DNA of 44,132 nt from an uncultured Gammaproteobacteria bacterium (GTDB lineage Bacteria > Pseudomonadota > Gammaproteobacteria > Magnimaribacterales > D2472), in the NCBI GenBank assembly GCA_964014565.1, contig CAXGZN010000003.1:1-44132 (forward strand). Direction: 5' to 3'. The notes beneath the pieces were generated by a model, which was not told the DNA's origin, did no database searches, and saw only the letters and a list, made by a program, of their open reading frames with translations. This document shows, piece by piece, positions 1 through 44,132 of the stretch (positions are counted from its first letter, which is position 1; each line of letters starts with the position of its first letter). Both the position numbers and the translations under genes were made by a program.

Positions 1-1283
1 GGTGCCCAATCTTTTTGATATAAGTCTAAATCTTTTCCAAGTCTCTTTATTAAAGAGCTCATACTTAAATTAACTACTTCAGAAGGTCCAGCACCGAAGA
101 AAATTAAGTCATCATTTACAGGATTCAACTTGCTTAAAAGAGCATTTATGAAATCTTTAGAAAGGAACTTAAGAATTGGAGATTGGAGCCCATTTTCGAT
201 ATCAGAAGCATCATTAATTTTTATATAAGCAAGACCTTTTGCTCCTAATTTACCTACAAAATTTGTATATTCATCTATTTGAGATCTTGTAAGTTTATTT
301 CCTCCATCTACTTTTAAAGCAACGACTCTTGATTCATCATTTTTTGCAGGATCAGAGAAAACTTTAAATTCCTCATTTTTAGCTTCATCAGAAATCTCTA
401 TCAACTCAAGAGGTATTCTTAGATCAGGTTTGTCTGAGCCATATTTATTAATAGCATCCGCATAGTCAAGTTCATCAATATTATCTATGTTGTGATTTGC
501 AAAATCTTTTAGCAAAAGCTTAAGTAAGCTTGAGCCAAGCTCAATAATATCTTTCTCCTCAACAAAAGATGCTTCTATATCAATCTGAGTAAATTCAGGT
601 TGTCTGTCTGCTCTTAGATCTTCATCTCTAAAACATCTTGCAACTTGATAGTATCTGTCCATTCCTCCCATCATGAGCATTTGCTTAAAAAGTTGAGGAG
701 ACTGAGGAAGAGCGTAAAAGCTTCCAGGGTGAACACGACTTGGTAAAATATAGTCCCTTGCTCCTTCAGGAGTAGCTCTTGTGAGTATTGGAGTTTCAAT
801 TTCATTAAAGCTTCTTCCTTCTAAAAAATTTCTTATGGTAGATACAATTTTAGATCTTTTAAGAATCCTATTATTCATTTCAGGTCTTCTTAAATCTAGG
901 ATTCTATTTTTTAATCGAACATCCTCATTAACATCTTGGTAATCATCTAGTGGAAATGCTGGTGTTGCAGCAGAGTTTAAAACCTCTAATTCGCTGACTT
1001 CTATTTCAATCTCCCCAGTCTTCATTTTAGAGTTAACAGTACCCTCAGGTCGCTCTCGGACACTTCCTTTTATCTTAATAACAAACTCGCTTCTACATTT
1101 ATCCGCAAGGGAAAATGCCTCATCGTTGGATGGATCGATAACTGCCTGACATATACCCTCAAGATCTCTTATATCAAGAAAAATAACTCCGCCATGGTCT
1201 CGCCTTCGATGGACCCAGCCACATATCGAAACATCTTTTCCTAAATGTTCTTTAGTTACATTTCCACAGTATTCAGTTCTCAT
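1..1283 (-). CDS. aspS: Aspartyl-tRNA synthetase, probably non-discriminating Asp/Asn type (3' end runs off the window)
   Basis: Not in the ORF track; translated by hand from ATG at 1283: [40 protein letters not shown]...TPEGARDY...[14 protein letters not shown]...[18 protein letters not shown]. These are AspRS signature segments. Confidence 0.97.
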
Positions 1284-1554
1284 TGCTTACCTTTCCACTA
1301 TCCTTGTTCTTTTTTTTAGAATTTGTTTTGTCTTTAGTATCTTTTTCTTTGTTAAGTATGTTCTTTTTATCACCTGTTTTAAAGTCAGTTTCATACCATC
1401 CACTTCCCTTGAGCCTAAATGATGGGCTGGATATTAACTTATTTAGAGCATTTTTATCACAATTTGGACATTTTTTTAGTGGATCATCCGAAAATTTCTG
1501 TATTTTTTCAAATTGGTGCCCACAATTTGAGCATTTGTATTCATAAATGGGCAT
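1273..1554 (-). CDS. FmdB-family zinc-ribbon protein
   Basis: [13 protein letters not shown]...CPNC...[14 protein letters not shown] pattern. True start is likely ATG 1554, not 1632. Overlaps the aspS start, a linkage also seen in other gammaproteobacteria. Confidence 0.9.
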
Positions 1555-1619
1555 ATAACTAAAAAAAACTATAAAATTATAAACTATAAGTATTTTTAAT
1601 ATGCAAAAATAAAATAGAT

Positions 1620-2885
1620 ATGTTTTGGTCAAATTATTTCATTCCTACACTAAAAGATACTGCTTCTGAAGATGCTCAGGTTATAAGTAATAGCCTCATG
1701 CTGAAGTCTGGGATGATAAGAAAAAATGCCTCTGGGATTTATACATGGCTTCCGCTTGGTTTGAGGGTTTTAAATAAAGTTGAAAATATTGTCAGAGAAG
1801 AAATGAACAATGCAGGAGCGCATGAAGTGCTAATGCCTATGGTTCAACCAAAGGACTTATGGAATGAATCAAAGAGATGGGATAAATTTGGTCCAGAATT
1901 GCTTAGATTTAAAGATCGTCATGATAGAGATTTTTGCTTAGGCCCTACTCATGAAGAAGTAATAACCGATTTAATTAAAAATAATGTCAAAAGTTATAAA
2001 GAGCTTCCTTTAAATATATATCAAATACAAACCAAATTTAGAGATGAAATAAGACCAAGATATGGAGTAATGAGGAGTAGAGAATTCTTAATGAAAGATT
2101 CTTACAGCTTTCATCTTTCTGAAGAAAGCTTGGAAGAAACATACCAAATAATGAGAAATGCCTACTCAAAAATTTTTGAGAGAATAGGTCTAGATTTCAA
2201 AATAGTAAAAGCAGATTCAGGCGCAATTGGTGGAGATAAATCTGAAGAATTTCATGTACTTGCGGAAAATGGTGAAGATACTCTTGCAGTGTCTGATTCA
2301 TCTGATTATGCAGTTAATGCTGAGCTTTTGCTTGAAAATGGTCAAGATTCAAAATCATTAGTTGGGCAAGAGTCTCCTGATGGTAATGGATTGCTTGAAA
2401 TTACAAAAGGTATTGAAGTGGGACATATATTCCAATTGGGCAAGCTGTATAGCGAAAATATGAATGCGACTGTTTTAGATGACTCTGGTAAAGCTAAAAA
2501 TATGCACATGGGATGTTATGGAATAGGCATCTCAAGGATAGTCGCGGCTGCAATAGAACAAAATTTTGATGATAAGGGAATTATTTGGCCAAAATCTATT
2601 TCTCCTTTTGATTTAAATATAATCACAATAGGGGCTGATAAAGACAAAAATATTGAAGCATCATCCAGAAAACTTTATAAAGAGCTCACTCATAAAGGGT
2701 TAGAAGTAATATTGGATGATCGAGATGATGGTTTTGGAAAAAAGATTAAAGATTCTGAATTAGTTGGCATTCCTGTATCGATCGTTTTTGGTAAAAATTT
2801 TACGGAACATAATAAGGTTGAAATTATCTTCAGGAATGGAGAGAAAATTGCTTCTGCTTTGAATGAAGTAGAAGAAATAATTTAA
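1620..2885 (+). CDS. proS: Prolyl-tRNA synthetase lacking the INS editing domain
   Basis: [43 protein letters not shown] and [10 protein letters not shown] motifs; only 421 aa. Confidence 0.97.
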
Positions 2886-2898
2886 AAAGGAGAAAAAT

Positions 2899-3420
2899 AT
2901 GAGTATTTCGCTCAGCGATGCATCGCTTAAAACTTACAAGCAACTTCTTCCTGCATCTTTAGCTATTATGAAGAAAGCTGAAAAATATTTTACCGATCAA
3001 GGTGCAAACTTAAATGATCTAGCTGGAATGAGATTGATAGAGGATATGGCTCCATTAACTTTCCAAGTTTTCAGTGTTGTACATCATTCTGTAGGTGCTA
3101 TAGATGCATTGAAAACAGGTGAATTCGCTCCTCCAAAAATGCCAGAGAATTTAAGTTTCAATGATCTTATTGACATGCTTGAGAATGCTGAGGAAAAATT
3201 AAATCAATTTTCTGATGACGATATAAACTCTCTTTCAGGGAAAGAAGTAATGTTTAGAATGGGGCAAATAGAATGGGCCTTTACAGCAGAGGACTTTATT
3301 CTCTCTTTCTCACTTCCTAATTTCTATTTTCATGTTACGACATTATATGATCTGTTTAGAGTTAAGGGTCTTGAAATAGGTAAACTTGATTTTGCTGGAA
3401 CACTAAGAATTAAAAACTAA
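2899..3420 (+). CDS. DUF1993-family protein
   Basis: RLIEDMAPLTFQV and SLPNFYFHVTTLYDLFRVKGLEIGKLDF motifs; AAGGAG Shine-Dalgarno (SD) upstream. Confidence 0.85.
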   Translation: MSISLSDASLKTYKQLLPASLAIMKKAEKYFTDQGANLNDLAGMRLIEDMAPLTFQVFSVVHHSVGAIDALKTGEFAPPKMPENLSFNDLIDMLENAEEKLNQFSDDDINSLSGKEVMFRMGQIEWAFTAEDFILSFSLPNFYFHVTTLYDLFRVKGLEIGKLDFAGTLRIKN

Positions 3421-3430
3421 ACTAATACTT

Positions 3431-4873
3431 TTAAGTGCCGCAAAATGTTACAAATGGTGTATTTGTTTCAGATGGCTTCTTAAAAGTTTCAGTATATTCA
3501 TTCTCATCAAAGGGATTTTTAAATAGCTCAAGAATTTCATTGATAAGATCCATATCGCCATTTACAGCATTTTCAAGTGCATCCTCAATGATATGATTCC
3601 TTGGGATATAACATGGATTAGTTAAATCCATTTTCTTTGTAATATCATTGAGATTGGTCTTTTCTGTAATAATTTTTATCATCCAATCTTGAGTCCACTT
3701 CTTGAAATCATCTGAATTTTTAAAAACTGAATCATCAATATTCTTTGTCTTGTTGAGAATTTTTGATAAGTCTCTAAAGGAAAGAGTGAAATCAATTGAA
3801 TTTGAATCTAATATTTTAAGATAATCTTTTAAAAGGTTAATATTGTTTTGATTTATCGAGTTAATACCTAGCTTTTCTCCCATTTCCGAGTAAAAGTATT
3901 TTTCGTAGGAAGGCATTATTGCTTGAAGAACTTCAGTTAATTTTTCAATTGATTTTTGCTCATTATCATCAATGAGGGGGATGAGAGCTTCAGCTAATTT
4001 AGAAAGATTCCAAACGAGGATTGCGGGTTGATTTCCGTAACAATACCTTCCTGCAACATCTATTGAGCTAAAAACTGTCTTTGGATCATAATAATCCATA
4101 AAAGCGCATGGCCCATAGTCAATCGTTTCTCCAGAAACAGTCATATTATCTGTATTCATAACGCCATGAATAAAGCCAATATTCATCCACTTAGAAACTA
4201 ATCTTGTCTGACTTTCACATACTGCAGCAAAAAACTTTATATATCTGTCATTGGTATTTTTTAATTCAGGGTAATGTCTAAGAATAGAGTAATCCGCTAA
4301 CTTTTTTAAGATCTGAGTGCCTTGCATAGCAGCAAACTCGAATGTACCTATTCTTATATGGCTATTAGCAACTCTTGCAAGAATGCCTCCAGGAAGCTCA
4401 GTGTCTCTCGTAACACTTTCATTAGTTTTTAAAGCAAGTAGTGCTCGAGTTGTTGGTATCCCAGCTGCATTCATGAATTCGCTTATTATGTATTCTCTTA
4501 ATACAGGACTTAGAGCAGATTTTCCGTCTCCCCTTCTAGAAAAAGGTGTTTGTCCAATACCTTTTAATTGAATATCTAGATTATTAATCTCTCCAAGCAA
4601 GATCGCTCTCCCATCACCAAGATTTGGATTAAATTGTCCAAATTGATGTCCAGAGTACGCTTGCGCAATAGGTATCGAATCTCTAAGTAATGCATTACCA
4701 CTGAAAACATTTAGACATTTTTCAGAGTCTAAGAACTTTTTACTAAAACCAAGCTCTTCGCCAAGTTCATAATTTTTAAGAATTATTTCAGAATTCTGGA
4801 ACCCGGAAGGAAAACACTTCTTTGATAACGCAGGTAAATCCTGGGCATAAGAATTCTTAAGGCCTGATTGCAT
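3431..4873 (-). CDS. selO: SelO/YdiU-family protein adenylyltransferase
   Basis: YSGHQFG, LGDGRA, QLKGIGQTPFSRRGDG, HGVMNTDN and IDYGP motifs; C-terminal TFCGT. Confidence 0.95.
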   Translation of the reverse strand: MQSGLKNSYAQDLPALSKKCFPSGFQNSEIILKNYELGEELGFSKKFLDSEKCLNVFSGNALLRDSIPIAQAYSGHQFGQFNPNLGDGRAILLGEINNLDIQLKGIGQTPFSRRGDGKSALSPVLREYIISEFMNAAGIPTTRALLALKTNESVTRDTELPGGILARVANSHIRIGTFEFAAMQGTQILKKLADYSILRHYPELKNTNDRYIKFFAAVCESQTRLVSKWMNIGFIHGVMNTDNMTVSGETIDYGPCAFMDYYDPKTVFSSIDVAGRYCYGNQPAILVWNLSKLAEALIPLIDDNEQKSIEKLTEVLQAIMPSYEKYFYSEMGEKLGINSINQNNINLLKDYLKILDSNSIDFTLSFRDLSKILNKTKNIDDSVFKNSDDFKKWTQDWMIKIITEKTNLNDITKKMDLTNPCYIPRNHIIEDALENAVNGDMDLINEILELFKNPFDENEYTETFKKPSETNTPFVTFCGT

Positions 4874-4904
4874 AAAAATTTGAGAATATCTAGTTAGGTT
4901 TTCT

Positions 4905-6086
4905 TTAACTTACTCTTTTAATTATGGTCGCATTTGCGGTTCCACCACCTTCACAAATTGCTTGGAGACCATACTTTGACTCTCTTCTCTCCATTTCATG
5001 CAGAAGTGTAGTCATTAGTTTTGCACCCGTAGCTCCTAAAGGATGGCCCAAAGCCATTGCACCCCCATTTACATTAAGCTTTTCCTTATCAGCATGTAGC
5101 TCAGCTGCCCATGCAAGAGGAACAGGAGCAAATGCTTCATTGACCTCGTAAAGATCTATATCATCTATTGATAAATTAGCAGCTTCTAATGCTTTTTTTG
5201 AAGCAGGAATTGGACCGGTCAGCATAAATACTGGATCATCACCCACAACAGAAATAGATACTATTTCTGCCCTTGGATTTGCTTGAATTTTCTTGAGGCC
5301 TGATTCATTGCAAACTAAAACCGCTGCAGCTCCATCAGTTATTTGGCTTGCATTACCAGCAGTTATAACACCGCCTTCGGTAACAGTCTTCAAGCCAGCC
5401 AATTTATCTAAACTTGCGTCAAATCTTATTCCTTCATCAGCGATTACCATATCTTCAATGCCTTCAGCATTCTTGCCTTTAACAGGAAGAATTTCACGAT
5501 CAAAAAAATTAGACTCTGTTGCATTAGCTGCTTTTTGATGACTTTCTAGGGCAAATTGATCAAGATCTTGTCTTGAAAGATTCCATTTATCTGCAACAAG
5601 TTCAGCACCAGTAAATTGTGAAAAGAATATCCCTGGATATCTCTGTTTCATTCCCTCTGAATCAAAAGGGAGTCCATGACCTGCATCAAAGCCATCCTTT
5701 ACTGCGGCTCCAATTGGAACCATTGACATAACCTCAACACCGCCACCTATGACGATGTCCTGTGTTCCAGACATTACTGCTTGAATAGCAAAATGAATTG
5801 CTTGTTGCGAAGATCCGCATTGTCTATCTACAGAAGTACCAGGAACAGATTCAGGAAAAGAGGAAGAAAGAACTGCATTCCTTGCAATATTTCCTGACTG
5901 GGCTCCAACTTGATCAACACAACCAAAAATCACATCATCTACTAGCTCAGGATCCATATCCAGTCTTGAGACTATCTCATCAAGTACTTTCGCCCCTAAA
6001 TCTGCAGGATGCCATAAACTTAATCTTCCATCTCTTTTTCCACCAGCTGTTCTAACTGCCTCTACAATAAATGCTTTCTCTGCCAT
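4905..6086 (-). CDS. Acetyl-CoA C-acyltransferase (thiolase)
   Basis: DRQCGSSQQA, NEAFA, GHPLGATG and CEGGG motifs. Start reassigned to MAEKAF at 6086, which has GGAG upstream. Confidence 0.95.
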   Translation of the reverse strand: MAEKAFIVEAVRTAGGKRDGRLSLWHPADLGAKVLDEIVSRLDMDPELVDDVIFGCVDQVGAQSGNIARNAVLSSSFPESVPGTSVDRQCGSSQQAIHFAIQAVMSGTQDIVIGGGVEVMSMVPIGAAVKDGFDAGHGLPFDSEGMKQRYPGIFFSQFTGAELVADKWNLSRQDLDQFALESHQKAANATESNFFDREILPVKGKNAEGIEDMVIADEGIRFDASLDKLAGLKTVTEGGVITAGNASQITDGAAAVLVCNESGLKKIQANPRAEIVSISVVGDDPVFMLTGPIPASKKALEAANLSIDDIDLYEVNEAFAPVPLAWAAELHADKEKLNVNGGAMALGHPLGATGAKLMTTLLHEMERRESKYGLQAICEGGGTANATIIKRVS

Positions 6087-6095
6087 AAAAACTCC

Positions 6096-6136
6096 AAAAA
6101 AAATGATTGAGTAAATTCTAATACTCAATCATTTTT
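6096..6136 (-). terminator. Probable intrinsic terminator of recA (perfect 15-bp inverted repeat with U-tract), overlapping a putative thiolase promoter
   Basis: AAAAATGATTGAGTA (6099-6113) and TACTCAATCATTTTT (6122-6136) with an 8-nt loop. The minus-strand RNA ends in U8. Confidence 0.6.
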
Positions 6137-6153
6137 CAGGCAAATATATTAAA

Positions 6154-7158
6154 TTATTTTTTCTTTGATTTTGATTTGATGTGGGCCGCTTTTATTTGTT
6201 TTACAAGAGCATTTCGTATTTTTTTATTTTCCCTTAAAAAATTGCTTGCATTAGTTTTACCCTGACCAATTTTTTCATCATTATAGCTATACCAAGAACC
6301 TGCTTTCTCAATGAGGCCTAGTTTTTGTCCAAAGTCGATAATTTCTCCTTCAACATTAATTCCCTTTCCATATAAGATTTGGAACTCCGCTTTTGTAAAT
6401 GGTGGAGAAACTTTATTTTTTACTACTTTCACTCTTGTTTCATTACCGATGACTTCTTCTCCTTCTTTGACTGCGCCAATTCTTCGGATATCAAGCCTTA
6501 CTGATGAATAGAATTTTAGAGCGTTACCACCAGTAGTAGTCTCAGGATTACCAAACATAACTCCAATTTTCATCCTTATTTGATTGATAAAGATTACAGT
6601 TGCATTTGATCTTTGAATATTTCCAGTTATTTTTCGAAGCGCTTGTGACATTAGTCGGGCTTGAAGTCCAACATGGTGATCACCCATTTCACCCTCAATT
6701 TCTGCCCTTGGTGTCAGAGCTGCAACCGAATCAACCACCAAAAGATCTACACTGTTAGATTTAACAAGCATATCAGCTACTTCAAGAGCCTGTTCGCCAG
6801 TATCTGGTTGAGAAAGGAGGAGTTCATCAACATTAACTCCGAGTTTTTTTGCATAAAGAGGATCCAGAGCATGTTCTGCATCAATAAAGGCTGCAGTTCC
6901 ACCCGCTTTTTGGCATTCTGCAATCACTTGTAAAGTAAGAGTTGTCTTACCAGATGATTCAGGTCCAAAAATTTCAATTACTCTTCCTTGGGGCACACCA
7001 CCAATTCCTAAAGCAATATCTAAACCCAAAGATCCAGTCGATATAGAAGGAATATCGACAACCTCTCTGTCGCCCATTCTCATTACAGTTCCCTTACCAA
7101 ATTGTTTTTCAATCTGATTCAAAGTCTCATTAAGTTGTTTTGATTTATCTTCTGCCAT
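6154..7158 (-). CDS. recA: Recombinase RecA
   Basis: [30 protein letters not shown] and GGNALKFY motifs; no intein. Confidence 0.99.
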
Positions 7159-7168
7159 AATTAACTCC

Positions 7169-7188
7169 TACTGTATGTATGTACAGTA
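7169..7188. promoter_or_regulatory. LexA (SOS) box overlapping the recA -10 element
   Basis: TACTGTATGTATGTACAGTA = CTGT-N8-ACAG. On the minus strand TTGATT (7207-7212)-N16-TATACT (7185-7190); the SD AGGAG directly follows the box. Confidence 0.9.
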
Positions 7189-7278
7189 TATCAAATTCTT
7201 TCCTAAAATCAATAAATCGCTAATTGATAATGTTTTTTTTGCGCATTTAATATAGAATCTTTTTTTTTAATAAACAAT

Positions 7279-7887
7279 ATGACATTCGTAGTTACAGAAG
7301 CTTGCATCAAATGCAAATACACTGATTGTGTAGAAGTTTGTCCTGTTGATTGTTTTTATGAGGGGCCAAATTTTCTTGTTATTCATCCTGATGAATGCAT
7401 AGACTGTGGATTATGTGAGCCTGAGTGTCCCATAGAAGCCATTTCAGCTGACGACGAGCTACCAGACGATCAAATAGAATTTATTGAAATTAATGCAAAA
7501 CTTGCTGATGTTTATCCAAATATTTCGGAAGCTAAGGCACCACTCCCAGAGGCCGACGAATTTAAGGATATTAAAGATAAAAAACATTTCTTAAATTTGG
7601 ATACTTCTGATGCCCAAGTTGCAAATGATATAGGTGTCGAATCAAATGAGATATTTTTATATTCAAATGGAGAGCTTGAAATTAACAATATTAAAATTGA
7701 GATAAAAGATATTTCAAATATTGATGAATCTATTTTTAGGAATACTCTAATTGATAATTTAGTAAAAGAAGAAATTGTTCATCTTAATGTTCAAGGTAAG
7801 GCGTTTCATGAGTGGGCAATGAAAATAATGGAATTCCTTCAAAGCAATGATTTTACAGATGTTAAGTTAAGAACTCTCGAAGATTAA
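7279..7887 (+). CDS. fdxA: 7Fe ferredoxin (FdxA/FdI type) with ~95-aa C-terminal ExbD/TolR-like extension
   Basis: [17 protein letters not shown] and [12 protein letters not shown] cluster motifs in aa 1-107; extra domain aa ~108-202. Confidence 0.9.
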
Positions 7888-8570
7888 ATCATCGAAGAGC
7901 CAGCCCCAAATATAAATCCTGCAAAAATCATATAGATATACTTATCAAATTCAGATAGAAGCTTTTCAATTAATTTTGGCATAGTGATTAATGAAAAAAG
8001 CATTCCTGTCGCAAAAGGAAGAAGCACTAAGAGGTTTAGATCTGCTACAGATCCAATAATTAATGGATAAATCCCTATTGCTAATAGAAAAGCGCTTCCG
8101 GATATCCCTGGTATTAATAAAAAAGAAAAAGCAATAAACCCATATACCCCTAAATGAAAGATACCAGCAGATGCATCGAGACCAGATAAATTTCCAATAG
8201 CGACTCCAATAGCCACTGAAATAACAAACATTAAGGAAAAGAAAAATAGTTCTTTTCTATTAGATCTTTCAATATTGCTTAGGAATAAATAAGCACCATA
8301 GAAAATCATAAGAATTCCAATAAATAACTCGAATAAATTTGTGTAATTTAAAAATAAAAAATTTATCAGTTTTGAAAAACCAAAAACACTTACAGCCATT
8401 CCAAGCAACAATGGAACAAGAAGATCTAGATCTGTTAGTTTGGAAATACATTTAATAAGTTTTTTATATATGCCAAACATCATGGCAACTGTTGCCCCTG
8501 AAATTCCTGGTAGCAACTCGGCAAGACCTATACAAAAACCAGCCAAAAGGAATCTGAGTTTAATATTCAT
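7884..8570 (-). CDS. DUF368-family membrane protein (undecaprenyl-phosphate recycling translocase family)
   Basis: Two repeats, LPGISGAT and [11 protein letters not shown]; multi-pass hydrophobic. Start at 8570 overlaps the pcm stop (ATGA). Confidence 0.88.
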
Positions 8571-9232
8571 TTTGAAGTACCACCTAGCATTGGAACAAAT
8601 GAAACGTTCTCGCATTCTTGTTCATCAAAACCCTTTCTAGTTTTAGTAACTATTTTTAATTTCTGAGATTTGCTCCCACCGACTGGAAGAACAAGACAAC
8701 ATCCAACCTTTAAAAAAGCTAAAAGGCTTTTGGGTATTTCTGGTGGTGCTGCTGCACAAAGAATACCATCATATTTAATTTCTTCATCCCAACCTTCAAA
8801 GCCATCTCTATTTTTAATTAGAACATTATGAATTCTTAGATCTGATAGATTCTCACGAGCCTTGCTAACTAATTGTTTAATTCTTTCCACAGAATGCACC
8901 TCATCAGCAAAGTAAGAAAGAACAGCAGATTGGTAACCACAACCGGACCCTATCTCAAGAATCTTTTCAAATTTATCATTTTGTTTTGCTGAATTTCGAA
9001 CCAATAGTTCTGTCATCTTTGCAACAATATATGGCTGCGAAATGGTTTGTTTGTATCCAATAGGTAAAGACATATTTTCATAAGCTCTGGACCTTAATGC
9101 TTCATCAATGAAAATATGTCTGGGCACCCTTCTCATTGCATCTAAAACACTAAAGTCTTTGATGCCCATTTCAAGCAGTTTTCCAATCATCTCTTCAAGC
9201 GGTCTTTCGTATATTGCTTTGGGGTTATTCAT
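8567..9232 (-). CDS. pcm: Protein-L-isoaspartate O-methyltransferase
   Basis: VPRHIF, LPIGYKQTISQPYIVA and LEIGSGCGYQ motifs; follows surE. Confidence 0.96.
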   Translation of the reverse strand: MNNPKAIYERPLEEMIGKLLEMGIKDFSVLDAMRRVPRHIFIDEALRSRAYENMSLPIGYKQTISQPYIVAKMTELLVRNSAKQNDKFEKILEIGSGCGYQSAVLSYFADEVHSVERIKQLVSKARENLSDLRIHNVLIKNRDGFEGWDEEIKYDGILCAAAPPEIPKSLLAFLKVGCCLVLPVGGSKSQKLKIVTKTRKGFDEQECENVSFVPMLGGTSK

Positions 9233-9977
9233 TTATGAAGTTCTCAAGCTCAAGACTATTAAAATTAGGATCTAGTAATTCATAATCTAAAATTGATATA
9301 GATACATATCCAAGTTTCACAGCCTCGGCATCGGTAAGAAAATCTTCCTTTATTGGCGCTCCTGATGCCGCATACCTAAATGACTGAATGTCAGAATTAT
9401 TTTTTAGAATATCAGGAGTTGGTGGAACATCTCTTTTAGCAATTGGAACCACTTTAATGCCCTTATAAGATTTTTCATCAATATCAGGAAAGTTTATATT
9501 TACAACTTTATTTAAAATTTCCTGTTTTTCAAAAGAAGTTATTAATTCAACTAATTCACATGACTTATTTGCTATAAAATCTAGGTGCCTAGGCTTGTGC
9601 TCACATGAAGAAATTGCAATCGGCGGAAACTTCAGCTTTCTTCCTCCAAGCGCAGCTCCAACAGTACCAGAATACAAAACATCATTCCCAATATTTGCTC
9701 CAAGGTTGATGCCTGATACAAGCACATCTATTTCATCATTTAGAAGATTTAATAAGCCAATATATGCACAATCAGCTGGAGTTCCTTTAACAATGTAAAG
9801 TTTTTCCGATTCCTTCTTGATTTCAATTTCTTTCATGTACGAGATAGATGCACTTAGGCCACTGCAATTTTTTTCTGGAGCTACAACGTAGACATTATGA
9901 CTCTTTTCTAATGCAGTTCTAATGGCCTTAATTCCATCAGCATCAAAACCATCATCATTTGTAAGAAGAATATTCAT
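9225..9977 (-). CDS. surE: 5'/3'-nucleotidase SurE
   Basis: ILLTNDDG, GTPADC and SGINLGANIG..YSGTVGAA motifs. Confidence 0.96.
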   Translation of the reverse strand: MNILLTNDDGFDADGIKAIRTALEKSHNVYVVAPEKNCSGLSASISYMKEIEIKKESEKLYIVKGTPADCAYIGLLNLLNDEIDVLVSGINLGANIGNDVLYSGTVGAALGGRKLKFPPIAISSCEHKPRHLDFIANKSCELVELITSFEKQEILNKVVNINFPDIDEKSYKGIKVVPIAKRDVPPTPDILKNNSDIQSFRYAASGAPIKEDFLTDAEAVKLGYVSISILDYELLDPNFNSLELENFINE

Positions 9978-9979
9978 AT

Positions 9980-11113
9980 TTATCTCTTTAGTGTTACAGA
10001 TGTCATTACTGCAAGAGCCTGCTCTTTACCGATTGTTCCAATTTTTTCCATAGTTGAGCCTTTCAAACCTATTTTACTTGAATCAATAGAAAAAATTTCA
10101 GATAAAGATTTTATGATCTGATTCCTAATTGGGCTAATTTTTGGGATTTCAGATATAACTGTGATATCAATATTATTTAGATGGTATCCCCTCTTTTTCA
10201 TCAAACCCAAGCAGTACGTAATTATTTCTTGGCTATCTAAATCTTTACTATTTGGGTCATCCTCTGGAAAAGCACTTCCAATATCGCCTTCAGATAATGC
10301 ACCTAAAATTGAGTCAGCTAAAGAATGTAAAATTACATCACCATCGGATATTGCTTCAATTCCGAATTCGAATGGGAATTTTACTCCACCAAAGACTATT
10401 GAATTTCCCTCACAAAATCTGTGTAAATCAAACCCATTGCCAATAAGAATATCCTCTTTTACTAGATCCTCTTGAAAAGTAATTTTTATATTTTTTTGCG
10501 ATCCCTCAATAAAATTTACACTGTATCCAGAGTTCTCCATTGCTGAGCTTTCATCAGTAGGATAAATGTTTTTCGAAGTTAGTACTTCAAGAGCATTCTT
10601 TAATTTATTAGATTCACAGATTTGAGGTGTTTGAACTAAAATAAAATTATCTCTTTCTTCAGCCTTACAAGACTCTCCCTCTAATCTTTTAATTGAATCT
10701 TTTGGCCTTATCCCATAAAAAATACAATCATAATCAGAGTCCAAGATAGATGCATATATCTTTTCTAAAGAATCAAGGTCAATATATGGCCTGACTCCAT
10801 CATGAGTCATTACATAGTCATATTTTTCAATATTTTCACTTCTAATTCCGTTGAGCACAGATTCTGACCTAGAATTTCCTCCACTTACAATAGAGAATCT
10901 TTCATCTAGTTTGATGCTTATTTTTTTTTGAAAACTTTCTGGATCTTTTACAACAACCACAATCTTTGAAGCAGGCTTAAACCTCATAAAGGTATCTAAA
11001 GTTGTTTCAATAACTGATAAATCTCCCAAACTAGCGTGCTGTTTTTCAATTTGTGACGAAAATCTATTACCAATTCCAGCACATGGAATAATTACCAAAA
11101 GATTGTTATTCAT
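9980..11113 (-). CDS. ispDF: Bifunctional IspD-IspF (MEP pathway)
   Basis: N-terminal IspD (AGIGNRF, HDGVRP, QTPQ, TDES, NIKIT) fused in frame to IspF (GFDLH, SDGDVILH, GDIG..FP). Start likely MNNNLL at 11113. Confidence 0.92.
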   Translation of the reverse strand: MNNNLLVIIPCAGIGNRFSSQIEKQHASLGDLSVIETTLDTFMRFKPASKIVVVVKDPESFQKKISIKLDERFSIVSGGNSRSESVLNGIRSENIEKYDYVMTHDGVRPYIDLDSLEKIYASILDSDYDCIFYGIRPKDSIKRLEGESCKAEERDNFILVQTPQICESNKLKNALEVLTSKNIYPTDESSAMENSGYSVNFIEGSQKNIKITFQEDLVKEDILIGNGFDLHRFCEGNSIVFGGVKFPFEFGIEAISDGDVILHSLADSILGALSEGDIGSAFPEDDPNSKDLDSQEIITYCLGLMKKRGYHLNNIDITVISEIPKISPIRNQIIKSLSEIFSIDSSKIGLKGSTMEKIGTIGKEQALAVMTSVTLKR

Positions 11114-11405
11114 TCTCATCCTCTTCTTCAAAAACTATGAACTCTTCATCAGGCATTGTGAGGTTAAATTTTTCACGAGCAATATTTTCAATATGCATAT
11201 TTGGGTTTTCTTGAGCTTGTTTAATGCTTTCAGATAACTTTTTATTTTCATCCATTAGTCTTTGATTTTCTTCTAGCAACTCTTTGTTTCTATCAACAAT
11301 CATATTTCTCTCGTTAATACCGCTTTCACTGAAAAATAAAGAATACAAAAGAGCTGCAATAAGAACGAAAAATAAAATAATAATTAAAGGCGCTAATCTC
11401 ATCAT
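11106..11405 (-). CDS. ftsB: Cell division protein FtsB
   Basis: N-terminal TM helix, coiled coil and IENIAREKFNL..PDEEF; lies between eno and ispD. Confidence 0.88.
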   Translation of the reverse strand: MMRLAPLIIILFFVLIAALLYSLFFSESGINERNMIVDRNKELLEENQRLMDENKKLSESIKQAQENPNMHIENIAREKFNLTMPDEEFIVFEEEDENE

Positions 11406-12676
11406 CAGCCATATGAAAAGCTATTTTTCTTGTCAATCCAATAAAGCCTATTATATTTTGCAACCCTTTCAGATCTGCATGGTGCTCCCGTTTTAATTTG
11501 ACCGGCTCCTGTTCCAACAGCCAGATCAGAAATTGATGAGTCCTCAGTCTCTCCAGATCTATGCGAAATAATATTTTGATAATCGTTATTTAAAGCAATA
11601 GAAATAGTTTCAAGTGTTTCTGATATTGTTCCAATTTGGTTGTATTTTATTAAAACCGAATTAGCTATCTCATCACTTATTCCTTTTTTGAGGACTTCAG
11701 GATTTGTAACAAAAAGATCATCGCCAACAAGCTGACATTTTGCTCCAATTTGTTTAGTAAGCAGTTTCCATCCCTCAAGATCATTTTCATCCATCCCATC
11801 TTCAATAGATATTATTGGGAAATCATTTGCCAAACCTTCTAAATATTCGGCAAATTCTGAACTAGTAAGCTCTCTATCTTCGCCCCTAAGATGATAAGCA
11901 CCATTTTCATAAAATTCACTTGCAGCACAATCTAAGGATATACAGATATCTGAGCCCAATTTAAGATCAGTTTTATCAACCGCTCTTGCTATTAACTCAA
12001 GAGCTTCTCTATTTGTTTTGAGATTTGGAGCAAACCCACCTTCATCACCTACAGCAGTTGATAAGCCTTTTTCTTTAAGAATAGATTTTAGATTCCAATA
12101 TATCTCAGAGGACCACTGCATAGCTTGCGAAAAATTAACGGCTCCTTTTGGAATAATCATGAATTCTTGTATATCAATATTGTTATCGGCATGCTCACCA
12201 CCGTTCAGAATATTTAGCATGGGTGTTGGAATAACTTGATCAATAGTTTTGCCCATTTTGTTAGCAAGCAAAATATTAAAATAATTATGTAAATCTAAAT
12301 TCTCTGATTTAGATGATGCTTTTGCAGAAGCTATTGATACAGAAAGAATTGCATTAGCACCAAGATTAGATTTATCACTTGTGCCATCCAAGTCATTTAA
12401 GATTTTATCGATATGTTCTTGGTCAAGTGGATTTTCTCCTATAAGGGAATTCTTTATGCGATCATTAACATTATCTATGGCTTTTGTTACGCCTTTACCA
12501 AGGAATGCCTGACCTCCATCTCGAAGCTCAAGAGCTTCTTTTTCACCAGTTGAAGCACCGCTAGGTACCATTGCAACTGATCTAGTGCCATCATCTAACA
12601 GTATTTCCGTAGAAATTGTGGGAAGTCCTCTTGAATCCAGAACTTGAATGGAGGTTAGATTTTCAATTCTTGGCAT
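11405..12676 (-). CDS. eno: Enolase
   Basis: VPSGASTG, VGDEGGFAP, SHRSGETED and GQIKTG motifs. Confidence 0.99.
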   Translation of the reverse strand: MPRIENLTSIQVLDSRGLPTISTEILLDDGTRSVAMVPSGASTGEKEALELRDGGQAFLGKGVTKAIDNVNDRIKNSLIGENPLDQEHIDKILNDLDGTSDKSNLGANAILSVSIASAKASSKSENLDLHNYFNILLANKMGKTIDQVIPTPMLNILNGGEHADNNIDIQEFMIIPKGAVNFSQAMQWSSEIYWNLKSILKEKGLSTAVGDEGGFAPNLKTNREALELIARAVDKTDLKLGSDICISLDCAASEFYENGAYHLRGEDRELTSSEFAEYLEGLANDFPIISIEDGMDENDLEGWKLLTKQIGAKCQLVGDDLFVTNPEVLKKGISDEIANSVLIKYNQIGTISETLETISIALNNDYQNIISHRSGETEDSSISDLAVGTGAGQIKTGAPCRSERVAKYNRLYWIDKKNSFSYG

Positions 12677-12677
12677 T

Positions 12678-15201
<2,524 letters not shown>

Positions 15202-15205
15202 TGCT

Positions 15206-16297
15206 TTATGGAGCTAACTCTGCAGTTTCTTTGAATAATGGTCTTGATAGATCAGCCCAATCAATGTCTGCATCGCTTGCATCATCTTCGTACTCAAGAA
15301 TACCAAGTTTCTCGAATTTTGGCCTGATTGAATCAGTTAGTAATCCAATTCTCTTCAGATTTGGCATAACTCTCTGAAATAGAAGTTTTTGGAATGTTTG
15401 CATTATTTCAGAGCTTAGCTGAAATTGTCTTGCATCTTCAACGTTCCAACCAAAGTGTTCATAGACTTCTATGGAAACAAGTCTTTCTTTGCTTAGGTAG
15501 CATGCCTCATAGGCAAACTGAGCTCGTTCCTCAATCTCTTTTTCAGATAAAGTCGTTACAAACTCTTCTAAATAATTAATGCCAAAAGTAACATGTCTTG
15601 CCTCATCTCGGATTATTAAATCAAGCATATCCTTTAAGACAGGATCTGGTGTTAAGTCCCTAGAGGTTCTAAAAGCTGCTAGTGCCAGTCCTTCGATAAT
15701 TAATTGCATACCAATGAACTTAAGATCCCATCTTGGATCTGTAAGGATTTTATCTAAAATTGATTTAAGGGCATTACCAATTGGATACATTAGCTCCATT
15801 CTTGATTGAACATATCTATTAAAGCTTTCCACATGTCTAGCTTCATCAAAAGTTTGTGAAGCTGCATAAAGCTTTGCATTATAAGTTGGTGCACAGCTAG
15901 TTAGCTGGGATGCTACAAGTAAAGCCCCTTGCTCACCATGCAGAAACTGGCTCATGCTCCATGCCTGTCTATGCCTAAGAAATCTCAACTTTTCTTTGTC
16001 TGACAATTTTATATAAGGCTCATAATCATCCCAAAAGATTGGTGGCGGCTCATCTAAATGAACCACGGGTCTATCCCAGTTAATATCCATATTAGAATTC
16101 CAGTTAAGCTCTTTGCCTAACTCATAAAGCTTTTTTATTCTGTTATCTTGGATTGTATAGTCCCAATTGTATGAACCCGTTAAAGGTGTATTAAAGATTT
16201 CAACAACATCAGTAACATCATTCTCTGACATATAGTCAGGTAAGTCGTCCGAGTCTATTACTTTTCTAGGTGTATTATTAAGATAATTAATTTTCAT
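15206..16297 (-). CDS. Ferritin-like diiron protein (AurF-like oxygenase family)
   Basis: Paired E...DEARH motifs: HGEQGAL/DEARHVE and IEGLALAAF/DEARHVTFG. Confidence 0.8.
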   Translation of the reverse strand: MKINYLNNTPRKVIDSDDLPDYMSENDVTDVVEIFNTPLTGSYNWDYTIQDNRIKKLYELGKELNWNSNMDINWDRPVVHLDEPPPIFWDDYEPYIKLSDKEKLRFLRHRQAWSMSQFLHGEQGALLVASQLTSCAPTYNAKLYAASQTFDEARHVESFNRYVQSRMELMYPIGNALKSILDKILTDPRWDLKFIGMQLIIEGLALAAFRTSRDLTPDPVLKDMLDLIIRDEARHVTFGINYLEEFVTTLSEKEIEERAQFAYEACYLSKERLVSIEVYEHFGWNVEDARQFQLSSEIMQTFQKLLFQRVMPNLKRIGLLTDSIRPKFEKLGILEYEDDASDADIDWADLSRPLFKETAELAP

Positions 16298-17350
16298 CTA
16301 AATTACTTTTACTTTTACTCTGCTACTGATTCTAGTCATAAGCTCATATGAAATCAATCCATTATTGTTTGAAAATTCATTGATTGGAAGTTCTTCAGAC
16401 CAGAATGAAACAAGGTCATTTTCTGAAACTTGAGGAAGATTTGTAACATCTATTGATACTAAATCCATACTCACCCTCCCAAAAATTTCTGCCTGTTTGT
16501 CATTTACCAGCACTTTGGTCCCATCAACTGTTGTCTGCGGGATTCCGTCAGCGTACCCAGCGTAAACTATTGCAATCCTCATATCCTTGGGTGCTTTCTT
16601 TCTTCCACCATATCCAACCCTTTCTCCTTTTCTTATATTTCTTATCGAAATTATTGGAGCTCTGAATGTCATTGCTGTTTTTAGATTTAAGTTTTTAAAT
16701 TCTCCACCGAAAGCAGCTATACCTGACCTAACCCAATCAAATGAAAGCTCAGGAAAATTTATTAAAGATGCGCTATTGCAAATACTTCTTTTTGTTTGCC
16801 TCTCAACTAAGTTAAAAGCTTTTTCAAAATTATTTATTTGTATCTTATTCATTGGATCATCTGGGTTATCTGCGCATGCCATATGTGTCATAAGTACAGA
16901 ATCTGACTTAATGATTCCCTTTTCATATACTGCTTTTAATTCTTCTTGAGAAAGCCCTAATCTATTCATTCCAGTATTTATCTTTATCCAAAGACCAAGC
17001 TCATTATCATTCTTGCCAACCAATTTAAATTGGTTCATATTGTGGATAACTACCTGTATATTTCTTTCTCTAGCTATATTAATTTCATGGTCTGCATAAA
17101 TGCCCTGCATTAGAAGAATAGGCTTGCTGGTAGCTTCTCGAACTAAAATAGCTTCTTCCATTCTAACTACGCCAAAAGCATCAACATAACTTTCAAGATT
17201 TTTTATGATCTCTCTTAAACCGTGCCCATATGCATTGCTTTTTACAATGAACATAAATTTTGACTCACTGCTTATTAGTGATTTTAGATTAGAAATATTG
17301 CTAATTATCTTAGAGCAATCAACAATTAGCTCAGCTGAGTGAGTTGTCAT
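16298..17350 (-). CDS. alr: Alanine racemase
   Basis: VKSNAYGHG (PLP Lys), KINTGMNRLG, VGYG, GYADG and GRVSMD motifs. Confidence 0.95.
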   Translation of the reverse strand: MTTHSAELIVDCSKIISNISNLKSLISSESKFMFIVKSNAYGHGLREIIKNLESYVDAFGVVRMEEAILVREATSKPILLMQGIYADHEINIARERNIQVVIHNMNQFKLVGKNDNELGLWIKINTGMNRLGLSQEELKAVYEKGIIKSDSVLMTHMACADNPDDPMNKIQINNFEKAFNLVERQTKRSICNSASLINFPELSFDWVRSGIAAFGGEFKNLNLKTAMTFRAPIISIRNIRKGERVGYGGRKKAPKDMRIAIVYAGYADGIPQTTVDGTKVLVNDKQAEIFGRVSMDLVSIDVTNLPQVSENDLVSFWSEELPINEFSNNNGLISYELMTRISSRVKVKVI

Positions 17351-18738
17351 TCAAACTTACTGTACAGACCCTCCTCTGGGAGCCGGTCATCAGGAACAAA
17401 GTCTTCAAATCTTGCATACTGTTTTAAGAAGGTTAGGTAAGTTTTTCCAATTGGGCCATTTCTTTGTTTTCCAATAATTATCTCAGCTTTATTACCCTGA
17501 TCAGTATCCTCATTGTAAACTTCGTCTCTATAAATAAATAAGATTACATCTGCATCTTGCTCAATTGCTCCTGAATCTCTTAAATCAGCCATCATCGGTC
17601 TTTTGTCTGTTCTTTGCTCAACTGCCCTGTTTAGCTGTGATAGTGCTATGACAGGAACATTTAACTCTTTAGCCAAAGACTTTAAAGATCTTGAGATCTC
17701 AGAAATTTGATTTACACGATTTTCTAAAGATCCTGGGACCTGCATTAACTGTAAATAATCTACTACAATTAGTGAAAGCCCATTTGGCTCTTGTCTATTT
17801 ATTCTTCTTGCTCTAGCTCTCAGCTCCATAGGTGAAAGCAGAGAACTATCATCAATGTATAGAGGAAGTTCACGCAACCTTTTGCTTTGTTCAACAACCT
17901 GAGTTACCTGTTTATTATCAAGCTTTCCCGATCGAACATCCTGTTGGTCTAGTCTTGACATTCCTGAAAGTAATCTAGTAGTTAATGATTCTGCGGGCAT
18001 CTCAAGACTAAAGACAAGGACTGCTCCTGTGTTTTCATCATTCTGGACTAAAACATTTTCAGCTATATTCATTGCAAATGCAGTTTTACCCATACTCGGT
18101 CTTCCTGCTACAACAATCAGATCTCCATCTTGTAGTCCCTGTAATTTATTATCTATTGCTTTAAAACCAGTTGAGCTACCCAAAAGTTGAGAGCCGCTTT
18201 CAGCCAACTGATGAAGCCTATCAATCGATTTTGGTATTAATTCCTTCATAGAAAGAATGCTTGATTGAGATCTGTTAGCTTCATCATTTAAAGAAAATAT
18301 TTTTCTTTCAGCTTCATCGAGAAGACTAAAACCATCCATTCCCTGAGGATTATTTATTAATTCGGCAATCTCAGAATTTGCTTTCATGAGTTGTCTTGCT
18401 ACAGATCTTTGTCTGATAATTTCGGCATATGCCTCGAGGTTCGCTGCAGTTGGAGTCTCGGTTGCTAAAGATATAAGATAATCTTTACCTCCAATCTTAT
18501 TAAGAAGATTCTTACTATCAAGCTTTTCAGAAACTGTAAGTGGATCAAGTGGCTTATTCTCATTAATAAGCTCTCCCATGCTCTCAAAAATTAATTGGTG
18601 ATCTTTGCCATGGAAATCTTTATCAGAAATTTTGAGAATAACTGAATCAAATCTTTCAGTTTCCAACATTAGGCCACCTAAGACTGCTTTCTCTGCCTCT
18701 CTTGCTTGTTGGTTAAAACTGTTAGTTATTTCTGACAT
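17347..18738 (-). CDS. dnaB: Replicative DNA helicase
   Basis: GRPSMGKT, VDYLQLM, LSQLNR and DLRDSGAIEQDAD motifs. Confidence 0.99.
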   Translation of the reverse strand: MSEITNSFNQQAREAEKAVLGGLMLETERFDSVILKISDKDFHGKDHQLIFESMGELINENKPLDPLTVSEKLDSKNLLNKIGGKDYLISLATETPTAANLEAYAEIIRQRSVARQLMKANSEIAELINNPQGMDGFSLLDEAERKIFSLNDEANRSQSSILSMKELIPKSIDRLHQLAESGSQLLGSSTGFKAIDNKLQGLQDGDLIVVAGRPSMGKTAFAMNIAENVLVQNDENTGAVLVFSLEMPAESLTTRLLSGMSRLDQQDVRSGKLDNKQVTQVVEQSKRLRELPLYIDDSSLLSPMELRARARRINRQEPNGLSLIVVDYLQLMQVPGSLENRVNQISEISRSLKSLAKELNVPVIALSQLNRAVEQRTDKRPMMADLRDSGAIEQDADVILFIYRDEVYNEDTDQGNKAEIIIGKQRNGPIGKTYLTFLKQYARFEDFVPDDRLPEEGLYSKFE

Positions 18739-18776
18739 GGGTTTATGATTTTTACATCATATTCAAAAATAAACAA

Positions 18777-19223
18777 CTACTCTGATTCTACTTTTACTAT
18801 GATTTCGGTTGAAACCTCTTGATGAAAGGATATTGTTACTGAATGCTCACCTATTTCCTTGATTGGACCCTCTGGAAGTTGAACCTGGCTCTTATCAATT
18901 TGAATATCTGATGACTGACATGCTTCTTCTATTTCTCTGGTTCCAATCGAGCCATACATAGAACCTTCTTCAGAAACAGCAACTTTGATTACTACTTCTT
19001 TGCCGGATATGGAATCTGCTGCCGCTTGGGCTTGAACTTTGAGATCTTCTGATTCTGCTGCTAATTCTGCTTTTCTTGCTTCAACTATCTTTATATTCTC
19101 TTCGTTAGCAAACATTGCTTTTTTTTGAGGTATTAAGTAATTCCTTGCAAATCCTGACTTCACATCAACAACATCTCCAATGTCACCAAGACGAATAATT
19201 TTATCTAATAATATAATTTTCAT
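18777..19223 (-). CDS. rplI: 50S ribosomal protein L9
   Basis: LGDIGDVVDVKSGFARNYLIP motif; operon position. Confidence 0.97.
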   Translation of the reverse strand: MKIILLDKIIRLGDIGDVVDVKSGFARNYLIPQKKAMFANEENIKIVEARKAELAAESEDLKVQAQAAADSISGKEVVIKVAVSEEGSMYGSIGTREIEEACQSSDIQIDKSQVQLPEGPIKEIGEHSVTISFHQEVSTEIIVKVESE

Positions 19224-19225
19224 TT

Positions 19226-19417
19226 TTATTTATGTGAATCTGTGTATGGCAATAGAGCCATATATCTCGCAACTTTGATTGCTTTTGTAATTTTCCTTTG
19301 CTGAGAAGAAGTTACTCCAGAAACTCTTCCAGGAACGATTTTTCCAGTTTCGGTTATATACCTCTTTAGTAAATCAATGTTCTTATAATTTATAAATTTT
19401 GAATCGAGATTACTCAT
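19226..19417 (-). CDS. rpsR: 30S ribosomal protein S18 (N-terminally shortened)
   Basis: [45 protein letters not shown]. Start 19417 has GAGGAG SD at 19425-19430. Confidence 0.95.
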
Positions 19418-19910
19418 CTTTAGTCTCCTCATTTTGATTCTCAGCTTGTTTATCTTCAGTTACTTTTTCATCTTTGCTAACTTCATCAGCAGTTTCCTTT
19501 GCTTCATCTAATTTTTTGTCATCATCTTTTTTTATATCTTCTTTTTTGTCTTGTGATTTAGTGACTTTTTTAGGTTTATCCTCATCTTTTGCAGAGTCCT
19601 CTTTCAGGTCAGATTCAAAGTCTGGAACATTATTAATTTTTACGAATAAATGTCTAATTATCATATCGTTAAACTTTATCTTGTTCTCGATTTCAGACAC
19701 ATTTTCTGGGGTACCTTCTACATAATAGAAAAGATAGTGACCTTTGTTGTGGTCATCTATTGAGTAAGCAAGCTTTCTTCTTCCGACATCTTCAAGCCTA
19801 GATATAGAAAAATTATTATCTGATAATAGTTTTTCAAAACTAGTAAAAAACTTATCAATATCCTTTGAAAGGTCAGGATTTATTATTAAAGCTATTTCGT
19901 AATTCTGCAT
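19410..19910 (-). CDS. rpsF: 30S ribosomal protein S6 with long charged C-terminal tail
   Basis: [19 protein letters not shown] and IIRHL motifs, followed by a ~70-aa D/E/K-rich tail. Confidence 0.95.
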
Positions 19911-19914
19911 TTTT

Positions 19915-19970
19915 ACCCTATGGTTATAAGACTTAACACTTATTTGCTAAATCAAGGTGAGTGAATTATA
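19915..19970 (-). promoter_or_regulatory. S6:S18-binding ribosomal protein leader plus -10 element
   Basis: Minus strand: TATAAT (19965-19970), then an ACCTT/AGGGT outer stem, an inner hairpin GATTTAGCA/TGTTAAGTC, and an unpaired CCA before the SD-side strand. This matches the CCR-bulge architecture. Confidence 0.65.
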
Positions 19971-19988
19971 TATAAAATTTGTTTCTAA

Positions 19989-21218
19989 TCAATAATTATT
20001 TTTAAGCCAACTCCAAGCTTTAGACACAAAGCTATCTCCTGAATTTGAAACAAGTCCGCTTTTAATTCTGTCATTACCATAAGCCAATAGACCTATTGAA
20101 GTTGCATATATTGGATTTCTGAGCACGTTTTCCATTCCTGAAAACTTCTCTGGAACTCCCAATCTAACACTTGTCTGAAAGATTGATTCTGCTAATTCAA
20201 CTACGCCCTCCATTTTTGAAGTTCCACCAGTTAAAACTATGCCAGCAGGAATCTTGTGTTCAAATCCATTTCTTTCAATCTCAGCTCTAATTAACTCAAA
20301 TAGCTCAACATATCTAGGCTCTATAATTTCTGCCAATGATCTTCTTGCCAACTCTCTTGGAGGCCTTCCTCCAACTCCCTGAACCTCTATCATGTCTTCG
20401 TCATTTGTAAATTCAGCAACTGCACATCCATATGTTTGTTTTATTTCTTCAGCTTGAGATGTTGGTGTTCTCAAAGCAACGGCAATATCGCTTGTTACTT
20501 GATCACCTGCAATTGGTATTACACCTGTAAAAATAATTGATCCAGAATTAAGAATTGCAATATCTGTAGTACCTCCTCCAATATCAACAATACAAACTCC
20601 TAAATCTTTTTCATCCTCAGTTAGAATTGAATATGAGCTTGCAAGTTGCTCTAATACAAATGCATTTGCATTCAAATCACAAGAACTAATACATTTCTCA
20701 ATATTTGAGATTGCATTTGATGCACATGTTACGAGGTGAACACTAGATTTTAATCTAACACCAGTCATGCCGATAGGTTCCTTTATTGAGTCTTGCTCAT
20801 CAATTGTATATTCCTGAGGTATAACATGAAGCATTGTCTGATCTGATGGAACAGCAACTGCTCTTGCAGATTCTATAACTGCATCCACATCAGATTGTTT
20901 TACTTCTTTGTCTTTTATACCAACTACACCCTCTGAGTTAAGGCTTTTTACATGATTTCCTGCTATTCCAACGAAAATATTTCTAATCTTTTCATCTATT
21001 AAAGATTGAGCCTGCTCAACAGCTTTCTCTATTGCATCTGTTGTTGCATCGATATTAACAACGACACCTTTTTTAAGACCACTTGATGGATATGTTCCTA
21101 ATGAAAGTATTTCTAGATTATCAGATGAATCATATCTGCCAACTAAACAAACAACTTTTGAAGTACCAATATCTAAACCAACTATAAGATCTTTATTTTT
21201 TGATTGATTATTTGTCAT
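19989..21218 (-). CDS. ftsA: Cell division protein FtsA
   Basis: GLDIGTSKV, VDIGGGTTD and VLTGG motifs; C-terminal amphipathic helix. Confidence 0.98.
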   Translation of the reverse strand: MTNNQSKNKDLIVGLDIGTSKVVCLVGRYDSSDNLEILSLGTYPSSGLKKGVVVNIDATTDAIEKAVEQAQSLIDEKIRNIFVGIAGNHVKSLNSEGVVGIKDKEVKQSDVDAVIESARAVAVPSDQTMLHVIPQEYTIDEQDSIKEPIGMTGVRLKSSVHLVTCASNAISNIEKCISSCDLNANAFVLEQLASSYSILTEDEKDLGVCIVDIGGGTTDIAILNSGSIIFTGVIPIAGDQVTSDIAVALRTPTSQAEEIKQTYGCAVAEFTNDEDMIEVQGVGGRPPRELARRSLAEIIEPRYVELFELIRAEIERNGFEHKIPAGIVLTGGTSKMEGVVELAESIFQTSVRLGVPEKFSGMENVLRNPIYATSIGLLAYGNDRIKSGLVSNSGDSFVSKAWSWLKNNY

Positions 21219-21837
21219 ATTTTAGAGAAATTCCTGCATTACTTCTTAAATCTACTATACTTGCATTTTTTCTTTTTGCGTATAAGTATTCTATAGTTTT
21301 TAAAAGATTTTCAAACTTGTAGCTATCTAAACTTTTACCCAACTTTGCCTCAAAATCTTCAAATTGGAATATCCATCCCTCGACTGAATTGTAGTTTATT
21401 GAAATTAGTTTGTTTCCAGCTAAATCAATCGGATACTTTACCCAGTTAAAAACTTCATAAAGCAGTGGCTCTGGACAATTAATCATAAGAATATTGTTAG
21501 ACAAGGAATTCTTATTTTTTGGGAAAATAACTAAATCTTTGTCTACAAAACTATCATTGTTCCAGACAAAAATAGGTTTTCTTGAATAGATTTTTAAAGA
21601 TGAGGGTTTGAAAAAGTTTCTTTTGATTTCATATCTTTCAATCCAATGCTTTTGATCTAATAAAGCTTTAATTGTTCTAATATTATTTTCATATTTTAAT
21701 TCTTGTATAACCTCAAGCATGTAATTTTCATCAAAGGTTTCAATAAAATTAATTTCAAATTCAGCAGAGTGCGAAGGAATAAAAAATAGGATTAAAACAC
21801 TTGCTAAAAAAGTTCTTTTCTTACTTTGCAATTTCAT
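21208..21837 (-). CDS. ftsQ: Divergent, shortened FtsQ
   Basis: Lies between ddl and ftsA; HWIERYEIKRNF (POTRA-like), P...WN, KLG and C-terminal VDLR motifs. Confidence 0.75.
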   Translation of the reverse strand: MKLQSKKRTFLASVLILFFIPSHSAEFEINFIETFDENYMLEVIQELKYENNIRTIKALLDQKHWIERYEIKRNFFKPSSLKIYSRKPIFVWNNDSFVDKDLVIFPKNKNSLSNNILMINCPEPLLYEVFNWVKYPIDLAGNKLISINYNSVEGWIFQFEDFEAKLGKSLDSYKFENLLKTIEYLYAKRKNASIVDLRSNAGISLKYDK

Positions 21838-22729
21838 TTACTAGCTCATCAAAACTAAATCCCATTAAGCTTGCAGCATAAGGAAAAAGACTATGATCAG
21901 TCATACCTGGAACAGTATTAAGTTCTAATACAAAAAAATTTCCTTTTTGGTCTTGAAGAATATCTACCCTACCCCACCTTGAAAGTCCAAACACATTGAA
22001 ACAATTTTTAGCTATTACTTTTAATGTATCCAAGTCTTTTTCATCCAAATCAGCTTTTATAATCTGCGTTTCATCATCATCATATTTAGCTTCATAATCA
22101 TAGAATTCTCTTTTAGTAATTATTTCTAAAGGTTCGAGAATATGATCATTTAAAAAACCGACGGTAAATTCTCTTCCCTCAATAAATCTCTCAACTAAAA
22201 ATTCTCTTTCTCTGTCAACTAAATCTACTTTTATCTTCTCTAGATCAGTTTTTGAGAAATCTGTTACTTTAATAATGTCTATACTAGAGCCTTCTTTGCA
22301 TGGTTTTATAAATACACCTTCATGAAACTGCTCTTCTATTTTATTTTTAGATTCAACTATCTCTTGAAATGTTTTATACACAGAAAAATCAGGAGTAGGA
22401 ATATTGCGCTGACTTAATATATTTTTGCAAATTTCTTTGTCCCAACTATTCTTGCAAGCTTCAAAACCAGAACCAGTATAGTATATTCCTGCTTTATCCA
22501 TTTTAGATTGAAGAATGCCGCTTTCACCCTCTTCGCCATGTAATGCAATAAAAACAAGATCAAAATCTTTTAACTTTTCTAATTCAGTTAGATCTGCATA
22601 ATCAATTAAGTAAGATTTATACCCATTCTTTAATAGAGATTTATGAATAAATTTACCGCTTTTAAGTGAAACCTCTCTTTCGGAGGAATTACCTCCATGG
22701 AGTACACAGACTTCTTTCATATCTTCCAT
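21821..22729 (-). CDS. ddl: D-alanine--D-alanine ligase
   Basis: GGNSSEREVSLKSG, LHGEEGE, EGSS, YDYEAKY and ELNTVPGMT motifs. Confidence 0.97.
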   Translation of the reverse strand: MEDMKEVCVLHGGNSSEREVSLKSGKFIHKSLLKNGYKSYLIDYADLTELEKLKDFDLVFIALHGEEGESGILQSKMDKAGIYYTGSGFEACKNSWDKEICKNILSQRNIPTPDFSVYKTFQEIVESKNKIEEQFHEGVFIKPCKEGSSIDIIKVTDFSKTDLEKIKVDLVDREREFLVERFIEGREFTVGFLNDHILEPLEIITKREFYDYEAKYDDDETQIIKADLDEKDLDTLKVIAKNCFNVFGLSRWGRVDILQDQKGNFFVLELNTVPGMTDHSLFPYAASLMGFSFDELVNEIAK

Positions 22730-24111
22730 CTCTCGATTAAACCCTTTGAAACCATAGAAACATTCCCTGCTCCTTGAGTTATTACAACATCATATTTATC
22801 AATACATTGCTCAACCATATCATTTACATTTTCATGTTTTACGAGACAGCAAAAATCATTTCCATTTATTTTATTTAATTTCTGAGCAATATTTTTTGAA
22901 GAGACTCCCTTAATTTCTTTTTCACTTGCAGAATAAATGGGTAATAAAAATACTTTATCAACTTTGCTTAATGTTGAAATGAAATCATTAAAAAGCATTT
23001 TTGTTCTTGAAAATCTATGAGGTTGAAAAATCATAAGAACTTTTTTTTTCTTAAAATGCCTTCTTAAAGAAACTATTACTTGCTCTATTTCTTTAGGATG
23101 ATGTCCATAATCATCAATGTGAGTAACTTGCTTATTTTTAATTGTTAGCTTAAATCTCTCTAGTCTCCTTTCGACACCAGAAAAAGATTTCAATGCAGCC
23201 CTGATTGTCTGAATGCTAATTCCCTCCTCTATAGCAACTGCTACAGCAGCAACAGCATTATAAATATTGTATTTACCCTGAAGTGATAACCTGAATTTAT
23301 GTTTTTTATTTGTGTCTTTTATATAAATCTTAAAATCAACGTAATCGAAGAAGTAATTGATTTCACTAATTATAATGTCACTTTTTTTATTTAAACCAAA
23401 TGTGATTACCCGTCTTTTTATGTTTTTTAAAATATCCCTGGTGTTTTTATCATCATAATTAGCAATAACATATCCAAAAAAAGGAATATTATCTGAAAAA
23501 TCTAAAAAAGAATTTTTTAAGTTCTTAATATTACCCTCATAGGCTTCCAGATGATCATCATCTATATTTGTTATAACAGCCGAATCAGGATAAAAACTTA
23601 AAAAAGATTTATCACTTTCATCTGCTTCAAATATAAAAAAATTCCCATCACCTAGACGTGAGTTACCATCTGAACTAAGTATTTTCCCTCCAATTACGTA
23701 GGTTGGACTTAGTAAAGCTTGATTAAAGATATGAGCAATTAAGCTTGTTGTGGTTGTTTTTCCATGGCTACCAGCAACTGCTATTCCTTGGTATCCTCTG
23801 GAAATACCACTTAACATTTCAGCCCTAGGAATAATTGGTATATTTTTCTTTTTAGCAGAGGATACCTCTACATTTGAAGAATCAATTGCGGAGGATAAAA
23901 CAATTAAGTCTTTGTTGTTTATGTTCTTGCTTTTGTGCGAGTAAGTTACGTCAACGCCTGACTTTGCTAACTCATCCAGATCTTTTGTTTTGGAGATATC
24001 TGAACCCGAAATGTTATATCCTTTCTTATGCAGAATTGTTGCAATTCCTATCATTCCAGACCCACCAATGCCTATAAAATGAATATTTCTTATTTTCTTA
24101 AATTGCTGCAT
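22717..24111 (-). CDS. murC: UDP-N-acetylmuramate--L-alanine ligase
   Basis: HFIGIGGSGM, GSHGKTTT, EADESD, DDYGHHP and FQPHRFSR motifs. Start likely 24111. Confidence 0.97.
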   Translation of the reverse strand: MQQFKKIRNIHFIGIGGSGMIGIATILHKKGYNISGSDISKTKDLDELAKSGVDVTYSHKSKNINNKDLIVLSSAIDSSNVEVSSAKKKNIPIIPRAEMLSGISRGYQGIAVAGSHGKTTTTSLIAHIFNQALLSPTYVIGGKILSSDGNSRLGDGNFFIFEADESDKSFLSFYPDSAVITNIDDDHLEAYEGNIKNLKNSFLDFSDNIPFFGYVIANYDDKNTRDILKNIKRRVITFGLNKKSDIIISEINYFFDYVDFKIYIKDTNKKHKFRLSLQGKYNIYNAVAAVAVAIEEGISIQTIRAALKSFSGVERRLERFKLTIKNKQVTHIDDYGHHPKEIEQVIVSLRRHFKKKKVLMIFQPHRFSRTKMLFNDFISTLSKVDKVFLLPIYSASEKEIKGVSSKNIAQKLNKINGNDFCCLVKHENVNDMVEQCIDKYDVVITQGAGNVSMVSKGLIERWKI

Positions 24112-25141
24112 TATCTTTATTAATTTCACCCAACATTAAAGAAGCTGCTCTTGAGTGATCAATAGGCGGCTCTTTCTTTTTCCAATTCTGATAATCTTTT
24201 TCATGAATTATTTTTCTAAGAAGATTAGAGAGACTATCTAGTGAGTCTTTTTCTTGAAAAATCTTACCTTGATTGTTTTCCTCATAAAATACTGCATTAA
24301 AGTATTGATGATTATCAATTGATTCTGGAAGAGGAATCATGATCATCCCCCTCTTTTTTTGAGAAATATCACTAAGAGTGCCTGCACCACATCTGCAAAT
24401 AGCAAAATCACACCACTCAATATACTCATCTAAATTGTCTATAAATTCTAAAATTGATGCATTAATTTCTTGATTGTAATTTGAGACATTTTGAATTTTA
24501 CCCAAGCCGCATTGATGGATTACATTTAAGTTAATATTTAAAGTATTTAGGGCAATTGGGATATTTTTATTAATAAAATCTGCTCCTTGGCTGCCACCAG
24601 TAACTAAAATATTTAAATTATCATTTTGATAGATATCTATAGCTTTTTTATTTTGTATGTTTGAAGGATTTCCAACAAAAAAGTATTTTTTGTTTTTGCT
24701 AAGTGGAAATGCAGTGAACATCTTTTTTGCAAATATTGAAAGAAGTTTATTTGAAGATCCTACAATTGAGTTTTGCTCATGTAAATATAGTTTCCTAAAG
24801 CTTATGATACTAGCAAAACCTACTGGGACAGTTATAAATCCACCAAAACAAACCACTGAAGATATTTTTCTTGAAATAATAATTGGTATGACTTGAAAAA
24901 AAATTAGAGGTAACTTAATTAGGAACATTAATTTTTGAGTGATGCTTTTTCCTCTGTAGCCATCCAATTCAAATTTTATAAAATTTATATTCTCATTTTG
25001 CTCAAAAATCTTTTTTTCAAGATCGGTATTGGTGCCTAAAAATGTAATCTTATAATCATTTTTAAGAGCCTCCTTAGCAAAACCAAGTGCTGGAAAAATA
25101 TGTCCGCCTGTTTTAGCAGCGCAAATGATTATATTTTTCAT
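24098..25141 (-). CDS. murG: Lipid II GlcNAc transferase MurG
   Basis: TGGHIFP, HEQN, GGSQGA and HQYFNA motifs. Confidence 0.95.
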   Translation of the reverse strand: MKNIIICAAKTGGHIFPALGFAKEALKNDYKITFLGTNTDLEKKIFEQNENINFIKFELDGYRGKSITQKLMFLIKLPLIFFQVIPIIISRKISSVVCFGGFITVPVGFASIISFRKLYLHEQNSIVGSSNKLLSIFAKKMFTAFPLSKNKKYFFVGNPSNIQNKKAIDIYQNDNLNILVTGGSQGADFINKNIPIALNTLNINLNVIHQCGLGKIQNVSNYNQEINASILEFIDNLDEYIEWCDFAICRCGAGTLSDISQKKRGMIMIPLPESIDNHQYFNAVFYEENNQGKIFQEKDSLDSLSNLLRKIIHEKDYQNWKKKEPPIDHSRAASLMLGEINKDNAAI

Positions 25142-26244
25142 TTATAGAACTTATTTTCGTTATTAATCCTTACAACTATAGCTATTAGGCTCATCATTAC
25201 AAGTAAACTAGTGCCTCCATAACTAATGAATGGTAGAGTTAGTCCCTTTGTAGGAAGCAGTCCAATATTAACTCCTATATTTAAGATTACTTGAAGTGAT
25301 ATTAAAAATCCTATTCCAAAACATAGGTAACCCTGAAATGGTCTAATTTTATTAAATGACTCAAAGGAAACTTTGAAAATGCCAATCAATAAAAATATAT
25401 ACATCAAAATTAGGAATACACCTCCTATTATTCCAAGCTCCTCAACTAATATTGCAAAGATAAAATCTGTATGTGCCTCAGGTAAAAAAAGATTCTTTTG
25501 AATGCTATTTCCTAACCCTAAACCAAGCCACCCTCCCTGACCTAAACTTATTAAGGATTGAGCTAGCTGCCAACCGCTATCTTGAATATCCTCAAAAGGA
25601 TCAATAAAACTTAATAATCTTATAAGTCTGTATGGCTCTAAAAATATTGCAATTGCTCCTAGTATTAAAAAAAGCGTTATCAAAATTAAAAATTGATAAA
25701 AAGAAATACCGGCAAAGAAAAGTAAAACCATTACGATTAAGCAAAGTATGGCGGTAGACCCATAATCTGGTTGAATTAATATTAGAGAAGCAAAAAGAGT
25801 TAAAACGAAAAGAGGTCTTAAAAAACCAGATGTTGATGATATTTCTTCAAGCCTTCTTACGCAATATCCAGAGATATAAATAAGCATACAAAACTTAGCA
25901 ACTTCAGATGGCTGGATATTGATTGGTCCAAACCTTATCCATCTCATGCTCCCATTGACTTCAGTACCAACTCCTGGAAAAAATAATGCAACTAGCAAGA
26001 TAAGAGATAGTATCAATAATAACCAATCAAATTTTCTTAAAAGATCTGATGGAATAAGAAGAAAAAAACAAAAAATAATAAAGCCAATTGAAATAAAAAT
26101 TGCTTGCCTTGAAGCAAAGAAAAAAGGATTATCATAAATTGATTCAGCCCTGACCATACTCGAGGAAAGAACCATAATCTCTCCAAAGATTAGTAAGAGG
26201 ACAAAAGTAAAAAGGATTTGAAAATTATTGCTTTTAAGTTCCAC
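25138..26244 (-). CDS. ftsW: SEDS peptidoglycan glycosyltransferase FtsW
   Basis: RWI..GPINIQPSE, QPDYG, LPEAHTDFIF and PTKGLTLPFISYGG motifs. Confidence 0.97.
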   Translation of the reverse strand: MELKSNNFQILFTFVLLLIFGEIMVLSSSMVRAESIYDNPFFFASRQAIFISIGFIIFCFFLLIPSDLLRKFDWLLLILSLILLVALFFPGVGTEVNGSMRWIRFGPINIQPSEVAKFCMLIYISGYCVRRLEEISSTSGFLRPLFVLTLFASLILIQPDYGSTAILCLIVMVLLFFAGISFYQFLILITLFLILGAIAIFLEPYRLIRLLSFIDPFEDIQDSGWQLAQSLISLGQGGWLGLGLGNSIQKNLFLPEAHTDFIFAILVEELGIIGGVFLILMYIFLLIGIFKVSFESFNKIRPFQGYLCFGIGFLISLQVILNIGVNIGLLPTKGLTLPFISYGGTSLLVMMSLIAIVVRINNENKFYK

Positions 26245-27268
26245 TCTTTTCCTCTATAAGTTTATTGAATGCCTTCCCCCTTTCTTCAAAATTAATATAG
26301 TCATCGCCGCTGGGATACCCTGGGGAAAAAAGAATATTTTTAATATTAGCTTTTTCAATCTCTTTGACTGCTAAACTTAGATTTTCACATAAAACTTTAT
26401 TCTCATGTTTTACACATGAGAAGATTTCATTTGCATGTTTTCCGCATATAACTACCAATGATGGATTTGAAATCTCAACTTCTTTATATCCTTCTTTTTC
26501 AGGATTACCTATTAGGATCAAAGCAAAATCATTAAATATCTTGCTTGCTTCATATAAAGCAAATTTTAAGGAATGAGAGTTAGTCGATTTAGAGTCATTG
26601 ATAGTATTTTGATTTATTTTTTGAAATCTAAATGGAAGATCTTTTAATTCTTTCTCTGGAGGTATAGATCCAGTAATAAATTTATATATAGTCTTTACGT
26701 CATCATTCTGGATACTCTTTTTAGCCTCCAATATTCTTTTTTTTGATTGAACATAGTCTTCAATATTTTCGTGATAATCAAGGTGATCACTATCTATATT
26801 GAGAAGAATCCCATAATCAAGATCAATATTTGAAACCTTATCTAATTGAAAACTAGAAAGTTCAATAATTGAATATTTTTTTCCATTATTCAAAACATCT
26901 AGGACTGGCTTACCAATATTTCCAACTAAGTTTGTAGAGTATTTTTCCTCTAATAATTGCATTAAATGATAGCAAGTGGTGCTTTTTTTATTAGTACCGG
27001 TTATTCCTATTTTTATAGAGTCATCTTCATTGAAAAAGATATCCATGTCAGTAATAACTGTTGAATATTTCTTTAAATTTCTAAACTTCTCTTTAGGCAC
27101 TGAAGGACTTACATAGATATTTTTATAGAAACCATCCTCAATCTTTGAAGCAATTTCTAATGAGTCACTATGCAAAGTGTCATATATTTCAAACTCTTCA
27201 CCTTTGATGTCAAGATATCTTTGAAATGACCGTCCAGTTACACCGAAGCCATATATCAAAGATGGCAT
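26234..27268 (-). CDS. murD: MurD ligase (short, divergent)
   Basis: GFGVTG, GNIG, ELSSFQL, DHLDYH, NDSKSTN and FEERG motifs; lies between mraY and ftsW. Confidence 0.9.
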   Translation of the reverse strand: MPSLIYGFGVTGRSFQRYLDIKGEEFEIYDTLHSDSLEIASKIEDGFYKNIYVSPSVPKEKFRNLKKYSTVITDMDIFFNEDDSIKIGITGTNKKSTTCYHLMQLLEEKYSTNLVGNIGKPVLDVLNNGKKYSIIELSSFQLDKVSNIDLDYGILLNIDSDHLDYHENIEDYVQSKKRILEAKKSIQNDDVKTIYKFITGSIPPEKELKDLPFRFQKINQNTINDSKSTNSHSLKFALYEASKIFNDFALILIGNPEKEGYKEVEISNPSLVVICGKHANEIFSCVKHENKVLCENLSLAVKEIEKANIKNILFSPGYPSGDDYINFEERGKAFNKLIEEKSGT

Positions 27269-27271
27269 GGA

Positions 27272-28357
27272 TTACCTTAATTTGAGTGTTGCAAGGGCAA
27301 CTAAAATTAAAACAAGAGTGATAATCCAGAATCTGACAATAATTTTTGGCTCTGGCCATCCTTTTAACTCAAAGTGATGATGGATTGGTGCCATTAAAAA
27401 AACTCTTTTTTGTCTTAACCTGTAAGAAGTGACTTGAATCATGACGCTTAGAGTTTCAGCTATGAAAACTCCTGCCATAATTGCATAAACTATTTCATGT
27501 CTCAGAATTACGGCAAGAACTCCAAGAATTGCGCCAAGAGTAAGAGAACCAACATCTCCCATAAAAACTTCTGCAGGATATGAGTTGTACCATAAGAAGC
27601 CAATTCCGGACCCTATAAGCGCTCCACAAAATACAATTAGCTCACCTGCAATTTGAAGATGGGGTATAAATAAATATTCTGCAATTAACTGGTTACCCAT
27701 TGCATATGCTATTAATCCTAGGCCTCCACCAATTAAAATAGTTGGCAATATTGCTAACCCATCAAGGCCGTCTGTAAGATTTACTGCATTTGATGAACCA
27801 ACAATTACAAATGAGCCAAACAGAATAAATGAAAGCATGCTCATTTCAAAGATCCAATCTTTGTTAAAAAGGAGTATTAATGATATTTCTGCAGAATCTT
27901 CGGCAGAGAAGTATAAAAAGCTTACTGCAATAATTGAAACTATAGTTTGAGATAATAGTTTAAGCCTTCCAGATATGCCTTTTGAGTCCTTATATTTAAT
28001 TTTAAAGAAGTCATCAAGAAAACCTATGATAGTGAAACCCGATGTAATAAAAAGGCAAACCCAAATATATCTATTACCTAAATCAGCCCATAACAAAGTA
28101 GATATTAACAATGAAGAAATTATTAGTAATCCCCCCATGGTTGGGGTACCAGACTTTTGTTTGTGGGAATCTGGACCTCTCTCCACTCCATATTGTTTAA
28201 ATTGCATTCTTTGAAGCCAGCTTATTAGCTTAGGACCCAAAAATATTGTCAGCAATAACGCTGTTATTGTTCCTCCAATTGTTCTCACAGTAAGATATCT
28301 GAGAACATCGAAGCCAGGATCAATTTCTACAAGAATGGTGCCTAAGTATTCAAACAT
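27272..28357 (-). CDS. mraY: Phospho-MurNAc-pentapeptide transferase
   Basis: TPTMGG, NAVNLTDGLDG, FMGDVG and APIHHHFE motifs. Confidence 0.99.
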   Translation of the reverse strand: MFEYLGTILVEIDPGFDVLRYLTVRTIGGTITALLLTIFLGPKLISWLQRMQFKQYGVERGPDSHKQKSGTPTMGGLLIISSLLISTLLWADLGNRYIWVCLFITSGFTIIGFLDDFFKIKYKDSKGISGRLKLLSQTIVSIIAVSFLYFSAEDSAEISLILLFNKDWIFEMSMLSFILFGSFVIVGSSNAVNLTDGLDGLAILPTILIGGGLGLIAYAMGNQLIAEYLFIPHLQIAGELIVFCGALIGSGIGFLWYNSYPAEVFMGDVGSLTLGAILGVLAVILRHEIVYAIMAGVFIAETLSVMIQVTSYRLRQKRVFLMAPIHHHFELKGWPEPKIIVRFWIITLVLILVALATLKLR

Positions 28358-29688
28358 TATATAAACCTCTCCATTTTCATTCCTCTAGATCCTTTTATTA
28401 AAACAATATCATTCTTTTTAATAAAGTTAGCAATAAATGCCTTGAGTTCTTCTTCATTATAAAAATTATAAGATTTTTTTTGAAATCCACTGGAAGCAAA
28501 TTTTGAAAGCTCTCCAAAAGTTATGAGAATATCAATTTTGGAATTTTTTGCATAAGAGCCTATATCAACATGAAGTTTTTTTCTAAATCTTCCTAACTCA
28601 AACATATCTCCAAAAATAAAAATCTTTCTGCCTGAAAATTCTGATAGTACATCTATACTTCTCTTGACTGATTCTGGGTTTGCGTTATAAGTATCATCAA
28701 TCAATGTGGATTTATTTCTCCAAGAGAGAATTCTTTGTCTTGAAATAGAACTTGATATATTTTTTAGAGATTTAAGCATCTTTGAGTTGCTCTCACCTAA
28801 GACATTAAGACATGTGTAACATACCAAAATATTTTGAATATTATGCTTTCCCAGAAGTGATGAAGAAATAGAAACAGCTTTAGATTTTTTATCATCACTA
28901 CAGCTCTTGATAATATCAAAAGTCATTACTTTTTTATCTTTTGAGATTTTCTCATTCTTCGTAATAAATTTTTTAGGGACAGGGATTACTTTGATGCCTT
29001 TTGCCATATTTTTCCATCTTTGAAGATAGTTCACATCATTTGGGACTATCAAAGCCCCTCCTTTGCGAATATTTTTTATAAGCTCAGACTTAACCTTGAA
29101 AACACCTTCAATATTTATAAGTTTTTCTAGATGCGAGTTTCCGATATTTGTGATTATTCCTATATCAGGCTTAACTATCTTTGATAAATATTTGATATCT
29201 CCTTTTTTTGCTGCACCAGCTTCTAAAACCATATATTTACTATCCTTTTTTGACGACATAATGCTAATTGGAAGGCCAATTTCATTATTAAAATTTTTAA
29301 TTGTAGACGAGCACTTAGGGAGTGATTTTGAGATGATGTTTGTTGTTGATGTTTTTCCATTACTCCCAGTAATTAATATTTTCTTTCCTTTAAAGTCAGA
29401 TGCAATCTCCGATGATATTTTTGAAAGTGCTTTTCTAACACTAGGAACATAGATGACATTATTTTTATTAATATAAGATTTATCAGAGCATAAAACTGCA
29501 ATTGCTCCAGATGAGAAAGCTTTTTCAATAAATTTATTTCCATTGAAATTTCCCCCCCTTAAAGCAATAAAAAGTGAGTCTTTTTTGATAGTTCTTGTAT
29601 CAATTGAGATATTTTTGAATTTAATATTTTTTTTTGGCTTTAAGCCAAGATACTTTCTAATATCGTTTGTGCTAGAAATGAATTTCAT
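28357..29688 (-). CDS. murF: MurF ligase
   Basis: IDTR, GSNGKTS, NNEIGLP, DDTYNANPES and KGSRGMKME motifs. Start likely 29688 (TAATG overlap). Confidence 0.95.
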   Translation of the reverse strand: MKFISSTNDIRKYLGLKPKKNIKFKNISIDTRTIKKDSLFIALRGGNFNGNKFIEKAFSSGAIAVLCSDKSYINKNNVIYVPSVRKALSKISSEIASDFKGKKILITGSNGKTSTTNIISKSLPKCSSTIKNFNNEIGLPISIMSSKKDSKYMVLEAGAAKKGDIKYLSKIVKPDIGIITNIGNSHLEKLINIEGVFKVKSELIKNIRKGGALIVPNDVNYLQRWKNMAKGIKVIPVPKKFITKNEKISKDKKVMTFDIIKSCSDDKKSKAVSISSSLLGKHNIQNILVCYTCLNVLGESNSKMLKSLKNISSSISRQRILSWRNKSTLIDDTYNANPESVKRSIDVLSEFSGRKIFIFGDMFELGRFRKKLHVDIGSYAKNSKIDILITFGELSKFASSGFQKKSYNFYNEEELKAFIANFIKKNDIVLIKGSRGMKMERFI

Positions 29689-30275
29689 TAAAATTTTCTT
29701 TCTTTTTTTATGCAATTTCCTTTTGCTAAGATTTCTAACTTTGGATTCTTATTTTTGCCGCCATCTTTACTTTTTAGCCAGATATCACCAAAAATTCTCC
29801 CTTTGCCCGTATACCAGTTGATAGAGTTTGAGATTCCATAATACTCGACACTATAATTATCAAAAAGTGGATGATCTTCTCCCAAACTCATTGATGATAT
29901 TACTTCTATGCCATTTTCACTGATCTCTTTACTCCAATTCGCTTTAGGATTTATCCAAATTGGTGAAGGGTCAAATGTATAATTAAGTTTAATAAGGTTA
30001 TCGCTTTCATCAATTTCCCAATACTGAACAACCTGCAAAGATTCTTTTTGCCAATCCTCTTTGTCAAAATTTGTTTTTGCTTTATTGATAAGAAAAATAG
30101 ACTGTTGCGTCTGAGTTGCCAAGTTTTTAAAAAAGTCTAAGCCTTCCGATATTACTGTTTTGGAAAGATCTCTATAGGTTACAGAAAATGACCCATCAAG
30201 CTCACAGATTATTTCTTTTTTTTCAGAAAAAGAGAATGTTGAAAAGACTAACATTATAAGAGTGATATATTTCAT
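29688..30275 (-). CDS. Hypothetical secreted protein inserted in the dcw cluster
   Basis: Signal-peptide-like N-terminus, two Cys near the mature termini, and overlap coupling to both murE and murF. Confidence 0.8.
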   Translation of the reverse strand: MKYITLIMLVFSTFSFSEKKEIICELDGSFSVTYRDLSKTVISEGLDFFKNLATQTQQSIFLINKAKTNFDKEDWQKESLQVVQYWEIDESDNLIKLNYTFDPSPIWINPKANWSKEISENGIEVISSMSLGEDHPLFDNYSVEYYGISNSINWYTGKGRIFGDIWLKSKDGGKNKNPKLEILAKGNCIKKERKF

Positions 30276-31696
30276 AATATTTCCTCCACAACCCTTTGAT
30301 CGTTAAATGGTATCTTAGTTCCTTTTATTTCTTGAAATTCTTCATGCCCTTTCCCAAGAATCAATAAAATTTCATCTTCTTTTAGGGCTTCTATACCATT
30401 CTTTATTGCTTGTTTCCTATCTGGTTCAACAATTAAGTTACTATACTCCTGATCTTTTCTAGAATCATCCAAAATTGACCGGAAACTTTCATTTCTACAA
30501 TTGTCAGAAGTAAAAATGACTTTTCGTGAATTAGCGCATGTAAATTTCATAATTTTTGCTCTTTCAGAACTATCTCGCTCTCCTCCACATCCATAAACAA
30601 TGATTAAATCATGATAGATATTTGAGACTGAATTAACTATAGCTCTGATGCCCCCAAAATTATGAGCATAGTCAATTAAAATATTTTTATTATTTTTAGA
30701 TATTACTTTTGCCCTTCCGGAAGGAAGATCTATTGATTTAATAAGCTCCTTGTCAAAAAAGATATTTTTCTCTATCTGATCAAGGCATGCTATCGCAAAA
30801 ACTAAATTATAAATGTTATGTTTTTGAAAAAATTTTACTTTTAAGTCGATACATCTATCATTTGATATTAATTTAAAATTACAGCCATTTTTATTAGTTT
30901 TATCTATCGAAAAAAAGTAATCTGCTTTTTTATTGGAGGTACTTACTATGCATTTTTCATACTTTGCTAATTCTTTATCTATAAGTGAAGCAGAAGTTTC
31001 ACAATCCCCATTTAAGATAATCTTGTTGTGAGAAGAGAAATTTAATATCTTCAGTTTTGAATCAATATAATTTTGAACATTTTTGTGAAAATCTAGATGG
31101 TCTTGCTCAATATTCAAAATTGCCCTAGTTTCAGCATCTATTCCTATAAGTCTATTCTGCTCTAAACCATGAGAAGAAGCTTCAATACAAACAAATAGTT
31201 CATCTTCATATTTTTCTCTAGATATAAATTCAAAAAGTTCAAAAAGATCTGGAGTTGTGTTTCTTGTTTCCTTAAATCTTGTTTTACTTTCAAGTCCTAA
31301 GGTCCCTGCTAGGACAGCATTTTTATTTGTTTTTAATAGTATTTGGTAACAAAAAAATGCGGTCGAAGTCTTTCCATTAGTGCCTGTAAAAATAAGAAAC
31401 TTTAAGTTTTCTTCACGAATATTATAAAAATTAAGACATATTTCTTTTTGTCTCTCAAATAAATCTTCTATAAAAAAACAAGGTATCTTATGTTGTTCAT
31501 TATAATCCTCTTTATTATGCAAGACACAGCTGGCTCCATTAGCAATAGCTTCGTCAATATAATCAAGTCCGTGAGACCTTAAACCCTGAAGAGCTATAAA
31601 ACATTGATCTTTTTCTATTAATCCCGATGAGGTTGCCAATCCAGATATGAATATGTCTTCATTAATATTTAAGTCTAGATCTCGTAAAACTTTCAT
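30272..31696 (-). CDS. murE: MurE ligase
   Basis: GTNGKTS, TTPD, EASSHGL, DHLDFH, DYAH, GCGGERD and GKGHE motifs. Confidence 0.96.
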   Translation of the reverse strand: MKVLRDLDLNINEDIFISGLATSSGLIEKDQCFIALQGLRSHGLDYIDEAIANGASCVLHNKEDYNEQHKIPCFFIEDLFERQKEICLNFYNIREENLKFLIFTGTNGKTSTAFFCYQILLKTNKNAVLAGTLGLESKTRFKETRNTTPDLFELFEFISREKYEDELFVCIEASSHGLEQNRLIGIDAETRAILNIEQDHLDFHKNVQNYIDSKLKILNFSSHNKIILNGDCETSASLIDKELAKYEKCIVSTSNKKADYFFSIDKTNKNGCNFKLISNDRCIDLKVKFFQKHNIYNLVFAIACLDQIEKNIFFDKELIKSIDLPSGRAKVISKNNKNILIDYAHNFGGIRAIVNSVSNIYHDLIIVYGCGGERDSSERAKIMKFTCANSRKVIFTSDNCRNESFRSILDDSRKDQEYSNLIVEPDRKQAIKNGIEALKEDEILLILGKGHEEFQEIKGTKIPFNDQRVVEEIL

Positions 31697-33306
31697 TTAT
31701 CAAAATATCCCATATAGCTAAAAACATCATTTGAGATCTTTTTAAAAAGTGGGGCTGCAACAGATCCTCCAGAATATTTTTGAGATCCCAAACCATCAAT
31801 ATTTACAAAGATGGTCAACTCATTTGAAGGATTAGGACCAATTCCAATAAAAGAAGCTGTATATGTTGAACTTTTATAATTACCGTCTCTAAGTTTTTCT
31901 GTTGTTCCTGTTTTCCCGCTTACATCAAAGTTTTCTAACTTTGCAAGTGCTCCTGTTCCATCTTCTACGACTTTCCTCATTGAAAATAAAATATCATTAG
32001 CAGTTGATTCGCTAATAATTTGTTCTGAGAAAATTTGAGATTCATTATCTTTAATAATATTGAAATCATAATAGGTGCCCTTATTTGCAAAGATTGCATA
32101 TGCCTGTGAAATTTGGAAAGGTGTCGCAGTTAATCCATAGCCATATCCAAGTGTCGCTATTTCAATATCAGAAATTTCATCTCTAGAATTAATCTCTCCA
32201 AATGATGTAGAAGGAAAATTAATATTTACAGGTTTTGAAAATCCAAATTTTTTATAATTATCAATTAGCCTATCTGCCCCTAAAAGAAATGATATCTGAG
32301 TTGCGCCAACTTGGCTTGATTCCTTAATAATCTCATATGCTTTAAGTTGTCCATATTTCTTTCTGTCATTAATAATGTTTCCATCAACTTCGATCTTTAT
32401 CGGTAGCTCCAATTCTGTGTCAATATCAATAAGATTTTTTTCAATAGCTCCGGCAAGAGCTAATGGTTTAACTATTGATCCCGGCTCATAGCTTTCAAGA
32501 AAAGCTCTATTTTTTTTTATGCTTCTCATTGGATTATTTGGATTGTAAGAAGGATAACTGGCTAGGGCTAGAACCTCTTTAGCTGAATTATCTAAAATAA
32601 TAACTGTCCCACCATTGCCATCATTATTTTTAATGGCTTCAACGAGATACTTATATGCAATGTATTGAATATTACTATCAATGGTGAGGTGGATATCTTT
32701 TGAGTTTTCACCAAATTCCAAGACTTCAAGCCTTTGTATTGTGCTTCTCGCCCCATCTCTCAGGACTCTCTCTCTAAGAGGCTTTCCAGTTAAAATTGAG
32801 TTATAGCTTTTTTCTAGGCCTTCTAAACCATATCCATCCCTTCCAGAGAAACCTACCAGTGGAGCAACCTGCTCTCCAAGAGGATAGTGACGTTTATAAG
32901 TTTTCTCTAACTCCAACCTATCTATTCTTAGAGACCTTATTTTTCGCATCTCTTCAAAAGATAATGAGTTCTTTATTAAGGATTTTTTATTGAAGGGTTT
33001 ATATTTTAAATCATTGAGTTTAAGAGTATTTTTAATTTTTAAGAAATCATCTTCGCTTAGGCCACTCAGCGCAAATAAATCAAAACCTGTAATACTTATT
33101 GCAAGAGGAATTCCATTTTTATCATAAATAGATCCGCGCTTGAATTTGATTACCCTTTCTGAGGTGTTTTGATTATTGCCTTTTTGTAGAAGAAAATTAC
33201 CCTGCTCAACTTGAACATAGACCATTCTCGAAACAATTGCTGTAATTGATAAGAAAAGAAATAAAAAAATTAAAAACAATCTCCAATTTTTATAATAAAT
33301 CTTCAT
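31693..33306 (-). CDS. ftsI: PBP3 / FtsI transpeptidase
   Basis: RGSIYDKNG, RHYP, GLEGLE, EPGSIVK and GKTGT motifs; dcw position. Confidence 0.95.
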   Translation of the reverse strand: MKIYYKNWRLFLIFLFLFLSITAIVSRMVYVQVEQGNFLLQKGNNQNTSERVIKFKRGSIYDKNGIPLAISITGFDLFALSGLSEDDFLKIKNTLKLNDLKYKPFNKKSLIKNSLSFEEMRKIRSLRIDRLELEKTYKRHYPLGEQVAPLVGFSGRDGYGLEGLEKSYNSILTGKPLRERVLRDGARSTIQRLEVLEFGENSKDIHLTIDSNIQYIAYKYLVEAIKNNDGNGGTVIILDNSAKEVLALASYPSYNPNNPMRSIKKNRAFLESYEPGSIVKPLALAGAIEKNLIDIDTELELPIKIEVDGNIINDRKKYGQLKAYEIIKESSQVGATQISFLLGADRLIDNYKKFGFSKPVNINFPSTSFGEINSRDEISDIEIATLGYGYGLTATPFQISQAYAIFANKGTYYDFNIIKDNESQIFSEQIISESTANDILFSMRKVVEDGTGALAKLENFDVSGKTGTTEKLRDGNYKSSTYTASFIGIGPNPSNELTIFVNIDGLGSQKYSGGSVAAPLFKKISNDVFSYMGYFDK

Positions 33307-33563
33307 TTAATCTTCCTTGGCCTAACCTTTACCATTCCAAGATCTTCTCTGGCTTTCTGCTCAATTCTAGCTGGAGAGTTAAGAAAAAATTCTTCAGTTA
33401 AGAGCTGATAATAAAGATTCTCTAATTCTTCATTTTGAATAGTCAGTATTTCTTGTGACTTAAAACTCGATCTTATTTCCCATCTGACATCAACTATAAT
33501 AAAAGATAAGTAAGTAATTATTACTAGCTGGAAAAATATAATTGGAAGATAAAAATTTTTCAT
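33303..33563 (-). CDS. ftsL: Cell division protein FtsL
   Basis: TM helix, coiled coil and RIEQKAREDLGM; lies between rsmH and ftsI. Confidence 0.88.
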   Translation of the reverse strand: MKNFYLPIIFFQLVIITYLSFIIVDVRWEIRSSFKSQEILTIQNEELENLYYQLLTEEFFLNSPARIEQKAREDLGMVKVRPRKIK

Positions 33564-34459
33564 TATATCTTTTCAAAAACTCTCATAATTGCACTTCTTG
33601 ACCTCCTATTTCTTTGAAGCTCAGAAGCACTTGGCTTAATTTTTTTAGCAACTACTTTAAATTCTTCAATAACTTCATTATTCAGTGGAATTTCCTTTGG
33701 ATAACTTGTCTTTTTTGGAGCGAAAGATTGCTTAACTGATCTGTCCTCGAGGGAGTGGAAAGAAATACAAACTATTCTTCCTCCAGTTTTCAGTAAATCC
33801 TTTGATTTATTTAATCCTACTTTTAGATTAGTTATCTCATCATTTAAATAAATTCTTAGAGCTTGGAAAGTTTGTGTTGCAGGATGTATTTTATTGGGTG
33901 ACCTGGTTTTTGATTTTTTTATTACTTCAGCCAAATCAATAGTATTTAAAATCCTGCCGTCCTTGTAAGAATTAATAATAGCTTGTGAAATTTTTCTAGA
34001 CTCTTTCTCATCGCCGTATTGGTAAATAATGTTTGCTAATGTTTCAGGATCAATAGTTTGAAGTAAATCTTCAAGTTTTTTAATTTGCCTTAGGTCGATT
34101 CGCATATCAAGCGGTCCAGCTTCACTAAAACTAAAGCCTCTTGAGGGATCATCATAATGAGTGGAACAAAGTCCAAAATCAAATAATATTCCGTCAGCCT
34201 GTTTAGCAGAATTTATTGAGTCTAAATCTTCAAAACCAGTATGTTCAATTGAAAAATTTTTGTCTTTAAAATTTTCTTTTGCAAATCTAATCGCATCGAT
34301 ATCTTTATCTAAAGCCAAAAGAGTCCCATCTTTGGTTATTGAATCTAATATCTTCCTAGAATGCCCGCCTCTACCAAAGGTTGCATCAATATACTTACCA
34401 GAAGGATTAGTTATTAAGAAATCAATCGATTCTTCCAGCAATACTGGAGAATGAAGCAT
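33563..34459 (-). CDS. rsmH: 16S rRNA m4C1402 methyltransferase
   Basis: HSPVLL, DATFGRGGHS, PLDMR, FQALRI and ISFHSLEDR motifs. Confidence 0.98.
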   Translation of the reverse strand: MLHSPVLLEESIDFLITNPSGKYIDATFGRGGHSRKILDSITKDGTLLALDKDIDAIRFAKENFKDKNFSIEHTGFEDLDSINSAKQADGILFDFGLCSTHYDDPSRGFSFSEAGPLDMRIDLRQIKKLEDLLQTIDPETLANIIYQYGDEKESRKISQAIINSYKDGRILNTIDLAEVIKKSKTRSPNKIHPATQTFQALRIYLNDEITNLKVGLNKSKDLLKTGGRIVCISFHSLEDRSVKQSFAPKKTSYPKEIPLNNEVIEEFKVVAKKIKPSASELQRNRRSRSAIMRVFEKI

Positions 34460-34462
34460 CTT

Positions 34463-35584
34463 TTAGTCTACTTGCTTTCTCATAAAAGTTGGTACATCGA
34501 GGAAATCAATTGCCTCTGCAGACGATGCACCAACTTGTTGAACTTCTTTATTTGTTAAATCTTTGTCTAATCCAACTGGTGAGAGCTTAATAGATGCTCT
34601 AGGTTTATTATCGATAGCAAGCTTTGGAGATTTTTGATTAACTCCTGTTGCAACTATAGTAACCATTAGTTCATCTTTGAGAGATGGATCAATTACAAGT
34701 CCGTAGATGCATGTCGCATCATCAGCAGTAAACTCCTCAACAACCTCACTTACCTCAGTAAAATCTCCCATTGTTGGGTCTTTTGCAGAAATATTTACTA
34801 GAACACCTCTTGCATCCTTAAGATTTATATCTTCAAGTAGTTCGCTTCCAACAGCTAATTCAGCTGCATCTCTTCCACGGTCTTTTGTGTTGGATCTTCC
34901 AGTACCCATCATTGCAATTCCTTTTTCTGACATAACTGTTTTTACATCAGCATAGTCAACGTTTATGAGACCTGGTTTCATGATAATATCTGAAATTCCT
35001 TGAACAGCTCCCTTTAAAACATCATCTGCTTGCGCAAAGGCTTCTGGAATAGGCGTATTTGCTCCAAGAACATCTATTAATTTTTGATTTGGTATTGTTA
35101 TTAAACTATCAACTTCCTCTACAAGAGCAGCAAGACCTTTTTCAGCTGAACTCATTCTTGGCTTACCTTCAAACTTAAATGGTTTCGTAACAACTGCAAC
35201 TGTTAAAGCACCGAGTTCTTTGGCAATTGATGCTATTACTGGTGCAGCTCCGGTTCCGGTTCCTCCACCCATGCCTGCAGTTATGAAGATCATATCTGAG
35301 CCATGAAGTAGTTGCTCAATTGCTTCTCTATCTCTCTCAGCAGCTTGCCTTCCAACTTCAGGATTTGCTCCAGCACCAAGTCCTTTAGTCATTCCGCCTC
35401 CAAGCTTTAAAATAGTGGCGCCCTTAGCATTTTCTAAGGCCTGTGAATCTGTATTAGCGCATATAAATTCTACACCTTGGATTTTGTGATTCATCATGTG
35501 GATCACAGCATTGCCTCCGGCACCACCCACCCCAATAACTTTTATTTTTGCTTGATCAATATCATTTACAACTTCCCAATTCAT
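34463..35584 (-). CDS. ftsZ: Cell division protein FtsZ
   Basis: GVGGAGGNA, GGGTGTG and INVDYADV motifs; C-terminal LDVPTFMRKQVD. Confidence 0.99.
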   Translation of the reverse strand: MNWEVVNDIDQAKIKVIGVGGAGGNAVIHMMNHKIQGVEFICANTDSQALENAKGATILKLGGGMTKGLGAGANPEVGRQAAERDREAIEQLLHGSDMIFITAGMGGGTGTGAAPVIASIAKELGALTVAVVTKPFKFEGKPRMSSAEKGLAALVEEVDSLITIPNQKLIDVLGANTPIPEAFAQADDVLKGAVQGISDIIMKPGLINVDYADVKTVMSEKGIAMMGTGRSNTKDRGRDAAELAVGSELLEDINLKDARGVLVNISAKDPTMGDFTEVSEVVEEFTADDATCIYGLVIDPSLKDELMVTIVATGVNQKSPKLAIDNKPRASIKLSPVGLDKDLTNKEVQQVGASSAEAIDFLDVPTFMRKQVD

Positions 35585-35594
35585 TTCATCTCCC

Positions 35595-36065
35595 CTAAAA
35601 ACTCATATCCTTTATAGATTCTGGAAGAACAATATCTAGGATCTCTGTTGCAAGACTTCCTCCAGTCTGTCTTTGCTCCCAATTTTCTTGATTCCAAATT
35701 TCAAACTTATTTCCCATTCCAATTAAACATATTCTGTTTGCTTCCTCTATTTGTGCATATTTTTTTAGATCAGCAGAAATTAAAACCTGCATTCTCCCAT
35801 TAGGTTCAAAATCACAAACGCTTGCATTACCTAGAATTGTCCATTGAAGATTTCTGACTATTGGATCTAGGCCTTGTAAGGAAGATAGTTTTGTGGCTAT
35901 TTGATCCCACTCACTACCTAAGTAAACCTTAAGTGCAGGATATTGAGGATCTTTAGTAATAACTATTTGATTTTCATTTGAATTAATAAATGCATCTCTG
36001 TATTTAGCAGGAAATGAAAATCTGCTCTTTTTATCAATAGAAATGTTATTAAAGCCAAACATCAT
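35595..36065 (-). CDS. mraZ: Transcriptional regulator MraZ
   Basis: Two AbrB-like repeats (DKKSRFSFPAKYR; PNGRMQV) and GMGNKFEIW. Confidence 0.92.
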   Translation of the reverse strand: MMFGFNNISIDKKSRFSFPAKYRDAFINSNENQIVITKDPQYPALKVYLGSEWDQIATKLSSLQGLDPIVRNLQWTILGNASVCDFEPNGRMQVLISADLKKYAQIEEANRICLIGMGNKFEIWNQENWEQRQTGGSLATEILDIVLPESIKDMSF

Positions 36066-36070
36066 TACAT

Positions 36071-36124
36071 ATTATAAAGTATTTACGCACTTTACAATAC
36101 TTTTAACGCACTTTATAACACTTT
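36071..36124 (-). promoter_or_regulatory. dcw promoter with four tandem MraZ-type boxes
   Basis: Minus strand AAAGTG/AAAGTG/AAAGTA/AAAGTG at 36119, 36109, 36098 and 36088 (10-11-bp period); TATAAT at 36071-36076. Confidence 0.75.
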
Positions 36125-36137
36125 TTTATAAAGATAT

Positions 36138-36459
36138 GAGTTGGTCTATAAGCCGGATTCTGTTCAAGATGATCATCTATCTCGATATTATGTTGCCATA
36201 ATACTCTAGCGACCTACCCGAGCTCAGAATGAGCATTCCTATTGAGCTCCTATTTGGTCTTGCTTCAAGCGGGGTTTGCACTGCCATGGAATGTTACCAT
36301 TCATGCGGTAAGCTCTTACCTCACCTTTTCACCCTTACCCTAAGGCGGTATATTTTCTGCTGCACTTTCCGTAGACTCACGTCCCCCAGGAGTTACCTGG
36401 CGCCTTGCTCATGAAGTCCGGACTTTCCTCTGGATTTCCAGCGATCATCCGACCAACTC
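36138..36459 (-). ncRNA. rnpB: RNase P RNA (type A, compact)
   Basis: GAGGAAAGTCC and ACAGAATCCGGCTTA universal segments; terminal P1 helix GAGTTGGTC/GACCAACTC; located between rsmI and mraZ. Confidence 0.97.
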
Positions 36460-36489
36460 GGTTACATTTTATTTAAAAAAACTTTTTCT

Positions 36490-37305
36490 TCAACTTTTTT
36501 TAGTTAGCCACTCGTAGAGATCCCTTTTATTTTGTCGAGTGATAGAGCTTAAAAGCTTTGCGGCTTCGCTTGGAGACATTTTCCTCAATATAAGATCTTT
36601 AATTTCATTATCTAAGTCTATTGGCGGCTCTATTAAATCTTTATCTCCCTCAATAAGTAAGCATATCTCTCCTTTAATATCTCTTGATGATACCTTCGAA
36701 AGAATCTCAGAGATTGATCCTCTTATTACTTCTTCATGTTTTTTTGTCATTTCTCTACAAATAACAGCTCGTCTATGTGATGGATAAATCTTCTGCATCA
36801 CCGATAGCGTCCTGACTAATCTTTTTGGTGATTCAAAAAAAACTAATGTTGCATCATTTTTTATATTATTTTCAAAAACTTTTTTTCTTTCAGAGTCTTT
36901 TCTTGGTAAAAACCCCAAAAACATAAATTTATTAATAGGAAATCCAGATAATAGTAAAGAGTTTATTACCGAAGAGGGTCCAGGAATTACTGAGTAATCA
37001 ATATTTTCTTTAATGCACTCATTAACCAATATGTATCCTGGATCAGATATCAGGGGAGCACCGGCATCTGAAATTAATGATATCGTTTTTCCTGCCCTAG
37101 CCTCTTTAATTATACTTTTTGTCTTACTTTTCTCGTTGTGGTCATTAAAAGAAAAACTTTTTTTATCAATTTTATACCTATCAAAAATTTTTTGAGCTTT
37201 ACGGGTATCCTCGGCATATATAAGGTCACTGCTATTAAGTATTTCTATTGACCTTAAAGAAATATCATTTAAATTACCTATTGGAGTACAAATTAAATAA
37301 ATCAT
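36490..37305 (-). CDS. rsmI: 16S rRNA Cm1402 methyltransferase
   Basis: TPIGNLNDIS, AEDTR, SDAGAPLISDPG and REMTKKHEE motifs. Confidence 0.97.
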   Translation of the reverse strand: MIYLICTPIGNLNDISLRSIEILNSSDLIYAEDTRKAQKIFDRYKIDKKSFSFNDHNEKSKTKSIIKEARAGKTISLISDAGAPLISDPGYILVNECIKENIDYSVIPGPSSVINSLLLSGFPINKFMFLGFLPRKDSERKKVFENNIKNDATLVFFESPKRLVRTLSVMQKIYPSHRRAVICREMTKKHEEVIRGSISEILSKVSSRDIKGEICLLIEGDKDLIEPPIDLDNEIKDLILRKMSPSEAAKLLSSITRQNKRDLYEWLTKKS

Positions 37306-37307
37306 AA

Positions 37308-38273
37308 GTGAAAACTGTTAATTTCAACAATCTACTAATTATAAGCTTTATTTGCTTTTTTTTTCTTGGTTGCTCTTCAACACAATTAGTTGATATTTCA
37401 AAGGATGAACAGCTTAATGATCTTCTTGATAATATTGGACAAGTAGAATTAAAAATTAATGCTAATGAAGAAGTTAAGCAGCTTATTATTAAATCAATAG
37501 TTTCCCTAGATTCTGATATAAAAATAAATTTTGTCGATAGCATTGATAGTGGAGTCCTTCCAATATCAAACAATTTTCTAAATCAAGATTTCGCTTATTT
37601 TTGTAAGCCCGCAAACGTGTATCTTGAGGAAGTCACAGAACAATACTTGTTTGATTTTCAAAAAAACGATGAGGTTTTTATTTTTTATAGTGAAAGATTT
37701 AAAAACCAAGCAGAGGCAATAAAGAATAGTTATCCTGGTGTAAGAATCTTTAAACTGGAGGAGGATTATGATTATTTTGTTAAGAGAGTATTTGAATTGT
37801 CAGGAAGTAATAGTAGAGGAGATTTAATAAATAGATTAGTTCAAGAGGAAGATATAGGTTTTGTGCCAAGGCCAAGAGAGGATTTTGAAAAAATCTATAT
37901 TATTGCCGACTATGATCAATCTAAAAACTTTATTCCTTCATTAAGGTTTAACTACATCTTAGGTAAAGAAATTTATGTGTCTTCGCAATCGGTAACAAGA
38001 ATTGAAGATAGAAAAAAATTGTTAGACTTTTCTGGAGTTATTCTCTCAGTTCCTAACTCATTTTTGAAAGAAGATGAGTCATTAAATCTTGATGAGCTCT
38101 CAAAGTTATCATTTTTGCAGGATTTAATACTTATTTCTGCAATCAAAAAAAATAATGGTAATTCTCAAATAATTGCTGGCCAGTTTGCAAATATTCGCTT
38201 CTCACAAAATACTTGCTCTGATATGCAAACAAATCTTGTTAAGATTGATAATCTAGGATTTAGTCAGCTCTGA
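37308..38273 (+). CDS. lpoA: Truncated LpoA/LppC-like PBP-activator lipoprotein
   Basis: GTG start, lipobox FLGC, and PRPREDFEKIY...PSLRFNY...IYVSS resembling the LpoA C-terminal domain. Divergent from rsmI, as lpoA usually is. Confidence 0.65.
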   Translation: MKTVNFNNLLIISFICFFFLGCSSTQLVDISKDEQLNDLLDNIGQVELKINANEEVKQLIIKSIVSLDSDIKINFVDSIDSGVLPISNNFLNQDFAYFCKPANVYLEEVTEQYLFDFQKNDEVFIFYSERFKNQAEAIKNSYPGVRIFKLEEDYDYFVKRVFELSGSNSRGDLINRLVQEEDIGFVPRPREDFEKIYIIADYDQSKNFIPSLRFNYILGKEIYVSSQSVTRIEDRKKLLDFSGVILSVPNSFLKEDESLNLDELSKLSFLQDLILISAIKKNNGNSQIIAGQFANIRFSQNTCSDMQTNLVKIDNLGFSQL

Positions 38274-38871
38274 GATCTTTTTCGATTGTTGTCAAACTAT
38301 CAATAAAGCCAGGTCTCTCAAAAATTTTGTTTTGATAATCTAAGAGAGGTTTGAGTTGTTTATTGTATGGAAGATTTATACCCATGGATGTTAATCTCCA
38401 CATAATTGGTGCTAGATAACAATCAACAAGAGTGAAATCTTCATTCATAAAGAATGGAAATTCTTTGAAAATCGGTGAAATCGTTGCAAGCTCTTGAATC
38501 AGTTCTTCTTTGGTCTTTTTCTCTTTTGGTTTTGTAAGCTTTCCTGAAATTATTGAATCTACTAAGGGGCACCACTCTCTATCTATTCTGAGCATTAACT
38601 CTCTGCAGTTGGCTCTTGCAACAGGGTAGACTGGAAGCAATGGAGGATGTGGAAATCTTTCATCGAGATATTCCATCATTACTGATGTATCGTAAAGAGC
38701 TAAATCTCTATCAACCAGAATTGGTAATTTATGGTAAGGACTGACAGAAAGAATATCATCTGGAGCTTCTTCGATATCGAATTCTCTTATTTCGCATGCT
38801 ATGTCTTTCTCAGCTAGAACTATTCTAACTCTGTGGCTGTAGTGATTATCTCGCTCTGAATATAAAATCAT
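38260..38871 (-). CDS. sspA: Stringent starvation protein A (GST fold)
   Basis: YSHRVRIVLAEK and EYLDERFPHPPLLPVYPVARA motifs; follows petC. Confidence 0.96.
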   Translation of the reverse strand: MILYSERDNHYSHRVRIVLAEKDIACEIREFDIEEAPDDILSVSPYHKLPILVDRDLALYDTSVMMEYLDERFPHPPLLPVYPVARANCRELMLRIDREWCPLVDSIISGKLTKPKEKKTKEELIQELATISPIFKEFPFFMNEDFTLVDCYLAPIMWRLTSMGINLPYNKQLKPLLDYQNKIFERPGFIDSLTTIEKDLRAD

Positions 38872-38883
38872 GTTGAACTTCTC

Positions 38884-39675
38884 CTAGTGATAGTCTTTTT
38901 GATATTCTCTGTAGAGAAGCGCAGAAAGAAATGTAAATATAATAAAGAATATTATCGCATATACTCCCATTCTTTCCCTTTCCGCCCTGCTAGGCTCACC
39001 TACATATGTCAAAAAATTTGTGAGATCATATATAAATTCATCAAACTCTTCAACATTTAACAATCCTGAGCCATCTTGATGTTTGAGGTAGCCACACTTT
39101 TCTTTAGTGATAGTGTTTCCAAATTCATCTCTCTTTTCACCGCCGTTCTTTGCTAAAACAGGTATCTCTTTGCAACCAAGTTTTTGGTTGCCTTGAATTG
39201 GAGCCAAAATATTTGGCATATTTACTCCTGGATAAACAAGATTATTAGATCCATAAGTAGTTGAAGAATCATCATAAAAAGCTCTTAAATAAGTGTAAAC
39301 CCAGCTTGAAGTTCTTTTTCTTGCAACTAAAGTTAAATCAGGAGGAGCGTTATCAATTTCTAATTCATGAATAGGGGCAACCATTAAATCAAATGGTCCC
39401 GCATCCTGATCTGGAACAAGATATTCAAAGAAAATGTCTTCGGGTATTTGAAGATCATTGGCAACCCTTCCCCATCGAGAATATTTCAGTGAATGGCAGC
39501 TATAGCAGTATTTCATAAATGTTCCCACTCCTCTTTGAAGAGAAGCCATATTATTCAAATCTGGCTTAAACTGATCACAGTCTCCATAGTCTTTACATGG
39601 ACCTCCTTCAGCTGAATTTAAAGAAGGAGCAACAGAGAAAGATAAAAAACTTATAATTAATATTGATTTAATCAC
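38884..39675 (-). CDS. petC: Cytochrome c1
   Basis: SLQRG, CYSCH heme motif, PPDL, MP axial ligand and C-terminal TM anchor. Confidence 0.96.
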   Translation of the reverse strand: MIKSILIISFLSFSVAPSLNSAEGGPCKDYGDCDQFKPDLNNMASLQRGVGTFMKYCYSCHSLKYSRWGRVANDLQIPEDIFFEYLVPDQDAGPFDLMVAPIHELEIDNAPPDLTLVARKRTSSWVYTYLRAFYDDSSTTYGSNNLVYPGVNMPNILAPIQGNQKLGCKEIPVLAKNGGEKRDEFGNTITKEKCGYLKHQDGSGLLNVEEFDEFIYDLTNFLTYVGEPSRAERERMGVYAIIFFIIFTFLSALLYREYQKDYH

Positions 39676-40880
39676 AATCTATCTGGCACCTCATGTGTTT
39701 TTTCAATACTTGTGTAGATAGGCATCAAAAGGAAAAAGGCAAAATACATGACAGTGCATATTACTGACATGATTTTACCAGTCTCAGTAACAGTGACTGT
39801 TCCCAAATACCCTAATGTAATAAAGCTTACAACAAATAAAACTATCGCAATCTTACTCAATATTCCTTTGTAACGTATTGATGCCACATTACTTCTATCT
39901 AACCAAGGAACAACAAATAATATTGCTACAGCTGCTGCCATAACTATTAGTCCTCCTAAAGGATCTGGAATAGCTCTTAGCATTGTGTAATATGGGGCGT
40001 AATACCATACAGGAGCAATATGTTCTGGTGTAACCAGCGGGTTTGCCTCTTCAAAATTCGCTAATTCAAGAAAATACCCTCCGCCTTCAGGAAAGAAAAA
40101 CATAATTATGCAAAAAACTAAACCAAAAACACCAATTGCAGGCATTGCACTTAAAACCTTGTATGGGAAAAAAGGTACGCTATCCAAAGGGACCCCATCT
40201 TCATCAATATATTCTTCAATATCTACTCCTTCGGGATTCCCAGCTCCAACTTCATGAAGAGCAACAAGATGAAGAAATACAAGTGCAATTAATATCAGAG
40301 GGAGTGCAACAACATGAAGGGCAAAAAACCTAGAAATTGTAATCCCAGAAATGTAATAGTCGCCTCGAACCCAAACTTCAAGTGATTCTCCAATGTATGG
40401 TATTGCTCCAAAAAGAGAAATTATTACTTGAGCTCCCCAATAAGACATTTGACCATATGGGAGAACATAACCTAAAAAACCTTCCGCCATCATCACTAAA
40501 TAAATTGTCATTCCAAAAATCCAAACTAATTCTTTTGGTTTCTTGTAGGATCCATACAAGAGACCTCTAAACATGTGCAAATATACTATTGCAAAGAACA
40601 TCGATGCTCCTGTTGTATGCATATATCTTATGATCCACCCATAATCTACATCTCTCATGATGTATTCAATGGAAGCAAATGCTCCCTCTTCAGTATTTGA
40701 ATAAGGCATCATCAACCAAATACCTGTAACTATTTGCAGAATAAGGACAATTGAAGCAAGGGCTCCAAAAAGATACCAAAAGTTAACTTTTTTGGGAACA
40801 GGATGCTTCGAAAGATGCCTTTCAAATGTATTTATAATAGGCAGTCTGTAGTTAATCCAATTTAGAACCTTTGTTACCAT
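39672..40880 (-). CDS. petB: Cytochrome b of the bc1 complex
   Basis: IMRDVDYGWIIRYMH, GQMSYWGAQVI, RFFALH and PVWY motifs. Confidence 0.98.
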   Translation of the reverse strand: MVTKVLNWINYRLPIINTFERHLSKHPVPKKVNFWYLFGALASIVLILQIVTGIWLMMPYSNTEEGAFASIEYIMRDVDYGWIIRYMHTTGASMFFAIVYLHMFRGLLYGSYKKPKELVWIFGMTIYLVMMAEGFLGYVLPYGQMSYWGAQVIISLFGAIPYIGESLEVWVRGDYYISGITISRFFALHVVALPLILIALVFLHLVALHEVGAGNPEGVDIEEYIDEDGVPLDSVPFFPYKVLSAMPAIGVFGLVFCIIMFFFPEGGGYFLELANFEEANPLVTPEHIAPVWYYAPYYTMLRAIPDPLGGLIVMAAAVAILFVVPWLDRSNVASIRYKGILSKIAIVLFVVSFITLGYLGTVTVTETGKIMSVICTVMYFAFFLLMPIYTSIEKTHEVPDRL

Positions 40881-41749
40881 TATGCTTCTTCTCCAATTGT
40901 TAAAATGCTCCCCTCAAAAAAATGAGGTGGTACAGTTAAATTAGTAGGTGCTGGAACACCTTTATAAACTCTCCCAACTAAATCAAACATTGAACCATGA
41001 CATGGGCAGAAAAAACCACCTGACCAAGAGGAATCCCATGGCTTTGGCTCAACTTCAGGATAATATTTAGGTGAGCACCCTAAATGAGTGCAAACTCCTG
41101 ATAAAACCGAATATTCTGAGCTTAAAGATCTAGTGGAATTAATGTTTTTGTATGGCTCATCAATATCATCTGAATTAGGATCAGCTAGTTTTGAGATTAC
41201 AGAACTCAAACCCGACAATGCAGATTTAGAATGTCTAATTATTAAAATAGGTTGTTTTCTCCATGAAACTTGAATTTGTTGACCAATCATCATTTTAGAT
41301 ACATCAACTTTCACCGCAGAGCCAATTGCTTTAGCTCTTGCGCTTGGGTTCCATGTAGTTATGAAAGGAGTAGCAGCAAAAGCCACACCGGCGGCAGCAA
41401 ATCCGGAAGTTAAACCAATCAATACTTTTCTTCTACCCTGATCTGGAACACTACTAAGACTTTCAGTAAGTTTATTAAGAGGTAACTTAACGTTAATACC
41501 AAAGCTCTCAAAAATATTCAGAAAATGCTGACTTAATTCTGATAAATCAGCCTTTTCGAGTTCGTCTAGTGCAGAAATAAGTTCGTCTCTTCTTAAAATT
41601 GCTTCATCTAAAACCTTAGTTTTCAAAGAAGTTTTTACAAAACTAGTCCCAATGACCTCTGCAACCTTTTCACTAACTCTTTTTTGAAAGAAATAAATAT
41701 CATTATTAGCTCCTCTAAGAGTTAGGTATTTTTCTATGGTATCAGACAT
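40880..41749 (-). CDS. petA: Rieske Fe-S subunit with ~100-aa N-terminal DUF6538-like domain
   Basis: CTHLGC and CPCHGS motifs; Tat-like GRRKVL plus TM at aa 105-130; extra N-terminal domain. Confidence 0.93.
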   Translation of the reverse strand: MSDTIEKYLTLRGANNDIYFFQKRVSEKVAEVIGTSFVKTSLKTKVLDEAILRRDELISALDELEKADLSELSQHFLNIFESFGINVKLPLNKLTESLSSVPDQGRRKVLIGLTSGFAAAGVAFAATPFITTWNPSARAKAIGSAVKVDVSKMMIGQQIQVSWRKQPILIIRHSKSALSGLSSVISKLADPNSDDIDEPYKNINSTRSLSSEYSVLSGVCTHLGCSPKYYPEVEPKPWDSSWSGGFFCPCHGSMFDLVGRVYKGVPAPTNLTVPPHFFEGSILTIGEEA

Positions 41750-41930
41750 TTCTTAAGGTTGATAAGTAGTTAAATGGCAGTAATTTAAGGTCTAGATTGA
41801 GCTTGTACCCATATGGTAAAAAAATAGTACTCACAGCAGAATAAATAAAAAAGATTCTTACACTGTAAAAAATGTAAAAAGATATAAAAAAACCTTTCAA
41901 ATTAGGGTATTTTATTATCAATGTACCCAT
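41742..41930 (-). CDS. Possible small hydrophobic ORF upstream of petA
   Basis: 62 codons, AAGGAAG 3 nt before ATG, 8-nt overlap with the petA start. May be a chance ORF in AT-rich DNA. Confidence 0.25.
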   Translation of the reverse strand: MGTLIIKYPNLKGFFISFYIFYSVRIFFIYSAVSTIFLPYGYKLNLDLKLLPFNYLSTLRNV

Positions 41931-41998
41931 ATACTTCCTTTTTTATATTGTTAAAGTACGCACAATATAATATAAAAAAATAGATAATGGAAGTATAT
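41804..41998. repeat. 11-bp direct repeat plus nested inverted repeats in the rpsI-petA spacer
   Basis: TGTACCCATAT at 41804-41814 and 41922-41932; ATATACTTCC (41929-41938)/GGAAGTATAT (41989-41998); TTATATTGT (41943-41951)/ACAATATAA (41962-41970). Confidence 0.7.
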
Positions 41999-42016
41999 TT
42001 CGGTAATAAATTAGAT

Positions 42017-42409
42017 CTATCTTTTTGAAAATTGCGAGCTCTTTCTTGCCTTCTTTAAACCAGGCTTTTTTCGCTCTACCTTTCTTGAATCTCTTGTAAG
42101 GAATCCAGCTTTTTTTAGCTGCGGTCTTAGCTCTTCATCAAGTAGTAAAAGAGCCCTAGAGATACCATGTCTGATTGCTCCTGCTTGACCAAAACTGCCT
42201 CCACCCTTAACTTTTGCAACTATGTCAACTTTATCAATTAAGTTACACAACTCAAGCGGTTGCTTAACAAGCATTTGAGCCACTTCTCTTCCAAAGTAGT
42301 CGGAAAGCTCTTTATTGTTTACCTTAATTGATCCTTCGCCTTGAGATAAATATATTCTTGCTGAAGATGTTTTCCTTCTTCCGGTTGCATAAAGTCTTTC
42401 ACTGCTCAT
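42017..42409 (-). CDS. rpsI: 30S ribosomal protein S9
   Basis: [23 protein letters not shown] and QFSKR motifs. Start 42409 overlaps the rplM stop (ATGA). Confidence 0.98.
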
Positions 42410-42840
42410 ATTTTTGGGTTCCATTCACTTGGATTTTGAGATTCATGAGGATGCTCTGATCCGCTATATACCTTTAGTTTTTTAATGATTGATTTTCCTA
42501 GCTTGTTTTTAGGTAGCATTCCTTTAACTGCATTTTCAATAATTCTCTCAGGGGTGCTCTCAAGAACTTCTTTGAATGATTTTTCTTTAAGTCCACCTGG
42601 ATATAAGGAATGTTTATAGTATTTCTTTTGATCTGCCTTATTTCCAGTAACTTTTACCCTGTCTGCATTTATTACGACTACAAAATCACCACCATCGACA
42701 TGAGGTGTAAATGTTGGCTTGTCTTTGCCTCTGAGTTTATCTGCAATTTTAGTTGCAAAACGACCCAAAACTTTGTCTGAGGCATCGAATACAACCCAAT
42801 CTCTAACAACTTCAGTATTTTTTAAGCTAAATGTTTTCAT
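42406..42840 (-). CDS. rplM: 50S ribosomal protein L13
   Basis: [23 protein letters not shown] and HPH motifs. Confidence 0.98.
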
Positions 42841-42860
42841 ATCAATTTTTGTGTGGATGA

Positions 42861-42889
42861 ATATTAAAGGTTAAGAGCTATTTAATCAA
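42861..42889 (-). promoter_or_regulatory. Putative sigma70 promoter of rplM-rpsI
   Basis: TTGATT-N17-TAATAT on the minus strand. Confidence 0.6.
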
Positions 42890-42902
42890 TAATTTTTATA
42901 AT

Positions 42903-43928
42903 TTATTTATCATTAATATCTCGCATTTCTTCAATTCTACTTATCGTTCTATCCCATAGGAATGAAAGCTCTTCACCACTATAAAGGCTTTGAATATCAT
43001 CATTATTCAAAAAGAACTTAATTTTTACTTTTTCAATGTAAGCAATATCAATAAAACCGATAAACCTTCTAATAACATCCTTACCATAATCATCATTTTG
43101 TTCAAAATCATCGATGAAAAACCAGTCATAATTTTTACATATAGCTAAAAAATCAGAAATTGCTAAATTTTGTCTAAAAAATTCTTTATACGATAGCCAA
43201 ATAAAGTCTTTAGTATTGCCTTTGCATATAAAGGTTCTATCATTTATTTCAAGCTCTTTCTGAAGATCACCGATAAAGTTAAAGTTTTTCTTAATAAATT
43301 CAAAGATTTGATCTTGGCTAAAGTCTTTTCCACTCTTTGAGGAATTTAGATTTATATTCTTTAATCTATAATCCTTATCTCCAATGAATTCATACACCAC
43401 AAAGTTATCTTCTAACTGTTTAATTTGTTTGATAAATTTGTCTCTTTGAAGTCCATTTTTATAGAGGTTTTCTATCTTTGCATTTGATGTAAGCATTATG
43501 AAAACATTCATTTTTGATAATAAATTTAAAAGTTTACCGATTATCATTGCGTCTGAAACATCCTCAACTTGAAACTCATCAATAAAGAGTACTCTATGCT
43601 TTGAAGCTATTCTTTTTGAAATTTTTTCTAATGGATCTTTGGTGTTTTTAACCAACTCAAGCTCATTATGAATAAATCTCATGAACTCAATGAAATGATA
43701 TGAACATTTTGGAAGTTTAATTTCTTTAAATATTGCATTTAGCATCATGGTTTTTCCCCTTCCAACATCACCATGAACGTAACAACCTTTTTTTGATTTT
43801 TTTTTGAGGAAGTTGCCAAAAAAGGTCTTTCTAGGAAGATTTTTTTCAAAAATCTTTAGAAAGTTGTCTTGTTCATCATTTAAATGAATGCCATCTTCTG
43901 AAAACTTCTTTAAAATAGTTTGATACAT
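42903..43928 (-). CDS. zapE: AFG1/ZapE-family ATPase
   Basis: GDVGRGKT, FIDEFQVEDVSDAM, TSN, LYKNGLQRDKF and RTISRIEEM motifs. Confidence 0.94.
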   Translation of the reverse strand: MYQTILKKFSEDGIHLNDEQDNFLKIFEKNLPRKTFFGNFLKKKSKKGCYVHGDVGRGKTMMLNAIFKEIKLPKCSYHFIEFMRFIHNELELVKNTKDPLEKISKRIASKHRVLFIDEFQVEDVSDAMIIGKLLNLLSKMNVFIMLTSNAKIENLYKNGLQRDKFIKQIKQLEDNFVVYEFIGDKDYRLKNINLNSSKSGKDFSQDQIFEFIKKNFNFIGDLQKELEINDRTFICKGNTKDFIWLSYKEFFRQNLAISDFLAICKNYDWFFIDDFEQNDDYGKDVIRRFIGFIDIAYIEKVKIKFFLNNDDIQSLYSGEELSFLWDRTISRIEEMRDINDK

Positions 43929-43939
43929 ACTTTTTAGAA

Positions 43940-44132
43940 ATGGGAAATTATAAGTTTATCATTAGCGGTATTATATTTGCTGCATTTATTGGTTTAGTTT
44001 CATTCGAAACTGGTTATAAAAAAGGCTCTCAAGAAGATTTGTCCTATGCAGCTGAGAAAGCCTCATCATCAGTGGTAAATATATTTATAAGTAACAGAGG
44101 AATTAATAGAGCCAGGAATGCTGTAGGCTCTG
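43940..44132 (+). CDS. degS: DegS/HtrA-family serine protease (5' part only)
   Basis: Hand translation: MGNYKFIISGIIFAAFIGLVSF...SYAAEKASSSVVNIF...AVGS(G), i.e. a TM anchor plus VVNI and GSG motifs. Divergent from zapE as in other gammaproteobacteria. Confidence 0.7.
   Translation, partial: MGNYKFIISGIIFAAFIGLVSFETGYKKGSQEDLSYAAEKASSSVVNIFISNRGINRARNAVGS

Follow-up and report, generated by a model that had tools for sequence, protein, structure and literature searches.

The fused petA gene and its surroundings

The window analyzed here is a 44,132-nucleotide stretch of DNA from an uncultured gammaproteobacterium. Its reverse strand carries the genes petA, petB, and petC of a cytochrome bc1 operon, with petA separated from rpsI by an enlarged spacer that holds four copies of a short repeat (Table 1).

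Table 1. Features of the petA locus, by position in the window
Feature	Position	Strand	Evidence or remark
petC, Cytochrom_C1 family, bc1 operon	38884-39675	-	Pfam
petB, Cytochrome_B family, bc1 operon	39672-40880	-	Pfam
petA, 289-aa fused Rieske subunit	40880..41749	-	Stop codon included
Periplasmic Rieske 2Fe-2S domain, aa 136-289	40883..41344	-	TIGR01416, PF00355
Twin-arginine motif (R106 R107) and uncleaved signal-anchor helix, aa 102-135	41345..41446	-	UCR_Fe-S_N
Variable acidic linker, aa 63-101	41447..41563	-	dN/dS; near-constant length, sequence free to vary
DUF6538-type domain (integrase arm-binding type), aa 1-62, expected to be cytoplasmic	41564..41749	-	Pfam, dN/dS
62-codon upstream ORF, from the ATG of site 2 to 8 nt into petA	41742..41930	-	Status uncertain
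Enlarged rpsI-petA spacer, 267 nt, holding four sites	41750..42016	-	
Repeat site 4 (ATGGGTACA), -63 from petA ATG	41804..41812	-	
Repeat site 3 (GTGAGTAC), -85 from petA ATG	41827..41834	-	
Repeat site 2 (ATGGGTACA), -181 from petA ATG	41922..41930	-	
Repeat site 1 (GTGCGTAC), -214 from petA ATG	41956..41963	-	

An earlier note on this DNA had described PetA as a Rieske subunit with an obligatory extension, and this description was upheld. About 100 residues of the 289-aa ORF (aa 1 to 100 correspond to positions 41450 to 41749) precede the twin-arginine anchor, in which R106 and R107 form part of the motif GRRKVL. Beyond the extension, the protein is a normal proteobacterial bc1 Rieske protein: UCR_Fe-S_N matched aa 103 to 136, TIGR01416 matched aa 105 to 285 with 191.2 bits against a cutoff of 97.4, and the cluster motifs CTHLGC and CPCHGS are both present. 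The short PetA proteins of sister genera begin with the same RRKVLIGLT segment as the anchor of the fused PetA, and tatC is present in the genome. Apart from M1, the frame contains a single ATG, GTG, or TTG codon before the twin arginines, a TTG at codon 42; the first methionine after M1 is M153, and no internal start codon is conserved among the petA genes of the genus.

The same full-length petA frame, free of stop codons, was found in 10 of 11 genomes of the genus (70 to 100% identity). The fusion was present in all 10 of these genomes with a petA match and in 0 of 30 genomes of other genera. Residues 1 to 100 were matched by 367 metagenome clusters, and among the 120 clusters listed, 115 are 288 to 292 aa long. 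RNA-library contigs from two studies also span the junction between extension and Rieske protein; these contigs may include carried-over DNA and do not define a transcription start. The frames, clusters, and contigs all support the junction, which is no assembly artifact.

Median dN/dS values, calculated from 45 pairs of 10 loci, were 0.073 for the domain, 0.51 for the linker, 0.059 for the anchor, and 0.025 for the Rieske part. The domain is under purifying selection and the linker is relaxed. The survey of PetA architectures and the dN/dS calculation had both been proposed in the earlier note. PetA of this genus is a genuine fusion maintained by selection, in which a flexible linker of about 40 aa joins the DUF6538 domain to the signal anchor and the Rieske domain.

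Identity of the N-terminal domain

DUF6538 (PF20172) matched the whole PetA at aa 12 to 63 with 25.2 bits (E 1.3e-5), under the gathering score of 27. The isolated first 105 and first 75 aa of PetA scored 27.8 and 28.9 bits, respectively, and in a six-frame scan petA was the sole match in the genome, at 28.2 bits and above the cutoff. All 30 feature matches in the ESM Atlas were DUF6538 clusters (best score, 0.95), and 15 of 15 aligned relatives matched DUF6538. The assignment to this family made in the earlier note was thus confirmed by the scores of 27.8 to 28.9 bits for the isolated N-terminus. As we read the letters alone, the N-terminus is predicted to consist of alternating hydrophobics followed by a helix-like stretch.

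The suggested link to tyrosine recombinases was also borne out. Two local integrases (L024 and P0159) carry DUF6538 at the N-terminus, followed by a SAM-like domain and then Phage_integrase, and the same order was found in 23 of 23 integrase relatives. The domain of PetA is 44 to 50% identical to stand-alone proteins and 36 to 42% identical to integrase-type N-termini. No relative of the integrase was found in viral contigs. Another protein, P0162, is a chimera of DUF6538 and a fragment of a SpoU methylase.

The known arm-binding families showed no significant sequence similarity to the domain. Comparison of the domain with the N-terminus of lambda Int by hhalign gave a probability of 0.2%, and comparison with that of P4 Int gave 3.4% (E 0.013), with 56 columns in the expected register; a P4-type alignment gave 2%, and none of the three values was significant. 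None of the Arm-DNA-bind families of Pfam was matched by the PetA N-terminus at E up to 10, and the domain profile matched no PDB sequence at E up to 10. Matches of the full integrase to PDB entries were confined to the catalytic domain.

Among 10 fused, 23 stand-alone, and 3 integrase-type sequences, K7, Y8, N15, Q22, R24, S41, T44, R54, and D55 are near-invariant, and the DNA motif described below is likewise near-identical across the three groups. At five positions, almost every stand-alone protein and most of the integrase-type sequences have a basic residue, which the fused clade has replaced (K14A, K16N, K27E, K35T, and R51I). The net charge of the 56-aa core is about +7 in stand-alone proteins and +8.7 in integrase-type sequences, versus +2.3 in fused proteins. 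In a tree of 33 N-domains, the fused clade sat on a long stem branch; this tree has no reliable root, and long branches meet in it. Because of the missing root, we only infer an order leading from integrase to stand-alone protein to fusion.

Distribution of the domain in the family

In a survey of 139 family genomes, the domain occurred as the fusion in 10 of the 11 genomes of the genus, in a single copy each and with no stand-alone protein, and as a stand-alone protein of 119 to 210 codons in five other genera, where 53 genomes carry it. One genome had the integrase form. Any one genome carries either the fused or the stand-alone domain. The stand-alone proteins consist of the domain, a low-complexity linker, and a C-terminal hydrophobic tail or helix; this tail-anchored form in sister genera is new here, as are the phased repeats that precede the domain genes. 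The kinase-like neighbor of the stand-alone gene was not found, with the query used, in five genomes of the genus that has the fusion, and it did not lead to the ancestral locus.

Repeat sites upstream of petA

The rpsI-petA spacer is 231 to 267 nt long at 10 loci of the genus, compared with 40 to 99 nt at 9 sister-genus loci. Each of the 10 spacers contains four same-strand copies of a direct repeat with a consensus of about ATG(G/A)GTACA and none on the opposite strand; the 9 sister-genus spacers contain 0 copies. Successive sites lie 33, 96, and 22 nt apart throughout the genus, and column identity within the spacer was 0.85 to 0.90 in the motif versus 0.51 to 0.58 in the remainder. Adjacent repeat spacings fit a period of 10.5 to 10.7 bp (R of 0.76 to 0.91; n = 41). 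Site 1 lies within the best-conserved block of nine aligned same-genus spacers and adjoins a -10-like hexamer, an arrangement that the integrase promoter shares.

Only clusters of the repeat are informative. TGGGTAC by itself was seen 4 times in the window versus 1.13 expected, a count reached in 1 of 100 shuffles and not clearly enriched, and the 8- to 9-mer motif showed no genome-wide enrichment. A sigma-70 and terminator scan of positions 41300 to 42200 returned 2 promoter-like sites versus 3.0 expected from shuffles and was given no weight, and Rfam gave only chance-level matches to the spacer, all far under the gathering scores. In the RNA data (run X17), the spacer bin at 41981 to 42041 had no contig cover, and two RNA contigs ended at 41932 and 41948. 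The gap in cover and the contig ends suggest a transcript start near site 1 only weakly, if at all.

A possible start codon opens every repeat copy, and the upstream copies are all on the sense strand. The upstream ORF is open for 45 to 62 codons at eight of nine same-genus loci, a length that shuffles reached in 1.6 to 7.5% of trials per locus, and it matched no Pfam family. Because of the start codons in the copies, their strand, and this open frame, the repeats may act in translation. The start of petA is without the AGG-type ribosome-binding sequence present at several sister-genus loci.

Repeats elsewhere in the family

Copies of the repeat also precede the other forms of the domain gene. 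Two to five same-strand copies were found upstream of the stand-alone genes in all nine cases examined, in three genomic contexts, and a strict pair lies directly upstream, on the gene's own strand, in 43 of 53. At both integrase genes, two copies overlap an upstream promoter-like site (TTGACT-17-TATAAT). Strict pairs occurred in 60 of the 139 family genomes; a reversed-pattern control gave 5 matches in all. When the two family-wide surveys were compared by hand, 56 genomes had both domain and strict pair, 8 the domain only, 4 the pair only, and 71 neither, counts that overstate independence because the genomes are related. The phased repeats travel with the domain. Pair matches in two genomes were taken as chance, since in G095 they fall in a coding AWVQ repeat and in G018 they lie inside an ORF and have no ATG prefix.

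Some clusters lie apart from domain genes. One pair, at the 3' end of the acyltransferase gene that neighbors gyrB, was present in 10 of the 11 genomes of the genus and was not listed for G006, the most divergent member. Four domain-positive genomes have three copies inside glyS, which were absent from five domain-negative genomes, where similar residues are encoded by other codons, and a further cluster occupies the dnaN-recF gap. In the genome of the window, the pair is about 5.5 kb away from the yidC-dnaA gap, in which there is a perfect DnaA box. In G006, in which PetA is the only DUF6538 protein, a four-copy array adjacent to lipA lies upstream of two small unknown genes.

Proposed origin and function

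The topology of Rieske proteins is known, and therefore the PetA extension is expected to stay cytoplasmic, from which it would follow that PetA is a FecR-like (class V) Tat substrate. The domain probably came from a stand-alone, tail-anchored membrane protein and not directly from an integrase. Its module would have inserted between rpsI and petA, with the Rieske anchor taking the place of the tail anchor, and would have brought along its DNA target, the same-strand array of sites on one helix face. The petA gene probably arrived with its repeat array, and the domain probably binds these repeats. Binding could be by the cytoplasmic precursor before export, by the protein from the membrane later, or by both, and the outcome would be autoregulation of petABC transcription by the domain; our best guess from the promoter layout is repression. 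We see a roughly even chance for the reading as a whole, namely, a domesticated arm-binding domain that the Tat anchor of the Rieske protein keeps at the membrane and that binds the repeats and autoregulates or tethers petABC. The idea of an autoregulator or nucleoid tether had been raised in the earlier note; the four conserved, phased repeats in the very spacer singled out there (41750 to 42016) and the motif ahead of every other gene of the domain family lend it strong, if indirect, support.

The same binding might have a mainly structural role, in which the domain would tie the pet locus, together with sites within a few kilobases of dnaA-dnaN-recF-gyrB, to the inner membrane, the stand-alone form doing likewise in sister genera and bc1 being a mere anchor in this genus. 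Both the fused and the stand-alone forms are membrane anchored, regulation is unlikely at the extra clusters in mid-glyS, at the acyltransferase 3' end, and in the dnaN-recF gap, and the pair near the yidC-dnaA gap with its DnaA box would fit this role. We nevertheless regard a mainly structural function as unlikely. The origin could not be located from the GC skew of the 37-kb contig, and the majority of copies immediately precede the gene for the domain itself and overlap promoter-like hexamers, a textbook arrangement for autoregulation. Moreover, the domain is missing from many family genomes, and its function is therefore not essential.

Alternatively, the domain may no longer bind DNA and may instead serve as a cytoplasmic protein interaction or folding module, for example, by holding the precursor until Fe-S insertion or by aiding Tat targeting or bc1 assembly, with the repeats being promoter or translation elements read by another factor. 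Five conserved basic residues were lost after fusion, and this loss and the long stem branch point in this direction, as do the lack of significant similarity to known DNA-binding arm domains, the start codons within the repeats, the upstream ORF that ends at the petA start, and the absence there of an AGG-type ribosome-binding sequence; repeats bound by another factor could also travel with the gene as its promoter. However, four sites are conserved in the genus with their helical phasing kept, the residues common to stand-alone proteins and integrases are retained, and the four-site array of G006 precedes unrelated genes in a genome whose sole DUF6538 protein is PetA, so that we consider loss of DNA binding rather improbable. 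Chimeras between an integrase N-terminus and a neighboring gene do exist, as in P0162, and the extension could in principle be the nonfunctional remnant of an integrated element or a miscalled gene with translation starting near the twin arginines. This is hardly credible given a dN/dS of 0.07 in the domain versus 0.5 in the adjacent linker, a frame that stays open in each of the 10 genomes and has no conserved start codon inside it, and hundreds of metagenome variants of 288 to 289 aa.

Returning to the domesticated, membrane-anchored DNA-binding domain, the bc1 Rieske protein is among the most conserved and best-studied membrane proteins, and the genus concerned comprises marine bacteria with small genomes, which are abundant in the ocean and possess very few regulators. 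Should the domain bind the repeats, the biogenesis of a respiratory complex would feed back directly on transcription of its operon, the uncharacterized Pfam family DUF6538 would gain a function and a candidate DNA motif, and the locus would be a clean case of a mobile-element domain domesticated along with its binding sites. More speculatively, and with distinctly less confidence, integrase arm-binding domains may have given rise, through domestication in this marine lineage, to sequence-specific DNA-binding proteins of a new, membrane-tethered class, with the Rieske subunit itself as the tether in one genus. In that case, PetA would double as respiratory subunit and transcription factor, with the precursor pool awaiting Fe-S insertion and Tat export throttling petABC via four operators and the assembled bc1 complex holding the pet locus and sites near dnaA at the energy-transducing membrane. 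With four named sites and a 62-aa domain in hand, these predictions are concrete and cheap to test. No report of a Rieske protein with a nucleic-acid-binding domain was found, a full-text literature search for DUF6538 found no paper, and a search at the level of listed titles found nothing relevant on SAR86 with Rieske.

Comparison with known systems

Regulators of the ToxR/CadC type are bitopic, with a cytoplasmic N-terminal DNA-binding domain of the winged-helix type, a linker, one transmembrane helix, and a sensory periplasmic domain, and they bind promoters from the membrane. PetA is predicted to share the bitopic layout, but on the periplasmic side it carries a redox enzyme subunit; the stand-alone relatives lack a periplasmic domain altogether. 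PutA, a peripheral flavoenzyme that feeds the respiratory chain, represses its own operon through an N-terminal ribbon-helix-helix DNA-binding domain, and its membrane association competes with DNA binding. PetA resembles it as a respiratory enzyme with a putative N-terminal DNA-binding domain; unlike PutA, it is an integral bc1 subunit and is predicted to be Tat exported.

The literature describes arm-binding (AB) domains as variable modules of three strands and one helix that bind arm sites. Those of lambda Int, Tn916 Int, and the P4/SXT-type DUF4102 (clan CL0081 type) lie N-terminal to the core-binding and catalytic domains, as in the related integrases here. The length of about 60 aa and the short direct repeats that adjoin the gene, also over the int promoter, are further points of likeness. 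In contrast, the PetA domain has no recombinase and is joined to a membrane anchor, and it shows no significant similarity to the AB regions of lambda and P4.

PetA had been called an unusual Tat substrate, but precedent exists in the class V substrates. In a 2026 review, this class, represented by FecR, is defined by an internal Tat signal that stays uncleaved and is preceded by a folded domain in the cytoplasm. PetA is similar in its predicted cytoplasmic N-terminal domain, internal twin-arginine anchor, and exported C-terminal domain, and its twin-arginine motif and anchor (aa 102 to 135) sit behind a domain under purifying selection. It differs from FecR in that the exported part is a respiratory Rieske subunit and not a sensor domain and the cytoplasmic part is an integrase-type domain and not an anti-sigma domain. 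The fused PetA would thus be a natural Rieske addition to the rare Tat substrates with a folded domain before the signal. Actinobacterial QcrA and the Streptomyces Rieske protein are described in the review as class IV substrates. The Tat signal is internal and not N-terminal in these Rieske proteins, as in PetA, but two Sec-inserted transmembrane helices precede it there, whereas in PetA it follows a soluble domain.

Architecture and conservation of the PetA fusion

In the window, petA belongs to a minus-strand series of a zapE-like gene, rplM, rpsI, a 267-nt spacer, petA, petB, and petC. From residue 105 onward, its product is an ordinary proteobacterial Rieske subunit (TIGR01416, 191 bits versus a cutoff of 97.4) with the Pfam domains UCR_Fe-S_N (residues 103 to 136) and Rieske (residues 210 to 272) and both cluster-binding boxes; the twin arginines, R106-R107, lie within the motif GRRKVL. 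The earlier note had likened the preceding segment to DUF6538, and this recognition was borne out. The isolated N terminus scored 27.8 bits (105 residues) or 28.9 bits (75 residues), whole PetA scored 25.2 bits (slightly below the gathering score of 27), and 30 of 30 feature neighbors in the ESM Atlas belonged to DUF6538 clusters. A six-frame scan of the genome gave this segment as the sole match (28.2 bits). The extension had also been proposed to be obligatory, and this held: M1 and a TTG at codon 42 are the only in-frame ATG, GTG, or TTG codons 5' of the RR codons, so the extension cannot be bypassed by an ordinary start, and no internal start codon is common to the ten genomes with the fusion. 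tatC was found in the window's genome and in all three other genomes of the genus tested. Where the Rieske fusion proteins are named in source databases, they are labeled merely as iron-sulfur subunits.

The fusion is real, conserved, and kept by selection. The survey of PetA architectures that the earlier note had suggested, a search of the protein against 41 related genomes, gave full-length, stop-free matches (70 to 100% identity) in ten genomes of the window's genus, its own included; the remaining genome of the genus, 79% complete, had no match to petA. In each of the 30 genomes from other genera or families, the extension was missing and the match to PetA began only at residue 76 to 105; PetA there starts about ten residues ahead of RR. 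Residues 1 to 100 matched 367 of 5.8 billion protein clusters; among the 120 listed, 115 were of 288 to 292 aa and five were of 161 to 228 aa. Median dN/dS (Nei-Gojobori, 45 pairs from 10 loci), likewise suggested for the extension, was 0.073 for the domain (residues 1 to 62), 0.51 for the linker (63 to 101), 0.059 for the signal anchor (102 to 135), and 0.025 for the Rieske body (136 to 289); many of the pairs are saturated at synonymous sites, and the less diverged pairs still gave 0.02 to 0.13 for the domain. Metatranscriptomic contigs from two studies contain the extension, the junction, and the Rieske body within single contigs, from which neither a transcript end nor freedom from carried-over DNA can be read.

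Coordinates of petA, the repeat motif sites, and related features
Feature	Record	Position	Strand	Remarks
petA	window	40880..41749	-	289 aa
rpsI-petA spacer	window	41750-42016	-	267 nt
Site 1	window	-214 from petA ATG	-	petA strand
Site 2	window	-181 from petA ATG	-	petA strand
Site 3	window	-85 from petA ATG	-	petA strand
Site 4	window	-63 from petA ATG	-	petA strand
Upstream ORF	window	41742-41930	-	62 codons, ATG of site 2 to 8 nt inside petA
Inverted repeat	window	41989-41997 and 41930-41938	-	9-nt arms
RNA-library contig	X15 record 9	40700-41932		over petA
RNA-library contig	X17 record 19	40700-41948		over petA
RNA-library contig	X16 record 12	40700-41716		over petA
Motif pair	contig C5, window's genome (G000)	18238-18264	-	
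Four-copy array	L052, genome G006	3655-3756	-	spacings 30, 42, 29 nt

Origin of the domain

The 105-aa N terminus was run by HMMER exhaustively against 1.84 billion representatives and recovered only 45 proteins (E up to 0.001): fused PetA, many proteins of 140 to 221 aa, one of 451 aa, and a 194-aa chimera. The short, stand-alone proteins consist of the domain, an Asn/Asp/Glu-rich linker of varying length, and a C-terminal hydrophobic helix, and they are predicted to be tail anchored in the membrane with the domain on the cytoplasmic side. Two longer proteins, the 451-aa one and one of 441 aa encoded by a genome of the same family, are tyrosine integrases; each has DUF6538 (37 bits), a SAM-like domain, and then Phage_integrase, an order found in 23 of 23 integrase relatives.

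The 139 genomes of the family (genera g1 to g10) were searched with the profile of alignment A1. The domain was fused to PetA, in one copy each, in 10 of 11 genomes of the window's genus (g1). It stood alone in 36/41 genomes of g5, 7/9 of g7 (plus one degraded copy), 3/9 of g8, 4/32 of g9, and 3/25 of g6, and it was part of an integrase in the single g3 genome; the profile found none in g4 (0/7), g2 (0/1), or g10 (0/3). No genome of the 139 had fused and stand-alone copies together. In a tree of 33 domains, the root of which is unreliable, the fused sequences formed a single clade (support, 100/100) on a long stem. The rpsI-petA spacer measures 231 to 267 nt in the window's genus versus 40 to 99 nt in nine sister-genus loci; together with the extension, this indicated that about 450 to 500 nt, comprising noncoding DNA, domain, and linker, was inserted ahead of the RR codons. 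Most simply, a stand-alone module would have moved ahead of petA and given up its tail anchor in favor of the signal anchor of the Rieske protein. Open frames of 667 to 674 codons in g9 and g8 genomes (G046, G060, G061, G070, G076, and G090) matched the domain profile weakly (E of 1e-4 to 2e-5) and may represent a further DUF6538-bearing protein type.

A phased repeat motif upstream of the domain genes

Nine aligned same-genus spacers share four conserved islands, with sequence elsewhere free, and every island contains one copy of a motif close to (A/G)TG(G/A/C)GTAC. All ten same-genus spacers have exactly four copies on the petA strand at constant spacings of 32 to 33, 96 to 97, and 22 nt (30 nt in the most divergent genome), and identity among them is 0.85 to 0.90 in the motif columns versus 0.51 to 0.58 elsewhere. 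Nine sister-genus rpsI-petA spacers contained no copy. The motif (consensus near TATG(G/A)GTACA) was present upstream of every other gene of the domain family examined. Nine of nine stand-alone genes, from five genera and three different genomic neighborhoods, have two to five same-strand copies, and none on the opposite strand, within 135 nt upstream; a copy is often at -11, and the start codon itself opens another. Both integrase genes have two upstream copies, within and just past a TTGACT-17-TATAAT promoter-like site. Spacings of adjacent copies group at 10 to 11, 19 to 23, 29 to 33, 39 to 44, 52, 63, and 96 nt, with a best period of 10.5 to 10.7 bp (resultant, 0.76 to 0.91; n = 41), which places the copies on the same side of the helix. 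A DNA-binding protein would need such phasing; upstream ORFs and RNA structures would not.

A strict pair (two TGRGTACA copies 8 to 45 nt apart) occurred in 60 of the 139 genomes; the reversed pattern, used as a control, gave five matches altogether. When the profile and pair searches were compared by hand across these genomes, which are related to each other, 56 genomes with the domain had a pair and 8 did not, and 4 without the domain had a pair and 71 did not. The domain is rare in g9 and g6, and pairs there were confined to the four and three domain-positive genomes, respectively, plus one doubtful g9 genome. The pair lay immediately upstream, on the gene's own strand, at 43 of 53 stand-alone genes. 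Nine had none, including the two inspected (L025 and L028), where copies fall outside the strict pattern, and one was undecided, with two matches outside those listed. Because most pairs sit in the gene's own upstream region, this association is mainly a sign that motif and gene make up a single cassette.

For judging whether a trans-acting factor is involved, sites away from the domain gene carry more weight. The only other same-strand cluster in the window's genome is the pair on contig C5, at the 3' end of an acyltransferase gene and facing the end of gyrB. Near-identical pairs at this locus were listed in nine other same-genus genomes, and none was among the matches listed for G006, the most divergent genome of the genus. 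Roughly 5.5 kb separates the C5 pair from the yidC-dnaA gap, where there is a perfect DnaA box; GC skew on this short contig gave no clear origin position. Domain-positive g5 and g6 genomes (loci L034, L035, L037, and L040) have three copies inside glyS, the neighbor of the acyltransferase gene, written with GTA-CAA and GTA-CCC codons. In five domain-negative genomes (four g6 and one g4), glyS has no copy; similar residues (in several, W-V-Q and G-V-P) are specified at these positions by other codons. One g6 genome has three more copies in the dnaN-recF gap. In g7 (L036 and L043), pairs flank variable islands beside a trmJ-like SpoU methylase gene; they look like remains of attachment sites and fit P0162, the 194-aa metagenome chimera in which the domain is joined to part of a SpoU methylase. 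The trmJ locus and P0162 suggest an integration hot spot of the integrase family. In G006, where fused PetA is the sole DUF6538 protein found, a four-copy array precedes genes of 81 and 124 aa that have no Pfam family and adjoin lipA.

Proposed mechanism and alternatives

In PetA, a domain that derives from integrases and is under selection precedes an intact Tat anchor; the relatives of this domain are membrane tethered, and a phased repeat array accompanies every family member examined. In published descriptions, the N terminus of bacterial Rieske proteins stays cytoplasmic, before an uncleaved Tat signal anchor, and integrase arm-binding domains bind short direct repeats. We propose that the PetA domain might bind the four repeats and thereby couple PetA to its own operon; the chances that it does so and autoregulates seem about even. 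Autorepression of petABC is favored, judging from site layout, because site 1 is immediately 3' of a TATATT hexamer, as also seen at the integrase promoter (TATAAT) and at several stand-alone genes; DNA binding mainly for the purpose of tethering is possible but doubtful. Since Tat exports proteins after their translation, the domain would remain free on the cytoplasmic side, near its own gene, until the Fe-S domain had been folded and exported, and a backlog of precursor would reduce petABC transcription. After export, the linker of about 40 residues could let the membrane-held domain still reach DNA. Such logic, in which a backlog represses its own operon, resembles that familiar from PutA, the nearest regulatory parallel, and ToxR-type regulators likewise reach DNA from the membrane, ToxR/CadC-type proteins being nearest in layout. 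FecR-type class V Tat substrates are nearest in topology, integrase arm-binding domains are probably nearest in origin and likely activity, and actinobacterial QcrA is another Rieske protein with an internal Tat signal, but none of these joins a respiratory-complex subunit to a DNA-binding module. Full-text literature searches found no paper containing "DUF6538" and, among the papers listed, nothing relevant for SAR86 with Rieske. Each ingredient has precedent; what was not to be expected is their combination in a membrane protein that ranks among the best known. The prediction, of four named sites and a 62-aa domain, is directly testable.

A function other than DNA binding is unlikely on balance, and the fused clade itself supplies one argument for it. 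Five positions that are basic in nearly all stand-alone and most integrase-type sequences are replaced (K14A, K16N, K27E, K35T, and R51I), and the net charge of the 56-aa core is down to +2.3 (n = 10), versus +7.0 in stand-alone (n = 23) and +8.7 in integrase-type (n = 3) sequences. This loss may mean that affinity was tuned down or that function shifted. The near-invariant positions of all classes, including K7, Y8, N15, Q22, R24, S41, T44, R54, and D55, are kept. The domain profile had no relative among solved structures, and its similarity to the lambda and P4 arm-binding regions (hhalign) was not significant, though the P4 alignment fell in the expected register with a common helix motif around A-R-x-K-R-D-E. 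That the extension is a relic, or its start wrongly called, is very improbable; the domain is under selection, and an ordinary start could not bypass it.

The spacer may also act in translation, alongside DNA binding. This is possible because the repeat copies all open with a possible start codon, an ORF is open from site 2, and the petA start, with AAGAA just 5' of the ATG, is without an AGG-type ribosome-binding sequence. In 8 of 9 same-genus loci, this frame runs open for 45 to 62 codons and stops between -23 and +8 relative to the start of petA; shuffled sequence reached its length in 1.6 to 7.5% of trials per locus. Most same-genus petA starts are without a purine-rich ribosome-binding sequence (window 41750-41775 compared with L002-L020), and at several sister-genus starts AGG or AAGG is present around positions -6 to -9. 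Over its first 22 codons, the ORF can be aligned with the beginning of the domain without a shift of register (hhalign probability, 9%; E = 0.0036). It might have arisen as a duplicate of the domain gene that has since decayed, or it might be a leader ORF with translational coupling.

A 9-nt inverted repeat, TATACTTCC ... GGAAGTATA, encloses site 1 and adjoins site 2, with both arms within conserved blocks of the same-genus spacer alignment. Two odd metagenome variants, P0080 and P0112, were also seen, one of 202 aa with the linker joined straight to the mid-Rieske domain, without the RR anchor, and one of 161 aa read in frame from site 2 into the domain and then frameshifted; both may be assembly errors or broken alleles.
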